The position numbers and the translations under genes are program-made. The notes under the pieces are model-generated. The model was not told where the DNA came from, searched no databases, and saw nothing but the letters and a program-made list of their open reading frames with translations. Shown piece after piece: positions 1 to 64,000 of a DNA stretch of 64,000 nucleotides. This DNA comes from a bacterium. GTDB taxonomy: Bacteria; RUG730; JAAEPJ01. The stretch lies in NCBI GenBank assembly GCA_024222485.1, contig JAAEPJ010000072.1, positions 11,897 to 75,896 of the forward strand, in the 5' to 3' direction. Positions within the stretch are counted from its first letter, which is position 1, and every line of letters starts with the position of its first letter.

Positions 1-795
1 TATGAGAGAAACAACTTTTCTAACCTTATTCATATCAACGATCTCACTATTATAATGCAGAACCGAACCTTGACTCAAAACAGCTAAAGTTTTATGAGCA
101 CTTTGCACTACTAAGTCAGCACCACATTGAATCGCAGAGCCAGGTAATTTTTTATTAAAACCAAGGTGGGCTCCATGTGCTTCATCTACCAGCAAAATCT
201 TACCTTGGTTATGCACTAGCTTAGCAATTTTTTCTAAATCAGTCATGATTCCATTGTAAGTCGGGTTGGTAATAAAAACAGCTTTTGCCTCAGGAAATTT
301 ATTAAGAGCATCCTCAATTTGCTCAGAAGATGAATCAAAAAAAACATCAAAATCACTATCAAGCTCAGGTTGAATCCAAATAGGCCAAACACCACTTAAA
401 ATAATTCCACTCATAGCAGACTTATGTGCATTCCGAGAAATAATTACAGAATCTCCAGGCTTAAAAGCTGCAAGAAACATCGCTTGATTACCCATACTAG
501 ATCCATTTAATAAAAAAAATGTTTTCTTTGCACCAACAAGCTCTGCATAAAGCTCTTGTCCTTCTTTTATACAACTAACAGGATCATGAAGCGAGTCTAC
601 TTCAGGAAAAACAGTTAAATCAACTTTAAAAGTATTATCACCTATAAAATCTTTAAAGGCTAAATCTATCCCTTGACCATTTTTATGTCCAGGAGTATGA
701 AAAGAAGTAACTTGTCTCTCTGCATGGGTTCTTATAACATCAAAAATAGGGGTTTTAAGTTGGTTTAATAATTTTTTCAATATTTTAAATCTCAT
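1..795 (-). CDS. Orn/Lys/Arg decarboxylase family protein (Bacillus SpeA-type arginine decarboxylase-like); N-terminal 265 codons only, C-terminus lies beyond the window edge
   Basis: Own translation of the minus strand from ATG at 795-793 gives MRFKILKKLLNQLKTPIFDVIRTHAERQVTSFHTPGHKNGQG...LVDEAHGAHLGF...LVVQSAHKTLAVLSQGSVLH. The FHxPGHKxG motif and the S-x-HK PLP-lysine motif are typical of this decarboxylase family. It lies directly downstream of speE/speD. Confidence 0.8.
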   Translation of the reverse strand, partial: MRFKILKKLLNQLKTPIFDVIRTHAERQVTSFHTPGHKNGQGIDLAFKDFIGDNTFKVDLTVFPEVDSLHDPVSCIKEGQELYAELVGAKKTFFLLNGSSMGNQAMFLAAFKPGDSVIISRNAHKSAMSGIILSGVWPIWIQPELDSDFDVFFDSSSEQIEDALNKFPEAKAVFITNPTYNGIMTDLEKIAKLVHNQGKILLVDEAHGAHLGFNKKLPGSAIQCGADLVVQSAHKTLAVLSQGSVLHYNSEIVDMNKVRKVVSLI

Positions 796-833
796 TATCT
801 TGGAGACAATAGACTATCTCTAAATTTTCAAAA

Positions 834-1763
834 TTACTTAAATAAAAAACAAGGGTTTTTATCCGTAATAATATTAACCTCATTAGCTAAAATATTTCTC
901 AAGTGCTTTGGCATACTAAACATCCGAAGATGTGCTCCTGAATCATAATACTTTAAATTATCAACAATTAATTTCTCCCCTAAAAATACTTCGATATTAT
1001 CAGAGAAAGCTAAAATATCTTGACTAGCATCATTAACTGCAATATTAAATCCCCATGGAATAATAAATGAAGGCACATAAGAAGAAAAAGGAATAACTTT
1101 AGCAAAAACCTCTTTAAGCGTTGCATTAATTGAAGAAAAGACTTTAAATCCAGGGATATCCCCAGGACCAGATTGTACAAGCAGCACACCTTTTTCCGTT
1201 AAATGTTTCTTTAAAATCTGATAAAACTCAATAGTATAAAGAAAGCAAGACGGTGACCCCTCAATAGGACAACATAAATCAGAAATAATAACATCAAACT
1301 TTGCATCATGATTAGCAAGGTAATCTTTCGCATCATTAATAACTAGAGTCGCCCGAGGATCATCAAAAGATCCCTGATGAAATATTTGTAAATACTTTCG
1401 ACAAAAGTCCACGACTTCTCCATCAATATCAACCATAACAACTTCTTCTAATGACTTATACTTTAAAACTTCCCTTAATGTTGCACCTTCACCACCACCA
1501 AGAATTAAAACTCGTTTTGGGTTAGGATGTAAAAGCATTGCTGGATGGACAATAGATTCATGATAAATATATTCATCTAACTCAGTTGATTGAACTTCTC
1601 CATCTAGAACCAGTGTTTTTTTATATGTTTCCATTTCTAATAACATTACTTTTTGAAAAGCGGTTTTTGTATTAATTAAAATATCTTTAATCTTATATGA
1701 ATGTTTTTCTTCAGAAGTAAACATTTCCTCAAGCCAATTATTTTTTATCATTGATCTCTCCAA
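834..1763 (-). CDS. speE: spermidine synthase (polyamine aminopropyltransferase), soluble form
   Basis: 309-aa ORF with LDGEVQSTELDEYIYHESIVHP and VLILGGGEGATLREVLKY motifs of the spermidine/spermine synthase family. It is flanked by speD and a decarboxylase. Confidence 0.9.
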   Translation of the reverse strand: MERSMIKNNWLEEMFTSEEKHSYKIKDILINTKTAFQKVMLLEMETYKKTLVLDGEVQSTELDEYIYHESIVHPAMLLHPNPKRVLILGGGEGATLREVLKYKSLEEVVMVDIDGEVVDFCRKYLQIFHQGSFDDPRATLVINDAKDYLANHDAKFDVIISDLCCPIEGSPSCFLYTIEFYQILKKHLTEKGVLLVQSGPGDIPGFKVFSSINATLKEVFAKVIPFSSYVPSFIIPWGFNIAVNDASQDILAFSDNIEVFLGEKLIVDNLKYYDSGAHLRMFSMPKHLRNILANEVNIITDKNPCFLFK

Positions 1764-1814
1764 TTAAATATATTTAAAAGCATATTCAGGATTCATATAC
1801 ACAAAAAATCATTA

Positions 1815-2207
1815 TTAAGAGGCATCTGGTTTATGCTTAATAACCACACCTTCTTTCGGACTCATAATGCCTCTCTTTATCTCCATAACACTAACATTTT
1901 TCGCCTCAAAAGCTTCCTCTAAAAACTCATATGCTTTCCAAGGTTGAACTTCATCTCCACAGGTATAAATATCCACGGAGGCAAGACCATATTCTGGCCA
2001 AGTGTGAATGGCCAAATGTGACTCTGCAATTACGATAACACCACTTACACCATAAGGGTTAAAAGAATGAAAAATAATATCCACAATCGTAGCACTTGTA
2101 GCTTTAGCAGCACCAACCATGGCCTTCTCTACAATCTTAACATTTCTAATTGAGTCTACATTACATTCATATAGTTCCGCAATAATATGTCTACCGAGAG
2201 ACTTCAT
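1815..2207 (-). CDS. speD: S-adenosylmethionine decarboxylase proenzyme (small pyruvoyl type)
   Basis: 130-aa ORF. The VIVIAESHLAIHTWPEYG segment contains the E-S self-cleavage site typical of the short bacterial/archaeal AdoMetDC class. Confidence 0.88.
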   Translation of the reverse strand: MKSLGRHIIAELYECNVDSIRNVKIVEKAMVGAAKATSATIVDIIFHSFNPYGVSGVIVIAESHLAIHTWPEYGLASVDIYTCGDEVQPWKAYEFLEEAFEAKNVSVMEIKRGIMSPKEGVVIKHKPDAS

Positions 2208-2239
2208 ACCCTTGTTTCTCCTTGAAAAAAAGATGATCT

Positions 2240-2267
2240 ATTTTAATAAATTTTTGATAATTGTCAA
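2240..2267 (-). promoter_or_regulatory. sigma70-like promoter candidate for the speD-speE-decarboxylase operon
   Basis: The minus strand reads TTGACA (2267-2262), a 16-nt spacer, then TAAAAT (2245-2240). This sits about 30 nt upstream of the GGAGAAACAAGGGTATG ribosome-binding site and start of speD. Confidence 0.55.
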
Positions 2268-2423
2268 GGAAAGTTATAGTAATTTTTAATTTATCAATAT
2301 AAAATACCAAAAAATCAAAAAAATTTATATAAAGGCTATCAATATTCCTATTTCTTACTGTTTCAGTCTATTTTTAAATAGCAATTAATCGTATCATAAT
2401 CATTAAAAAAGTTGCTCTTAAAT

Positions 2424-2456
2424 AAAAAGACAGTCTTGAAAGACTGCCTTTTTTAT
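2424..2456 (-). terminator. rho-independent (bidirectional-looking) terminator downstream of the ferredoxin gene
   Basis: aaaaaGACAGTCTTgaaAAGACTGCCtttttt: a 7-9 bp stem flanked by an A-run and a T-run, about 30 nt after the ferredoxin stop codon. Confidence 0.7.
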
Positions 2457-2486
2457 ATTTGCTCAAATTTTTCAAAATAGATCAAA

Positions 2487-2654
2487 TTAACCCTCAATAG
2501 CATCAACAGGACAAACGCCTTTGCACGCACTACAATCAACACAAATATCGGGATCAATTACTCTCATATTATCGCCTTCAGAAATTGCCTCTACTGGGCA
2601 TACACTTTCACATGCAGCACAGTTAATACAGTTGTCTAAAATGTTATGTGCCAT
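2487..2654 (-). CDS. 2x[4Fe-4S] ferredoxin (55 aa)
   Basis: Two CxxCxxCxxxCP motifs (CINCAACESVCP and CVDCSACKGVCP). I moved the start to the ATG at 2654, which is preceded by AAAGGAGTAAAA; the longer track ORF has no ribosome-binding site. Confidence 0.9.
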   Translation of the reverse strand: MAHNILDNCINCAACESVCPVEAISEGDNMRVIDPDICVDCSACKGVCPVDAIEG

Positions 2655-2759
2655 TTTTACTCCTTTTATAATTCTTAATTTATATATTACAGACAATCAT
2701 TCAATCATTAATAATGTCTTCCAATATCATATTTAAAATAGAAATGAAAATCAACTTAT

Positions 2760-4175
2760 TTAAACATTTAAGTAAAGATCTAAATATTCTTTCGCTGAAC
2801 TTTTCCAAGAAAAATCTTGTCTCATATTTTTTTTCACAAGTTCAAGCCAAGCTTTTTTATTATTATATAATTTAAGAGCTTTTTTTACTGCTAAAAAAAA
2901 TTCCATACTAGAATAGTCTCTCATTAAAAACCCATTCCCACCTAAAGCATAATCTTTCACCGTATCAAAGAGACCTCCGACAGGATTTACTACAGGAACC
3001 ACGCCATATCTAAAGCTTATCATTTGTGCTAAACCACATGGCTCAACTTGTGAGGGCATTAAAAAAATATCCGCTGCTGAATACACTCTATGTGCTAACT
3101 TAGAGTCAAACTTAATATTTATATTAACACGATTGCCATATTTCATATTTAAATACTTAAAAAAATTCTCATACTCCGAAGCACCTGTTCCCAGCACTAA
3201 TAAATTAATTATCTCATCTGAATCCAAAATATCCTCTAAAGTTTCACGAACAACATCAAACCCTTTAGCTCTGACAAAACGCGAGACTATTGCAAGAACA
3301 GGACCAGTAGAGGTAAAAAAATATTGTTGACATTTCTTTTTATTGTTTAAGTCATTTACGGAATAATTAGCGATAATCCTATGATCAGTTTCTGGATTCC
3401 AAATAAAATAGTCAATCCCATTTAAAATACCTCTTAAGTTAACCAACCTTAAAACCGAGTCTAAACCAGAACTTATCCAACTATTTGAGCTTATTTCTTG
3501 AGCATATTTTTTGCTAACAGTAGTGATAATATCACTATAAACTATCCCTGCTTTCAAACAGTTAATATTGTCAAAAAACTCTAACTTATGCATAGAAAAT
3601 TCAGACCAAGGAATATTAGCTATTTGCATAATTTTCTTATTAAAAATTCCTTGATATTCAATATTGTGGATTGTAAAAATCTTTTTAGTATCTTTGAAGA
3701 GCCTGTCTTTAGAATAGTATATTTTCAAATAGAGAGGAATAAGACCTGTTTGCCAATCATTATTATGCAAGATATCAGATTTAATTTCCAAAAACTTCAT
3801 GGCAATAATTACTGCCTGAGAGAAAAAAACAAATCTTTCTCCATTATCATAGTACGCGTCATTCTTGTCACCATATAAATATGATCGATTAAAATACCTA
3901 TTATGTTCTATAAAATATATCTTCACACCTTGAGTATTAATATACCGGCGAACAGCAAATCCTTCTCTCTTTTTCCCTACAATCACAAAAAGATCAATTT
4001 TTACTATTTCAGCTTTATAACGCTCAGTGTCCATAATTGTTGCATAGTAAGGCATAAAAACAGAAACATCATGCCCTAAATTAACCAAAGCATTAGGCAA
4101 AGAACCTGTCACATCGGCAAGACCACCTGTTTTAACGAAAGGAACTACTTCTGAGGAAACAAATGATATATTCAT
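2760..4175 (-). CDS. glgA: glycogen synthase (ADP-glucose type)
   Basis: 471-aa ORF with the N-terminal SEVVPFVKTGGLADVTGSLP signature (K-T-GGL) of GT5 starch/glycogen synthases. Confidence 0.9.
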   Translation of the reverse strand: MNISFVSSEVVPFVKTGGLADVTGSLPNALVNLGHDVSVFMPYYATIMDTERYKAEIVKIDLFVIVGKKREGFAVRRYINTQGVKIYFIEHNRYFNRSYLYGDKNDAYYDNGERFVFFSQAVIIAMKFLEIKSDILHNNDWQTGLIPLYLKIYYSKDRLFKDTKKIFTIHNIEYQGIFNKKIMQIANIPWSEFSMHKLEFFDNINCLKAGIVYSDIITTVSKKYAQEISSNSWISSGLDSVLRLVNLRGILNGIDYFIWNPETDHRIIANYSVNDLNNKKKCQQYFFTSTGPVLAIVSRFVRAKGFDVVRETLEDILDSDEIINLLVLGTGASEYENFFKYLNMKYGNRVNINIKFDSKLAHRVYSAADIFLMPSQVEPCGLAQMISFRYGVVPVVNPVGGLFDTVKDYALGGNGFLMRDYSSMEFFLAVKKALKLYNNKKAWLELVKKNMRQDFSWKSSAKEYLDLYLNV

Positions 4176-4211
4176 TCTTGATCTTCCACTATAAATAATC
4201 TACTAGTCAAT

Positions 4212-4964
4212 CTAAGAGTTCAAGGTTATTCCTACAGGGGCATGATCTGAGCCTAAAACATCCTGCAAAATAAACGCATCTATTACCTTTGAAATAAACT
4301 CTTCATTAACAAAAAAATAATCAATTCTCCAGCCAACATTCCGCTCTCTTGCCTTAAACCTATAAGACCACCAAGAGTAATTTTCTGGGTCTTTATTAAA
4401 GTATCTGAATGTATCAAAATACTTCATCTGTATAATTTTATCAAGCCAATCACGCTCAATACGCAAAAACCCAGAAGTATTTTCATTTTGTTTTGGTCTT
4501 GCAAGGTCAATCTCCTGATGTGCAGTATTATAGTCTCCACAAATGACTGTATCTTGCCCTTGCTTACGCAAATTTTGAATATACTCAAAAAGGTCCGCAT
4601 AAAAATTAAGTTTATAGTTTAACCTTTCTTCGTTTTTTTGTCCATTAGGAAAATAAACATTAAACAAAGTAAAGTTATCAAACCCAAGCTCTAAAATCCT
4701 CCCTTCAGAGTCTTTCCCTTTTTTAACATAATTTGGTTTTATTTTAGAAAAAACAGCGACACCACTGTAGCCTTTTTTCTCGGCAGGATTTAAAAGAATA
4801 TGATATTGAGAAAACTGTTCTAAAATTGTAGTTAAGTCTTCCTCCTTAGCTTTCATCTCTTGTAAGCAGATAATATCGGGGTTGTGTTTTTCAATAAAGT
4901 CAAGAAAACTTCCTTTTCTAATACAAGCTCTAAGACCATTAACATTCCAAGAAATTATACGCAT
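4212..4964 (-). CDS. xth: exodeoxyribonuclease III (AP endonuclease, EEP fold)
   Basis: 250-aa ORF with MRIISWNVNGLRA, ICLQEMK and a C-terminal GSDHAP motif, typical of Xth/ExoA. Confidence 0.9.
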   Translation of the reverse strand: MRIISWNVNGLRACIRKGSFLDFIEKHNPDIICLQEMKAKEEDLTTILEQFSQYHILLNPAEKKGYSGVAVFSKIKPNYVKKGKDSEGRILELGFDNFTLFNVYFPNGQKNEERLNYKLNFYADLFEYIQNLRKQGQDTVICGDYNTAHQEIDLARPKQNENTSGFLRIERDWLDKIIQMKYFDTFRYFNKDPENYSWWSYRFKARERNVGWRIDYFFVNEEFISKVIDAFILQDVLGSDHAPVGITLNS

Positions 4965-5039
4965 TTAATTTTCACTCATTAAAGCTTTCAAAGTTTTTAA
5001 AGACTTTAGAGGCTTTAAAAACTTTACTTTTTTATCTTC

Positions 5040-5091
5040 TTGCATTAAATTTTTTAGCTCACAAATTGCATTAAATTTTTTAGCTCACAAA
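5040..5091. repeat. perfect 2 x 26-bp tandem duplication at the 3' end of the DUF3276 gene
   Basis: ttgcattaaattttttagctcacaaa occurs at 5040-5065 and again, directly abutting, at 5066-5091. Confidence 0.97.
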
Positions 5092-5296
5092 ACAAAGTGG
5101 AAAATTCCTCAATATGCTCTGAAAAAACAACAATTCGATCACGCCTAAACCCCAAATCTTTGTTTTGTTTAGACTCTGTAATAACTAAATACCTTTCGCC
5201 AGTGGCATTCTCTTTTACATCAAAAAAATAAGTTCTCCTTCCTAACCTTATTTTATCTGAGTAAATATCCTTGTTCTTTTGTTTGTTATTCATCAT
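5054..5296 (-). CDS. PUR-alpha-like DUF3276 nucleic-acid-binding protein, C-terminus altered by the 26-bp duplication
   Basis: LGRRTYFFDVKENATGERYLVITESK matches the bacterial PUR-alpha-like repeat seen in Bacteroidota and spirochaete proteins. The start is set at the ATGATG preceded by GGAGATA; the track ORF starts further upstream inside radC. Confidence 0.7.
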   Translation of the reverse strand: MMNNKQKNKDIYSDKIRLGRRTYFFDVKENATGERYLVITESKQNKDLGFRRDRIVVFSEHIEEFSTLFCELKNLMQFVS

Positions 5297-5303
5297 TATC
5301 TCC

Positions 5304-6041
5304 TTATTCCTGATCGGAAACATCCCCATATTGAGCTATAAGTCCATGCTCCGTAAAGCTAAAAAAACTTGAATGATGAATAATCAAATGATCTAATAAA
5401 ATCACATCTATCAATTCAAGCATTAACTTAATTTTATTTGTAAATTCAATATCAAAGTCAGATGGTTCTAAATTCCCCGTCGGATGATTATGTGCTAAAA
5501 TAACTGCTACGGCATGATAATATAAAACACGCTCAACGACTTTACGTGGGTAAATAAAAACTTCGTTTGCAGTCCCTTCGGCTAAAACTTCAAAGCCAAC
5601 GACCTTATTATTACTGTTTAAAAAAATTATAACAAATTTTTCTTCTTTTTTATGCCCAATCAGTAGCTTCAAAAAGTTAAAAACTTTTTCTGAAGAATCT
5701 AAATACTGATCACAATTATTCGTCCCACTTTCTTTATTTTCGCTTAGAGTTTCTTCACTAATTTTAAGACAAAAATCTCTTAGAAAATGTAAAAAATTAC
5801 ATGCATACTCTCCGATTCCCTCGACTTCTTCTAAATATTGATTATCTGCGTTAATAACTCCATTTAAGGTTGAAAATTTAGACAAAAGTTTTTTTGCCAT
5901 AGGCTTAGTATCAACTCTTGGCAAACCATAGAAAAGAGCCATTTCTAAAATCTCATAATCATGCCAAGATTTAATTCCAGAAACGCGATATTTAGCTATG
6001 ATGCGTCGCCTATGCCCCTTAATGAGTTCAAAGTTATTCAT
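5304..6041 (-). CDS. radC: RadC family protein (HhH + JAB/MPN domain, UPF0758)
   Basis: 245-aa ORF with LILAHNHPTGNLEPSDFD (JAMM HxHxxxxxxxxxxD motif) and an N-terminal helix-hairpin-helix-like region. Its start overlaps the HAD gene stop as ATGA. Confidence 0.85.
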   Translation of the reverse strand: MNNFELIKGHRRRIIAKYRVSGIKSWHDYEILEMALFYGLPRVDTKPMAKKLLSKFSTLNGVINADNQYLEEVEGIGEYACNFLHFLRDFCLKISEETLSENKESGTNNCDQYLDSSEKVFNFLKLLIGHKKEEKFVIIFLNSNNKVVGFEVLAEGTANEVFIYPRKVVERVLYYHAVAVILAHNHPTGNLEPSDFDIEFTNKIKLMLELIDVILLDHLIIHHSSFFSFTEHGLIAQYGDVSDQE

Positions 6042-6703
6042 ATTTTCGTAGCCTGTAAAGAAAAATTTAGATGTTTTTTTATATATGCCAAGATTTCCCG
6101 ATAATCAAAATCCGTAACTTCAAACTCTGCTGCTCGTCGCACTGACTTAGATTTTGGACAAAAAGCTATCCCCAAACCTGCTTTCTTTAAAATTCCAACA
6201 TCATTATTACCATCACCTATCACAATTACTTCTTTGTAATTCACCCCTTCCTTTTTTAAATATTCATCCAAGACAACAACCTTATTGCTTACATTCACCT
6301 TAACCTCTCCAGTAAGCACCCCACCTTTAACCTCAATTTCATTAAAAAAAATATCATCAAAAATTTGTTTCAACTTTAAGGCTTCAGCGATAAACTGGAC
6401 CCCTGAAGAAATCGCTACTAACCTCAATCCTATCTTTTTAAACTCTTTAAGAACAAAAAATAGATTTGCAGGTGTTTTTAAATTTAAAAACAGTTTTTCT
6501 ATCTCAGCGACATCCGCACCTTTCCAATGCATAACCTCTAACTTACAAAACTCCTCATAAGTAATTTCACCTTTTAAAAAAACCTCCTTATATTTCTCTG
6601 TTAAATCTTTCCAAGTACTTAAATAGTGATGAATCGTTAACCAAGGGTTCGGATTATCTGTAAGTGTTCCATCAATATCAAACACTATTAGTTTATACCT
6701 CAT
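6038..6703 (-). CDS. HAD-superfamily phosphatase (phosphoserine phosphatase-like, subfamily IB)
   Basis: MRYKLIVFDIDGTLTD (DxDGT motif I) and a C-terminal VIGDGNNDVGILKKAG (motif IV). The start at 6703 forms an ATGA overlap with the rlmN stop. Confidence 0.8.
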   Translation of the reverse strand: MRYKLIVFDIDGTLTDNPNPWLTIHHYLSTWKDLTEKYKEVFLKGEITYEEFCKLEVMHWKGADVAEIEKLFLNLKTPANLFFVLKEFKKIGLRLVAISSGVQFIAEALKLKQIFDDIFFNEIEVKGGVLTGEVKVNVSNKVVVLDEYLKKEGVNYKEVIVIGDGNNDVGILKKAGLGIAFCPKSKSVRRAAEFEVTDFDYREILAYIKKHLNFSLQATKI

Positions 6704-7746
6704 TTTTTTAAACCTGCAAGTTGCCCACATGCAGCTTTTATATCTCTTCCCTTAGAATTCCTAACGGTAACATTTACTCTTTTTTCTAATAATTTATCCA
6801 AAAACTTATCAACATCCGTTTTCATTGGACGCCTTAAATGCTTTGAACTACTAACAGGAGAATATGGAATCAAATTAACTTTTGCTTTTAAAAATTTAGC
6901 AATTTCTGCTAACCCGCTAGCATCTTCAGCTTTATCATTAATATTCTTAAGCAAAATATACTCTATTGTAGGAATACGATGAGTTTTTTCATAATAATGT
7001 AAGACTGCTTTTAAAACTTGAGCAAGTGAATACTTAGATGCTACGGGCATAATACTTTTGCGTTTTTCTTGTGTCACTGCATGTAAAGACAGTGCAAGAT
7101 TGACTTGAATATTAAAGTTTTTAAGCCGTTCAATTCCAGGAATAATGCCATTGGTTGAAACAGTAATTCTGCGTGCGGCAATTCCTAGTTGATTTTTTGA
7201 ATTCATAATTTGAATAGATTGTTCAAGGTTGCTACAATTATCAAGTGGTTCCCCCATCCCCATGAAAACATAGTTATCTATTTTTACCTCTTCAATACAT
7301 TTTAGGTAAAAAACCTGCATTATAATCTCGCTAGCTACTAAATTCCTTGTAAACCCTCTTGCGCCACTGGCACAAAAAACACAGCCATATTTACAGCCTA
7401 CCTGTGTTGAAATACAGATCGTATTGCGTTTCTTAAAGCTAATTAAAACAGTTTCGATTAAGCGACCATCATGAAGCTCGAATAAGTACTTAGTTGCACC
7501 ATCTTCTGAGTGCTGTTTCTCAAGTAATTTAAAAGTGGGAAATCTAAAATTTTCATATAAAATTTCACGCTGAGAAACGGATAAATTTGTCATTAATCCA
7601 AAGTCTAGAGCACCTTTTTTATATATCCATTCAAAAATTTGTTTCGCACGATATTTTTGAATCCTTAGTCGTAAAAGCTCTCGCTCTAATTCATTAAGAC
7701 TCAAAAGAAAAATATCCTGTTTATTTTTACTATTCAAACTGTACAC
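6700..7746 (-). CDS. rlmN: 23S rRNA/tRNA adenine-C2 methyltransferase, radical SAM
   Basis: 348-aa ORF with YRAKQIFEWIYKKG at the N-terminus and a CKYGCVFCASG radical-SAM cluster motif. Confidence 0.9.
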   Translation of the reverse strand: MYSLNSKNKQDIFLLSLNELERELLRLRIQKYRAKQIFEWIYKKGALDFGLMTNLSVSQREILYENFRFPTFKLLEKQHSEDGATKYLFELHDGRLIETVLISFKKRNTICISTQVGCKYGCVFCASGARGFTRNLVASEIIMQVFYLKCIEEVKIDNYVFMGMGEPLDNCSNLEQSIQIMNSKNQLGIAARRITVSTNGIIPGIERLKNFNIQVNLALSLHAVTQEKRKSIMPVASKYSLAQVLKAVLHYYEKTHRIPTIEYILLKNINDKAEDASGLAEIAKFLKAKVNLIPYSPVSSSKHLRRPMKTDVDKFLDKLLEKRVNVTVRNSKGRDIKAACGQLAGLKK

Positions 7747-7995
7747 CCTATTTTATTTTTTTAATATAAATTATATAATAATCTTTTTATGGTTAATTTC
7801 AAAATTATTTTTTATTTTTTATTTTAAAAAATATTTATTTAACTTTATATTACCTAACAATAAAATTTTAACTTCACTATCTATCAGAAAAACACTATTA
7901 TTAATTAAGTAAAAAATTCAATTTAAAATAAAAATATACAGGAACATATATCCTTTATATTTTATTAAAAATAAATATAATTCAAGGAACTTATC

Positions 7996-8505
7996 ATGAG
8001 CAAAAAATTTGGATTTATCCTCCCTAACAACCTATTCCGAGATAAAGAATATTTTGAACCAAAAAATATTTTAGAAAATGCAGGAATTCAAGTAATAACA
8101 ATTTCTAAAGAGCTAAAACAATGTCATGGCAAACTTGGTGCTAAAGTAATACCTGAACTCACCCTAAAAAATATAAATATATCTAATTTTGCAGGCATAG
8201 CCTTTATAGGTGGTTCAGGAAGCAAAGAGTATTGGCATGATCCTTCAGCACACCAAATAGCACATCAAGCTTTTATTTTAGATAAAGTTTTAGCAGCAAT
8301 CTGTTCTGCCGTTGCAACTTTAGCTTTTACAGGACTGCTTACAAATAAACATGCCAATTCATTTCAAAGTGAGCGAACAATTTTAGAAAAATATGGGGCA
8401 ATTTTATCGAATGATGAATGTGTAGTTGATGGCAAAATAATAACAGCTAATGGACTAAAAGCTAGTAAAAAATTTGGAGAAAAAATTTTAAAACTCTTGA
8501 CATAA
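7996..8505 (+). CDS. DJ-1/PfpI family protein
   Basis: 169-aa ORF with AAICSAVATLA (nucleophile-elbow Cys) and an IAFIGGSG segment. It is one of only two intact plus-strand genes. Confidence 0.75.
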   Translation: MSKKFGFILPNNLFRDKEYFEPKNILENAGIQVITISKELKQCHGKLGAKVIPELTLKNINISNFAGIAFIGGSGSKEYWHDPSAHQIAHQAFILDKVLAAICSAVATLAFTGLLTNKHANSFQSERTILEKYGAILSNDECVVDGKIITANGLKASKKFGEKILKLLT

Positions 8506-8532
8506 AACAAAATAGATATTATTTTTAGCCCT

Positions 8533-9003
8533 TTAGCAAATCTCCTTATATAAATTCACCATTTCAATTGCTGCCATTGCAGCATCTACTCCTTTATTGC
8601 CAGACTTTGTTCCAGCTCTCTCAATCGCCTGCTCAATATTTTCAGTTGTTATAACACCAAAAATGACAGGAATACCAGACTCGAGTGCAACACTTGCTAC
8701 ACCTTTAGACACTTCACTCGCGACAAAATCAAAATGAGGCGTCGCACCACGAATGACTGCACCAAGACAAATAATTGCATCATATTTATGATTACCTGCT
8801 AACTTTTTAGCTATTAAAGGAATTTCGAATGCACCAGGCACCCAAATAACAGAAATATCAGAGGCATTGACCTCATGACGGACTAAAGCATCAATAGCAC
8901 CACTTAAAAGCTTATTAGAAATAAACTCATTAAACCTAGCAACAACAATTGCAATTTTTTGACCAGTACCAAGTAGCTTCCCTTCATATTTTTGCATATT
9001 CAC
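8533..9003 (-). CDS. ribH: 6,7-dimethyl-8-ribityllumazine synthase
   Basis: 156-aa ORF with [20 protein letters not shown] and [16 protein letters not shown] motifs. Confidence 0.93.
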
Positions 9004-9026
9004 CTCCTTAAGTCACATAATACTTT

Positions 9027-10214
9027 TTATATTAAATGATTCATCCTGTCTTTTTTTGTTTTTAAATATCTTTCATTGATCTTATTGGCTCCTATCACGA
9101 TAGGAACTCGTTCTATAATCTCTAACCCATAACCTTCAAGAGCAATAATCTTGCGTGGATTATTCGTTAAAAGTCGAATTTTTTTAAGACCTAAATCTTC
9201 CAAAATCTGAGCCCCAATACCATAGTCCCGCAAATCTGCTTTAAAACCTAAAGCCTCATTGGCTTCCACAGTATCTAACCCTTGATCCTGTAAAGCATAC
9301 GCTTTAATTTTGTTAGATAAACCAATTCCACGCCCTTCTTGATTTAAATAAAGAACTACACCACCATTTTCTTCAACCATTTCCAAAGATTTATAAAGTT
9401 GAGCACGACAATCACAACGTAAAGAACCAAGAATATCTCCTGTAAAACAAGCAGAATGTACGCGGACTAAAGTAGATTTCTGGCTACAAAGGTCTCCTTT
9501 AACTAAAGCAATATGCTCGATGCTATCAGTCAAAGAACGGTACACATTAATTTTAAATTCACCAAATTGAGTTTTTAAATTAGCATCTGCTTCTTTTTCA
9601 ACTAACCGTTCTTCTTTATGTCGATATTTGATTAAATCCTCTATTGAAATAATTTTCAGGCTATGTTCTTTAGCAAAAACCCTCAAATCATTTAATCTTG
9701 CCATACGACCATCTTCTTTTAAAATTTCACATATGACACCTGCTTCAGCAAGCCCCGCAAGTCTAGCTAAGTCTACAGCAGCCTCTGTATGCCCTGCACG
9801 AACAAGAACGCCCCCTTCTAAGGAAATTAAAGGAAAAACATGCCCGGGTCTGTTAAAATCTTCCGGCTTAACATTTTCATCAATTAATGCCTTTATTGTC
9901 TCATATCGATCATGTGCAGAAATACCTGTTGTCGTTTTATGTTTATAATCAACAGAAATAGTAAACGCTGTTTTTTTAGGATCTGTATTATTTTTTGTCA
10001 TAGGACCAATATTTAACTTATCAAGCCTACTTTTTGTCATGGGGGTACAAATTAATCCACGACCATACTTAGTCATAAAATTTACTATATCTGGCGTTAG
10101 GTTTGATATTGAACAGACAAGATCACCTTCATTCTCACGGTCTTCATCATCAACAACGATTACCATTTTTCCATTTTTAATATCTAAAATAGCATTTTCT
10201 ATTCTATCCAGCAT
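9027..10214 (-). CDS. ribBA: bifunctional 3,4-dihydroxy-2-butanone-4-phosphate synthase / GTP cyclohydrolase II
   Basis: [11 protein letters not shown] (RibB) and a VHSACFTGD...RCDC GTP cyclohydrolase II zinc motif. The start is moved to the ATG at 10214, preceded by GGAGAAAG; the track start at 10259 lies inside ribE. Confidence 0.92.
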
Positions 10215-10242
10215 ACTTTTACTTTCTCCTATGAGTATAAAA

Positions 10243-10833
10243 TCACATAAACCCTTCATCTTTAAGCAAATTATAAAAATCTTTTTTCTTCTCTGTTTGC
10301 TTTGTTAAAAAATCTGTTTCAATATTAATCTTGTCACCAATACGGCGCATCATTAAATTTGTTACACGCCAAGTTTCAGGAATAATTGAAACAGAAAATA
10401 AACCTTTTAGTCTAGAAAAAACTGTTAAGCTAATCCCATCTATTGCAATAGATCCTTTCTCATAAATATTCCCTAAAGTTGAATGAATGGTTAAGACTTT
10501 AGCATTATCTCTTGTCTCTATCTTTTGCAAAATACCAACACTTTCTACATGTCCTTGCACTATATGACCATTAAACCTTGAACTAGCAAGCATAGCACGC
10601 TCAATATTAACAAAGTCTCCTGTTTTAAGATTATCAAAATTCGTAGACTTAAAGGTTTCAGGCATAACATCTAGTTTTAGCGCTTTGAGATGAGAGTGAA
10701 CAACAGTTAAACAAACACCATTTACTGCCATACTATCACCTATTTCTACATCATTAAAATCCATTTCAACAACTAAAAAATTACGACCTTTTTGTTTAAT
10801 TTTTCCTAAAGTTTCAATTAACCCAGTAAACAT
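10243..10833 (-). CDS. ribE: riboflavin synthase alpha chain
   Basis: 196-aa ORF starting MFTGLIE, with the internally duplicated lumazine-binding barrel (VNGVCLTV / IDGISLTV). Confidence 0.92.
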
Positions 10834-10846
10834 ATTTCAATACCTA

Positions 10847-11317
10847 CTATATCGCCAATACACTTGGAATCTCTATTGTATATTTCTTAAAAAATCTCTC
10901 ATTTAATTCCCAACCTGCTTCTTCTAAAACACCAACATCTACCTCAACTCCACTGCTCTTTAAAATATTAATTCCATTACAAAAAACTTTAGGGTTATAA
11001 TCAATATTAGCAATCACAACCTTACCTATTCCTGCAGCAATAATTGCATTAACACAAGGGGGAGTATTCCCATAATGACAGCATGGCTCCAAATTAACAT
11101 ACATGGTAGAACCCAACAAAGAATCGGGAAAAATAACACTCTTAATTGCTGCGACTTCTGCATGATCCTTGCCATACTCAGAATGGAAGCCTTTACCAAT
11201 AATCTGAGAGTTTTTAACAATTACCGCACCAACCATCGGGTTAGGCCAAACATTGCCGAACCCTTTTTGGGCTAAATCCAGCGCGAGTCTCATAAAATAT
11301 ATTTCATGTTTAAACAT
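10847..11317 (-). CDS. ribD: diaminohydroxyphosphoribosylaminopyrimidine deaminase (RibD deaminase domain only; the reductase domain is absent)
   Basis: HAEVAAI and PCCHYGNTPPC zinc motifs of the CDA-fold RibD N-domain. The ORF ends after about 156 aa, 13 nt before ribE. Start set at the ATG at 11317, preceded by GAGGGG. Confidence 0.85.
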   Translation of the reverse strand: MFKHEIYFMRLALDLAQKGFGNVWPNPMVGAVIVKNSQIIGKGFHSEYGKDHAEVAAIKSVIFPDSLLGSTMYVNLEPCCHYGNTPPCVNAIIAAGIGKVVIANIDYNPKVFCNGINILKSSGVEVDVGVLEEAGWELNERFFKKYTIEIPSVLAI

Positions 11318-11505
11318 AAAAAAACCCCTCAAGATTAAAAAAAATCCTAAGGGGTTAATAAAAGAATCGGGGAAATAAGTGTATTTTAAATTTAGAAATA
11401 CACTGTTCCTTCTCTCATCCGAACTTTACAGGCAAATTTGCCCTAAGGTTTTTGTACAACCTTTAAACCGTCAGTACTGGAATCTCACCAAACCCCGAAG
11501 AAATT
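11318..11505 (-). promoter_or_regulatory. FMN riboswitch (RFN element) with terminator / SD-sequestering hairpin in the rib operon leader
   Basis: The minus strand reads CTTCGGGGTTTGGTGAGATTCCAGTACTGACGGT...GTAAAGTTCGGATGAGAGAAGGAAC, matching the conserved RFN core (CTTCGGGG..GGTGAAATTCC..ACCGGCGGT....AAAGTC.GGATGGGAGAAGG). It is followed by AACCCCTTAGGATT-T7-AATCTTGAGGGG-T7-ATG. Confidence 0.9.
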
Positions 11506-11793
11506 CATTAATTTTAATAATTAAAACATTATTTTACAAGTATTTCCAAATAAATATAAACTAAAAAGAAAAATATTATTTTCTTTAAAAAGTGCAATAG
11601 GACTTTTACTATTCATTCATCCAATATATCATTTATGCATTATCAAGATACTTAAGTAGTCATTACATCCCAGAATATCAGAAATGTAGAATTAATATTT
11701 TTAAATAAATTTAAAGCTAATGCCCACATCTTAAGAAGTTTAAAAAATCGTCATTGCTTATATTTTTTCATGGATTATAGAATATTAAAAATC

Positions 11794-12561
11794 CTATTTT
11801 TTCCCGACATACCAATATCCAACACCAATAAATAAGGCTCCACCGACAACATTACCTAATGTTACAGGTATTAAGTTAGCAAAGCAACCTCCCCAAGAAA
11901 CAGCAGAGGATGTACTAGGTCCAAATAAAGACAAACCAAAAATTGTCATATTAGCAATACTATGTTCAAATCCCGAACCAATAAAAGCAAACAAGCACCA
12001 AAAAATTAATAAAATTTTAGCAGCATCATTTGTTGTCCGCAGATTCATCCATAAAGCTAAACATACCAACATATTACAAAGAATACCTCTAAAAAACAAA
12101 GACCAAAAAGGCAAAGTCATTTTCACAATACTTACTTTCTCGATAAAATCAAAAGTAGCGTGATTTGAAAGCAAGCCTGAAAAATAAATAAAATACGCTA
12201 TCAACAATGACCCTAAAAAATTACCCAAATAACATACAATCCATAACTTTAGTGTATCCAACCATTTTACACTTTTTGATAGTGATCCAATAGTCATAAT
12301 CATATTATTACCCGTGAATAGTTCTGAACCTGCAAAAACAACGACTGTAAGAGCAACTCCAAAGGATGCAGCCATTAAGGCTTTTATAATAGGCAGACCT
12401 GCAACTTCTAACGGAGCACCAATTGAAAAAATCAAAATAACACCAAAGCCGACATAAATTCCTGCCATCATTGCTAGAATAAAATACTTTAAAAAACTAT
12501 TATTCAACATATTAATCTTTAACTGACTTGCTTTAATAATTTTTTCTAGCGTTTCATTCAT
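11794..12561 (-). CDS. nirC: formate/nitrite transporter (FNT) family channel, likely nitrite
   Basis: 255-aa polytopic ORF with FNT-type motifs (GSELFTGN, FEHSIANM), immediately downstream of nirBD. Confidence 0.8.
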   Translation of the reverse strand: MNETLEKIIKASQLKINMLNNSFLKYFILAMMAGIYVGFGVILIFSIGAPLEVAGLPIIKALMAASFGVALTVVVFAGSELFTGNNMIMTIGSLSKSVKWLDTLKLWIVCYLGNFLGSLLIAYFIYFSGLLSNHATFDFIEKVSIVKMTLPFWSLFFRGILCNMLVCLALWMNLRTTNDAAKILLIFWCLFAFIGSGFEHSIANMTIFGLSLFGPSTSSAVSWGGCFANLIPVTLGNVVGGALFIGVGYWYVGKK

Positions 12562-12579
12562 ACCGACATTTCTCCCGCT

Positions 12580-15504
12580 TTATTTTGCACATTTACATTT
12601 TTTGGCTGTTAAATGTTTTTCTAAATCTTCTTCACTAGGGAGGTTTAAATAAACCGCATCTTCTTCAACCTTAACAGGAAAAGTTTGAATAGCATAATCT
12701 GGATCACTAAGACCTTTCCCTGTTTCTAAAAAAAATGTTTTTTTATGCATAGGACATGCAACCTTAGGTTTCCCCCTCGTCTCACCTAGCATTCCCCTAT
12801 AAAGTAACATCTCTTGCTTATGAGGGCATAAATTCTGCGTAGCATACCATTGATCTCTATCTGAAAAATTAAATATTGCCAGCTGAGTATTACCGTATTT
12901 AACTGTTCTAGCATTATTTTTTTCTACATCACTCACATCACAGATTTTAATCCATTTTGACGGCAAATCTATTAAATTTATATTAGGCTTTTTTTCTACT
13001 TCTTCCTCAGTTGGCCAAGCTTCTGGCATAATCTGATCTCGCTGAGTAACAAGCTGAATATTATCATCTTTTTCTTTAGAATTTAAAAAATGAGTAAACT
13101 TCTTTCTCTTCAAAGGATCCAGCACAACTTCTTTCCACTCACATTTATAGTTGTCAATCACCCTTTGCATACTAATTTCCAACTCACTACAAATCTCCAA
13201 CTTATCATCAATTATCACTTCTTTTAAGTAGTTCATTCCCCCTGAAAGTTGCTCAAACCATGAAGATGTTCGTTGAAGTTTATCTGCCGTATAGATATAA
13301 AACATTAAAAATCTATCTAAATATTTAATACAGGTATCTTTATCAATACTCGAGGCTAAAAGCTCTGCATGCCTTGGATTTGTGCCTGCATTTCCACATA
13401 TATATAAATTCCAGCCTGTCTCTGTCGCTATTATCCCAAAATCTTTTGCTTTTGCTTCTGCACATTCACGCGAACAACCAGAAACAGCAGACTTAAGTTT
13501 GTGAGGGGCTCTTAAGCCTTTATACCTATTCTCAATTTCTATTGCAAAGGTTACAGAGTCTTGAACTCCAAACCTACACCAACTAGTCCCTACACAACTT
13601 TTAACCGCTCTTAATGATTTACCATAGCCATGTCCTGTTTCAAATTTAGCCTCAATAAGTTCTTCCCAAATTTCTGGAAGATCAACTAAATTTGCTCCGA
13701 ATAAAGCTATACGCTGTGCTCCAGTTATTTTAGAATATAGATTATATTTTTCTGCTACTTTCACAATTGTAGCCAATTGGTGAGGCGTAATTTCTCCTCC
13801 TGTAACTCTTGGGATTACTGAATAGGTCCCATTACGCTGAATATTTGCCATAAATTTATCATTTGTATCTTGAATTATATCATGGTTAACCACATGGTCA
13901 TTCCATAAGCTAGCTAAAATAGAGGCTATTGTAGGCTTACATATTTCGCAACCATTCCCTTTCCCATAAGCAGCTAAAACTTCTTCAAATTTCTGATATT
14001 TTTTAACTTTTATTATATTAAAAAGGTCTACTCGGCTATAAACAAAGTGTTCACAAATATCTTTTTTTATTTCCACACCTGCTTTATCCATTTCAGACTC
14101 AAAAATATTTTTAACTAAAGATAAACATGCTCCACAGCCAGTACCCGCTTTAGTATCGCACTTAACCTCCGATAGCGTAGTAAGTTTTTTATCACGAATA
14201 GCATTACATATATAACCTTTAGAAATATTATTGCATGCACATATTTGTTCATTATCATCCATTGAATCCACTGAAACTGTATGCTTATCTAAACCTTTCG
14301 TGATGAGGACTTCAGGTGAAAGTATAAATGGTTTACTACTCCTTATAAATCGTAAAACATTAGAATAATCAGAATCTGAGACATCTCCTACCAGAATAGC
14401 TCCTAATATTTTTTTATTTTTTTTATCTATGGTGATTTGTTTATATGTTTCGTTATATGGATTATTAAGAACAACATTGCTAATACCTTCTGAGACAATA
14501 AAAGGATTTCCAAGGCTTGCAACATCTATTCCTAATAACTTTAATTTCGTTGATTCATCCGGATTACTAAAAACTTTATTATCTCCACATAAGTTAGCCG
14601 CCAAAATATCCGCCATATTATAACAGGGATTAACTAAACCATAAGACTTCATTTCACAATGCGCAACCTCACCTATGGCATAAATACTATCATCCTGTGT
14701 TCTTAGTTTCGAATCTACTAAAATTCCCCCTGATTTTCCGGTGCCAAGATCACAATTTCTAGCTAATTCATCATTTGATCTAATGCCGGCAGAAATTATG
14801 ACCATATCAACATTTAAGCTTTCATTATCTGCAAATAATAAACCTTCAACTTTACCTTCTCCTAGGATTTTTGATGTTTTTTTGCTCAAATGGACATGAA
14901 ACCCCATATTTTTGATCTTTTCTACTAAAATATAAGAAGCATCCGCATTTAATTGATTTGGCATAAGTCTATCAGAAAACTCAACAATATGAGTATCTAA
15001 GGATAAATTTCGACAAGCATTCGCAGCTTCCAGTCCAAGCAAACCTCCGCCAATAATAGCTGCTGATTTAATATTTTTAGCATAATTGGCAATATCCTGC
15101 ACATCCTCGATAGTCCGGTAAACAAACACCCCTTTTTGATCGATATTAACTATTTTAGGAACATAAGATGAAGAACCAGTACAGATAACTAAGTTATCAT
15201 AAGAAACTTCTGTATGCTTTGTAGTCGTAATAGTTTTACTGCTCCGATTTATCTTTCTTACTTTTTCATCTAGGCATAAATCAATTCCATTTTTTTCATA
15301 CCATGATTTTTTTTCCAACAATAATTCTTCTAAATTATTATTAACAAAGTATGAACTTATATATGTTCTATCGTATGCGGGATATTTCTCTTCTCCAAAT
15401 ATAGAAATAGTATATTTTTTTTCAAGGTCATACTCGAGCATCCTTTCACAAAACTTATAACTACTCATTCCATTACCAATAACAATTATATGATTTTTTT
15501 TCAT
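12580..15504 (-). CDS. nirB: assimilatory NAD(P)H nitrite reductase, NirB large subunit fused to a NirD Rieske-like small subunit
   Basis: N-terminal FAD/NAD Rossmann folds (IIVIGNGMS, AAIIGGGLLGLE), a BFD-like [2Fe-2S] region (CACN...GCGAC) and the sirohaem/4Fe-4S region (SCVGTSWCRFG, SGCSRECAEA). The C-terminal approximately 110 aa (LCPHKQEML...ACPMHKKTF) are NirD-like. Start set at the ATG at 15504 after GGAG. Confidence 0.88.
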   Translation of the reverse strand: MKKNHIIVIGNGMSSYKFCERMLEYDLEKKYTISIFGEEKYPAYDRTYISSYFVNNNLEELLLEKKSWYEKNGIDLCLDEKVRKINRSSKTITTTKHTEVSYDNLVICTGSSSYVPKIVNIDQKGVFVYRTIEDVQDIANYAKNIKSAAIIGGGLLGLEAANACRNLSLDTHIVEFSDRLMPNQLNADASYILVEKIKNMGFHVHLSKKTSKILGEGKVEGLLFADNESLNVDMVIISAGIRSNDELARNCDLGTGKSGGILVDSKLRTQDDSIYAIGEVAHCEMKSYGLVNPCYNMADILAANLCGDNKVFSNPDESTKLKLLGIDVASLGNPFIVSEGISNVVLNNPYNETYKQITIDKKNKKILGAILVGDVSDSDYSNVLRFIRSSKPFILSPEVLITKGLDKHTVSVDSMDDNEQICACNNISKGYICNAIRDKKLTTLSEVKCDTKAGTGCGACLSLVKNIFESEMDKAGVEIKKDICEHFVYSRVDLFNIIKVKKYQKFEEVLAAYGKGNGCEICKPTIASILASLWNDHVVNHDIIQDTNDKFMANIQRNGTYSVIPRVTGGEITPHQLATIVKVAEKYNLYSKITGAQRIALFGANLVDLPEIWEELIEAKFETGHGYGKSLRAVKSCVGTSWCRFGVQDSVTFAIEIENRYKGLRAPHKLKSAVSGCSRECAEAKAKDFGIIATETGWNLYICGNAGTNPRHAELLASSIDKDTCIKYLDRFLMFYIYTADKLQRTSSWFEQLSGGMNYLKEVIIDDKLEICSELEISMQRVIDNYKCEWKEVVLDPLKRKKFTHFLNSKEKDDNIQLVTQRDQIMPEAWPTEEEVEKKPNINLIDLPSKWIKICDVSDVEKNNARTVKYGNTQLAIFNFSDRDQWYATQNLCPHKQEMLLYRGMLGETRGKPKVACPMHKKTFFLETGKGLSDPDYAIQTFPVKVEEDAVYLNLPSEEDLEKHLTAKKCKCAK

Positions 15505-15868
15505 AATCACTCCATATTTACTTTTAAGCTAAAAAACCCTTTCTAAGGAGGAAATCGCAACTTACTTAAATTAGATATTATTTTTTATATTTATACATCA
15601 TCTATCTATAGATTCAAGTAATTACCAAGGGATTTAACTTCCCTTAGCATTTTAACATATAAGAAAAAGACTTAAAGTTCTATCGACAATATTTTAGAGG
15701 TAGAAAGTTCAGAAATCCCATTCTGTTTTATAAAAATATATTTCAAAAACACCCACACTAATAAAAAGCTTAAAGTAAAGTGCATCAAGGTAAGCCTAAA
15801 CTTCCAACCACATAATATCAAATAAAAGCTTAAATATCTATTTAAAAAAATTAAATCATACGATTAAG

Positions 15869-16732
15869 CTATTTTAGAAGTATTTCAAAATAACTTACCC
15901 CCAAGTCCTTCTCCATAAGCCTAGCTTTTCCCCTTAAATTTTCAATCAAGTCTTTTAATTTTAAATCAAGTCTTTGCTCTAAAACTATTTGATAAAGCTC
16001 TTCTCTATTTTTAATATTAGCATGAAACTCTTTCGCTAGGAAACCATATAAATTAACATTAAAAATCTCTGCTTCTTGAAAACTTTCGAAATTACTCAAA
16101 TCTTCAAGATCATCATTAATTTGATAAGCAAGTCCTATAATACGGCTATATTCTTCAATTTTCTGAATAACTATTTTATCTTTGCCTCCCACATAATAAT
16201 AAGCCAAAAGAATAGGAGCAAAAAAAGAATAATAAGCAGTTTTCTCCTCGTATAAATTTAAGATATCTGCTTGGCTATGCACATCCAAAGTACACTCACT
16301 AATCGCTCCTTGAGCAGTCTTTAACCCCACTTGTAATAAAACATCTAATGCTTTATTTGTTTTATCATGTTTATGTGCAAAGTTTAAAGCAAAAGTGTAC
16401 AAAAAATCACCAAATAAAAGAGCAAAATTATCACCAAACCTAACATGAAATGAGTCAGAACCTCTCCTTTTAGCTGAGTTATCTATCAAATCATCATGCA
16501 CTAAAACAAAGTTATGGAACAATTCAAAACTAATAGAAAATTTATAAGGAATATCTTGCGTATTTCCCCCAAATTTAAGGTAAGATAAAATAAAAATATA
16601 AGAACGAAAGCATTTGCTTTTGGTGGAAAGGACATGCTGAAAAGCTAATTGAATATTAATGGGGAAGTTTGAAACCTCTGTTTGAATAAAACTTCCAACC
16701 TCCAAACTAATTTTTTGTTTAATATCTTGCAT
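15869..16732 (-). CDS. polyprenyl diphosphate synthase (trans-isoprenyl, chain length unknown)
   Basis: First and second aspartate-rich motifs, LVHDDLIDNSAKRRG and YQINDDLEDL. Confidence 0.8.
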   Translation of the reverse strand: MQDIKQKISLEVGSFIQTEVSNFPINIQLAFQHVLSTKSKCFRSYIFILSYLKFGGNTQDIPYKFSISFELFHNFVLVHDDLIDNSAKRRGSDSFHVRFGDNFALLFGDFLYTFALNFAHKHDKTNKALDVLLQVGLKTAQGAISECTLDVHSQADILNLYEEKTAYYSFFAPILLAYYYVGGKDKIVIQKIEEYSRIIGLAYQINDDLEDLSNFESFQEAEIFNVNLYGFLAKEFHANIKNREELYQIVLEQRLDLKLKDLIENLRGKARLMEKDLGVSYFEILLK

Positions 16733-16757
16733 ATATATCGTTTTTTTAAAATCCTGA

Positions 16758-17636
16758 TTATGACAATAAAAAAGAAATTACTAATAATAACAAAAAGATA
16801 AAATGAAATTTTGCTGTCTGAATATCAATACACTTTAAATCTTTGTGATTATAAATAAACCTTAACAAGTAGACAGCAAAGGGGATAGACAGAAAAGCTA
16901 AACTCGACACCCAAGAGAAAATATTTAAATATATCGAAATTAACAAAATAAGATAGGGTGTAAAAAGTAAAAAAACATACAATCGTTTAGCATAATTGGC
17001 CCCAATTAATATGGGCAATGTTATTATCTTCGACTCTCTATCCGTATTAATATCTCGTAGATTATTTCCTAAAAGAATTGCAGCAGTAGGTAAGCCAAAT
17101 AAAACACCCAAATAGACAGTTCCTATTTCAAATATTTCAGTTAATAATAATCCTGTAGCGACTGCTAAAATAGGTCCTAGCAAAGTAAAAACAAATACCT
17201 CACCAAGCACAAAATATTTATACCCAAAAGAATTATGCGTATAGAAATAAGCACCTAAAAAACTAAACAATAGAAGCAATAAAATTAACACACTTCCGCT
17301 ATAGTATAGAATTAAGAGACCTAATATAATCGCGGAAATAAAACAAACATCCGCAATAATTTTCACTTCTTTAAGCTTTAAAAGTTTATTAGTCAAAACA
17401 CCACTAGATCCAAAAGATTTTAATGTATCAATATTTCTTACATAATCAACTTGATCATTTCTAACATTAACGGCTATATGTAAAAATAAAACAAACAAAA
17501 CCTCTAAAATTAAAAATAAATAACCAATATCATAATCTCTACTAAGCATAAAAATGGCTATCGCAATTATAGGAAAGATAGAAACCAAAAAAGAAAATGC
17601 TCTTAATAATTTAAAATAACTTTTTATTTTTAACAT
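16758..17636 (-). CDS. menA: UbiA-family prenyltransferase, MenA-like (1,4-dihydroxy-2-naphthoate polyprenyltransferase)
   Basis: Polytopic ORF with NVRNDQVDY and NNLRDINTDRESKIITL motifs. The start is trimmed to the ATG at 17636, because the track ORF extends into the divergent doxX gene. Confidence 0.7.
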   Translation of the reverse strand: MLKIKSYFKLLRAFSFLVSIFPIIAIAIFMLSRDYDIGYLFLILEVLFVLFLHIAVNVRNDQVDYVRNIDTLKSFGSSGVLTNKLLKLKEVKIIADVCFISAIILGLLILYYSGSVLILLLLLFSFLGAYFYTHNSFGYKYFVLGEVFVFTLLGPILAVATGLLLTEIFEIGTVYLGVLFGLPTAAILLGNNLRDINTDRESKIITLPILIGANYAKRLYVFLLFTPYLILLISIYLNIFSWVSSLAFLSIPFAVYLLRFIYNHKDLKCIDIQTAKFHFIFLLLLVISFLLS

Positions 17637-17719
17637 GCTTTTATTGTACAATAAGAAAGTAAAAAGTCTAGAAAAATAATGAAAAAATCTTACATAAATT
17701 AAGACTAAGGAGGGGGCAT

Positions 17720-18100
17720 ATGCATTTAGGTCTTTTAATATTAAGGCTTGGACTTGGGGGTACATTTATTCTGCATGGCTGGCCAAAACTCATGGGTGGG
17801 ATTCAAACTTGGAAATGGCTTGGTTCAAGCATGACTACTTTTGGCATTACTTTTTATCCAGAGTTTTGGGGCTTTTTAGCAGCATGTACAGAATTTTTTG
17901 GTGCAATCTTAATTCTACTTGGGTTATTTACAAAACAAGCAGCATTTTTTTTATTTATCGTAATGTTTGTTGCTGTAAGTATGCATATTTCCAAAAATGA
18001 TAATTTTAATCAAAGCTCACATGCAATTGAATTAGGAATTGTATTTTTGAGCTTACTTTTTACCGGTGCAGGAAAGTATAGCATCGATAATATTAGATAA
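17720..18100 (+). CDS. DoxX family membrane protein
   Basis: 126-aa, 4-TM ORF (LRLGLGGTFILHGWPKL). It has a strong ribosome-binding site, AAGGAGGGGGCATATG. Confidence 0.75.
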   Translation: MHLGLLILRLGLGGTFILHGWPKLMGGIQTWKWLGSSMTTFGITFYPEFWGFLAACTEFFGAILILLGLFTKQAAFFLFIVMFVAVSMHISKNDNFNQSSHAIELGIVFLSLLFTGAGKYSIDNIR

Positions 18101-18145
18101 GGAATTTATTCCATTCTATATTTATTGTATTAACTGCTTTTATCA

Positions 18146-18979
18146 TTGCGCTTATCAGAATTTTATCCATTTTTAAGAGTTTCTAAGAGTGGCTTTTACA
18201 AATGGCCGAGTAAAGTAAAAACTAAAAGAACGCAGAAAAATGAAGATCTTTTAATAAAGATTCGAGAAATTTATTTAAAGAGCAACAGGGTTTATGGCAG
18301 CCCCAGAATTATGGCGGTGCTGAAACGTGATCAGTCATTTTTTAACCATAAAAGAGTCGAAAGGCTCATCAAAATTAATGCTATTGTGGCAAAAACAAAA
18401 CAAAAGTTTAAAGTAGCTAGAAATGCTAAACATAATTATCCCGTAGCACCAAACTTAATAAAGCAGGATTTTTCTGCCCCTGTGGCAAATACGCTATATT
18501 TGAGTAATATAAGTTACATTAGAACACAAGAAGGCTGGTTATATTTAGCAGCAGTTTTAGATGCTTATACGCGTAAAATTGTTGGCTGGAGCATGTCCGA
18601 AAGACAAACAAAAAAATTGGTTGAAAATGCAGGATTACACAGAGTTAATCGACAAAAAGTTAACGGTGAAATTATTTTACATTCAGATCAAGGAAAACAG
18701 TATGCCAGGTATTCTTATCGAGATTTATGAAAAGAGCATGGATTTATTCAAAGTATGCGTGGTCGTGGTAACCCATATGATAATGCGATGATGGAATCAT
18801 TTTTTCACACGCTAAAAACAGAAGAAGTTTACTGGCAAAATCATGAAACTAGAGCAGAAGCTAAAAAAAGTATATTTGAAGATATTGGAATAAATTATAA
18901 TCGAATGAGATTGTACTCAGGAATTGGCTATAAGACGCCTATTGAATTTGAGATGCTAGCTAAGCGGTTACAAAATTAA
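18146..18979 (+). pseudogene. IS3-family transposase OrfB (rve/DDE integrase core), frameshifted and degenerate
   Basis: The two track ORFs (18146-18730 and 18755-18979) together read VSKSGFYKW...YGSPRI...KRVERL...LHSDQGKQY // RGNPYDNAMMESFFHTLKTEEVY...YNRMRLYSGIGYKTPIEFE. The frame breaks between them. There is no ATG start, and the position expected for the first catalytic Asp reads SNISYI. Confidence 0.8.
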
Positions 18980-19005
18980 TTGTCCACCATTCGGGGGCAA
19001 GATCA
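18146..19005 (+). mobile_element. IS3-family insertion sequence remnant (right part only; orfA and the left inverted repeat are missing)
   Basis: Contains only the orfB-like reading frames. The putative right terminus ...TGTCCACCATTCGGGGGCAAGATCA ends in CA as in IS3-family inverted repeats. I found no matching left repeat (TGATCTTGCC...) in the window. Confidence 0.7.
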
Positions 19006-19222
19006 GTTTTAAAAAGCCTCCAAAATTTTCTTTATTTGTATTCATAATTTTAAAACCTCTTTTACATATTCGCTTACATATTGACACAATACGCAATAAA
19101 TTATCAATAAGTTTTTTATATCTTTTATATTTAAAGTTTAACTTGGATACTTTCTATTTCTTCTGAGTCTGTATAAAATTTAGAGTTACTACAACAAAGT
19201 TACGATTTACTATGTTTCGTAT

Positions 19223-20596
19223 TTAAAAGGTCTCCTTGTTTTTTATATATTTTTTACTTTCGTTTTCTATTTCTTGTTCTACTTTTTGTTTTGCAAGCTC
19301 AAGTAATTCTTTGCTTTCTTTACGGAGTTTATGGCTTTGCTGGATTTTTTCGGAAATCTGGGTTTGGATAGGTTGTGAGATGATTGGAATTTTGCAACTT
19401 TCAAAAGCAGTTAAATCATAACCACCTAAAATTGCCCCTTTCGAAATTCTTTGTAAAATAATAAGTAAAAATTTTGATTTAAATATAACTAAAAGAGTTT
19501 CTGAATTTATTTTATTTGATTTAAAAACATAAAATCCATTTGAAACAATAAAATTTTCATGTTCTTCATTAATTAAGGCAGAGGTTTCTAAACTACCACT
19601 AATAGAAGACAAAATAACCTCTCCTGTTTTTACTTTTCTTCTTGCTCTGGTTGGTAAATTTTTACCTAGTTCTTTTTCTGGAATCTCAATTTCACCATTA
19701 TTTGAAACTTTTGAAAGTGGTATGTAACTATATAATTCATTGTCTTTTGGAAAAAAGTTTTTTTTATTAAATTTAAAAATATTCCTCACATAATCCCATC
19801 CACCCTCATACTCTTCAATCTTTTTAATAATATCATCGTATTTTGGCTGAAAATACTCACTATCAAATCTTTTAGCTTGTTCAACTTCTTTTTTTGTTGT
19901 TTCAAATGTTAGTTTATGTTTTGGTTTGTAATTTATTAAATCTAATTCTTTTAATAATAGTTCTTCTGCTTCTTTGTAGAGTTGTTTTGATAGTGTTTGT
20001 TTTTCGTGTGCTTCTTTGACCATTCTTTCTATTTGGAGTTGGAAGGAGTGAGGGAAATATGGAAAAATAAATTTTTTCATATCTCTTATATAAAGATTTG
20101 GTTGAACATTCCCAACAACATTTCTTAATGATTGCATCCTTCCATATTTAGATAACAAAAAAGTAGAAATTAAATAAGGAGAAATTTCTTTTGATCTTAT
20201 AATTCCAACATGACGATCAGAATTGGCAGGTAATAAATCTTCTGTAATAACAGCACAATTTCCAATTGTTCCCACAGTTGAAATAATTACATCATTTTCT
20301 TGTAAAGAAGTTCTAGGATTTCTTATGTGTTGTTTTTCTGAAATATAACTTAGTCCAGAAATATCAAACATGTTTTCTTTAGGAGCTTTTGCAGAAAACA
20401 ATAAAATTTTACTTTTTTTATCAAAATTTATAGATGAGTGAATCCCATCTGTAATAAATGAAAAATCTTCAAAAAGAGTATACTCTTTACTTTTAATTTT
20501 TGCCTCTACCTCCAAATACTCAGGCTTAAAATACTCTGCATCAAATCTTCCTGCTTCTTCAATATCCTTTTTACTAACTATACTTATCTGTGCCAT
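19223..20596 (-). CDS. restriction-modification specificity (S) subunit with two target-recognition domains (HsdS/BcgIB-like)
   Basis: 457-aa ORF with duplicated architecture: GRFDAEYFKPEY...TRD1...coiled-coil spacer (KEAHEKQTLSKQLYKEAEELLLKELDL), then KRFDSEYFQPKY...TRD2...a second spacer (QQSHKLRKESKELLELAKQKVEQEIE). Confidence 0.85.
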   Translation of the reverse strand: MAQISIVSKKDIEEAGRFDAEYFKPEYLEVEAKIKSKEYTLFEDFSFITDGIHSSINFDKKSKILLFSAKAPKENMFDISGLSYISEKQHIRNPRTSLQENDVIISTVGTIGNCAVITEDLLPANSDRHVGIIRSKEISPYLISTFLLSKYGRMQSLRNVVGNVQPNLYIRDMKKFIFPYFPHSFQLQIERMVKEAHEKQTLSKQLYKEAEELLLKELDLINYKPKHKLTFETTKKEVEQAKRFDSEYFQPKYDDIIKKIEEYEGGWDYVRNIFKFNKKNFFPKDNELYSYIPLSKVSNNGEIEIPEKELGKNLPTRARRKVKTGEVILSSISGSLETSALINEEHENFIVSNGFYVFKSNKINSETLLVIFKSKFLLIILQRISKGAILGGYDLTAFESCKIPIISQPIQTQISEKIQQSHKLRKESKELLELAKQKVEQEIENESKKYIKNKETF

Positions 20597-20702
20597 AATT
20601 ATTTCAATCTCTTTACTGTTTTATTTTCAATTCCATCGAATTAGATGGAATTACAAATTGTGCCATCAGTGTTGACACAATTTATTTGTTTTTTTAAATT
20701 TC

Positions 20703-22790
20703 CTAACACTTAGTCTTTTCACTCCAAAAACTCAATTTTTCTTTTTTAGCCCATTTTTCAAACTCATAAGCAATTTCTTTTAAATCCTGTTTTTGTATTA
20801 AATGATTATGCTCATCAACTTTTCTTTCTCCTGTTTCCTCATCAACCTCATAAATCTCTTCTCCTGAATTATCCTTTCCAGAGTTTTCTGAAACTGCCAT
20901 AAAAATACTATAATCATCAATTTTAGGGTTATAAGTTTCTGAATTTTTATCCTCATCCCATTTTTGAACAAATAATACAGATGTTTTTGTTCCTGTATGT
21001 GGCTTAAAAGTATTGCCATCAAGACCAACTACGGCAATTAGTCTTGCTCTTTCCATTATAAATTCTCGAATTCTTTCATCACTTGTATTGTTAAACCTTC
21101 CTTGTGGAAGAACAATAGCCATCCGGCCGCCATCTTTTAGAAAATCTAAATTTCTTTCAATAAATAAAACATCTCTAGAAATTTTGCTTACTTTTTTACC
21201 TTTTTTAAAAGCAACATCATAATTTGAAATTAAACGACTGTCTTTTATATCTCCTGCAAAAGGTGGATTTGCCATAACAATATCAAAATTAAATTCTTTT
21301 GGATGAGATGAGTCCTTTGCCAAATCTAAAAGCCTCAGGTAACCTTCATTATAAGTTTTCATCCAGTCTCTATCTTTTTGTTTCTCATTCCATCTTGAAT
21401 AATCCAAACTATTTAAATGCAGTACATTAGTTTTTCCATCTCCTGCAATCATGTTTAAAGTTCTTGCTACACGAACAGATTTTTCATCAAAGTCAATTCC
21501 AAAAACTTTGGTGACATATTTTTTTTGTTCTCGTGTTAATTTTTGATTTGAAAAATTAGCAAAATTAGCTTTGCCTTGATTAACTAATTTTTGCCAAACA
21601 TTAAAAAGAGTATGCACAGTAAACCCACAACTTCCACAAGCAGTATCAATCATATATTCGTTTAAATGTGGATTTATCATATAAACAGCCATATCAATTA
21701 CATTTCTTGGCGTAAAATATTGACCTTTTTCACCCTTCGCAGATTTATTAACAAGATATTCAAAAGCTTCATCAATTACTTGAAGATTTGAGTTAAAAAG
21801 TTTTACATTTTGCAAAAATCCTACACAGATTTGCAAATGGTTTTCATCTGTAATTCTTAAAGGTTCCCCTTTTTCAAAAATACCAGACCATTTATCTTTT
21901 GCTTTTTGAAATAACTCATTTATAACTTTTTTAGTATGATGAGAATCTCCACGACTTCTAAACTCTAATTTTCTAAAACCTTCATTATCAATTTTTTCTA
22001 AAATTTCTTTATCGCTTAAACTATCATTTTGTTTTTTTATTATTTTAAACTGTGTTTCAATATTTACTCTATCATCTGAGCTTTCCATTTCATCATAAAG
22101 TTTTGTGAAAATCATTTTAAAAACTTCCTCAAAAACATCAACACCAGCATTTGCTAAAACTTCATCTTCCATTTCTTCAATTAAAGATTTCAATGATTTT
22201 CTTTCTTCATAAAGTCTATCTTTTTGCATTAATTCTAAATATGTAAAAAATTCATTTTTAATATCATCTATTGTTTCATTTGCTTTTGGGATATTTGAAA
22301 GCGGTTCAAAATAGTTTGGGTCAAGTCGCTCGTAATAAGCTATTTCAACTCCATTTGTCCAAACTGCAAGAGGTGAGCCTGTTCCATTACAATAACTTTT
22401 TAATTGGTCTTTACCATCTTTTGCTTTATGTTTTTTTATTTCCAAAACACAATAAACACTTGTTCTATCAGACTTATTTAATATAACAATATCAGCAAAC
22501 TTTTTTTCTCTTCCGAAATTAACAGTATACTCAACTTCAAGTAAGTTTAACGGATAATCATATTCATAAATAAGTTTATCAAGCATTAATTGTCTAATTA
22601 TTTCTTCTGGTTTTGCTTGAATATCTTTATTTCGTTTAAGACATTTAATAAATTTTTTATCTTTTTTATTAAAAATATTTCTTTCAATTCTATCTATACT
22701 TTCAGAAGAAAAAATAGTTAAATCATATTTATCATTAGACTTTACTAATTCTGCAAGTTTAGTATTTGTATCAATTTTTATATTACTCAT
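20703..22790 (-). CDS. fused PD-(D/E)xK endonuclease + gamma-class N6-adenine DNA methyltransferase (type IIB BcgIA-like / type IIG-like RM protein)
   Basis: N-terminal HsdR_N-type nuclease motif (FADIVILN...VLEIKKHK), then GQYFTPRNVIDMAV, motif I IDTACGSCGF and motif IV VMANPPFAG. No separate helicase-type HsdR gene is adjacent. Confidence 0.8.
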   Translation of the reverse strand: MSNIKIDTNTKLAELVKSNDKYDLTIFSSESIDRIERNIFNKKDKKFIKCLKRNKDIQAKPEEIIRQLMLDKLIYEYDYPLNLLEVEYTVNFGREKKFADIVILNKSDRTSVYCVLEIKKHKAKDGKDQLKSYCNGTGSPLAVWTNGVEIAYYERLDPNYFEPLSNIPKANETIDDIKNEFFTYLELMQKDRLYEERKSLKSLIEEMEDEVLANAGVDVFEEVFKMIFTKLYDEMESSDDRVNIETQFKIIKKQNDSLSDKEILEKIDNEGFRKLEFRSRGDSHHTKKVINELFQKAKDKWSGIFEKGEPLRITDENHLQICVGFLQNVKLFNSNLQVIDEAFEYLVNKSAKGEKGQYFTPRNVIDMAVYMINPHLNEYMIDTACGSCGFTVHTLFNVWQKLVNQGKANFANFSNQKLTREQKKYVTKVFGIDFDEKSVRVARTLNMIAGDGKTNVLHLNSLDYSRWNEKQKDRDWMKTYNEGYLRLLDLAKDSSHPKEFNFDIVMANPPFAGDIKDSRLISNYDVAFKKGKKVSKISRDVLFIERNLDFLKDGGRMAIVLPQGRFNNTSDERIREFIMERARLIAVVGLDGNTFKPHTGTKTSVLFVQKWDEDKNSETYNPKIDDYSIFMAVSENSGKDNSGEEIYEVDEETGERKVDEHNHLIQKQDLKEIAYEFEKWAKKEKLSFWSEKTKC

Positions 22791-22952
22791 TTTGTTGTTT
22801 TTCCCTTAGTAATAATTTTTATACTTTCTTTTCTTTCTGCCACATCTCTTTATTTTTCAAGCCAATAATAAATAAATTTAATAGATTGAAAAAAGTTTTT
22901 TGATTTATTAAACAACCTTAATGTAATTGTATTTTATGAGCTGTGACAGAGG

Positions 22953-23687
22953 CTATAACTTTTCTATTTCTTCTTTGAAAAGTTTTGTATATTTCATTAT
23001 TTCTTCAAGGGGTTTCCCATCTTTCTTCATTTCTTTCGCCATTTCAAACTTTTCTTCTTTGCGACCTTCAGCAAGCCCCTCTTTTTTCCCTTTTTTAATT
23101 CCTGATTTTTCACCCTCACTCAATCCCTCAACAAGCCCATCTCTCTTGCCTGATATTCTTCCCTCATGTATTCCCTCTTTTCTTCCTTCTTCCTTGTCCT
23201 CTGCTCTTCGCTCTAGGTACAAAGCTTGCATTTTATACTGCTCTTCCATGCTAAAAAAACTATCATTGCCTATAATGATATGGTCATGAAATTTCATGCC
23301 GCCCGTTTCGGTTAATAATAAAAGTTCCTTGGTAAAGGCTATGTCATTGCCGCTTGGCTCTGGGTTTCCGCTTGGGTGGTTATGCACGACTATTACTCCA
23401 TAAGCATTTAGTGCAATAGAGGCTCGTATCACTTCAAACTCTCTTGTATATATTCCATCTATTCCGCCTATGGCAATTGTTTCAAAACATATTATCCTCA
23501 TGTCTTTATCTAGGCTTATTGTTATTATTTTTTCTTTTGACTCATTTTGCAAATCAGAAAATAGCTCATAAACTAGTTTTGTATCTACTAGTTGAACATC
23601 TTTAAACTTTGATGATACTCTCTTCTTTTTGTACTGCATATTAAGCTCTCTTAAATAAACTGTTTCTTTTTTGGGAGTTTCTGACAT
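22953..23687 (-). CDS. RadC-like JAB/MPN domain protein fused to an EG-repeat + Rpn-type C-terminal tail
   Basis: VIVVHNHPSGNPEPSGNDIAFT JAMM motif, followed by EGRKEGIHEGRISGKRDGLVEGLSEGEKSGIKKGKKEGLAEGRKEE and then FEMAKEMKKDGKPLEEIMKYTKLFKEEIEKL. Confidence 0.75.
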   Translation of the reverse strand: MSETPKKETVYLRELNMQYKKKRVSSKFKDVQLVDTKLVYELFSDLQNESKEKIITISLDKDMRIICFETIAIGGIDGIYTREFEVIRASIALNAYGVIVVHNHPSGNPEPSGNDIAFTKELLLLTETGGMKFHDHIIIGNDSFFSMEEQYKMQALYLERRAEDKEEGRKEGIHEGRISGKRDGLVEGLSEGEKSGIKKGKKEGLAEGRKEEKFEMAKEMKKDGKPLEEIMKYTKLFKEEIEKL

Positions 23688-23800
23688 TTTTTATTCTCCT
23701 AGTTTTAGTTTTTAAGGTGCATTATTATAATATTATATATACATAATAATTGTTAGATAAACAATTCCTTTTCAAAGTTTTGTTTTGCTTTTTGTTTACG

Positions 23801-24400
23801 CTAATTACTTGAATAATTTCTTAACAACCTCAAAAGCTCTTGCTGTTGACTTTGCAATTTAGCATCAAAAATAATTTTATAATCAAAATTTTTATTTAAA
23901 TCTATAAAGTCTTTAAATCCAACCTCTTTACTAAAAACCTCATTAAATAAACTTTTAATTTTACCATCATAGCTTTTTTTGTTTGCTTCATAATCTATTT
24001 TTTTACCCTGCCCTTTCACCTCTATAACTAAATATCTACCTTTTCTTGTTTCAATCAAAAAATCAGAAAAATATTTTGATATATTCTTATATTCAGGATT
24101 ATAGTAGTCAAAATAAAAGTCATTATGTAGTTGGTTTAAACTCCACCAGTAAAATAAATATCTACTATTAGCTCATCCTGTTCTAGCTCGTTTGCTAAAG
24201 TTAAAAATAAATCTTTTTCATCTTCACTATCAAAATTATAAGGATTTATATGAAAACCTATTTTTTCATTATACTCTTGTTTATAAACAACTAATTTATT
24301 TTTTCTTGTATTAATATTTATTTGAAATGGATATGCTTTTGTTATATCTAGCTCCTCATTAAAAATAGTTTCTTTTATTTCATAATCAAAAACTTTTTTT
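23801..24400 (-). pseudogene. 3'-terminal remnant of a PD-(D/E)xK nuclease-containing gene (type III Res-like C-terminal region), frameshifted
   Basis: Own translation gives FDYEIKETIFNEELDITKAYPFQINI...INPYNFDSEDEKDLFLTLANELEQDELIVDIYFTGGV-stop (TAA 24136-24138). After a 1-nt shift it continues NQLHNDFYFDYYNPEYKNISKYFSDFLIETRKGRYLVIEVKGQG... to the stop at 23801. The D...ExK motif is SDFLI...IEVKG. No upstream helicase portion is present. Confidence 0.55.
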
Positions 24401-24605
24401 ATTCCTATCTTTATTTGGATAATTACCCTTTAACACTCTCCTTGGCTTATCACCATAATTTATTAGAAAATACAATGGCATTATTCCCTACGATATCCAT
24501 CATTTCCCCGATTATTGCTCTAAAAAGCTCAAATTCTTATTTTTAAATTAATAGGGGAAAGTTAAAAAAATATTGCCATCTTTGTGATTAGCATAACTTT
24601 AAATG

Positions 24606-25703
24606 TTACACATTAAACAAAAATTCTACAATATCACCATCTTTCATCACATAATCACGCCCCTCTTGTCGAATGACACCAGCTTCTCGTGCTTTCTTAA
24701 GACCATTATATGTTACAAAATCATTAAAAGGAATGATATTAGCACGAATAAACCCACGCTCAAAATCCGTATGAATAACTCCAGCTGCTTCCGGTGCAGT
24801 CGCACCTTTTTTAACTGTCCAAGCACGGGTTTCTTTCTCTCCTGTAGTTAGATATGTTTGCAACCCTAAAAGATTGAAACATTTTTTAGCAATTAAATCT
24901 AAACCAGAAAATTCTAAACCAAGTGCTTCCAAATATTCTTTTTTTTCTTCCTTATCAAGAGTAGAGATTTCCTCCTCAACTTTGGCTGAAATAATGACAA
25001 ACTCATCTCCACTCTCTCGGGCATATTCATTAATTTTTTTTATTGCGTCATTTTCTTGACCAATCTGCGTTTCGGCAATATTAGCAATATAAACTACTTT
25101 TTTCGCGGTTAAAAAACCAAACTCTTTAATAAGTGTAGCTTCTTCTTCGGTTAAATCCAAAGAACGAACTGTTTTCTCATCCTCAAGTGTTTTAAGAATC
25201 TGCGCCAAAAGTTTATGTTTATCCATTAATTCTGAATCTTTAGCTCCTTTCAGCCGTTTGGCTAAATTATCAAGCGCTTTTTGTGCCGCCTCAAAATCAC
25301 TCATAATAAGTTCAAAATTAATCGTTTTAATATCAGAAATAGGATCGATTTTACCAGAAACATGTACAATATTATCATCTTCAAAAGCACGAACCACATG
25401 GGCGATGGCTGATACCTCTCGAATATTAGATAAAAATTTATTGCCAAGCCCTTCGCCTTGAGATGCTCCTTTAACCAATCCAGCAATATCTACAAATTTA
25501 ATGGTAGAATGAATAATCTCTTTCGTATTACTTATTTTCGCTAAAATATCTAACCGCTCATCCGGAATAACCACAATCCCTGTATTAGGTTCTATTGTAC
25601 AAAAAGGATAATTTTGTGCTTCTGCCCCAGCATTTGTAATTGCATTAAACAAAGTTGATTTTCCGACATTTGGAAGACCAACGATACCTATTGAAAGTGC
25701 CAT
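24606..25703 (-). CDS. ychF: ribosome-binding ATPase YchF (Obg-like)
   Basis: 365-aa ORF with GIVGLPNVGKSTLFNA (P-loop) and a C-terminal TGS-like domain ending DGDIVEFLFNV. Confidence 0.93.
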   Translation of the reverse strand: MALSIGIVGLPNVGKSTLFNAITNAGAEAQNYPFCTIEPNTGIVVIPDERLDILAKISNTKEIIHSTIKFVDIAGLVKGASQGEGLGNKFLSNIREVSAIAHVVRAFEDDNIVHVSGKIDPISDIKTINFELIMSDFEAAQKALDNLAKRLKGAKDSELMDKHKLLAQILKTLEDEKTVRSLDLTEEEATLIKEFGFLTAKKVVYIANIAETQIGQENDAIKKINEYARESGDEFVIISAKVEEEISTLDKEEKKEYLEALGLEFSGLDLIAKKCFNLLGLQTYLTTGEKETRAWTVKKGATAPEAAGVIHTDFERGFIRANIIPFNDFVTYNGLKKAREAGVIRQEGRDYVMKDGDIVEFLFNV

Positions 25704-25865
25704 TTTTTTCTCCTAAGTTTAATATTGCAAACAATCTAATAAAATAAATATTATAAAAATTCGCAAATTTCATAATCAAATACTTACTTCCCAACAAAGC
25801 TTTAATGAATAAATGATACAAACAACCTAAAAAAGTATTGCCAAAGGCATAAAACGATATCTTTA

Positions 25866-28208
25866 TTACAAAGACCTGCTACTTTTAACAATACTCTGAT
25901 CAATTGATGAACTACTAAAAACAACCTGTTCTAGCTTTGAGATATCAAAAATTTCCTCATCATCAATTTCCTCAATTTCTTTAATATCATCATAATTATT
26001 AAAAAGTTCTGAATACATAGAAACCTCTTCCGGTTCTGTCCCTTGAATAAAAGCTTCCATATATGAGTTTTCATCTAACTCAATCGACCTTAACCCTGTA
26101 TTCTTATTAATAGGCACAAAAACAATATTATCTGGGATATCAAAATCAATCTTTGGTTTTTCTTTTAAAGCTTTTTTCATAAAATCAGTCCAAATCGGAC
26201 AAGCCAGTCTACCACCTGTTCGCCCTTTACCTAAAGTTCTTTGATCATCAAACCCTACCCAGACACTCGCTACAATTTGTGGGGTAAAACCAATAAACCA
26301 AGCATCAGAATAATTATTAGTTGTACCAGTTTTTCCTCCTGTAGGGCGCCTAAGTCGCCTAGCATATCGACCAGTACCATATTCTACTACCCCATGTAAT
26401 AAGTGTGACATAATAAATGCTGTTTCCTCTGATAAAACCTCTTCTTCTTCAGGGTACCTCTGTTCTAATAATTGCCCATCATTATCATAAATCTTAATAA
26501 TAGCATAAGGCTTAGTCTTAACTCCACGATTAGCAATTGTTGCATAGGCATTAGTAAGCTCTAAAGGAGTTACAACAAAAGTCCCAAGGGCCATTGATAA
26601 ATAAGGTGCAACATAGCTTTTAATCCCTAGTTTTTTAGCATAATAACAAGCGGTGGATGTTCCGGCCTTTTCTAAGAGCTTAATTGATGTAACATTAATT
26701 GATTTCTGTAATGAAGTCCTAAGAGTAACATCCCCCTTATATTTATTTGAGTAGTTGCCTGGTCTCCAGATCTGCATGGGATCATACTTCACTTCTTCTT
26801 TATCTTCTTCATCAACATTAATTATCTTATGTTTAGCTATGAGAGAAGCCTCATCACCATTTTTATCTTCATCTTCTTCGATAATTCTAAGACCTGAGAT
26901 AATTTCAGGATCAACATCAGAATAATCCGTTGTATTTCCAACAAGTTCCCAATCAGTGCCATCATTATAGTAAATAACAGGCTCATCCTTTAAAATAATA
27001 TTAGAAGCAAGCCCTTGGTCAATAGCTGCTGTAAAAATAATGGGCTTAAAACAGGATCCTGGCTGCCTTCTAGCTTGAATAGCACGGTTAAACTGACTGT
27101 CTTTAAAATCACGCCCACCAACTAGAGCACGAATCTGTCCGTTCTTAGTATCCAGTGCAATAATAGAACCCTGAACATTTTTGTATGTATCCGTTGAATC
27201 ATAAATCAAAATATCTTTATCCCATTTTGAAAGCTTTTTTTGCGGGTGTTCCAAGTGCTCTTTAATTTTTCTTAGCTTTAGAACATCGAACTTTTCTAAA
27301 TGTTTTTTTAGAGCATTCACCGCAGCAATCTGCATATTTAAATCAATTGTTGTATAAATTTGTAATCCTCCACGGTATAACATTTCCCCATAAAGAGATT
27401 CAAGCTCTTGTCGAACATACTCTACAAAATATGAAGCATATTTTTCCTCAATATTTTTTTCTATGGTAATAATAGGAGTACTTTTACTAATTTCATAATG
27501 TTCCTGTGTAATAAATTTTTCATCATACATCCGCCTTAAAACAGTATTCCGACGCTTTAAAGCAGACTCTGGGTATTTAAATGGAGAATAATATGATGGA
27601 GCCTTAGGTAACCCAGCAATAAGTGCACATTCTTCTAGGTTTAAAGCATTCGGATGTTTGCCAAAATACAGATCTGCCGCCATATTAATTCCATACACTC
27701 CATGCCCAAAGTAAATATGATTAAAATACATTCCTAAAATTTCATTTTTAGAATATTGCTGTTCTAATTTAATGGCTAAAATAGCTTCCTTAATTTTACG
27801 GATATAGCTTCTATCAAGTGTTAAAAATAAATTACGCGCCAACTGCTGAGTAATTGTACTAGTTGCAGACAGCCTTTTTCCAGTCAGTAATTTCTTTAAA
27901 ATTGCACGCACAATCCCAATCGGATCTATCCCCCAATGCCTATAATAACGCTTATCTTCTGTGGCCACAATTGCATCTATTAAGTTCTCAGGAATCTGAT
28001 CAAAAGCAAGGAAAATACGCCGTTCAATAAACAGTTCATCAATCAGCTCGCCATGCATATCATAAATTTTTGTTGTTAAATTAGGTTTGTAATACTGAAG
28101 CTCCTCAATAGAAGGTAAATCCTTAGAAAAATAATGAACCAGAAAGACGCCTTTAGCCACTATCAAAACAAATAATAAAACTGCAATAATTATTAATTTA
28201 TTTTTCAT
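25866..28208 (-). CDS. mrcA: class A penicillin-binding protein (glycosyltransferase GT51 + transpeptidase), PBP1A-like
   Basis: GT51 motifs (ATEDKRYYRHWGID, TITQQLARN) and transpeptidase SCFKP (SxxK) and KTGTT motifs. Start set at MKNKLIII (28208). Confidence 0.88.
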   Translation of the reverse strand: MKNKLIIIAVLLFVLIVAKGVFLVHYFSKDLPSIEELQYYKPNLTTKIYDMHGELIDELFIERRIFLAFDQIPENLIDAIVATEDKRYYRHWGIDPIGIVRAILKKLLTGKRLSATSTITQQLARNLFLTLDRSYIRKIKEAILAIKLEQQYSKNEILGMYFNHIYFGHGVYGINMAADLYFGKHPNALNLEECALIAGLPKAPSYYSPFKYPESALKRRNTVLRRMYDEKFITQEHYEISKSTPIITIEKNIEEKYASYFVEYVRQELESLYGEMLYRGGLQIYTTIDLNMQIAAVNALKKHLEKFDVLKLRKIKEHLEHPQKKLSKWDKDILIYDSTDTYKNVQGSIIALDTKNGQIRALVGGRDFKDSQFNRAIQARRQPGSCFKPIIFTAAIDQGLASNIILKDEPVIYYNDGTDWELVGNTTDYSDVDPEIISGLRIIEEDEDKNGDEASLIAKHKIINVDEEDKEEVKYDPMQIWRPGNYSNKYKGDVTLRTSLQKSINVTSIKLLEKAGTSTACYYAKKLGIKSYVAPYLSMALGTFVVTPLELTNAYATIANRGVKTKPYAIIKIYDNDGQLLEQRYPEEEEVLSEETAFIMSHLLHGVVEYGTGRYARRLRRPTGGKTGTTNNYSDAWFIGFTPQIVASVWVGFDDQRTLGKGRTGGRLACPIWTDFMKKALKEKPKIDFDIPDNIVFVPINKNTGLRSIELDENSYMEAFIQGTEPEEVSMYSELFNNYDDIKEIEEIDDEEIFDISKLEQVVFSSSSIDQSIVKSSRSL

Positions 28209-28255
28209 ATTTTTACCACATAACAACCTAAGTTTTTATTCTTCATTCCTCTACT

Positions 28256-29869
28256 TTAAATATCTCTAAATTTATTTACAATGGGCATCCTACGATCCTT
28301 GCCAAATGCTCGTGGCATTATTTTGATTCCTATGGCTGCTTGCCGCCTTTTATACTCACTAAAGTCAACTAAGCTTATCACCCTTTCTACAACCTCTCTC
28401 TCCACATCAAGATCAGTTAAAATCTCATCAAGAGAATAATCTTTCTCAATATATCTTACAAGTATTTTATCTAGCACAGCATATGAGGGGAGAGAGTCTT
28501 CATCTTTTTGATCAGGTCTTAACTCTGCGGATGGAGGCCTTGTTATAATAGAAGCAGGAATTGCCTTATGTTCCTTAGAAAGGGCAAAAACCATAGTCTT
28601 GGGAATATCTTTAATAATAGCAAACCCACCGGCCATGTCACCATAAAGGGTACAATAACCTGTCGCTATTTCACTCTTATTTCCAGTTGTTAGAACCAAT
28701 GCCCCAAATTTATTAGACATTGCCATTAAAATATTCCCTCTAATCCTTGCTTGAATATTTTCCTCTGTTGTATCTTCTGGTAACCCCTTAAAAATATCCG
28801 TAAAAAAATCCTTATAGGCATTGCGTAATCCTTCAATCGCTATCTCATGGAACTCTACGCCTAAATTTTGAGCTAAGACCCTCGCATCATTTTTCGTTCC
28901 GGCTGACGAATAAACTGTTGGCATAGAAATACAAACCACTTTATCTTTCCCCAGTGCATCAACGGCAATTGCTGCAACCAAAGCCGAATCAATTCCACCA
29001 CTTAGACCGATTAAAACTTTATTAAATCCACTTTTAAAAACATAGTCATGTGTACCAAGAACAAGTGCCTCATATACTTGCTGCATCTTAACTTTAGGAT
29101 CTTTATTGACTAGCTGAAGGGTTTCTCGATAATCAATACCTTGGAAGCTATTAGGTTTTACTGTCTCTGCAATAAGTAACTCTTCTGTAAACAAACGGGC
29201 TTGTTTAAGCAATCTTCCTTCTTTTGTTAAATAGAAACTTCCGCCATCAAAAACCAACTCATCCTGCCCCCCGACTAAATTACAATATAAAATATCAGCA
29301 GCCGATTTTTTAGCATAGCGGGAAATAACCTCTTTACGCAAATGCTCTTTTCCATAATGATAAGGTGAAGCTGAAATATTAATAATTAAATCTACGCCCT
29401 TAGTCTCTTCACAAATTGTATCATCTTCCCAAATATCTTCACAAATACTCATAGCACATCTCATATTCTTAATATCAATAATTAAGGGCTTGTTTCCTGC
29501 TTTAAAATAGCGTTGCTCATCAAATACACCATAATTAGGAAGTTTGCGTTTATGATACTTATACTTGATCACACCATCTTGCAACACTGCTAAAGCATTA
29601 TAATCCCCATCGATAAAACCAAGAATAACAATAAGTCCTTCGACTTTTTGAGCAATTTCTTTAACAATTTCAATATTCCGTTTTAAAAATTTTTTTTTAA
29701 ATAAAAGGTCCTCCGGAGGATAGCCACAGATAGCACATTCAGGAAACACTACAAGATCAACATGAGTATTTGCAGTAGTTGCTCTTATTATATAATCCAA
29801 AATTTTAGATTTATTTGCTTCAAAATCCCCCATCACTGGGTTAATCTGAGCAATTGCATAGGTTAACAT
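28256..29869 (-). CDS. nadE: glutamine-dependent NAD+ synthetase (nitrilase-like + synthetase domains)
   Basis: 537-aa ORF with an N-terminal C-N hydrolase domain (VFPECAICGYPPEDL) and the PP-loop GLSGGIDSA. Confidence 0.9.
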   Translation of the reverse strand: MLTYAIAQINPVMGDFEANKSKILDYIIRATTANTHVDLVVFPECAICGYPPEDLLFKKKFLKRNIEIVKEIAQKVEGLIVILGFIDGDYNALAVLQDGVIKYKYHKRKLPNYGVFDEQRYFKAGNKPLIIDIKNMRCAMSICEDIWEDDTICEETKGVDLIINISASPYHYGKEHLRKEVISRYAKKSAADILYCNLVGGQDELVFDGGSFYLTKEGRLLKQARLFTEELLIAETVKPNSFQGIDYRETLQLVNKDPKVKMQQVYEALVLGTHDYVFKSGFNKVLIGLSGGIDSALVAAIAVDALGKDKVVCISMPTVYSSAGTKNDARVLAQNLGVEFHEIAIEGLRNAYKDFFTDIFKGLPEDTTEENIQARIRGNILMAMSNKFGALVLTTGNKSEIATGYCTLYGDMAGGFAIIKDIPKTMVFALSKEHKAIPASIITRPPSAELRPDQKDEDSLPSYAVLDKILVRYIEKDYSLDEILTDLDVEREVVERVISLVDFSEYKRRQAAIGIKIMPRAFGKDRRMPIVNKFRDI

Positions 29870-29930
29870 GGTTGGATACCTAAGATAACTAATAGAGAAA
29901 CAGAAAAGATAGTATCTCTACAGATTAATT

Positions 29931-30488
29931 TTAAACTCTTTGAATATAATTACCTTCATTTGTGTCAATTTTAACTTTATCGCCAATTTCTATAAAAAGC
30001 GGAACCATAATTTCAAGCCCATTCTCTGTTGTTGCAGGCTTTAAAGCATTAGTAGCCGTATCCCCTTTTAAGCCTTTTTCAGTATAAGTAATCTCAACAA
30101 CAATACTTTGTGGTAATTGTACCCCTAGTATTTCATCCCCATAAAACAAAACATCAATCTCCATATTATCTTGTAAATATTTAACAGCGCCACCAATATT
30201 TTCTTCTTTAATCTCAACTTGTTCAAATGTTTCATTACTCATAAAAATATAAGAGTCACCATCATGATAAAGATACTGCATTCTTTGCCTTTCAAGGTTA
30301 ATTTCTGCAAATTTTTCACCAGACTTAACAGTTGTTTCAAAAATCGCACTTGTTCTTAAATTTTTCAGCTTTAAACGCAGTACAGCCCCACCTTTTCCTG
30401 GTTTATGATGTTGAAACCAAAGAACCGTAACGATATTTTCTCCGAGTTTAAAGCTTACGCCATTGGAAATATCACTTGTTGAAATCAT
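29931..30488 (-). CDS. efp: translation elongation factor P
   Basis: 185-aa ORF starting MISTSDISNG, with HHKPGKGGAVLRLKLKN containing the conserved modified-Lys loop. Confidence 0.93.
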   Translation of the reverse strand: MISTSDISNGVSFKLGENIVTVLWFQHHKPGKGGAVLRLKLKNLRTSAIFETTVKSGEKFAEINLERQRMQYLYHDGDSYIFMSNETFEQVEIKEENIGGAVKYLQDNMEIDVLFYGDEILGVQLPQSIVVEITYTEKGLKGDTATNALKPATTENGLEIMVPLFIEIGDKVKIDTNEGNYIQRV

Positions 30489-30562
30489 TATATAATAGTC
30501 TCCTCTATAAACTTATGATAGGTCAAAGACATCAAAAGTGATGTCCATTCAAATTAAGAAAA

Positions 30563-31150
30563 TTAAAACCGAGGTTCTAAACCAAAAATAGCTGTAATTG
30601 TTTTCTGTGGGGTCAACATGCCTTCTTTATTAACAGTAATATTTTCTGGCTCTAAATATTTAATAATCTCAATATTACTTTGAACATGCCAATCACCATA
30701 ACCTGCACTATAGCGTTTAGTCGTTAAATAATCATCTAAAAGTGCTTTTTTTCTAATATATTCATTAACATAGTTTGCACATTGTTCAACTGCCTCAGAG
30801 CCAATAGAGTCCCAAATAGTTGCCTTCAAAATCTGCCTATCCTCTAAAAATTTTTCAATCTTAATATCAAAATTAATTCCCAAGGTAACAGCAAAAACAA
30901 CCGTTTTTGCTGAATTTAATAACAATTTTTTAACATCATCACTCCATTGATACAAAAACTCTACTTGATCCTCAATACGAATCATGGCAAATGGCTCAAT
31001 CGCCACATAAACTTCTTGTATTTCTTCAAGAATCAAGGATTTTATATTCGCATCAATCTCTGTTCTTCTTGTATATTTCAAATAGGATAAAACTTTTTCG
31101 ATTCTAACATTAACTTGAAAATTATTTAGTTTTTTTATTTTTAACATCAT
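30563..31150 (-). CDS. stand-alone methionine synthase (MetH) activation/SAM-binding domain-like protein
   Basis: The C-terminal RYSAGYGDWHVQSNIEIIKYLEPENITVNKEGMLTPQKTITAIFGLEP follows the R-x-S-P-GYGDW ... P-x-K-S/T-x-x-A-I-x-G pattern of the MetH activation domain. The start (ATGATG at 31150/31147) overlaps the secF 3' end. Confidence 0.6.
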   Translation of the reverse strand: MMLKIKKLNNFQVNVRIEKVLSYLKYTRRTEIDANIKSLILEEIQEVYVAIEPFAMIRIEDQVEFLYQWSDDVKKLLLNSAKTVVFAVTLGINFDIKIEKFLEDRQILKATIWDSIGSEAVEQCANYVNEYIRKKALLDDYLTTKRYSAGYGDWHVQSNIEIIKYLEPENITVNKEGMLTPQKTITAIFGLEPRF

Positions 31151-32006
31151 AAACCACCGGACTTGCCACAAAAATAGTTGAATAAACACCAGAAATCATT
31201 CCGATTATTAAAACCAGTGAAAAGTCACGCAAAATATCCCCACCAAATAAAAAAAGTGCAAAAGCAGAAAAAAGAGTCAAAACTGTTGTAATAACAGTTC
31301 GTGAAAGAGTTTGGTTTATACTGTCATTTACAACGACATCAAGCGGATCTTTATAGCGTATCCGAATATTTTCACGAATTCTATCATAAATTACGATTGT
31401 ATCATTAATCGAGTAACCAACAATAGTCATTAAAGCCGCCACTACTGGTAAAGTAATTTCTTTTCCCAACAAAGAAAAAATCCCAACAGTTACTAAAATA
31501 TCATGGACAAGTGCCATCACACCCGCAAGCCCCCAAATACCTGCATGGAAACGAATAGCAATATAAATAATAATACCTAAAAATGCCAAACAAAATGCTA
31601 AAAGAGCACGCTTAACAAGCCACTTACCAACTGCAGGACCGACAATCTCCACCTTTTCAATCACAAAATCTTTATTAATATAAGTTTGAAGCTCATTAAT
31701 TTTGCTATTCGCAAGCTGATCAGTAGCAGGGATTCTAAAAATCATAATATTACTACCAGTAAAACGCTGGATTGCTATATTCTCAAACCCCATGCTCTCA
31801 AGACCTGTTCTAACTTCATCATTCTCGATTGCAATTTCTCCAAAATTCAATTGAACCAAAGTCCCTCCAGTGAAATCAATACCAAGTTTTGGTCCACCCT
31901 TAGAAATCAAAGAAAAAAGACCTGCTAAAATTACAATCATACTTAAAATATAAGCAAACTTTCTTTTTGCTAAAAAATTAATATTTGTATTTCTAAAAAT
32001 ATCCAT
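31122..32006 (-). CDS. secF: protein translocase subunit SecF
   Basis: Polytopic ORF with GIDFTGGT and SINDTIVIYDRIREN motifs. Start set at the ATG at 32006 after GGGAG. Confidence 0.9.
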   Translation of the reverse strand: MDIFRNTNINFLAKRKFAYILSMIVILAGLFSLISKGGPKLGIDFTGGTLVQLNFGEIAIENDEVRTGLESMGFENIAIQRFTGSNIMIFRIPATDQLANSKINELQTYINKDFVIEKVEIVGPAVGKWLVKRALLAFCLAFLGIIIYIAIRFHAGIWGLAGVMALVHDILVTVGIFSLLGKEITLPVVAALMTIVGYSINDTIVIYDRIRENIRIRYKDPLDVVVNDSINQTLSRTVITTVLTLFSAFALFLFGGDILRDFSLVLIIGMISGVYSTIFVASPVVYDVKNKKTK

Positions 32007-32059
32007 TTTATTTTTCTCCCTATTATCTTTAAAATAATACAATTCATTATCCTAATATT

Positions 32060-33439
32060 TTAAATACTTAAACTTTTAATTTCTTGATTCTTTAAAATTA
32101 GTTCATAAATAACTTTTGTTACAATAATAGCTGTAAACATACTACTCGCAAGACCAATAGTTAGCGTTACAGCAAAACCTTTAACGGGGCCTGTTCCAAA
32201 CTGGAACAAAAACATTGCAGCAATCAAGGTTGTTATATTCGCATCCATGATTGTTGAAAATGCCTTATCATAGCCAGCATCTACAGCAATCCTGATTGTT
32301 TTACCTGCTCGTAACTCTTCTTTAATTCTCTCACAAATTAAGACATTTGCATCAACGGCCATACCAATGGTTAAAATAATACCAGCAATACCAGGTAAAG
32401 TTAATGTTGCATGAAAATAAGCCATTAATCCAAGAATAATAACAGTATTTAAAAGCAAAGCAATGTTAGCAATAACTCCAGAAAATTTATAGTAAACAAG
32501 CATAAACAGTACAACCATTATCATGCCAACGAGACCAGCAATTGCTCCTTTTTTAACACTATCAGAACCAAGTGTCGGTCCAACAGTTCGATTCTCAATA
32601 ATATAGACAGGTGCAGGTAAGGCACCCGCTTTTAAAATAATTGCTAAATTCTTCGCCTCTTCAGGAGTAAAGCTACCCTCAATAATAGCATTACCATCAG
32701 GAATACGAGATTTAATTACAGGTGCAGACTGTACAATACCATCTAAAACAATAGCTAAGCGTTTCTGAGTATTTTCACCTGTTACATCTGCAAATTTTTG
32801 CCCACCTTCTTTATTAAAAGTTATCGCGACATACGGAGAACCATAATCGCCACCGACTTTAACTTCTGCATTCGTTAAAGAGCTACCTGTGACTGCAGCC
32901 TTTTTTTTCACGGCATAGTTACCATAGTCTTTCCCTTTTAAAACTTCAATATTCGCTGGCAACTGATCTTGAAGAATATTCCCTTCTTCATCCATATAAT
33001 CACTTATTACAAAATCATCCTCTACAAGCTTAAATTCAAGCAAAGCTGTCTTCCCCACCAATTCAACGGCTCTATCAGGATTTTTAATACCAGGAAGCTG
33101 CACGGCAATCCACTTATCACCTTGACGAGAAATCAAAGGTTCACTAACACCAAACTGGTCAACTCTATTCCGAATAATCTCTATAGATTGCTCCATAGCA
33201 TCCGCCAAAGTTACATTTTTCGGAATTTTTGCGACATCAAGCTCAAGTAAAAGGTTCATCCCCCCTCTTAAATCAAGTCCGAGATTTAAGGACTTCTCTA
33301 TCAGTGGATCACGCAAACCTTCACGAGTCTCACGCTCAGACTCACTTAAAGAATACCATGTAAATGATGGATAAATATGCCAGATAGAAAAAATCAAAAC
33401 AATTCCTATCAAAATTAATCTAAAACCTTGATGTTTCAT
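32060..33439 (-). CDS. secD: protein translocase subunit SecD
   Basis: 459-aa ORF with LNLGLDLRGG, a large periplasmic domain and a C-terminal RND-like 6-TM bundle (DANVLICERIKEE). Confidence 0.9.
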   Translation of the reverse strand: MKHQGFRLILIGIVLIFSIWHIYPSFTWYSLSESERETREGLRDPLIEKSLNLGLDLRGGMNLLLELDVAKIPKNVTLADAMEQSIEIIRNRVDQFGVSEPLISRQGDKWIAVQLPGIKNPDRAVELVGKTALLEFKLVEDDFVISDYMDEEGNILQDQLPANIEVLKGKDYGNYAVKKKAAVTGSSLTNAEVKVGGDYGSPYVAITFNKEGGQKFADVTGENTQKRLAIVLDGIVQSAPVIKSRIPDGNAIIEGSFTPEEAKNLAIILKAGALPAPVYIIENRTVGPTLGSDSVKKGAIAGLVGMIMVVLFMLVYYKFSGVIANIALLLNTVIILGLMAYFHATLTLPGIAGIILTIGMAVDANVLICERIKEELRAGKTIRIAVDAGYDKAFSTIMDANITTLIAAMFLFQFGTGPVKGFAVTLTIGLASSMFTAIIVTKVIYELILKNQEIKSLSI

Positions 33440-33511
33440 GTTCCCTCCAATACAAAATATTCCTGTTTATTTTTAAAATATAAACAAGACATTTCTTTAT
33501 ATCTATAAAAT

Positions 33512-33838
33512 TTATTTGTTATCCGAATTAATAACTTGTGAAATTGAATTTTTTTCAAGTAAAACTTTCGTTGAATCAGATATTTTCACATAAACCGTAC
33601 TTTGCAAATCTGACTTAAAGCTATCAACTTGCCCATAAATCCCCCCAGAGGTAATAACTTTATCACCAACCTGAATATTTGCAACCATAAGTTTATGTTG
33701 ATCCGCTTTTTTCTTCTGTGGACGAATTAAAAAGAAATAAAAAATAACAAATAATAAAATTAATGGAATAAACCCTGTAATTGGATTTTGTGATGCAGTA
33801 TTAACACCTGCTTCTGCATAAAGTAACGACATATTCAA
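33512..33838 (-). CDS. yajC: preprotein translocase auxiliary subunit YajC
   Basis: 108-aa ORF with a single TM and the FFLIRPQKKK...GDKVITSGGIYG signature. It lies upstream of secDF. Confidence 0.88.
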   Translation of the reverse strand: MNMSLLYAEAGVNTASQNPITGFIPLILLFVIFYFFLIRPQKKKADQHKLMVANIQVGDKVITSGGIYGQVDSFKSDLQSTVYVKISDSTKVLLEKNSISQVINSDNK

Positions 33839-33928
33839 TAACTCCTTTTTATATTAAGTAGAAATAACAAAGTTATCTCTCTCCAAATTCCGAATATCTT
33901 AGCATTTTTTACGAGGAGATGTAAAGAA

Positions 33929-34924
33929 CTACAGCTCTAAAAATATTTGATTAAAAAATGGAATTCCTAAATCTGTTAAAACGACATTTTTTACTTTTGT
34001 TTTTAAATAACCTTTTTGAATCCAAAAATCATACTTTTTTTGATAAGGGATGCCTTTATCAAGCAATCTCATATTTAGCATCTTTTTTTCAAGCTCAACT
34101 TGCTCATTGCTAAGTTCTTCAACCTCTTGTTTACCGTTAAAATAATCCGCTAGTTTATTCGCATTTTTATATCTTCGTTCTTTTAAAAAAGAACATGCTG
34201 AGGGACCAAGCCCCAAATATTCACCTCTATTCCAGTAAACTAAATTATGTTTACATTCTTTACCTTTTTTCGCAAAATTTGAAATTTCATAATGCAAAAA
34301 TCCATAATTCTTTATTATTCTGACTGATTCTAAATATGTCTCCACTTGATCTTCTGCTGTCGAGTAATTATCCAGCATATAAAGAGAAAGGTGCGTAATT
34401 TTATGCCCTTCATTTTTTAAAAACATATTAAGTTCTCGTAAAAAATAAGGATAATCTTTAAATCCTACAATTAAGTCGATATTAATATCTTTCTGACAAT
34501 CACTTAAGTAAGCAAAAACTTGTTGGAACCTTTCAAAAGTATGAAGTCTACCGATTTTTTTTAGAATATTATTATCAAAAGCTTGAAGACCAAGACTAAA
34601 CCTATTGACAATATTTAACTTTGCTATTTTTTCTAATGTTAAACTCTCAGGATTAGCTTCTAGCGTGAACTCCAACAAAGACGTTAAATCAAAATTATTT
34701 TTTATCAGCTTGATTAATTTGTCAAGCTGCGTAACAGAAAGGAGAGAAGGTGTTCCTCCTCCGATGAAAATAGTTGAGAGTTTCATCCCTCTATAAAGTT
34801 GCATTTCCCTCTCAAGGGCAATTAAATACTTATCTATTAAGTCTAGCCCCTCAGGATATGAAACAAAATCACAGTAACCACATTTAGCCTTACAAAATGG
34901 AACATGGATATAAAGACTTTTCAT
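33929..34924 (-). CDS. hemW: radical SAM haem chaperone HemW / oxygen-independent coproporphyrinogen oxidase-like
   Basis: MKSLYIHVPFCKAKCGYCDF radical-SAM motif, FIGGGTPS and a HemN_C-like tail. Confidence 0.8.
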   Translation of the reverse strand: MKSLYIHVPFCKAKCGYCDFVSYPEGLDLIDKYLIALEREMQLYRGMKLSTIFIGGGTPSLLSVTQLDKLIKLIKNNFDLTSLLEFTLEANPESLTLEKIAKLNIVNRFSLGLQAFDNNILKKIGRLHTFERFQQVFAYLSDCQKDINIDLIVGFKDYPYFLRELNMFLKNEGHKITHLSLYMLDNYSTAEDQVETYLESVRIIKNYGFLHYEISNFAKKGKECKHNLVYWNRGEYLGLGPSACSFLKERRYKNANKLADYFNGKQEVEELSNEQVELEKKMLNMRLLDKGIPYQKKYDFWIQKGYLKTKVKNVVLTDLGIPFFNQIFLEL

Positions 34925-34945
34925 AACTTTTTATAAACCTCGGAC

Positions 34946-35671
34946 TTATTTGATCGCATAAATCGAAATAAAATTAAAACTTTGGAACCACTGATAAACT
35001 TGCTTAAAACCAATTTCCTTTAATATTTCTTGGTAAAACCCTAATCTCTCACAAACCAAAACATCTTCTAATGCTGTGCGTTTTTGAGCAATTTCAAGGT
35101 CTGTATAGTCATTAACTTTCTTAAAAAGTGCTTGAAAATCTTCTTGAAAAATATTCTCACTCTTGCTATCAAATTTAATCTTTTCCGAAAGGATGAAACA
35201 ACTATCATTGTTCATGCCATGCCAAATATTTTTTAAAAGATTTTTTCGTTTACTCGGAGCAATAAACTGAAGCACATAATTCATAGAAATAAAAGAAGCA
35301 TTTTCAAGCTTAATATCACAAATATCTGCAAAAATAAAATCAATACTTGGATTATTAAACTGTATCCCTTTAAGCATTGCCTTTGAATTATCTATTGCTT
35401 TGATATTAAAGTTTTTATCTGTATTATTTTTAATAACGGAATAAGTAGTTGCTCCCAAAGAACACCCCAAATCATAATAATTAGTATGATTTTTAATAAA
35501 ACTTTGTGAAATTGCCCCCGTCATTTCTACAATAAATTTATAATTAGGAACTGAACGGTTTATCATATTTTCAAAAACAGACACAGTATTCTCATCAAAT
35601 ACAAACTTTTCATTATTTTTAAGCGGTTTTTGATAAATTTTATCTATTTGTTGCATAATATATTTCCTCAA
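34946..35671 (-). CDS. cmoA: carboxy-S-adenosyl-L-methionine synthase
   Basis: FDENTVSVFENMINRSVPNYKFIVEM and YDLGCSLG class I methyltransferase-fold motifs, characteristic of CmoA. Confidence 0.75.
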   Translation of the reverse strand: MRKYIMQQIDKIYQKPLKNNEKFVFDENTVSVFENMINRSVPNYKFIVEMTGAISQSFIKNHTNYYDLGCSLGATTYSVIKNNTDKNFNIKAIDNSKAMLKGIQFNNPSIDFIFADICDIKLENASFISMNYVLQFIAPSKRKNLLKNIWHGMNNDSCFILSEKIKFDSKSENIFQEDFQALFKKVNDYTDLEIAQKRTALEDVLVCERLGFYQEILKEIGFKQVYQWFQSFNFISIYAIK

Positions 35672-35820
35672 TGATAATCTCTTTATTTACTAAATAAGTT
35701 ATCTCCGTTTTACTAACTTTGTAAAATATTAAATCTAGCAGGTACAATAAGAACAACAATTAGCATAGCACCTAATTAAAGTTATACACATTTGAGCTAA
35801 CTAACACATTCCTTTTTAAG

Positions 35821-37344
35821 TTAGGTCATTACTCGAGCAACAATGACAACCTTTGTATTTCTTTGCCTAATCCTATCCCAGCGATCTTCTTCAAAGCTTT
35901 TAATTTTTTCTATTTTCTGTTTTTGTTTTACTACTAAAATGCGCATTTTTCTTTGAAGTTCAAATTCCTTAACTCGTTCATCTTTTTGTTTCTTTTTATC
36001 TAACAAAATTTCGCTTTGCTTAATCGCGTCTAAAATCTTTTTGATACGGATTTCTTCTTTTTTTAGCACACCATCCTCTATCATTGTTTTATAATTATCC
36101 AAAAATACAAATATTAAGTTACGCATATTAAGCTCTAACTTTTTAATTGAAAAAAATTCTTTCTTATATACTTTAACGGTATTATCCAAATAAACATCAT
36201 AAACGTCTAGCTCTAACATAAAACTATCCCCTACCCCTAAGTCATATAGGTCAAAACTAAGGACCAAGTGTGCTTTTAGCGTATCCGTAGATTTATAAAT
36301 ATCAACCTTTTGATAATTCGAATCATCTAGAATATTCAATTTGTTTTCATATCTCAAATATTTTAAAATTAAGGGTCTCATCTGTGAATGTCCCGTATAT
36401 TCAGACACAACTACTTTATAGTTTTGATGTGCTCTTGTTTCTGCTAATCCTTTTTTCTTTTCTTGGTTTTTCTTTGTCTTATATTCTGTTTTATTCATAA
36501 AAAAAGACAAAGTTAAATAATGTAAATACCCGAGCTCTCCACGCTTAGAAAAAGCATAATCTATCCTACGACCATTTATTTCCAAGCTAAACCCCAACTT
36601 AATACCAGACATAAAATCCATATAAGGATCAATTAGATCATTATCCACTCCTGCATAAATATTAAAATTTTCACTAATATCAGATTCAAAAGCAAAAGAG
36701 ATTTCATCGCTGCTATAAAAATTGAAGTACCAGTCCACCCAATATTTTTTATTGATACCAAAGGCAAAATTATAGTTTTCATCATCACCAAAATTTAAAA
36801 GTGAAAGTCCTACGGCTAAATCTTTACCAAAAACAGCATTGACACCAAGGTCTAAGGAGTTGCTTGCATAAACCTTATCGCTACCAACACGAGCCTCCTC
36901 AATATTAAGCCTTAAACCAAAATCAAGTGGCAGAGAAGAATTATAAGGTATAATTTTTTGGGAATACAAAATACCCAACAAGTCTTGCTTGTACTCACTT
37001 TTCCCTAAAAAAACATTGTCATCATTCCATATTTCAACACCTTTACTGACAAACTGGGAATAACTTAACTCTGCATTACCCTGATAGAGAGGAAACGAAC
37101 CCATAACTTGCCTAATATTCTCTTCATATTCCATTGGCACATATGAAGCGGAAATAATATAATTATCTTTAGCAAACACATTTAAAGCTGGATTATAAAA
37201 AGATCCATGATATGAATCATTCTCCGCGACATTTTTCAAAACAATACTATGAGCGTTCACAGATAAGTCTTCCACAGAAGCAAATACTGCTGCCCCCATA
37301 AAAAATAAAAATAATACCAGCAAATATTTTTGCAGCATATTCAT
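35821..37344 (-). CDS. signal-peptide protein: PorV/PorQ/UPF0164-like outer-membrane beta-barrel half plus a Lys/Glu-rich coiled-coil C-terminal half
   Basis: Signal peptide (LLVLFLFFMGAAVFASV), an FYNPALN motif and alternating-hydrophobic beta-strand pattern up to about residue 285. This is followed by about 220 aa ending in KKKQKDERVKEFELQRKMRILVVKQKQKIEKIK. The start overlaps the upstream gene stop as ATGA (37341-37344). Confidence 0.5.
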   Translation of the reverse strand: MNMLQKYLLVLFLFFMGAAVFASVEDLSVNAHSIVLKNVAENDSYHGSFYNPALNVFAKDNYIISASYVPMEYEENIRQVMGSFPLYQGNAELSYSQFVSKGVEIWNDDNVFLGKSEYKQDLLGILYSQKIIPYNSSLPLDFGLRLNIEEARVGSDKVYASNSLDLGVNAVFGKDLAVGLSLLNFGDDENYNFAFGINKKYWVDWYFNFYSSDEISFAFESDISENFNIYAGVDNDLIDPYMDFMSGIKLGFSLEINGRRIDYAFSKRGELGYLHYLTLSFFMNKTEYKTKKNQEKKKGLAETRAHQNYKVVVSEYTGHSQMRPLILKYLRYENKLNILDDSNYQKVDIYKSTDTLKAHLVLSFDLYDLGVGDSFMLELDVYDVYLDNTVKVYKKEFFSIKKLELNMRNLIFVFLDNYKTMIEDGVLKKEEIRIKKILDAIKQSEILLDKKKQKDERVKEFELQRKMRILVVKQKQKIEKIKSFEEDRWDRIRQRNTKVVIVARVMT

Positions 37345-39845
37345 TTAATAACGACCTTTTTCATAAGTTTAGAGTCTGCAGTTTTATAAAATAGATAATA
37401 AATACCTTTGGAAAGTCCACGACCTTGCCAGGTGCGAGAATACCCCCCTTTGACCTTATTCTCATCAACTAATTTCTCTACCATCTTACCTTTAACATCA
37501 TAAACTAAAATCTCTACACTCGAATCATTACGGACATTATAGACAATATTTGTCCCCTGAGATTTAGAAAATGGGTTTGGATAAGTATGAATATCATCCT
37601 TTAAAACATTAAGAGCATAATCCCTTATTAAAACAATTACATTATTCTCTTCACTATTATAAAGCATTCTATGTTCATCAGAAGAAGAATAGCCTAACTT
37701 GGTTGTAATAATACGCGTTTGTTCTCCCTTAGTAATAGGCATAGCTGAGGCAAATTCGCCCTGACTATCTGTGATAAATTTTAAAGTGCTTGTCGCTACA
37801 GCAATACTCACGCTCACACCACTGATTGGATTCCCATATTGATCAAGCACTATGCCCGCTAAAGTTCCAATAGAACGATCAACACCTTCCAATACATCAA
37901 AATAACGCAGACCACTAGCTCCAGCAGCGGCATGATTTTGATATAAATAATCATCCTCACCATCACCATCAACATCAACTATTTTAGTAACAGCAACTGC
38001 AGCTACATCTAAAAACCAAACAAAAACCTCAGTATCCTGTGCATAGAATATTCGGTCCAAACCATCATATCCTTTAAAAGTTGCATTATCATTAAAGCTA
38101 ACAAAGTTATCGTTAGGAGAAAAAGCAAGATCATAATTACCATCACCAGTAATATCTAAATTATAGCTAGCAAATGTTTCTGCTACGGACTCAACTGACT
38201 CACTGCTAATTGACTGCGTATCATCATTTTCATCCACAATCATAGACACAGCCTTAAGATAACGCGTGTATTCTCTCCCTACAGCAAGACCTTCCTCCTC
38301 TAAATAAAATGTTGTATTAGCAGTCAAAGTAGTGCTCGCAACAATAACTTTCCCCTCTGAGTTAGAAATTTCATAGCCTAATTCTACAGCAGAATTATCT
38401 ATCCAGCTCCACTGAATCGCCACACTCGACTTTGCTACCCCCTGAAACGCAGTAGGCGGCTTAAGACCTGAGCTTACGGTAGCAGTCGTTTCCAAAATTG
38501 AGTCTTGTAAGCCATCATTCGTAAGAACAGAAACATAATAGCTTGTCTCTGGCAGAAGGTCCGCAATACTTGCAGTAATTGTTTCACCTATTCCTCTAGT
38601 AGCTGGAGGGTTTGGCATTACCCCGCTTTTAAGAGTCGCTTCACTAGTTGCGTCCATAGAGTAATATACCTTATAAGAGACAATAGCTTGTGTATCCGGG
38701 GCATCATTAGGCTCTGTCCACTGAATTTTTACTTGATTATTTTCTGTTGGATCACCCCCTGTTAAACCTATTACTGCCTGAGGGGGGATAGTATCAACTT
38801 TAATAACATACTCAGCAGTCGTATACTCATTCAAAGTATTGGAAGCCATAATTTTAATAATATTCTGAGTTAAGGATGAAGGGAGGTCATCAGCGGGAAA
38901 AGAAATTATGCCAGAATTTGATGCTACCGCTGAATCATATTCCCAGTACTGCCACTCACGCCAAGTAGTTCCAGCGTCTGTTGAAATAGCATAGGCTACC
39001 GGTCCATAGTTTGCTAGAACCTGCTCAGGCTCACTCTTGGTAGTTGTGGAAATTCTCAGCTCATCAAAATAACCTTGAAAACTATCATTGCCACCTGCAC
39101 CTCTCCCACAAACACGAAAGGAGTTAGTGCTTCCAGCAATAGAGCCACTATGGATAGCGGAAGAATCCAAAACGCCATTTATAAAAATTTCTTTTGTTGA
39201 TTCATCAAAAAGAAATGCTAAATAATGCCACTCACTATTCGCCTCATCACCAAAAATTTTCACACTAGTCAGTGTACCACCACTTGTTATCCATTCTAAC
39301 TGCTGAGTCTCTGATGACAACTTGACTGTAAAAATATCATCACCAGAGAGATCATTCCCTTGGTAGATTAGATATTGAGTTGTTGTAATAGATGGTAATG
39401 GTTTAAACCAAAACTCGATTGTTCCGATTGTTATTCCTATTTGGAATAAAGTCTCATGACTCAAAACATATTCTGTATTTCCATTACTGTAGATACTTTT
39501 TTCAAAACTATCTGCAACTATTGTGCCTGCAGAAAGAATAAGCATTCCTTCTGAGTCCAAAGTTAATGGCGGGGTATTCCCACTATTGCCAGCAAAACTG
39601 CTACTGCTATCAAGAAGCTGATTAAAATGCCATAAATATGCTGTATTTTCATCTACACTAAAGATATGCCGTATATTATCAACTTGAGTATCATTATCAG
39701 AAATACTCACTTGAATAGCAGGGTTCTGGTTATTAATTTTTTCTGATGTTAAAGATCCATCATCAACCAAAAATGCAGAAATACTAATTTCCGCTTTTAA
39801 AATTGAGATCATTAATAAAAAAAGAATCGCTAATATTTTTTTCAT
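37341..39845 (-). CDS. large secreted/surface protein: LamG-like jelly roll, 2 Fn3 domains, acidic DxDGD segments, CarboxypepD_reg-like domain and a T9SS type-A-like C-terminal sorting domain
   Basis: Signal peptide MKKILAILFLLMISILKA. The LamG-like segment is IEFWFKP...WHYLAFLFDES...GYFDELRIS. The Fn3-like segments include VKIQWTEPND...YYVSV. The C-terminus is YPNPFSKSQGTNIVY...VEILVYDVKGKMV...GIYYLFYKT...KKVVIK. Confidence 0.7.
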   Translation of the reverse strand: MKKILAILFLLMISILKAEISISAFLVDDGSLTSEKINNQNPAIQVSISDNDTQVDNIRHIFSVDENTAYLWHFNQLLDSSSSFAGNSGNTPPLTLDSEGMLILSAGTIVADSFEKSIYSNGNTEYVLSHETLFQIGITIGTIEFWFKPLPSITTTQYLIYQGNDLSGDDIFTVKLSSETQQLEWITSGGTLTSVKIFGDEANSEWHYLAFLFDESTKEIFINGVLDSSAIHSGSIAGSTNSFRVCGRGAGGNDSFQGYFDELRISTTTKSEPEQVLANYGPVAYAISTDAGTTWREWQYWEYDSAVASNSGIISFPADDLPSSLTQNIIKIMASNTLNEYTTAEYVIKVDTIPPQAVIGLTGGDPTENNQVKIQWTEPNDAPDTQAIVSYKVYYSMDATSEATLKSGVMPNPPATRGIGETITASIADLLPETSYYVSVLTNDGLQDSILETTATVSSGLKPPTAFQGVAKSSVAIQWSWIDNSAVELGYEISNSEGKVIVASTTLTANTTFYLEEEGLAVGREYTRYLKAVSMIVDENDDTQSISSESVESVAETFASYNLDITGDGNYDLAFSPNDNFVSFNDNATFKGYDGLDRIFYAQDTEVFVWFLDVAAVAVTKIVDVDGDGEDDYLYQNHAAAGASGLRYFDVLEGVDRSIGTLAGIVLDQYGNPISGVSVSIAVATSTLKFITDSQGEFASAMPITKGEQTRIITTKLGYSSSDEHRMLYNSEENNVIVLIRDYALNVLKDDIHTYPNPFSKSQGTNIVYNVRNDSSVEILVYDVKGKMVEKLVDENKVKGGYSRTWQGRGLSKGIYYLFYKTADSKLMKKVVIK

Positions 39846-40048
39846 GTTATTTAATTTGAAGATTGCCAGCTAAACTTTTTAAGATAAAAATATATCCATA
39901 AAAAATATCCAAGTTAGACTAACTGATTATTCTATAAAATAGTACTCAAGCGTTTCAAAAAATAAAAAGTAGCTAGATTATCAAAAAAAATCATTACTTA
40001 CTCCCCCCCTATTTTAAAACCCTTACAAAGTAATACAAATTTATTTTT

Positions 40049-41455
40049 CTATTTTATCTTAAAATCATGCTCCTGACTAGAAATATAAACCAAAGAATCT
40101 CGCTCTTTAAGTTGAAAATTCTCTGGATTTAAGTTATAAATTCCATCTCGCTCAACCCCAATCAAAATTGAGCTATACTTATTAAAAATATCTACAACAC
40201 ACTGACTAAAAATTTCACCACAAAATTCACTATTCTTGCTAAGGGAACCATTATAAATTTGACTGCCCTCAGTAGAGCTTAAAAGTTCATTGTAAACTTT
40301 AGTAATTCCAGGATATCTAACAGCATGTGCCAAAAGATTCCCTGTATAGTTTGCAGCAATAATATATTCGTCAACACCTGCGTTTAATACATGCTCAATA
40401 TTGTCGCTAGATAAAACCTCCACACAGGTATAAACATCCGAATTAAGTTTATCAATAGCTAAGGCAGTTAAAACTGTTCTGGCGTCAATATCTTGGTTGC
40501 TCCTATTCGTTACTTGGTCAGCTAAAACAATGACAGAAGAAGCAAATACAATCTGTGCTCTTTCTAAGATATCTTTTTTAGTAAAATCACCTTTCATGTA
40601 GTGAATATTATTCGTAAAAATATATTCGGGCTGATCCTCTTTAATAATGACAAAATCTTTATCAGTATTTTTAAAAAGCTCTGTTAACTCCTTAAGAACT
40701 ATAGTTGCATTATTATTCCACCCACAAATAACAATATGGTCCTTTAAATTCATAATATCCACCCCTCTATTCTCCTTCTTCTTATAATACTTAATAATGG
40801 ATGATGAAAACATTCCTGTTATCAGTCCAAAAAAGCTCAGCCCAATAAACATAAATGCGCTAGCGAGAATTCTCCCACCAATTGTTACGGGAAATTTATC
40901 CCCATAACCAACCGTAGTAAGCGTTACAACTGCCCACCAGATACCATCAAAAAAACTTACAAACTGTTCATTATGCCCACGCTCAAAAATTGACATCCCA
41001 ATAGAGCCTACTAAAACAAGTATAAAAAGAATAAGTGAAACGGTAAAAGCTTCAAAAAAGTTTTCACTAAACTCTGAATTGAACAACTTTAGTTTTGCAG
41101 AAACAATTTTTTCCCAACGGTTTAAACGAACAATTTTAATTAACCTGATGAGTCTAAGCACTCTAACTAAACGAAAAACTCTAAATATTGGTAATAATGC
41201 AATAAAGTCAATTAAATTTCCTTTAAAAAATAACCACTTATTTGTCGAAAGTAAAATTTTAATAGAATATTCAATAATAAAAAAGCTATTAAGGCTTAAT
41301 TCCAAAATATTAACAATATTATCACTAGGGGAAGTTAAGTGCATAGAGGTATCTATAATAAGGAGCACAATTGAAGCAATAATCGCCATAATTACCAATG
41401 CTTCAAAAAAAGTTGAATAAATAAATTTATAAATATTGCTGCGTATACTTTGCAT
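40049..41455 (-). CDS. voltage-sensor-containing K+ channel with cytoplasmic RCK/TrkA-N domain
   Basis: S4-like RVFRLVRVLRLIRLIKIVRL, the selectivity filter TTVGYGD, and an RCK Rossmann segment HIVICGWNNNATIVLKEL. The ATG at 41455 lies 2 nt after the upstream stop codon. Confidence 0.85.
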   Translation of the reverse strand: MQSIRSNIYKFIYSTFFEALVIMAIIASIVLLIIDTSMHLTSPSDNIVNILELSLNSFFIIEYSIKILLSTNKWLFFKGNLIDFIALLPIFRVFRLVRVLRLIRLIKIVRLNRWEKIVSAKLKLFNSEFSENFFEAFTVSLILFILVLVGSIGMSIFERGHNEQFVSFFDGIWWAVVTLTTVGYGDKFPVTIGGRILASAFMFIGLSFFGLITGMFSSSIIKYYKKKENRGVDIMNLKDHIVICGWNNNATIVLKELTELFKNTDKDFVIIKEDQPEYIFTNNIHYMKGDFTKKDILERAQIVFASSVIVLADQVTNRSNQDIDARTVLTALAIDKLNSDVYTCVEVLSSDNIEHVLNAGVDEYIIAANYTGNLLAHAVRYPGITKVYNELLSSTEGSQIYNGSLSKNSEFCGEIFSQCVVDIFNKYSSILIGVERDGIYNLNPENFQLKERDSLVYISSQEHDFKIK

Positions 41456-41457
41456 AA

Positions 41458-43002
41458 TTAATCCCAATGCCTCCATCCCTCTAAATAGTATTTCAAAACC
41501 TTTGGATTATCCATTGTATTAAGCTCCGTTTTTTGAATATTAATATCTTTCTCAAACTGAAATAACCCTGCGATCATGTCATTCCCAAGATACCTAGTCG
41601 GAACCGAAATATTAATTTTCTTATAATCAACCTTAATTTTAGAAGCCATGACAAATCCCCAATCACCAAAAGAAGGAACATAAACATGATAAGGATACAC
41701 ACTCTTAAAGCTAAGAGAGTTAATTGTATTGTATATACACCAAAATGATTTATTAGCAAAAAAAGGGCTAGTTGCTTGAGTCACCAAGATCCCTGTAGAG
41801 GCAAGTTTTGATTGTAAAACAGCATAAAACTCCTTACTATAAAGCCTTGCTATCGAAATATTATTTGGATCAGGTAAATCTATAATAATAATATCATAGA
41901 TACTTTCACTATTACGAATAAATAGGAATGCATCTTTCGAGTAAACTTTAACCCTTTGATCTTTAAAACTATTTAAATTCATTTTTTTTAAATAACTATT
42001 ATTCTTAGCCATTTTGATGATCTCAGGATCAATATCTACTAAATCTATTTCACGAATACTCGGGTACTTTAATAGTTCTCTTAAAACTAAACCATCACCA
42101 CCACCAAAAACTAACACTTTTGCTTTATGGGGAGCAATAGCCAGAGGAATATGAACTAATGGTTCATGATACCGATATTCATCAATAGAAGAAAACTGAA
42201 GATTCCCATTTAAAAACAATCTAATATCTTTTTTATTTTTTGTTAAAATAATCTTTTGATAATTAGTTTGCTTAGCAAAAATAATTCTATCTTCATATAT
42301 ACGGCTACTCCAATTTTTCATTAGGAAATTAGCAGTAAATATCAAAATAATAAACAAAATAGTTACACAAGAACAAGCTACCTTAAAAAAATGTCGTTTA
42401 AGTTTTGAAACTTTATCCCTAAAACACCAGAGAACTAAAAAACCAATAACCATATTAATTATGCCAAAAAATAAAGAACTTTTAAAAATACCTAAAAAAG
42501 GTAACAAAAAAAAAGGAAAAATAAGAGTTGCGATCAAAGCACCAAAATAATCAAGCGATAAAATATTTGAAATATTAAACTTTAATGAGTAATATTTCTC
42601 CATGATTCTAGTTAAAAGAGGTATCTCTAAGCCAATTAAAAGTCCAATAGCAATAATTAAAAAAAACATGAAAAATAAATAAAAATTAGTGTACGCATAA
42701 CCAAAATAAAGAAGTGGGACGGAGAGTCCACCGAGTAGTCCTAGAAATATTTCAACAACAATAAATTTCTCTAATAACTTGCGCTGGATAAGGCGAGAAA
42801 AATATGAACCAACACCCATCGCAGCCATGTACAAACCAATTGTTAAAGAAAATTGTTTAATGCTATCACCTAAAAAATAAGAAGAAGTCGTACTGATTAA
42901 AAGCTCATAAATTATAGAACACAAACCCGCAATAAAAACTGAGATTATGATTACGAGCTTCTCCTGCCTAACCGGTTTACTTCCCGGCATGCGGACCTCC
43001 AC
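41458..43002 (-). CDS. membrane-anchored polyamine aminopropyltransferase-like protein (N-terminal polytopic domain + spermidine synthase domain)
   Basis: About 7 predicted TM helices in residues 1-230, then YHEPLVHIPL, VLVFGGGDGLVLRELLKY and IIIDLPDP motifs of the spermidine synthase fold. Confidence 0.8.
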   Translation of the reverse strand: MEVRMPGSKPVRQEKLVIIISVFIAGLCSIIYELLISTTSSYFLGDSIKQFSLTIGLYMAAMGVGSYFSRLIQRKLLEKFIVVEIFLGLLGGLSVPLLYFGYAYTNFYLFFMFFLIIAIGLLIGLEIPLLTRIMEKYYSLKFNISNILSLDYFGALIATLIFPFFLLPFLGIFKSSLFFGIINMVIGFLVLWCFRDKVSKLKRHFFKVACSCVTILFIILIFTANFLMKNWSSRIYEDRIIFAKQTNYQKIILTKNKKDIRLFLNGNLQFSSIDEYRYHEPLVHIPLAIAPHKAKVLVFGGGDGLVLRELLKYPSIREIDLVDIDPEIIKMAKNNSYLKKMNLNSFKDQRVKVYSKDAFLFIRNSESIYDIIIIDLPDPNNISIARLYSKEFYAVLQSKLASTGILVTQATSPFFANKSFWCIYNTINSLSFKSVYPYHVYVPSFGDWGFVMASKIKVDYKKINISVPTRYLGNDMIAGLFQFEKDINIQKTELNTMDNPKVLKYYLEGWRHWD

Positions 43003-43207
43003 CTACATGACTTGGTCCACCAATGCTGCCAGCTCTAGCAGAAGAGTTAGCATAATAGCGTGGTCCACCCCAATAAAAAAAAGAAGGTCCACGATGATAT
43101 CCACGATAACCAGAATATCCCCATCCCCTTAGACTAAGCGAAAATAAAAACAGATAAAGGAGTCCCAAAAAAATCATTAAAATAAGTAATTTATGCTTAA
43201 AAGTCAT
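42977..43207 (-). CDS. small membrane protein with one TM helix and a Gly/Tyr/Arg/Pro-rich tail
   Basis: 76-aa ORF: LLILMIFLGLLYLFLF followed by RGWGYSGYRGYHRGPSFFYWGGPRYY...GGPSHVGGGPHAGK. The coding DNA is a visibly GC-rich patch in an AT-rich genome. Its 3' end overlaps the next gene by 26 nt. Confidence 0.55.
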   Translation of the reverse strand: MTFKHKLLILMIFLGLLYLFLFSLSLRGWGYSGYRGYHRGPSFFYWGGPRYYANSSARAGSIGGPSHVGGGPHAGK

Positions 43208-43233
43208 TATTAATCTCCCTGATTACCTAAGTG

Positions 43234-43791
43234 TTAAACTTCTAAATTATGATTAATATTTATTGCTATACCAATAAAAAGAGCCAAAAGCCCTACAAGG
43301 AAAAAAGGAAGAGCACTGCCATTCTTTTTAGAAACGATAATATTTATTTTATTTGCTAAATAATCATTTTTTTCAACATCAAAATTTAAATAATACCTCC
43401 CTTTTTTAGGAATAGTTATTTTCATTTTATAACTATTAACAGCCTCTCGCCAATACCCTTCTGAATCTCGCCCTTCTTCCTGCCAAAACTCTTTTCCAAA
43501 CCCACAAAGATATTCTTTCTTATCATCCAAAAGCTCCGTAGTTATAAAACTCCATTTAGAGGTGGGAACATTCTGTTTAACTTTTATAAAATAAACAGAT
43601 CGATCTTTCTTAACTTCAATAGGACCAATCTCCCCACCTGTAGCTGCTAAAGTCTGATGATATACCTTCCCACGATTCATGTTAAAAATTCCTGCAGTAA
43701 TCAAACAAATAATAGCAAAAACAATTAAAACAAACGCATATTTAATAAACTCATCATTTTTCGCTTCCTTAGGCATATTGTAAACTTCCAT
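43234..43791 (-). CDS. 2-TM membrane protein with an approximately 120-aa extracytoplasmic domain (unknown family)
   Basis: N-terminal TM (YAFVLIVFAIICLITAGIF) and C-terminal TM (LPFFLVGLLALFIGIAI). ATG at 43791 follows AAGGAGAGAGTG. Confidence 0.55.
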   Translation of the reverse strand: MEVYNMPKEAKNDEFIKYAFVLIVFAIICLITAGIFNMNRGKVYHQTLAATGGEIGPIEVKKDRSVYFIKVKQNVPTSKWSFITTELLDDKKEYLCGFGKEFWQEEGRDSEGYWREAVNSYKMKITIPKKGRYYLNFDVEKNDYLANKINIIVSKKNGSALPFFLVGLLALFIGIAININHNLEV

Positions 43792-43801
43792 CACTCTCTC
43801 C

Positions 43802-44632
43802 TTATATCATAAAAATCAATACACTTGAAAAACTTATCATTATCACAGCCTCTAAAAATGCCACACCCAAATTTTTGTCATTCTTTATTTCATCGTTCAA
43901 GTTGGATCTTGGGATAATAACTTTATCAAAAAAAATCCGCACAACAGGTAATAAAATAAACACCAAGATTAAGCTAAACAAAAACCTCAGCATATTTTCT
44001 TGCCAACTAATAAAATTACCGGACACACCCTTCATAAGAATAATCCCCAGGGATACTAATCCACCACTAAAAGCAACCCCTGCTGCAACATTGCCTGTTT
44101 TAAGCTCTTGATGTATATCAAAAGGTGTAATAAAATTATATAGCTTGGTAAATAAAACTAATGCTAGTTGCCCTAAAATATAAAACACAATCGCTGTTAA
44201 AATTCCTCCACCTTCACCACTTATAGCGCCTGCAATTATCAGCCCTGAAGCAAGATAAGAGCCAAACTGAACAGCACCTACCCCAATATTCCTTTCTTGG
44301 GTAAGCTCTTTAAGGTTGCAAAACTTATAGAGAATAGCTTTGTCATTAATAATACGAGAAATATTTAAAAGAACAATCCCTAAAATATAATAACCCGTTA
44401 TCATTAAAATATCATTTAAAAACCCTTGAGAAATACCTATTTCTGTACCGATAAAAATAATTGTGCCAGCTAATAGATAACCAGCTAAACTTAAGGCAAG
44501 TGCGGTGTTATCTTTTTGCGTTAATTCTTTATCCAAACTATATGGTGTTAACCAATCATTGACTAACTTAGCAAAAAAAATAAAAATTAGAAATAAAACT
44601 ATTAAACTACCAGAACTTAAAAGTTGATCCAT
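43802..44632 (-). CDS. DUF350-type membrane protein (tandem duplicated DUF350, YjfL-like)
   Basis: Four repeats of the N-x-A/G-x-A-x-x-x-x-G-x-x-L/I small-residue TM motif: DNTALALSLAGYLLAG, RNIGVGAVQFGSYLASG, GNVAAGVAFSGGLVSLG and KNLGVAFLEAVIMIS. Confidence 0.65.
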   Translation of the reverse strand: MDQLLSSGSLIVLFLIFIFFAKLVNDWLTPYSLDKELTQKDNTALALSLAGYLLAGTIIFIGTEIGISQGFLNDILMITGYYILGIVLLNISRIINDKAILYKFCNLKELTQERNIGVGAVQFGSYLASGLIIAGAISGEGGGILTAIVFYILGQLALVLFTKLYNFITPFDIHQELKTGNVAAGVAFSGGLVSLGIILMKGVSGNFISWQENMLRFLFSLILVFILLPVVRIFFDKVIIPRSNLNDEIKNDKNLGVAFLEAVIMISFSSVLIFMI

Positions 44633-44636
44633 TCAA

Positions 44637-45251
44637 TTACTCCTCATTATTAAGACTAAAAACTTCTATTTGTGATAACTTTATAGCTTCTGAAGTTGAA
44701 ACATCATACGCATTATCCGTCCATTTCTCTATACTAATAAAATGTTTCTCATCATCAGCTTCAAAATCCCAAAAATAATAAACTTCAGGACTATTTTTAT
44801 CCGCATGTTTTAAAAATTCAGCTTTCCCTGAGTCTTCATAATAATATTTTCTATTATTATAAATAATCTCCCCATCATCATCGTTTTCTATCTTAACAAG
44901 CTTTTTGTTTGTTAAATTAAGGTCAGTTAGTTTTATTTTTTTTAAAGTGATAGAAACTTCAAGCTCATCATCATCATTTTCAAGCTCAAGCCACACTTTA
45001 TCCTTGCCATTATCACACTCAAGTTCAGTCCAATAATAATTCCCTTGTCGATAAAGATGTTTCGCAATGATGGTAAGATCAAATTCATCCAAATTAGATC
45101 CAATATTTCTTAGATGAATCACCCCTCCAACATCTACATTCTCAATTTTCAATGCTTTTGGCTTAGTTTTTTTTGTTCGCGACAAACCTTTAAACATTTT
45201 ATAAAGAATAAAACAAGCAACTATCACAAAAATTAAAATTATAAACTGCAT
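44637..45251 (-). CDS. TM-anchored DUF4178-like protein
   Basis: N-terminal TM, then YYWTELECDNGKDKVWLELENDDDELEVSI and YYFWDFEADDEKHFISIEKW. This matches the W-x-E-y...wLsvE / ...lsiE-W pattern of DUF4178. Confidence 0.6.
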   Translation of the reverse strand: MQFIILIFVIVACFILYKMFKGLSRTKKTKPKALKIENVDVGGVIHLRNIGSNLDEFDLTIIAKHLYRQGNYYWTELECDNGKDKVWLELENDDDELEVSITLKKIKLTDLNLTNKKLVKIENDDDGEIIYNNRKYYYEDSGKAEFLKHADKNSPEVYYFWDFEADDEKHFISIEKWTDNAYDVSTSEAIKLSQIEVFSLNNEE

Positions 45252-45254
45252 TTT

Positions 45255-45962
45255 TTACTCAAGCCCCATTTTTTTCTTTAAAGCAGCTAATGAGTCAGAG
45301 TTATTGCTTGTTTGTCCAGAGGCTAAAGCAGCATCAATTTCATTATCAATACTTTGATCAACCATGGCAATATCACCATAAGACTCTGCCAAAGCTTCAT
45401 CTTCAGCCACTTTATCTTTCATTTTTTCAAGCATCGTAATTGTACCGGAAGAATCTACTTTTGCCAGTTGAGCATTAAGTTTTTTAGTAGCAGAACTCAC
45501 TTTAGCTCTAGCTTTTAAAGCAACCGCTTCATTTTCCCATTGTCTAACTTGAGCTTTTATCGCCTGACAATTAGATTCAAGTTTAGCAATCATTTTTTCA
45601 TTATTAGCTAAGTTTTGAGTAAGTGACATAGCCATCTTCAAGGCTTCATCTTTCTTAGCTAAAGCCTCTCCAGCTAACCTTTCAGCCTCAGCTGGATCTA
45701 CCTCCCCTTTCTGAGCTTTTGTTAGCAATAGCATAGCTTTTTTCTCATAATCTGTGGCAATCTCTTTTTTTTCATCCGACTCTCTCTTAGTTCGAATAGT
45801 TATAGCTTTAACCTCAGCTAAACTTTTTAAACTATTTTCTAAATCTTGTTTAAGATCTCGAATACCTTGTTCTGTCATTTTAACAGGATCCTCAAACTTA
45901 TCTAAGGCAGCATGAGCCTCTGCTTGAGTAAACTTAAATAATCTTTTAAATACATGCATCAT
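45255..45962 (-). CDS. pspA: PspA/IM30 (ESCRT-III-like) family protein, YjfJ-like
   Basis: 235-aa all-helical coiled-coil ORF with FKRLFKFTQAEAHAALDKFEDPVKMTEQGIRDLKQDL at the N-terminus and a C-terminal LAALKKKMG, as in PspA/YjfJ. Confidence 0.85.
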   Translation of the reverse strand: MMHVFKRLFKFTQAEAHAALDKFEDPVKMTEQGIRDLKQDLENSLKSLAEVKAITIRTKRESDEKKEIATDYEKKAMLLLTKAQKGEVDPAEAERLAGEALAKKDEALKMAMSLTQNLANNEKMIAKLESNCQAIKAQVRQWENEAVALKARAKVSSATKKLNAQLAKVDSSGTITMLEKMKDKVAEDEALAESYGDIAMVDQSIDNEIDAALASGQTSNNSDSLAALKKKMGLE

Positions 45963-45974
45963 TTTTTATACTCC

Positions 45975-46397
45975 TTATCTTGCAAATAAAATTATTTGAT
46001 CAGAATATTCTGCCAAAGCTAGACCTAAGGCATTAATAGATCCTTCTAATTCATTAAAATCTAAATTTTCTAATTGTAGAGTGTCTCGAAATATCAACTT
46101 ATCCCCTGAGTCATTAATAACAAATGCACCATGAATTATTTCTCTATTCCACTTTAACAAGGTCTTAAACATTGCTGTAGACTCAGTTTTAATATCAAAA
46201 ATTACCTGTTCTAAAATAATAATCGGGGACTCACAGTCAATAATAAGATCTTTAATCCCTTTTGATTCATCTGTAACAACTAGAATTTCCTCTTCTGGAC
46301 TCTCAAACTCTATCTGACATCCCATTGTATACAAATAATTTTTTACATCTTCAAATTTAACAGCCATAATACTATTATCCTCCTTGGTTTCGTTCAT
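45975..46397 (-). CDS. small acidic cytosolic protein, YbjN/YjfI (DUF2170)-like
   Basis: The pattern EEEILVVTDE...LIIDCESPIIILEQVIF...LLKWNREIIHGAFVIN...LENLDFNELEGSINAL resembles the YbjN-like chaperone fold proteins found beside PspA paralogues. A better start may be the ATG at 46367 (MAVKFEDV), which is preceded by AAGGAGG. Confidence 0.5.
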   Translation of the reverse strand: MNETKEDNSIMAVKFEDVKNYLYTMGCQIEFESPEEEILVVTDESKGIKDLIIDCESPIIILEQVIFDIKTESTAMFKTLLKWNREIIHGAFVINDSGDKLIFRDTLQLENLDFNELEGSINALGLALAEYSDQIILFAR

Positions 46398-46454
46398 TTA
46401 TTCAAAAGATAAATAATAATAGAAACTTTATCTATTTTTTAATCTCTCTACTCC

Positions 46455-46487
46455 GTTTAATTTTAGGGTCCATACCTAAAATTAAAC
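46455..46487. promoter_or_regulatory. perfect 13-bp inverted repeat (candidate operator or leader hairpin) upstream of the PspA cluster
   Basis: GTTTAATTTTAGG-gtccata-CCTAAAATTAAAC, 58 nt upstream of the 46397 ATG. Neither side has a U-tract. Confidence 0.4.
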
Positions 46488-46621
46488 TCTCATTGAAAAT
46501 GATAATTTTTACTTTTCTTATACTTGCAGTATATCTACCTGTAAGGCTTATCTTTCTCTTCCCGCGATACTTCCAGCACCACATTAAAACCTCTAGGGAG
46601 TGTAGCATTATTTATTTGAAA

Positions 46622-47115
46622 TTAAAAGAAGGTTTTATCCAAACCATCTTTTTTAAAAAAACTGCTTCTAAAAAAGCATTCTACACGTTGAATTTTAGTT
46701 AAAAAATTCTTTAAAGTAGTACTTCCTCGATCTGAAAAACCTTCAAGATCATCATAAATTTGATTATAATACTTTGCTTCTACTTGCTCTAAAATAATTT
46801 ATCCTTTTTTAGTCAAAATTAGATTATAACTTCGTCTATCAGCCTCAGCAGCCATTCTTTTAATGAGTCCTTTGCTTTCCATGATATCAATAATAACTGT
46901 CATACTTGATTTTCAACCATAATTTTATCAGCTAGTTCTTTTTATGTTAAAAAATTAGAGGCATATTTTATAGCCATTAAAACATTAAACTGTAACTCTG
47001 TTAGCTCGAATGTTTTGAGTAAACTTCTAAACTGTTTTGTCAAAATCTGCGAAGGCCACCATAAACTAATTAATATTTCGTGTTTTTTATCTCTAAATTT
47101 TATTGGGAAGTCCAT
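46622..47115 (-). pseudogene. MarR-family transcriptional regulator pseudogene (2 in-frame TAA stops + 1 frameshift)
   Basis: Own translation gives MDFPIKF...LTELQFNVLMAIKYASNFLT*KELADKIMVENQ(frameshift)SSMTVIIDIMESKGLIKRMAAEADRRSYNLILTKKG*IILEQVEAKYYNQIYDDL... This carries the winged-helix MarR pattern (L-T-x-x-Q-x-x-V-L, ELA, GLI-x-R, D-R-R, L-T-x-x-G). Confidence 0.8.
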
Positions 47116-47124
47116 AGTTTATAA

Positions 47125-47636
47125 TTACCTTATTTTTAGACTACTATCACTATTTTTATTTTTTATTATAACATAAACATATAAAATTATAGCTAGAATA
47201 AATAATAACAAACAAATGCCATACATGAAAGAACTAAAAACTAAACCATATAAAGGATTATTTAGTAAGGGATAAAATGGTTTGATATCTGTATATAATG
47301 GTGCATCAAATAATAAATGCAGAACTGCACCAAAAACTCCGGAACATATGTATTGTTTCATTGAGAATTCAAAAGGCAATTTCAATAATTTCATTATGAT
47401 ATTTAAGATTTTTTTAGATTTAAAAGATAAGTAACCAAATAATCCACCAATGATTATTGCTCCTAAAAAAGTATGTGCATAACCATGCAATGGATATGCT
47501 AAATTAAAAGACATGACAAGTAATGGTTCAATATCTATGATTACATTAGCTAAAATAAAAACGAGCACATTGATTGTTTTATTGAAAGGGAATGCACACA
47601 TGCATGCATCCCAAAATGAAACGGAGTAAAAGGCAT
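47125..47636 (-). pseudogene. DUF4184/YdjM-like membrane protein with a 5'-proximal frameshift
   Basis: The ATG at 47636 opens MPFTPFHFGMHAC..., the conserved N-terminus of this membrane-hydrolase-like family, but that frame stops after 29 codons. The remaining 158-aa ORF (ANVIIDIEPL...LHGYAHTFLGA) is in another frame from 47601. The shift lies within the gcatgcatgtgtgcat repeat. Confidence 0.55.
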
Positions 47637-47842
47637 TTAGGTATTTAGAATTTGATAATTCTTACTCCTTTTTAGTCATTTCTTGGATTATCGGTTGCAG
47701 TATCATAGAGTTAAAAATATCTTAACAATTTTCATAATGAAGTATTAATCAATAAAATAGAATGTGGCTGCATTTGCTTTACAAAAAAACCTGAAAAAGG
47801 AAAGAATAGTAGCTTTAAAAAAATTTAACAACAATAAATGAT

Positions 47843-47873
47843 AAAAAAGACAACCCACTATGGCTGGATTGCC
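47843..47873 (-). terminator. rho-independent terminator of the 78-aa repeat-protein gene
   Basis: The minus strand reads GGCAATCC-agccatagt-GGGTTGTC followed by TTTTTT, starting 10 nt after the stop codon. Confidence 0.75.
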
Positions 47874-47883
47874 TTTTTTATTT

Positions 47884-48120
47884 TCAATTCTTAGACTTTC
47901 TTCCTCGAGCCATTTTAGCTCTTGAAACATCGCCTTCTTTATCTAAAAAATAAAGAAAACCTTTCTCTCTTGATATACCAACCTTGATAACTTTTTCAGG
48001 ACTTCCACCTTTTTCGTTTCCTCGAGCCATTGTTGCTCTTGAAACATCACCTTCTTTATCAAGGTAATAAAGAAAACCTTTCTCTCTTTTAACACCTACT
48101 TTTGCAACTTTTTCTGCCAT
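47884..48120 (-). CDS. small basic protein made of two tandem approximately 37-aa repeats (unknown family)
   Basis: The repeats are KVAKVGVKREKGFLYYLDKEGDVSRATMARG and KVIKVGISREKGFLYFLDKEGDVSRAKMARG. It has a strong ribosome-binding site (AGAGGAGGATTCTTAAATG) and its own terminator. Confidence 0.7.
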   Translation of the reverse strand: MAEKVAKVGVKREKGFLYYLDKEGDVSRATMARGNEKGGSPEKVIKVGISREKGFLYFLDKEGDVSRAKMARGRKSKN

Positions 48121-48250
48121 TTAAGAATCCTCCTCTTTTTTCTTTCTTTAGTTATTAATAATTTTAGGATAAATGTTCAAAACAACAAGGTTTGACATTT
48201 CTATATTCAAAATAATATTAAACTAATTTCCTTTTAATTTAAGCAATAAA

Positions 48251-48338
48251 CGGAGAGGGAGGGATTCGAACCCTCGCCAGGACTAATCCTGCTACAGGTT
48301 TAGCAAACCCGCCCCTTCAGCCACTTGGGTACCTCTCC
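48251..48338 (-). tRNA. tRNA-Ser (anticodon GCU), class II with long variable arm; no encoded CCA
   Basis: Hand-folded: GGAGAGG acceptor, anticodon stem CGGGT/ACCTG with loop TTGCTAA, variable arm TAGCAGGATTAGTCCTGGC, and T-arm GAGGG-TTCGAAT-CCCTC. Confidence 0.9.
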
Positions 48339-48523
48339 ATCTTAAGTACAAACTAAACAAAAATATTATCACTGTTTAGAAATATTTTTTTTTGATGCTT
48401 AATGCCATATAAAAATAAGCTAAGGCATTTTTATAGGAAACATATCTAAAAGAAATCTTTAAAAAAATTATTAAATTTCAAGGGAAATTGCAAGCTTTTT
48501 TCTCGTCAACAAACTTTTAGCCA

Positions 48524-51160
48524 CTAAGAAGTTTTAATCTCAAAGTCTAAATTATTCTTTTTCAAATCAATTATAACAGTATTCTTAGGCAATATTTTTT
48601 CTTGAATCACCTTAAGAGACAAGGGATCTAAAATTAAATTCTGGATAACACGTTTAAGCGGTCTTGCCCCAAAATTAGGATTATATCCAACCTTTGCTAA
48701 ATATGCTTTTGCTTCTTGAGAAACCTCGAGCTTTATCTGTTTCCCAAAAAATAATTTTACCAAATCATTCGCTTGTATATCAACAATACTCTGAATATTT
48801 GCCCTTGATAATGAATTAAAAACAACAAATTCATCCACTCTATTTAAAAATTCCGGTTTAAAATAGTCCTTTAATTTAACAAAAAGCGCCGTCTTTTCTT
48901 TTTGTTCAACTATGGCATCATCTTGCTTTTCAAAACCAATGGGAATATTTTTTCTATCACTTGTTCCAATGTTAGAGGTCATAATTATAACTGCATTCTT
49001 AAAGTTAACATTCCGACCTTTACTATCTGTTAAACGTCCATCATCTAGAACCTGCAGAAAAATATTAAACACATCAGGATGTGCCTTTTCAATCTCATCA
49101 AAAAGAACAACAGAGTATGGCCTACGGCGAATAATTTCAGTTAACTGACCACCTTCATCATGCCCTATATATCCAGGAGGAGAGCCTATTAATTTAGCAA
49201 CTGAATGTTTTTCCATATACTCAGACATATCTATCCTGACCATTGCCCGTTCATCATCGAACAAGAAACCTGCAAGCTTTCTTGCTAGCTCCGTTTTCCC
49301 CACCCCACTTGGTCCTAGAAAAAGAAATGAACCTATTGGTCTTTCAGGGTCTTTAAGACCAGCACGCGAACGCCTGATAGCATTAGAAACAGCCGTAATC
49401 GCTTCATTTTGACCTACAACATGTTCTTTTAACTTAAGCTCCATTTGTGCAAGCTTATTTCTCTCCGTCTGCAACATTTTAGAAACAGGAACCCCTGTCC
49501 ATTTTGAAACAATTAAAGCAATATCTTCCTCAGATATCTCTTCTTTTAAGATTGAATCTTGTTTAAATTCATTCAATTTAAGCCTATTTTTTTCCAGTTC
49601 TTTTTCATAATTTCTTAAAACACTATATCTAATCTCTGCGACTTTAGCTAAATCTCCCAATAATTCTGCGTGGTGTTCTTCTTGTTTAGCCTTGTCCATT
49701 TTTTCACGTATTTCACGAATATTAGTAATCAAATCTTTCTCTCGCTTCCATTTTAACATTAACTCATCACGCTCAGCTTTGCTTTCTGCTAAGTTACGTT
49801 CTAAATCCTTAAGTTTTTGATTAATAGAATCCACATCTCCAACATTTGCAATTTCAAGCTCAAGCTCTTTTGTCAAAGCTTTTTTTTCGATTTCAAGCTG
49901 CCGTACCTTCCGTTCTAAAAAATCAATATTTGTCGGCATACTATCAATCTGCATTCTCAGAATTGCGGCAGCTTCATCAATAAGGTCAATCGCTTTATCC
50001 GGCAAAAAACGATCCATAATATAACGAGATGAAAACTCAACTGATGCAACAATCGCATCATCCTTTATTCTTACACCATGATGAACCTCATATTTTTCCT
50101 TGATACCACGAAGAATCGCAATCGCATCTAAAATAGTAGGCTCTCCAACATTTACAGGCTGAAAACGCCGCTCAAAAGCCTTATCTTTTTCAATATACTT
50201 TTGATACTCCCCCAAAGTAGTCGCGCCAATACAACGCAGATCACCTCTTGCAAGTGCCGGCTTTAACATGTTAGAAGCATCTAAAGATCCTTCAACAGCT
50301 CCAGTGCCTATTAATGTATGTAATTCATCAATAAATAAAATAATCTCGCCATTAGATTTGTTTATATCTGCTAAAACTGCTTTTAAACGATCTTCAAATT
50401 CTCCTCTAAATTTAGCACCTGCAATCAAAAGTCCAAGATCAAGTGTGACCAATTTTTTATTTTTTAAAGATTCGGGGACATCACCTGCAACAATACGCTG
50501 TGCTAACCCCTCAGCAATTGCCGTTTTACCAACACCCGGTTCACCTATTAAAACAGGATTATTCTTCGTTCTCCTTGATAAAACTTGCATTACACGCCGG
50601 ACTTCTTCGTTACGACCGATCACTGGATCAAGTTTCCCAGCCTTAGCCAAAGCGGTCAGATCCTTAGAGTACTTATCAATTGCTTTATACTTAATTTTAG
50701 CTTTTCTATTCTGAAGATTTGCATCGCCAAGAATATCAAATAAAGCTTGATAAATAACCTCTTTAGTTATATTTTGTTTTACTAAATAATCATAAAAAGA
50801 AGTCTTTCTCTCATCAATAATAGCCAATAAAAAATGTTCTGTAGAAATAAATTCATCTTTTAAATATTCAGCCTCTTTTAAAGCACGATGCATAACACGA
50901 TCAAGCATAGGTGAAATATAAATATTCATACTCCCCTCTACTTTCTGACGAGAATCAAGATTAAGCTTAATAAGTTCGGTAAGGTGCGCAATATTAATTT
51001 TTAAATTTTCAAGAAGTAAGTAAGAGATGCTACTACGGTTCACAAGGATAACATAAAATAAATGTTCGACATCCATATATTGATGTTTACTTTCTGTAAC
51101 CAGTTTTTGGGCAGAGCTTAAAGATTCCTGTGCTTTAACCGTAAATTTATCAAAATTCAT
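48524..51160 (-). CDS. clpB: ATP-dependent chaperone/disaggregase ClpB
   Basis: 878-aa ORF with two AAA+ modules ([10 protein letters not shown] and [10 protein letters not shown] Walker A motifs) separated by a long coiled-coil middle domain, plus a Clp N-domain. Confidence 0.93.
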
Positions 51161-51186
51161 ACTATATCCTTACCTCTGATCTAAAA

Positions 51187-51555
51187 CTATTGTAACCGTT
51201 CTTCTAATATCGCTACAAACTCTGCACGGTTTTTTGGAACTAACACATATGCTTTTAAAAAGTTCTCTTTTTTCTTAAGATTAATCATAATTGATTTGTT
51301 AAAAAATAAATGCTCAAATTTATTCCCTTTTAAAAAAGGAAATTGTTCAAACTCTCTAAAACTTTCAATATTATCATAATTTAATTTGCGTATAGTTATG
51401 CCAAGAACAACAGTTCTAATAAATTTTTCTTCAAAATCATAACGAATGTGCCAAAAAGCAAAAAGTAAGATTAATGGAGATAAAATGATTAAAATATAAA
51501 AGAAAAAACCTAAAAATTCAAATACTCCCATAAAACAATCCCTCCTAGTTTTCAT
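51187..51555 (-). CDS. hypothetical membrane protein (N-terminal TM hairpin, possible bacterial PH-like domain)
   Basis: The 122-aa ORF fills the clpB-panC gap and has a hydrophobic N-terminus (FLGFFFYILIILSPLILLFAFW). No diagnostic motif was recognised. Confidence 0.4.
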   Translation of the reverse strand: MKTRRDCFMGVFEFLGFFFYILIILSPLILLFAFWHIRYDFEEKFIRTVVLGITIRKLNYDNIESFREFEQFPFLKGNKFEHLFFNKSIMINLKKKENFLKAYVLVPKNRAEFVAILEERLQ

Positions 51556-51603
51556 CGATTAGATAAAAACTTAATTCTTAATTATATTTAATACATTATT
51601 TTT

Positions 51604-52470
51604 CTAAATTTGCAACAATAAATTATCTATTAACCGTGTTTCTCCTATAGAAACAGCTAAAGCAATCAGGACTTTCCTCCCCTCTGGTATTTTAGTTATT
51701 GGTTCGAGGTTATCTGCTATACCAATAAAAATATACTCCAACTTAACCAAACTATAGCACTCAAATATATGGATTAAAGTATATTCAATCTCTTTGACCT
51801 CTCGAATCTTATGGGCAGTAATTAAATCTTTAGCAGCATCCAGGGCTTCTTTTAAACAAAGAGCTTCCTGTCGCTCCTCTTTATTTAAGTATCTATTCCT
51901 TGAACTAAGTGCTAAACCATCATAGTCACGCACTATTGGGCAAAGAACAATTTCTGCAGGAAAATTTAAGTCATTAATAATTTGCTTAACAACCAAAAAC
52001 TGTTGATAATCTTTTTGACCAAAATAAATATTATCACACGGCACAATATTCAAAAACTTTGCAATAACAGTAGTAACACCAGTAAAATGATTGGCCCGTT
52101 TTTCTCCGCACAAATATTCTGTTACCCCCAGAACCTTTACTTTTGTCTTAAGTTGATCAGGATACATCTCCTTACTTGTCGGTGCAAAAACAATATCAGT
52201 ACCAGCTTCCAAGGCAAGCTTACAATCTTCTTCAAAAGTCTGAGGATATTTATCTAAGTCCTCCCCTTTAGAGAATTGGATAGGATTTATAAAAATACTT
52301 AAGACAACAATATCATTTTCTTGACGAGCTTTTTTTAAAAGAGATATATGTCCTCTATGTAGAGCCCCCATCGTGGGCACTAATCCTATGGTCTTCCCAG
52401 ATAAAAGAATGTCTCTAATTTCTGAGCGTGTCTCAAAAATAGTATTATAAATTAGCACTACATGCCCCAC
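51604..52470 (-). CDS. panC: pantoate--beta-alanine ligase
   Basis: GLVPTMGALHRGHISLL (HIGH-like) and FGQKDYQQ motifs. Confidence 0.92.
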   Translation of the reverse strand: MGHVVLIYNTIFETRSEIRDILLSGKTIGLVPTMGALHRGHISLLKKARQENDIVVLSIFINPIQFSKGEDLDKYPQTFEEDCKLALEAGTDIVFAPTSKEMYPDQLKTKVKVLGVTEYLCGEKRANHFTGVTTVIAKFLNIVPCDNIYFGQKDYQQFLVVKQIINDLNFPAEIVLCPIVRDYDGLALSSRNRYLNKEERQEALCLKEALDAAKDLITAHKIREVKEIEYTLIHIFECYSLVKLEYIFIGIADNLEPITKIPEGRKVLIALAVSIGETRLIDNLLLQI

Positions 52471-52564
52471 TTTAAAAAAATATTTTTAGTTCATATAACA
52501 TAAAGCACATTATCTAAAATCAATGCCTTATATAATTTTATATTCTACACTAACAACAATAATT

Positions 52565-54421
52565 TTAAAACTTAAATTTTAGACCAGCTTTATAGGTCCG
52601 CCCAGGAATAGGATAATTAGCACTAACTTGATATTTCTCATCAAAAATATTACTAATACCAAAATAAGCTTCATAGTCAGCTATTTTTTTTGTGACGGTA
52701 ATATCTGTTACAGTATAATCATCAACTCTACTGTTTCCCCATTTATTTTGCCATTGCTGTTCACTAACTGAGGTAAATTTAATAAAACAATTTAAATCAC
52801 TAAAAAGCTGTATATCTAATAAATATACAAGTTTATGATGAGGGGCATACGCATCTCTTTTATATAAACTAGTAGAATCTTCTTTAATCTTTAGATCAGA
52901 ATAAGTATAATTAAGTTCATGCCGTAAAATATTCTGATCAAGCTTTAAGCATGATTCAAACCCCTCAGAGAAAGTTCTCGAAACTTGTTTAACATCTAAA
53001 AGAGGCCATGGGTAATCATCGCTAAAATAGTATTTGACAATATCTCTAACTTCCTGCCTAAAGAACACCATACTCAACTGTAATTTTTTATCATAATTGT
53101 TTACCTCAAAGCCCAAATCTCCGCCCCAACCTTTTTCATACTTTGCATCTAAAGTTTTTCCTTCAGACTCAATGGCATAAATATCATAAAAACCTAAAGT
53201 CTTAAAAGAACTTGCTATATTGCCAGATAACTTTAAGTTATCGCTTAGCTGATAAACAGCACTAAACTTAGGCGAGATACCCTCACCATAATCTCCAGCA
53301 TTATCATAACGAATTGCTAAAGTAGAGGTGAACTGTTCCAACTGAATAGTTTTTTGAGCATACAAAGAATTAATAGCTCTTGCATAATCATAGTCATTAA
53401 TACCGGTAATTCTATTATCTTTTTGAGTTTCATCATATTCAAGTTGGTAGCCAAACATCAAAGTATCACCGAATGTTAATCTTGTTTCAAATCCATATTT
53501 AAGCTCTTTAAAATAATCATTTTTATTATCATTTAAATCTTTTTTTTGATCAAAATTAGTAAAAACTCGTAAATAAAGTTCCCTATTACCAATAAAATTT
53601 CGATAAACTCCCTGCAAATACTCTTTGATAAATTCATTCTTATTATTTTCATAGCCAAAAGAAGCTTCTTTTTCCATGCTTCCATTATAATTTTCTGGTA
53701 CAACACCCCAACCCGGAACACCAACCACTGAGTCATTATAAATATACTGTAAATTAATATCGGAGGTATCCGTAATATCCTGAGCAAAACTACCAAAAAA
53801 ACTTGCAGAATAATAATCGCTATTTTTCCGCCAACCAAGATAAGAAGTGTCAGCATAACTAATATTTAATTTAGGAATGTTAAAATTAACAGCATATTTC
53901 TGATACCCATAACTACCAATATCCACTTTAGTAGAATGACTAACTTCATGCTTTTTCATAATAAAGTTTACAGCCCCCCCGATTGCAGCATTCCCTAAAA
54001 CGGCTGAAAGAGACCCTTTAATAACCTCAATTCGCTCTACCTGATCAATATCAATCATTTCAATTGATGCGCCCCCTAAAGCAGATGAGTTAATTGGCTG
54101 ACCATCAATCATAACTAAAGCATAATTTGAGTTTTTACTGCCTCTTAAAATAATGCCGGTATTCGTTCCTAGCTCACCCTGTTGCTTAACAAAACGAATG
54201 CCTGCATATGAATCCAAAATATCTCGTACACTCTGTCCTTGAAACCTTGCTATTTCATCCTGCGTAATAACAATTGTCCCGATACTTAACCTTTCCGTAG
54301 GTAGAGATGATTTTAAAGCAAGCAACAGTGTTTCTTCTGCTACAAGATTGCTAATTAATATGCACAAAAAAACAATTACTTGAATCTTCCTACTTTTATT
54401 TTTTAATTCTCGAATATTCAT
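52565..54421 (-). CDS. btuB: TonB-dependent outer-membrane receptor, probably for cobalamin/corrinoid
   Basis: Signal peptide, plug-domain motifs (IRGS..NSNYALVMIDGQPIN, VERIEVIKG) and a C-terminal YKAGLKFKF beta-barrel terminus. It is directly preceded by a cobalamin riboswitch. Confidence 0.7.
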   Translation of the reverse strand: MNIRELKNKSRKIQVIVFLCILISNLVAEETLLLALKSSLPTERLSIGTIVITQDEIARFQGQSVRDILDSYAGIRFVKQQGELGTNTGIILRGSKNSNYALVMIDGQPINSSALGGASIEMIDIDQVERIEVIKGSLSAVLGNAAIGGAVNFIMKKHEVSHSTKVDIGSYGYQKYAVNFNIPKLNISYADTSYLGWRKNSDYYSASFFGSFAQDITDTSDINLQYIYNDSVVGVPGWGVVPENYNGSMEKEASFGYENNKNEFIKEYLQGVYRNFIGNRELYLRVFTNFDQKKDLNDNKNDYFKELKYGFETRLTFGDTLMFGYQLEYDETQKDNRITGINDYDYARAINSLYAQKTIQLEQFTSTLAIRYDNAGDYGEGISPKFSAVYQLSDNLKLSGNIASSFKTLGFYDIYAIESEGKTLDAKYEKGWGGDLGFEVNNYDKKLQLSMVFFRQEVRDIVKYYFSDDYPWPLLDVKQVSRTFSEGFESCLKLDQNILRHELNYTYSDLKIKEDSTSLYKRDAYAPHHKLVYLLDIQLFSDLNCFIKFTSVSEQQWQNKWGNSRVDDYTVTDITVTKKIADYEAYFGISNIFDEKYQVSANYPIPGRTYKAGLKFKF

Positions 54422-54439
54422 TACTTCTTCTCCTTAGTT

Positions 54440-54560
54440 CCCGCGAAAGGTTTTTTTATTAAAAATAGGGATAAATTAAGGTGTTCTGGCTTTAACAGTA
54501 GCGCGTCTGCGGCTGGTTTTCACAGCACTTCCCCTTAAGTTTACTTATCTTCTATTCTCC
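54440..54560 (-). promoter_or_regulatory. cobalamin (B12) riboswitch in the leader of the TonB-dependent receptor gene
   Basis: The minus strand reads CTTAAGGGGAAGTGCTGTGAAAACCAGCCGCAGACGCGCTACTGTTAAAGCCAGAACACCTTAA. This resembles the core AAGGGAA..GGTGAAAATCC...GC.G.CCCGC.ACTGT and the 3' GCCAG.A.ACCT element, with TTAAGG/CCTTAA able to close P1. Confidence 0.7.
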
Positions 54561-54564
54561 AAAT

Positions 54565-54611
54565 GAATTGCTTAATTTTAAAAATAATCACAACATTAAG
54601 CAATTCTTTTT
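54565..54611 (-). terminator. perfect 12-bp hairpin between the ABC importer operon and the riboswitch leader (terminator candidate)
   Basis: GAATTGCTTAAT-18 nt-ATTAAGCAATTC. The T-run lies on the plus-strand side only, so its function on the minus strand is less certain. Confidence 0.45.
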
Positions 54612-54782
54612 CTAAAAACAAAAAAACTTAAAGTAATTTAAACCAAACAATACCTATGATTTGAAACTATTAGAAGAGGAAAGTCTTGGCAAATATTTTA
54701 TGAATACAATTTCTTCAATATTCAAGTAATCTTAAGAAACTAGTTAGGAAAACTTTCAATCTTTTTAAATAATATTTAAATA

Positions 54783-55475
54783 TTATCTTTGACTATAAAA
54801 TTTAACTTCAAAAACTTCTTCTATGATACTATTTATTTTCGTTTTAAAATGAAAATCATTATGCTCAACTCTCTCTTTAATTTCTCCATTTTTCATAAAA
54901 ATGAGCTCGTCAAAATATTTTAAAGCAAAGTCTAGATGGTGGATAATTGCAATGATAGTAATACCATTTAAGTTTTTTAAAAATTTCACTAATTTTATTT
55001 GATATTTTAAATCCAGATGAGAAAGTGGCTCATCTAAAAGTAAAATTTTAGGATTTTTAAAAAGGGTTTGAGCAATCAAAGTGCGTTGATATTCTCCTGC
55101 TGAAATTTCTTGAATGCCTTGATGCAATAAATGTTCTAAATCAAGACCTTGAATAACCTCCTTATAATCTGCTCCAGAACTAAAATGACAGCCAAACTCA
55201 ATAAAATCTTTTACTAAAAAATTAAATACAGGCTTACTCATTTGAGCAACAACACCACAATCCGCTTTATTGACAATAATCTCACCACTTAAAATTTTCG
55301 CTAATCCAAAAATAGCACGGATAAATGTAGTTTTTCCACTACCATTGGGACCAACAACAGCAACAAAGTCCCCGACTCCAAATGCAAGATTAATATCTTT
55401 TAAAACTATTTGCTTATTTTTATAACCTGCTGTTAAAAATTTAAACTCCAAAACCTTTTTTTTGATATTTCCCAT
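54783..55475 (-). CDS. ABC transporter ATP-binding protein (FecE/BtuD/FepC class)
   Basis: Walker A GPNGSGKTT, signature SAGEYQR and Walker B ILLLDEP. Confidence 0.85.
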   Translation of the reverse strand: MGNIKKKVLEFKFLTAGYKNKQIVLKDINLAFGVGDFVAVVGPNGSGKTTFIRAIFGLAKILSGEIIVNKADCGVVAQMSKPVFNFLVKDFIEFGCHFSSGADYKEVIQGLDLEHLLHQGIQEISAGEYQRTLIAQTLFKNPKILLLDEPLSHLDLKYQIKLVKFLKNLNGITIIAIIHHLDFALKYFDELIFMKNGEIKERVEHNDFHFKTKINSIIEEVFEVKFYSQR

Positions 55476-55512
55476 ATTAACAACCCATCTTATAAAAAAT
55501 TTATTATTGCTA

Positions 55513-56421
55513 TCACCGCTTTAAAATTAAATAAAAAAAAAATATTGCACCAATAATACCTGTGATAACCCCCACTGAAAGCTCTTTTGGATAAAAAATA
55601 TTTTTCGCTAAAAAATCAGAGATCAATAAGTATCCCCCACCTAAAAAACTTACCCCCAGAATTAATCCACGATGCCTAGGGCCAATCATTGCCCTCATAA
55701 TATGAGGAATCATTAAACCAACAAAACCAATAATACCTGTATAGGAGACACAAACACCTGAAACGATCGAGGCAATAATAAAAAATAAACTTTGTTTTTT
55801 CTTAACATCAATTCCTAAATATATAGCTTCTTTTTCACCCAATGATAAAATATCCAAGGTAGTAGCCTCCTTATAAAAAAAAACAATACTTCCTATAACA
55901 ATGATGGCAACAAGAGTAACCGGAAAAATCCAATTAAGCGGTAAAGAAGCTAAACTTCCCATCAGCCATGCTCTCGTTGAAAAAAAATGAGTATACTCTA
56001 TCAAGTTGACAAAAAATTCAACAACAGAAACACTAAAAATATTGAGCATAATACCAATTAAAAGAATATGTGTAATAGAATATTTCTTTTGACGAATCAC
56101 GCCAAAAATAATAATTACTGCAATCACCACTCCCAGCATTGCTGCTAAAAAATTGGGAAGACCTAAAAAGGCATTAAGATTTACAAATAAAACGACCATG
56201 CCTGCTATCCCCAGAGTATATGGTTCAGCTAATGGGTTTCTAAGTAATGCCTGGAAAACTACCCCACTTACGGAAAGACCTGCACCAATAAAAATTGCCA
56301 TCAAAAAGCGCGGAATCCTTAATTTTAACATAATCTCAGTACTGGTATCATGAAACAAATAAATAACTATAAAAAATAAAAATACAAACAAACAAAGTAG
56401 CTTATTTTTTGTAGACATCAT
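55513..56421 (-). CDS. FecCD/BtuC-family ABC permease
   Basis: 302-aa polytopic ORF with RIPRFLMAIFIGAGLSVSGVVFQALLRNPLAEPYTLGI, typical of the FecCD family. Confidence 0.85.
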   Translation of the reverse strand: MMSTKNKLLCLFVFLFFIVIYLFHDTSTEIMLKLRIPRFLMAIFIGAGLSVSGVVFQALLRNPLAEPYTLGIAGMVVLFVNLNAFLGLPNFLAAMLGVVIAVIIIFGVIRQKKYSITHILLIGIMLNIFSVSVVEFFVNLIEYTHFFSTRAWLMGSLASLPLNWIFPVTLVAIIVIGSIVFFYKEATTLDILSLGEKEAIYLGIDVKKKQSLFFIIASIVSGVCVSYTGIIGFVGLMIPHIMRAMIGPRHRGLILGVSFLGGGYLLISDFLAKNIFYPKELSVGVITGIIGAIFFFYLILKR

Positions 56422-57163
56422 AATAATTCTCTCTTAAAAAAATTACGGCTTCTAAAAAAGCATAGGGATTCGCTCTCAAAAAAATATCGGGGTTTAGAAT
56501 ATCTTTGTTTGTAAAATTCAAAATAAATTCGGGGTTTAACTTTAAAAATGCTTCACGACTATAAATAGGATAACGAGGACTCCTTTGTTCAACAATATTA
56601 CGAAAACCTGCAAAGGCTAAAATATCATTTAAATAGCTTTCCTGACTAACCGTTATGAGTGGTTCATCAGCCAAAACAATAAAAGTATCAATCAACTTAT
56701 TAGAATCAACTTTTTTCAATTTTCTTTCAATATCTGAAAATTGACTAACAGCAGTTTCTAGTTTACCAACAACTTCAGCAACCTTAAAAAAATTTGTTTT
56801 AATATCTTTAAAAGTCCTACTTTCTGATAATATAACGACAAAAAAACCTAGATCTTGTAATTTAGCTATTAATTCACGAGGATGGTCCTCTTTGGTAGCA
56901 AAAATTAAATCTGGGGATATTTTTAAAATCTCTTCAAGGTTTGGATTGATCATACCACCAATTTTTGGCTTATTTTTAGCAATTGAAGGACGATTACAGT
57001 ATAAGGTTACACCAACAATACTGTCAGCTTCGCCTAAGTTATAGAGAATTTCTGTAATATAAGGGCTTAAAGAAATTATCTTTTGATACTTTGAAAGAAG
57101 GGTCGAAAACCCCACAGATGAAAACAACAATATAAATATTAATAAAAAAATATTTTTTCTCAA
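56402..57163 (-). CDS. periplasmic substrate-binding protein, class III (BtuF/FhuD-like)
   Basis: Signal peptide, then IISLSPYITEILYNLG and PDLIFA motifs of the cluster-A Peripla_BP_2 family. Confidence 0.75.
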   Translation of the reverse strand: MRKNIFLLIFILLFSSVGFSTLLSKYQKIISLSPYITEILYNLGEADSIVGVTLYCNRPSIAKNKPKIGGMINPNLEEILKISPDLIFATKEDHPRELIAKLQDLGFFVVILSESRTFKDIKTNFFKVAEVVGKLETAVSQFSDIERKLKKVDSNKLIDTFIVLADEPLITVSQESYLNDILAFAGFRNIVEQRSPRYPIYSREAFLKLNPEFILNFTNKDILNPDIFLRANPYAFLEAVIFLRENYYDVYKK

Positions 57164-57395
57164 CAGATATTTCCTTTAGTACTCGCCAAAAGATAAAGCA
57201 AACCATAAAAAAATTAAAAATATCATTGCTATCTACTCTTATAAATTACCAAACAATCTAAATATAAAAGCAACTCAATAAAGATGGGTTTCCAGAAAAG
57301 GAACATATAGTATTTATCTACCGTACACAATATCAATGGATTTATTGCTTTAAAGGGCAAAAAAACAGAAATAATTCTCATCAATAGCTTAATTT

Positions 57396-57429
57396 AATGT
57401 AGTGGCATAATCATTTATACCACTACATT
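57396..57429. terminator. 10-bp hairpin downstream of the beta-barrel gene (terminator candidate)
   Basis: AATGTAGTGG-14 nt-CCACTACATT, about 45 nt after the stop at 57474. The T-run is on the plus-strand side only. Confidence 0.4.
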
Positions 57430-57473
57430 TTAATGCTTAGCGATAATAATCAAGAGATATTACTCGCCATACC

Positions 57474-58700
57474 TCATAAACGATCTTTCTTTACTGTTTC
57501 ACCAAACCTTAATGAAACACTTGCCATATGAAAAGACTCTGGGCTATCACCTGGATACATACCTTTCTCATCGGTATAGTAAGCATAATCAAATTTAAGA
57601 GCCCATAAATAAAACCCTATACCAGCCGTAGGATAACCAGAATTAAGACCAATTCTACCAGATAAGAACTTCCAAGTAAATTCTGCCCCCATATGAGTCT
57701 TTTTCAAAAACTCTGCGACATCTTCAATTTCACCATCACCATCCTCATCAGTAATATCTCTAAAATCTAAAGCCAAAGAAACATCTGGGACAAATAAAAC
57801 ATTAAACCATTCCTTTAAAGGTTTATAAGCAACACCAAAATTAACCCTTGGATAAATAAGGTCACTTCGAGCAGATCTCGAATCATCATAGTTATCAGTA
57901 AGATCATCATCATCAACCTTGCCATAATCAATTTTAGTAGCACCAATATCTGAAACCATCATCCCAATTTTTAAATTATCAGCTAGATCATAATTAAGAC
58001 CAACATCAACTCCCCATCCTTTCCCGGGTTGTAAAATGGGGTCATCAATTTCATCCAAAAGTAAAACACTCTTTTTCTCTAAAAATGATACTCTTGCTAA
58101 GTACTTAACATTCAAACCAGCCGATATCTTGTCAAATTTATGAGATAAAAGAAAAATCCCAGCAAGGTCAGCATTCCCTTTAACCTCTAACTCTGGAACT
58201 AGAAGCCCTGCTTCTTCCATTTTAAATGATGCCTCAACATTATCAAAAATACCAAGTCCCCAAAATGTTGTCCCATCAATACCTAAAGGGCCAGAAATAT
58301 AATTAAAGTTGGGTGCGGATATAGAAAGTGTATTTTTATACGTAGAAATCTCATTTGAAATATCTCGCCTCAACTCGGCTTTACGCTCTTTAGTTAACTT
58401 ATTCGAGTCATCGGAATCAAAATTTTCTAAATCATCTTGATTATCATCCAACCATTGTACAAATTCTAGAAAATCTTCAGACACACCAACACGAATTTCT
58501 GCCAATGTAAACAAATAGTTTTTTCTGGATGTTACACCTGCAGGATTATAAAAAAAAGCATTTTGGTCATTAGCAACAGCAGTATAAGGTCCCCCCATAC
58601 CAAGAGTACGAATACCTCTTAGAAAAAAAGGTTTTTCCGCCGCAAAAATAAAAGAATTAAAAAGTATGGCTAAAAGGACTAAAAATATTCTTTTTATCAT
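57474..58700 (-). CDS. outer-membrane beta-barrel protein, PorV/PorQ/UPF0164-like
   Basis: Signal peptide, then LRGIRTLGMGGPYTAVANDQNAFFYNPAGV (G-x-R-x-x-GMGGA...NPAG motif). It also has acidic loop insertions and a C-terminal aromatic-rich strand. Confidence 0.6.
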   Translation of the reverse strand: MIKRIFLVLLAILFNSFIFAAEKPFFLRGIRTLGMGGPYTAVANDQNAFFYNPAGVTSRKNYLFTLAEIRVGVSEDFLEFVQWLDDNQDDLENFDSDDSNKLTKERKAELRRDISNEISTYKNTLSISAPNFNYISGPLGIDGTTFWGLGIFDNVEASFKMEEAGLLVPELEVKGNADLAGIFLLSHKFDKISAGLNVKYLARVSFLEKKSVLLLDEIDDPILQPGKGWGVDVGLNYDLADNLKIGMMVSDIGATKIDYGKVDDDDLTDNYDDSRSARSDLIYPRVNFGVAYKPLKEWFNVLFVPDVSLALDFRDITDEDGDGEIEDVAEFLKKTHMGAEFTWKFLSGRIGLNSGYPTAGIGFYLWALKFDYAYYTDEKGMYPGDSPESFHMASVSLRFGETVKKDRL

Positions 58701-58713
58701 TTTTAATTCTCCT

Positions 58714-59679
58714 TTAAGAGTTTACAGTTTCCCAAAGCTCAATGAACTCTGTTTCTGAGTTAGAGGAACTTTCTGAGGTGAAATGATTAAACTCATCACG
58801 CAAATCAGCCAAAATACTAGAATCTTCAGAAGCTCCGGCTTTTTGAATAGCAATATTAATATGATCAACAGCACCTTCCCAATTCCCAAATTTCTCATCT
58901 AAATCATTGTAGGGAATATTATAGCGAGCCGCACCTTTTACTCCAATAATATATAAAATAGCTTTTCTTAGCTGTTTTTCGAACTTAGGGTGAGCGTCGG
59001 CATAAGTATCTATCCCCTCAGGAATAATGAGAGAATAGTCACCTTTAATATTATCCATTTTAATAATATCGTTATCTTCCAATATTTCGCCATTAGCATT
59101 ACTATCTAAAATAAACATAGCCGCTTGCAAAAACATTAAAAAGACGAAATTTATATTAAGATTTGGGTTACGCTGATCAATAACTCCATCGCAATAACCA
59201 TTGGTTATATATTTATAATCTGCAATAATTATATCAATCTTCTCATAAAATTGTTGTAATGATCTTCTGGTAAATGGCAACAATAATTCTTGATTATTTT
59301 CAATAATAAGATCAACGGACTCTAAGACAGGGTCTTCTAAGCTTGTTGATAAAGACGATTCTCCCACAGCATCATCATCGACAAAGTCCAAGACTCTTAC
59401 AAAAAATTCAGACATATTAATGCCTGCTAATGCTGTATTAGCCCTTGCTCTACCATATCTTGCTAATGAGTTACTCGGTTCTTTTTGAAGCACTTCAGAA
59501 TAATATTTAGCAGCCTTGGCATATTCTTTGTTTGCCATTGCGGCATCTGCATCTGCTGTTAAAGCTTCGACACTTTTATTGCTTCCATCTTGATGTGCCC
59601 ATTCAAAAAAATTTTTATCTCCACATCCAAAACTAAAAAATAAAATAGTTAATAGTAATACAAGGAATCTAAATTTCAC
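58714..59679 (-). CDS. TPR-containing lipoprotein
   Basis: Lipobox LTILFFSFGC followed by AMANKEYAKAAKYYSEVLQKEPSNSLARYGRA (TPR-like). Confidence 0.6.
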   Translation of the reverse strand: MKFRFLVLLLTILFFSFGCGDKNFFEWAHQDGSNKSVEALTADADAAMANKEYAKAAKYYSEVLQKEPSNSLARYGRARANTALAGINMSEFFVRVLDFVDDDAVGESSLSTSLEDPVLESVDLIIENNQELLLPFTRRSLQQFYEKIDIIIADYKYITNGYCDGVIDQRNPNLNINFVFLMFLQAAMFILDSNANGEILEDNDIIKMDNIKGDYSLIIPEGIDTYADAHPKFEKQLRKAILYIIGVKGAARYNIPYNDLDEKFGNWEGAVDHINIAIQKAGASEDSSILADLRDEFNHFTSESSSNSETEFIELWETVNS

Positions 59680-59779
59680 TTTATTCCCCTCCTTTTAAAG
59701 ATAAAAGAAGGCTATCTACCCACGATAAGGTATATATATACAAAGAAGAATAAACAGAGTATATATTTTGTGAAAATAT

Positions 59780-59818
59780 AAAAAAAGATGGACATGAAAA
59801 ACATCTCCATCTTTTTTT
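59780..59818 (-). terminator. bidirectional rho-independent terminator downstream of the XRE gene
   Basis: aaaaaaAGATGGACATGaaaaaCATCTCCATCTttttttt: a 10-bp stem with one mismatch, flanked by an A-run and a T-run. Confidence 0.7.
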
Positions 59819-59888
59819 GAGGATGATAGGTTCTTATTCTTGATTACATTTTATACTAGTTAATGTCTCTAGTATATTAATGCCACAA

Positions 59889-60134
59889 TCAACTTTTTTT
59901 CTTTGTTTTTTTAACAATTAGTTCATCTACACTCACTTCAAAAGCTCCTGCTAATTTAATAACAGTTTGTATTGTTGGATGTATTGCAGCACCTTGCTCA
60001 ATTTTGGTAACAGTGTTGTAAGCTAATCCAGACTTTTCAGCTAATTTCTGTTGTGACCATTTGTTCTTTTTTCTTAGATCTTTAATTTTCTTGTCCAAAT
60101 CCAAATTTTCAATTTGTTTTTCTAAGTCTGACAT
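59889..60134 (-). CDS. XRE-family helix-turn-helix transcriptional regulator
   Basis: IKDLRKKNKWSQQKLAEKSGLAYNTVTKIEQG...PTIQTVIKLAGAFEVSVDELI is a canonical Cro/C1 HTH. Confidence 0.85.
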   Translation of the reverse strand: MSDLEKQIENLDLDKKIKDLRKKNKWSQQKLAEKSGLAYNTVTKIEQGAAIHPTIQTVIKLAGAFEVSVDELIVKKTKKKS

Positions 60135-60376
60135 TTTATTACCTTCCTCTTTTTTATTTTTATAAACATATCAATTTACATATCTATATATGAATTAAAT
60201 ACATTTTAGGTAAATTTCTTATATTTGTATAGTATTTTTTATCTAATTGTTTATTTTTTTTTACTCCGTCTAAAGTTTATTTTTAATCAACATTCTATAC
60301 TATTTATTTCTACCCAAAATTTAAAGGACGAGTTCACCATAAATGCTTCATTAAAAAAAACGATCCAAGTAATTCT

Positions 60377-62263
60377 TTATTTTACTCCACGCTTAAAGTT
60401 AAACCTCTGAAGTGGAATATCATCAAAATTTTTATTCATCTCATAATTTTCTAATAATTTACTCAAAAAATCTTGATTTGGTTTAATAAAACTCAAGTCA
60501 AGACAAAAATCATTTACACCTAATTCTTTTAACTTTGGTTTAGCATTAAAAATCATTATTGGATTTTTAGGGATTAAAATACTAAGGCTTCCCTCTAATC
60601 TCTGTTCAAGTGTAATATCACCTTTATCAGAAACAACTGTTCCGTAATCCTGATCTTTTGTTAACATCCGCGACCTTGTAATCACAGGCTTTCCAAACAA
60701 ATTAACAATCCGCGTAAATTTTAAGCGTTTAATATTTAAAATATCGTCTTCCCATGAAGTAAAAAATTTTATTACACCTAGGTCCCTTAAACCTCTTGCA
60801 CTATAAGCATTCCAAGTGTATAAAAATGTCCCTGCAATTTTTTCGGAAACTGCAGGGACAAGATCAAAGTGTGATATATTGTTCAAAATAAATGTTGCGG
60901 CATCAATTTTCTTATAATCATTTAATTCCCGTTCCAAAATAAATGGCGGTAGCTCAACTATCACATTACTAGGAATATGCCAAAGATTTCCCTGATTCAC
61001 CGAAAAAATAATATTCATAGAATTTAAAGATAAAGACTGTAAAATATCTAACCACTTAGGATCATCTATCTTAAACCAAATTGTTTCATTTCGAGAGAGA
61101 GACTTTAACTCCCTGTCCCAGACTCTAGCAATGAGGCTGGTATAACTATTAATAAACGGAAGTGAGGCAATATTTCTTTTAGTATGAATACGGTAAATTT
61201 CATTAACCTTTTTTGTAAGCAAAGCTTCATCAAAGGCAAATGATCCTGTCAGATAAACAGGATTGCCTTTAGTAAAGCCTTCTACCTCTGGAATATCGCC
61301 CTTATACTTAAAAACAAAGGCTCTATCCGTCTCCGTATTAACGATTCTAAGTCGATCCCCTAGTTTTGCCCCTGAAAAATCTGGGAACTCAGAAATTTTA
61401 ACACCCATACACTGTGCTTGATCAGGCTCAAATAATTTATCATCACGCCCTGAAAATACACAAGAAGACTTCAGTCTTGCATAATCTTGTTCTAGAACAC
61501 CATTTTTATACTGTGATACGGCATTAAAAACATATTCGCTACTCCTCATCCTACCTTCAATCTTTAAAGAGGTCACACCTGTTTTTTTTATCTTTTCTAA
61601 ATAATCAACAAGCTCCAAATCCTTTGGAGAAAATAAATAACCTTTCTCTGTATTCGTGGCACTCCACTTTCTTCTACAAGGCTGAGTACAAAGACCACGA
61701 TTCCCACTAAACCCGCCAATTAATGACGAAAACCAACACATACCAGAAACAGAAAAACACAAGGCTCCATGGACAAAAATTTCCACTTCAATATTTTTAC
61801 TTCTTGCAACTTTTCCGATAGATTTAACCTCAGAAAAAGTAAGTTCACGTGCTAAAACTATTCTCTTAAAACCTAAATCACTTAAAACCTTAACACCACT
61901 CGTATTATGGCAAGCTAATTGAGTGCTCGCATGTAATCTAAGTTGAGGAAAATAATCATGGATTATTCTTGCCAAACCTAAATCTTGAACAATGACAGCA
62001 TCAACACCTAAGGGGGTAATTTTTGTTAAAATTTTAACAACATCATTAACCTCTTGGTGCTTAATCAAAATATTTAAAGTAACATAAACTTTAATATTTT
62101 TAGAATGTGCATAATCCGTCAAAACTTCTAAATCATAAAAATTAAAATTATTAGCATTTTTACGCGCATTAAAATCTTGCAACCCAAGATAAATTGAGTT
62201 TGCTCCTGCGTTAATTCCTGCGATAAATGCTTCTTTTGAACCTGCGGGGGCTAATATTTCCAC
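60377..62263 (-). CDS. peptidase U32 family protein (long form)
   Basis: MEILAPAGSKEAFIAGINAGANSIYLGL...FNARKNANNF and the E-x-F-x-HGALC / GNRG.C.Q.CR signature (EIFVHGALCFSVSGMC, SGNRGLCTQPCRR). Confidence 0.85.
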   Translation of the reverse strand: MEILAPAGSKEAFIAGINAGANSIYLGLQDFNARKNANNFNFYDLEVLTDYAHSKNIKVYVTLNILIKHQEVNDVVKILTKITPLGVDAVIVQDLGLARIIHDYFPQLRLHASTQLACHNTSGVKVLSDLGFKRIVLARELTFSEVKSIGKVARSKNIEVEIFVHGALCFSVSGMCWFSSLIGGFSGNRGLCTQPCRRKWSATNTEKGYLFSPKDLELVDYLEKIKKTGVTSLKIEGRMRSSEYVFNAVSQYKNGVLEQDYARLKSSCVFSGRDDKLFEPDQAQCMGVKISEFPDFSGAKLGDRLRIVNTETDRAFVFKYKGDIPEVEGFTKGNPVYLTGSFAFDEALLTKKVNEIYRIHTKRNIASLPFINSYTSLIARVWDRELKSLSRNETIWFKIDDPKWLDILQSLSLNSMNIIFSVNQGNLWHIPSNVIVELPPFILERELNDYKKIDAATFILNNISHFDLVPAVSEKIAGTFLYTWNAYSARGLRDLGVIKFFTSWEDDILNIKRLKFTRIVNLFGKPVITRSRMLTKDQDYGTVVSDKGDITLEQRLEGSLSILIPKNPIMIFNAKPKLKELGVNDFCLDLSFIKPNQDFLSKLLENYEMNKNFDDIPLQRFNFKRGVK

Positions 62264-62266
62264 TAT

Positions 62267-62830
62267 TTAAATCCATTTTACCAAAGGTGGTTTTTTTGAT
62301 GGTGATTGAGGGAAATCATCTTTTGGGTAGCCAAATAAAATTGGGCCATAAATTATTTCGCCTTCTTTTAACTCTAAAATTTTTTGAATTTCAGGATCTT
62401 CCATGCCTAATTGACCAAGATAAACCCAACAACTACCAACATCTAAAGCTCTAGCTGCTAACATCATGTTTTCACAAACCATAGGGCAATCAAAATCAGA
62501 TGTCATGCCATAACCAATAAGAACAATAACGACATCTGCAAAATAATAAACAGGATCTGATGTTTTAACATCAACCTTAGCTCTTCTTGCTTTAACAAAC
62601 TCTGGCTTATCTTTTAGCCATTCTTGATACTTAGGTATTGCAAGTTTACGCAAACGGTCCAAGATAGTTTTTTCTTGAATAACAATAAATCTAAAATTTT
62701 GAGTATTCATTGCCGTGGGGGCTTGATTCCCTACATCAATTATTTGCTTTAAAATATTTTGAGGAATAGTTTTTTGTTTATAAAAACGGACGGACCTCCG
62801 TTCTTGAATATTTTGTAAAACCTTATTCAA
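62267..62830 (-). CDS. nitroreductase family (FMN-dependent) protein
   Basis: IQERRSVRFYKQKTIP...APTAMNTQNFRFIVI is the N-terminal nitroreductase signature. Confidence 0.8.
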   Translation of the reverse strand: MNKVLQNIQERRSVRFYKQKTIPQNILKQIIDVGNQAPTAMNTQNFRFIVIQEKTILDRLRKLAIPKYQEWLKDKPEFVKARRAKVDVKTSDPVYYFADVVIVLIGYGMTSDFDCPMVCENMMLAARALDVGSCWVYLGQLGMEDPEIQKILELKEGEIIYGPILFGYPKDDFPQSPSKKPPLVKWI

Positions 62831-63163
62831 ATTCCTTTCTCCTTCTTACTTTTTATATAAATATATCTAATAATGATAGGAAGAAATCTAGCAAGAATTA
62901 TATAATTAAGTATAAAATTCTTTTTCTAAAGAAAATAGCTATGTACCTTAATTAAATCAAACCTCATTTAAAACTTATTTAATTATACTGTGTTACAATT
63001 AACTTATGAAGTTTATTTTCTTACTATTTTACTTTCCCTCTTAAAAGTTACAATACATACCTTAAACAGTTTAATAATCAGGAATAATAAAATATTTTTC
63101 CATAAACATTCTAATTTCACCTAGAGAAACTAAAGTTTCATAGAAATTATTTTTATTTTTTTA

Positions 63164-63192
63164 TAGACAGACACTAAAATATTTTGTATAAA
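63164..63192 (+). promoter_or_regulatory. sigma70-like promoter candidate for the tRNA cluster
   Basis: TAGACA-17 nt-TATAAA, about 30 nt upstream of tRNA-Lys. Confidence 0.4.
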
Positions 63193-63222
63193 TTAGCCTC
63201 TTAACGATAGCTATTTTATTTT

Positions 63223-63295
63223 GGGTCGGTAGCTCAGCTGGTAGAGCACGTCCCTTTTAAGGATGTGGCCGAGCGTTCGAATCGCTCCCGGCTCA
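63223..63295 (+). tRNA. tRNA-Lys (anticodon UUU)
   Basis: Hand-folded cloverleaf: GGGTCGG acceptor, D-arm GCTC/GAGC, anticodon stem CGTCC/GGATG with loop CTTTTAA, and T-arm GAGCG-TTCGAAT-CGCTC. Confidence 0.9.
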
Positions 63296-63331
63296 TAATA
63301 AAGTAGCTATTTAATTTAGTACATTGCTTTT

Positions 63332-63403
63332 GCCTCCATAGACTAGCGGTTAGGTCACCGCCCTTTCACGGCGGCAGCAGGGGTTCAAATCCCCTTGGAG
63401 GTA
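63332..63403 (+). tRNA. tRNA-Glu (anticodon UUC)
   Basis: Anticodon stem CCGCC/GGCGG with loop CTTTCAC, T-arm AGGGG-TTCAAAT-CCCCT, and acceptor GCCTCCA/TGGAGGT. Confidence 0.85.
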
Positions 63404-63441
63404 TTTTTTATAAAATTAACTTTTAAATGTTAATTAATTAA

Positions 63442-63514
63442 GGGCGGTTAGCTCAGCTGGGAGAGCATCTGCCTTACAAGCAGAGGGTCAGAGGTTCAAG
63501 TCCTCTACCGCCCA
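63442..63514 (+). tRNA. tRNA-Val (anticodon UAC)
   Basis: GGGCGGT acceptor, anticodon stem TCTGC/GCAGA with loop CTTACAA, and T-arm AGAGG-TTCAAGT-CCTCT. Confidence 0.9.
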
Positions 63515-63590
63515 TTTTTTATCAGGATAAAAATATAAAAAATTTATAGCTGACATCTTTAATTATTTTAGATAAGATATTCATTAATTG

Positions 63591-63664
63591 GGGGATGTGG
63601 TGTAGTTGGTTAACACGCAGCCCTGTCAAGGCTGAGATCGCGAGTTCGAGTCTCGTCGTCCCCG
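63591..63664 (+). tRNA. tRNA-Asp (anticodon GUC)
   Basis: GGGGATG acceptor, anticodon stem CAGCC/GGCTG with loop CTGTCAA, and T-arm GCGAG-TTCGAGT-CTCGT. Confidence 0.9.
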
Positions 63665-63677
63665 AATTTTTTAAGAG

Positions 63678-63706
63678 CGAATCCTTTTTTAGGGTTCGTT
63701 TTTTTT
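63678..63706 (+). terminator. rho-independent terminator of the tRNA cluster
   Basis: CGAATCC-tttttta-GGGTTCG followed by a T8 run, 14 nt after tRNA-Asp. Confidence 0.8.
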
Positions 63707-63753
63707 ATGTCCATTTTTGATATGTTTTATAGAATTTATAGGCTTATTTTAGG

Positions 63754-63999
63754 TTATGCTACTTGATTTCGAAGTCCACGCCACGATACTTCTTTGTACG
63801 TTTTAATTGTGTGGTAAGGACTTAAGCTATTGTTTGTATTGTTGTTGACAGATTGTTTGCTGTCTTGTTTGTTCCTATCAATTGTCGTGAATCGTCCACG
63901 AGAACTATCCATTGGTTGAGATCCCATTGCTTCCTTGAATTCCCTTAAGCTCTGTTCATTTGGTGTTTCTGAATTCTGTAAGCTTCTAACTTTTGCTTC
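63754..63999 (-). CDS. C-terminal 82 codons of an unidentified protein; the ORF continues beyond the window
   Basis: Own translation gives ...EAKVRSLQNSETPNEQSLREFKEAMGSQPMDSSRGRFTTIDRNKQDSKQSVNNNTNNSLSPYHTIKTYKEVSWRGLRNQVA-TAA (stop at 63754-63756). The reading frame is open to the edge. The region is noticeably more GC-rich than the rest of the window. Confidence 0.35.
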   Translation of the reverse strand, partial: EAKVRSLQNSETPNEQSLREFKEAMGSQPMDSSRGRFTTIDRNKQDSKQSVNNNTNNSLSPYHTIKTYKEVSWRGLRNQVA

Positions 64000-64000
64000 T

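Follow-up and report, generated by a model that had tools for sequence, protein, structure and literature searches.

A CesT/Tir-PspA operon with a membrane-embedded SpeE-like aminopropyltransferase and an appended K+ channel: a candidate envelope-stress or cation-homeostasis module

Positions 40049-46397 of the window (the whole 64-kb stretch of DNA that was analyzed) carry a tightly packed eight-gene operon, which is a variant of a known but uncharacterized operon kind already catalogued by comparative genomics. On balance, we favor reading it as a single transcription unit of the CesT/Tir-PspA operon family that is coupled to a membrane-embedded SpeE-like aminopropyltransferase, extended by a voltage-/ligand-gated K+ channel, and working by the mechanism proposed below. 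The evidence comprises gene content, family membership, conserved synteny, recurrence of the channel link, catalytic motifs that are intact, and predicted folds. The extension of the K+ channel link to the SpeE class of these operons is new here, as are the definition of an invariant gene core, the predicted outward placement of the catalytic domain, and the Gly-Lys end shared by the complete P6 homologues.

Gene content and layout

The operon is a run of eight co-directional ORFs on the minus strand, all of which are present at the coordinates of a first-pass annotation. Profile searches uphold the domain assignments made there and recover PspA_IM30, DUF4178, DUF350, Spermine_synth, Ion_trans, and TrkA_N; the first gene product matches CesT_Tir_1, and its YbjN score (17.7 bits) lies under the cut-off of that model. 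The genes of the operon, in order, and the related genes of the window are as follows.

45975..46397, minus strand: CesT/Tir-like acidic cytosolic chaperone-type protein, 140 aa (PF22550 CesT_Tir_1, 1.8e-51)
45255..45962, minus strand: PspA/IM30 (ESCRT-III-like) coiled-coil membrane-binding protein, 235 aa (PF04012, 1e-40, residues 4-231)
44637..45251, minus strand: DUF4178 protein with a single N-terminal TM helix (PF13785, 4e-20)
43802..44632, minus strand: tandem DUF350 (YjfL-family) integral membrane protein, about 8 TM helices (PF03994, 1e-48, two stretches)
43234..43794, minus strand: P5, 2-TM protein of a conserved family (AF2 model)
42977..43207, minus strand: P6, 76 aa (alignment of 15 homologues)
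41458..43002, minus strand: 7TM-SpeE, a 7TM domain with a C-terminal aminopropyltransferase (SpeE-like) domain (NCBIfam PRK03612, 1.2e-189, full length)
40049..41476, minus strand: 6TM voltage-sensor K+ channel with a C-terminal RCK domain (Ion_trans 1.3e-22, Ion_trans_2, Slo-like_RCK 1.9e-12, TrkA_N)
46670..47115, minus strand: decayed gene of the MarR family, immediately upstream of the operon (conceptual translation against PF01047 MarR, 1.2e-9)
1815..2207, minus strand: SpeD, AdoMet decarboxylase, unlinked to the operon (PF02675, 4.3e-43)
834-1763: canonical soluble SpeE, adjoining SpeD (Spermine_synth and Spermine_synt_N)

The first four genes are separated by 12, 3, and 4 nt. DUF350 and P5 lie 7 nt apart with a GTG start or 10 nt apart with the ATG start at 43791, and 26 nt separate P5 from P6. 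P6 overlaps the SpeE gene by 26 nt (GTG start at 43002) or by 14 nt (ATG of the public gene call P0001, 510 aa). The SpeE and channel genes overlap by 19 nt (ATG at 41476) or are 2 nt apart (ATG at 41455; public call P0121, 468 aa). The spacings of the first-pass annotation are thus correct under one reasonable choice of start codons. Inside the cluster, five weak terminator-like sites compare with 3.3 expected, and none is convincing. The MarR-family remnant contains two in-frame stops and one frameshift; it may once have encoded a repressor of the operon, and its membership in the system is uncertain.

Proteins of the operon

The CesT-like protein is strongly acidic (28 D/E versus 12 K/R) and is encoded by the first gene as the partner of PspA; this dyad is conserved in loci L009, L033, L079, L081, L083, L085, L088, and L094. 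PspA scores under the NCBIfam equivalog cut-offs of both PspA proper and LiaH, which places it in a distinct paralogue group. In hydropathy and charge analysis, a K/R-rich stretch comes after the TM helix (residues 2-20) of the DUF4178 protein, and its domain is accordingly predicted to be cytoplasmic. A search for a solved structural relative of this protein found none.

The tandem DUF350 gene always adjoins P5-P6-SpeE in the related loci. P5 and P6 are real conserved families, and neither matched a Pfam or NCBIfam family. In the AF2 model of P5 (pLDDT 94), a beta-sandwich lies between two TM helices. The domain, jelly-roll/GOLD-like and roughly 120 aa long, is predicted to lie outside the cytoplasm, and its fold search returned generic beta-sandwich matches only. 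P5 relatives number 389 representatives at 50% clustering among 1.84 G representatives, and a K/R-rich N-terminal tail is found throughout the family. P5 probably corresponds to the "Ctha_1186" lipoprotein of the published operon. P6 has a signal-peptide-like or TM N-terminus and an acid-free tail rich in Gly/Tyr/Ser/Arg/Pro, and the composition among its homologues is G 29%, Y 13%, and D+E 1.4%.

The aminopropyltransferase scores 631 bits against PRK03612 (cut-off 472 bits), 8e-44 against Spermine_synth, and 41 bits against MFS_SpdSyn (cut-off 40 bits). Its dcAdoMet and acceptor motifs GGGDG, DxD, and DLPDP are intact. The AF2 model (pLDDT 88) contains 7 TM helices and a complete aminopropyltransferase fold, which matches SpeE and thermospermine synthases. 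Across 25 family members, 248 K/R residues are counted on the N-terminal side and odd loops versus 23 on the even loops. From the positive-inside rule and the AF2 helix count, the catalytic domain is therefore predicted to be on the outer side of the cytoplasmic membrane, together with P5 and P6. Such a placement requires dcAdoMet outside the cytoplasm, for which we know of no precedent. The SpeD gene about 40 kb away, part of a separate canonical speE-speD pair in the same window, is the likely source of this donor.

The channel is encoded by the last gene, which overlaps or abuts the SpeE stop codon. It carries a TTVGYGD filter at residue 187, and nine basic residues in its S4 helix follow one another at three-residue intervals. 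Castor_Poll_mid is matched as well. The filter, the regularly spaced basic residues of S4, and the C-terminal RCK domain are shared with RCK-gated channels such as MthK, Kch, and BK and with voltage-gated channels such as KvAP and KCNQ; its PDB relatives are KCNQ, MthK, and BK, with KCNQ2, MthK, and BK as the best sequence matches. With a complete voltage sensor and only one RCK domain in 475 aa, however, this bacterial protein resembles no solved channel end to end, and its score against the NCBIfam equivalog of Escherichia coli Kch is 65 bits, compared with a cut-off of 425 bits. Channel homologues with 42-54% identity sit in the same operon type, and the more distant ones (35-36% identity) lack operon linkage.

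Conservation of the operon and of the channel link

The identical eight-gene set, in the same order, recurs in L085 and L088, which come from unrelated metagenomes, and the clustering is far above chance. On 18 metagenome contigs, the order DUF350-P5-P6-SpeE is kept wherever the genes are present. This block is the invariant core, to which PspA, SpeD, and the channel are added optionally. A SpeD gene within the operon or next to it is found in 34 of 83 related loci, and L085 and L088 have one too.

The channel occurs beside SpeE-class loci in at least five phyla, and its position and strand vary. It follows SpeE in L030, L069, L089, and L098 and DUF350 in L009, lies upstream in L081 and L082, is placed on the opposite strand in L083, and stands beside a divergently oriented CesT-PspA block in L079; three channel architectures are represented in the linked loci. 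The adjacency of channel and aminopropyltransferase, proposed from one genome, thus extends well beyond it. Among 80 GTDB loci, the channel is present in 4 of 12 with a tandem DUF350 versus 1 of 68 others (Fisher p=0.0014). The first-pass annotation had tied the channel to PspA; L069 and L089 have the channel without PspA, and it is the DUF350-P5-P6-SpeE core, not PspA itself, with which the channel is linked. The majority of loci in the class are without a channel, which is present in about a quarter to a half of operons and is thus an accessory rather than a core part.

Relation to known operon classes

The arrangement has been described before: Ravi et al. 2024 (mSystems, PMC11237479) report a CesT/Tir-PspA operon of six to seven genes with a 7TM-spermine-synthase, YjfL/DUF350, a lipoprotein with a low-complexity tail, and DUF4178. 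This 7TM-spermine-synthase operon is their "second major group", with the Shewanella oneidensis SO_3765 region as its archetype. The window operon shares with it the CesT/Tir-like protein, PspA, DUF4178, an 8-TM YjfL/DUF350 protein, the TM-fused Spermine_synth, and an extracytoplasmic protein with a low-complexity tail. It differs in gene order, since in SO_3765 the dyad follows the lipoprotein-DUF350-SpeE block. The chaperone is of the PF22550 CesT_Tir_1 type instead of DUF2170, the lipoprotein with its tail corresponds to two genes (the 2-TM P5 and a separate P6), the RHH regulator is missing, and a 6TM+RCK K+ channel is appended.

Ravi et al. likewise draw the parallel, noted in the first-pass annotation, with the E. 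coli yjfIJKLMC-type locus; they place that type in a third group and report a K+ channel only for this sister ATP-grasp class (PMC11237479); an Alteromonas K+ channel variant was published alongside the description of the operon class. Both types have the CesT/Tir-PspA dyad, DUF350, an enzyme related to polyamines, and a Gly-rich/low-complexity protein outside the cytoplasm; some yjf-type members also carry a K+ channel whose cytoplasmic domain senses a ligand. In the yjfIJKLMC type, however, the enzyme is an ATP-grasp glutathionylspermidine-synthetase-like ligase rather than an aminopropyltransferase, DUF2491 and DUF1190 stand in place of DUF4178 and P5/P6, DUF350 has four TM helices instead of eight, and the channel is a 2TM protein inserted after PspA instead of a 6TM protein at the operon end. 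The sister operon yjfIJKL is up-regulated in heat-evolved E. coli strains.

Clusters of SpeD, DUF350, and a membrane-fused SpdSyn-like protein were reportedly described by Li, Kurihara, Kim, Liang, and Michael in 2019, with neither PspA nor a channel in them. They resemble the window operon in pairing a membrane-fused SpeE-like protein with DUF350, often with AdoMetDC. The window operon, by contrast, has no SpeD of its own and adds the PspA and channel modules, and the fusions tested there may belong to the longer MFS_SpdSyn family rather than to PRK03612. Bacterial membrane-aminopropyltransferase fusions are reported not to be involved in spermidine or spermine synthesis, which makes the earlier proposal of polyamine synthesis at the membrane doubtful.

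Proposed mechanism and alternatives

In the proposed mechanism, tandem DUF350, P5, P6, and 7TM-SpeE would form an inner-membrane complex, with the catalytic domain, the P5 beta-sandwich, and the Gly/Tyr/Arg tail of P6 exposed on its outer face. The enzyme would consume dcAdoMet made by the distant SpeD; this donor presumably passes through the 7TM domain, or along it, to the catalytic domain. The aminopropyl groups would go to an acceptor, probably other than the bulk putrescine pool, and add positive charge to the membrane surface. On the cytoplasmic side, PspA, the CesT-like chaperone, and the TM-anchored DUF4178 protein may sense or stabilize the stressed membrane. The channel, responding to membrane potential and to an RCK ligand, would let K+ pass and thereby balance charge or reset the potential when the membrane cation load shifts. 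Topology, acceptor, direction of K+ flux, and stress signal are the parts of this scheme that we infer.

A cation-homeostasis or osmoadaptation module, in place of membrane repair, is an unlikely competitor. Here K+ would be traded against organic polycations: the enzyme would tune a polyamine-type pool at the membrane, the channel would move K+, and PspA would merely protect the membrane. The PspA-less channel loci speak for it, as does the frequent occurrence of the core with SpeD and without PspA (L010 and others). In E. coli, K+ uptake upon osmotic upshift is balanced by putrescine release, and polyamines are classical blockers of K+ channels including the BK type, to which the window channel is related. 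The limited share of operons with a channel argues against it, and so do the separate speD-speE pair kept for bulk polyamines and the reported failure of membrane-aminopropyltransferase fusions to make spermidine or spermine.

Rather improbable is a reading in which P6 is the substrate. The aminopropyltransferase would then act on this small secreted peptide rich in Gly/Tyr/Arg, with the invariant C-terminal lysine as one conceivable site, or on an amine of some other protein or of a lipid, and the product would be a modified envelope peptide or lipid instead of a free polyamine. P6 is always encoded between P5 and SpeE, immediately upstream of the latter and usually overlapping it; it ends in Gly-Lys in 27 of 27 complete homologues from the fetched loci and carries the conserved motif GYGYxGYxGY...GPSFWYWGG, and its tail is predicted on the same membrane side as the catalytic domain. 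Published work also suggests that the acceptor is not putrescine. Against this, we know of no aminopropyltransferase with a peptide or lipid acceptor, P6 is absent from 68 of 80 GTDB TM-SpeE loci, and the acceptor motif DLPDP resembles that of thermospermine/long-chain polyamine synthases, so that a small amine fits equally well.

That the channel, and possibly the aminopropyltransferase, are independent housekeeping genes fortuitously placed beside a PspA operon is very improbable. Nearly all genes of the window lie on the minus strand, so co-direction alone means little, and promoter-like consensus sites are about as frequent within the cluster as expected by chance; the synteny data nevertheless largely refute it, as the linkage persists in at least five phyla while position, strand, and channel type change, the enrichment is significant, and start and stop codons overlap or abut. 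An anti-phage defense or abortive-infection module, with PspA as "phage shock" and the channel as membrane-depolarizing effector, has the least chance: ion channels and membrane effectors are frequent in defense systems and integrase or transposase genes lie a few kb from the operon in L085 and L088, but no component matches PADLOC models except for a generic methyltransferase-fold match of the SpeE domain (mad2, 5.6e-14), the window neighborhood is housekeeping (ClpB, pantoate ligase, glycogen synthase), and the distribution is broad, vertical-looking, and accompanied by polyamine genes.

The CesT/Tir-PspA operon coupled to the membrane aminopropyltransferase and extended by the K+ channel would act as an envelope-stress or cation-homeostasis module. 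The putative coupling of membrane repair, polyamine chemistry, and K+ flux put forward in the first-pass annotation is plausible and agrees with published speculation.

Relation to published operon classes

Judged by its gene content, the eight-gene minus-strand cluster at 40049-46397 is a member of the "second major group" of CesT/Tir-PspA operons of Ravi et al. 2024 (PMC11237479), which comprise six to seven genes and have the Shewanella oneidensis SO_3765 region as their archetype. Operons of this group encode a 7TM-fused spermine/spermidine-synthase-like protein, an 8TM YjfL/DUF350 protein, a lipoprotein (a "Ctha_1186" domain plus a low-complexity tail), a DUF4178 protein, and sometimes an RHH regulator. 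The window shares with them the adjacent CesT/Tir and PspA genes (the dyad), the SpeE domain with its N-terminal 7TM fusion, and the YjfL-family 8TM DUF350 and DUF4178 genes within the operon. It differs in four respects. The chaperone is of the PF22550 CesT_Tir_1 type rather than the DUF2170 type of the archetype, the dyad stands first, P5 and P6 (the latter with a low-complexity tail), placed next to DUF350 and SpeE, are by position the possible counterparts of the Ctha_1186 lipoprotein, and a 6TM+RCK channel is added.

The arrangement, which the first-pass annotation had put forward as a candidate uncharacterized module, is an operon type published in that work. The yjfIJKLMC-type locus that it named as a parallel is the third group of the same paper, in which the enzyme is of the ATP-grasp glutathionylspermidine-synthetase-like kind and Alteromonas adds a 2TM K+ channel bearing TrkA domains. 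That earlier interpretation is partly supported: the protein families and the conserved clustering hold, and the operon class was already known. What is new here is that the K+ channel link, published for the ATP-grasp class, extends to the SpeE class as well, and that the comparison gives a topological model open to testing.

Gene layout and surroundings

All eight proposed minus-strand ORFs are present, in the order CesT_Tir_1 protein, PspA/IM30, DUF4178, tandem DUF350, P5, P6, membrane SpeE, and K+ channel. The second half of the cluster and its neighbors are as follows.

46670-47115, minus strand: decayed MarR-family gene directly upstream of the operon (conceptual translation matches PF01047 MarR at 1.2e-9)
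43234-43794, minus strand: P5
42977-43207, minus strand: P6 (76 aa)
41458-43002, minus strand: membrane SpeE
40049-41476, minus strand: K+ channel
37341-39845, minus strand: large surface protein just downstream of the cluster, with Laminin_G_3, fn3, CarboxypepD_reg, and Por_Secre_tail (T9SS sorting) domains

The intergenic distances are, in order, 12, 3, 4, 7-10, and 26 nt. P6 and SpeE overlap by 14-26 nt, a range that, like the 7-10 nt one, depends on the choice between two nearby start codons, and the SpeE/channel junction is a 19-nt overlap or a 2-nt gap by the start codon chosen. The public gene calls give 510 aa for SpeE (P0001) and 468 aa for the channel (P0121), the latter in agreement with the start in the first-pass annotation. 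A terminator scan found no convincing terminator between the eight genes, and consensus promoter and terminator counts over the cluster lie near the shuffled expectation. On the 3′ side of the channel, a gap of 203 nt precedes the unrelated T9SS-sorted protein. Two in-frame TAA stops (46944-46942, 46801-46799) and a frameshift close to 46903 interrupt the MarR-family gene, which is either a pseudogene, perhaps of a repressor that the operon has lost, or an artifact of assembly errors.

Further features of the window include the following.

48251-48338, minus strand: single tRNA, upstream of the ClpB region
54471-54548, minus strand: AdoCbl-II riboswitch (47.3 bits, above the gathering threshold)
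63223-63664, plus strand: four tRNAs in a row, at the end of the window

A 78-aa ORF at 47884-48120 (minus strand) is internally duplicated (VGVKREKGFLYYLDKEGDVSRATMARG / VGISREKGFLYFLDKEGDVSRAKMARG) and matched no Pfam family. The T9SS-sorted surface protein points to an organism of Bacteroidota/FCB type, with ~31% GC. The sign of the GC skew switches only at around 16-20 kb, and the operon proteins share no more than 50-60% identity with their closest relatives.

Protein families of the operon

Profile searches recovered every family named in the first-pass annotation, with YbjN reaching only a sub-threshold score. The product of the first gene, which lies 12 nt from the PspA gene, matches CesT_Tir_1 (PF22550) at 1.8e-51. 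The following proteins match PspA_IM30 (PF04012, 1e-40), DUF4178 (4e-20), and two DUF350 repeats (1e-48). PDB sequence searches with the DUF4178 and CesT-like proteins gave nothing usable. The PspA protein scores 46.5 bits against the PspA equivalog TIGR02977 (cut-off 243) and 47.5 bits against LiaH (cut-off 380), and PspB, PspC, and PspF were not detected in the cluster, which rules out a canonical Psp system. By these scores, it is classed as a PspA-family paralog.

Membrane SpeE matches Spermine_synth (PF01564) at 8e-44 and NCBIfam PRK03612 with 631 bits over its full length. No variation occurs among 25 relatives in GGGDG, D323/D325, or the acceptor-site D375-L-P-D378-P, and Foldseek comparison with SpeE structures yields TM-scores of 0.76-0.84. 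Going by fold and motifs, the C-terminal domain is a complete aminopropyltransferase. Among solved proteins, it comes closest in sequence to thermospermine synthase and to long-chain aminopropyltransferases of archaea or Thermus, and it lacks the N-terminal tetramerization domain. A canonical pair is located 40 kb away in the same window (834-2207).

1815-2207, minus strand: canonical speD (AdoMet_dc, 4e-43)
834-1763, minus strand: soluble canonical speE with tetramerization domain, adjoining speD

The window therefore holds two aminopropyltransferase paralogs and one donor-forming enzyme. As the canonical SpeE stands beside SpeD, membrane SpeE appears to be the second, specialized paralog, and its donor, decarboxylated AdoMet (dcAdoMet), can come in trans. 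Bacterial membrane-aminopropyltransferase fusions play no part in spermidine or spermine synthesis according to the literature. The abstract of Li et al. 2019 is said to propose that the fusion aminopropylates a non-putrescine substrate; the fusions tested there may not belong to PRK03612. The membrane "polyamine aminopropyltransferase" annotated in such operons should not be tallied as spermidine biosynthesis. The surface-spermidine system PA4773-PA4775 of P. aeruginosa was set aside as an analog, the identities of PA4774 as a membrane fusion and of PA4775 as a DUF350 protein not being established.

The last gene encodes a predicted voltage-gated K+ channel with an RCK domain and all defining motifs. 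These are the selectivity filter TTVGYGD at residue 187, an S4 helix with nine basic residues in a row, one at every third position, and matches to Ion_trans, Ion_trans_2, Slo-like_RCK (1.9e-12), and TrkA_N (1.3e-10). Identity with E. coli Kch is ruled out by a score of 65 against the 425-bit cut-off of the PRK10537 equivalog.

P5 and P6

P5 and P6 match no known family but are genuine proteins with homologs, and a lipobox is present in neither. An exhaustive HMMER search of 1.84 billion cluster representatives identified 389 relatives of P5; a word-indexed search found only 3. The AF2 model of P5 (pLDDT 94) is a beta-sandwich held between two TM helices; its fold search returned only generic beta-sandwiches (GOLD, CBM, TNF-like, viral jelly rolls) with TM-scores of at most 0.4 on the query.

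P6 has no Pfam family, and its homologs hold the same position in related loci. The sole exception seen to P6-SpeE adjacency is a metagenome contig (L107:1-5026), in which P5 and P6 are followed by no detectable SpeE gene. The tail of P6 carries the conserved motif GYGYxGY(R)GYH..GPSFWYWGGP...S.R.GS.GGPS.RGGGP..GK, is rich in Gly (29%), Tyr (13%), Ser (12%), and Arg (8%), and contains almost no acidic residues. A Gly-Lys C-terminus is found in 27/27 complete homologs from the fetched loci L001-L106. The invariant terminal lysine, the small predicted exported peptide, and the overlap of its gene with the transferase gene make P6, speculatively, a candidate acceptor or cofactor of the transferase.

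Conservation of the operon across relatives

Synteny was compared in a GTDB sample of 80 loci around membrane-SpeE relatives, with one genome per species and no channel query in the selection. The loci were annotated with profiles built from the window proteins. Contigs with close SpeE or channel homologs were added, as were 18 metagenome contigs found with a four-sequence P5 alignment, which are mostly short, few extending past SpeE. PspA counts among the loci are lower bounds, as the window-derived PspA and CesT profiles miss the DUF2170/YjfJ-type dyad (that of L005 was found by ORFs and Pfam).

The order DUF350-P5-P6-SpeE is kept on the metagenome contigs wherever these genes are present and recurs in L001, L003, L005, L008, L010, L069, L081, L085, L088, and L089; in L002, L004, and L006, DUF350 follows SpeE instead. 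This gene order points to DUF350-P5-P6-SpeE as the conserved core of the operon. SpeD lies inside or beside the cluster in 34/83 loci, and in many Acidobacteriota, Chloroflexota, and others, a longer P5-domain protein and a single DUF350 precede SpeE. The SpeD/single-DUF350/SpeE loci are evidently the SpeD-DUF350-membrane-SpdSyn association that Li et al. 2019 reportedly noted.

The CesT-PspA(-DUF4178) block is an optional addition, either of the PF22550 type (the window, L009, L033, L079, L081, L083, L085, L088, and L094) or of the DUF2170 type (L005 and Shewanella). In L089 (1416-4521), the dyad is replaced by a divergent TelA-DUF4178-DUF2617 block beside DUF350-P5-P6-SpeE-Kch, so TelA may be a functional alternative to PspA here. 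The full eight-gene order of the window is repeated in L085 and L088, where a rhomboid protease gene and speD flank the channel (L085:10462-11325, L088:8633-10925) and a DnaJ-domain gene precedes CesT; all three additional genes are absent from the window operon.

The channel takes several positions. It lies upstream of CesT in L081 and L082, after SpeE on the opposite strand in L083, after DUF350 in L009, together with CesT and PspA in a divergent block in L079, after SpeE in L030 (Bacillota), L069 (Puniceicoccaceae), L089, and L098, and in front of SpeD in L005 (Thermodesulfobacteriota). Three architectures are found in the operons (6TM+RCK, 2TM+RCK, and 6TM without RCK). Channel homologs at 42-54% identity are in or adjoin the operon, and those at 35-36% are not. 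In the GTDB sample, the channel was present in 4/12 tandem-DUF350 loci, several of them incomplete, versus 1/68 others (Fisher p=0.0014). The adjacency of K+ channel and SpeE is clearly not unique to this genome, so the uniqueness by which the first-pass annotation would have counted its proposal as refuted is not seen, and chance adjacency is rejected by the synteny data. In L069 and L089, the channel is present and PspA absent, which ties the channel to the SpeE core rather than to PspA. In both polyamine-linked operon classes, the K+ channel is a partner that recurs and was recruited independently.

In a separate locus (L084:9001-11099), the channel homolog listed third-closest (52% identity) adjoins a lone convergent DUF4178 gene, with the other operon members absent. 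This arrangement hints at a direct DUF4178-channel relationship.

Predicted topology

The AF2 model of membrane SpeE (pLDDT 88) shows seven TM helices followed by a short linker helix and the catalytic domain. Summed over 25 family members, Lys and Arg number 248 in the N-terminus plus loops 2-3, 4-5, and 6-7, compared to 23 in loops 1-2, 3-4, and 5-6. By the positive-inside rule, this bias places the N-terminus in the cytoplasm, and the odd helix count then puts the catalytic domain outside the cytoplasmic membrane. The catalytic domain is thus probably on the outer face, next to the Gly-Lys-terminated peptide. The N-terminal tail of P5 is K/R-rich across its family, which suggests that the beta-sandwich is outside, and the signal-peptide-like N-terminus of P6, with small residues at -3/-1, suggests the same for its tail. 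After its one N-terminal helix, the DUF4178 protein carries eight K/R within 18 residues, which argues for a cytoplasmic domain, in agreement with Ravi et al. 2024 (PMC11237479). We infer a two-sided complex with the SpeE catalytic domain, P5, and P6 outside and DUF4178, CesT, PspA, and the RCK domain inside. The "7TM transporter-like" domain would be the obvious candidate route of dcAdoMet to an outward-facing active site, a delivery for which we know of no precedent.

Functional interpretation

The best-supported reading of the cluster is an envelope-stress or surface-charge module, which would consist of a conserved aminopropylating membrane core, with a PspA arm and a K+ conductance as optional parts. 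In the E. coli yjfIJKL sister operon, a promoter mutation leads to strong up-regulation in strains evolved at 44-45 °C (PMC12492005). This is the only experimental hint for a relative of the window operon.

The cluster could also be a K+/polycation homeostasis module; this reading overlaps the envelope-stress or surface-charge reading and is rather unlikely. It is improbable that the operon modifies peptides or lipids with P6 as the substrate, a reading to which the Gly-Lys end of P6 is relevant. A phage-defense role is without support and was rejected.

A bolder form of the envelope-stress or surface-charge reading, to which we give only a small chance, is that the DUF350-P5-P6-7TM-SpeE core is an extracytoplasmic aminopropylation machine acting on the Gly-Lys end of P6 or on a lipid or envelope amine. 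The 7TM domain would carry dcAdoMet across the membrane to the outer-face catalytic domain, and aminopropylation of a non-polyamine acceptor would give the membrane surface added positive charge. With PspA protecting the inner leaflet, the K+ channel would offset the electrical consequences.

PspA/IM30/ESCRT-III proteins are universal membrane-repair machinery. To our knowledge, the coupling of PspA to polyamine-type enzymes is among the least understood themes of the bacterial envelope, and we know of no demonstrated function for the operon members. The recurrent channel, its link to the core rather than to PspA, and the probable outer-face position of the catalytic domain narrow the hypotheses to testable ones, which concern the topology, the nature of the acceptor, and a possible offsetting of the modification by charge or K+. 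If the extracytoplasmic reading is true, membrane SpeE would be the first known aminopropyltransferase active outside the cytoplasm and on a macromolecular or lipid substrate.
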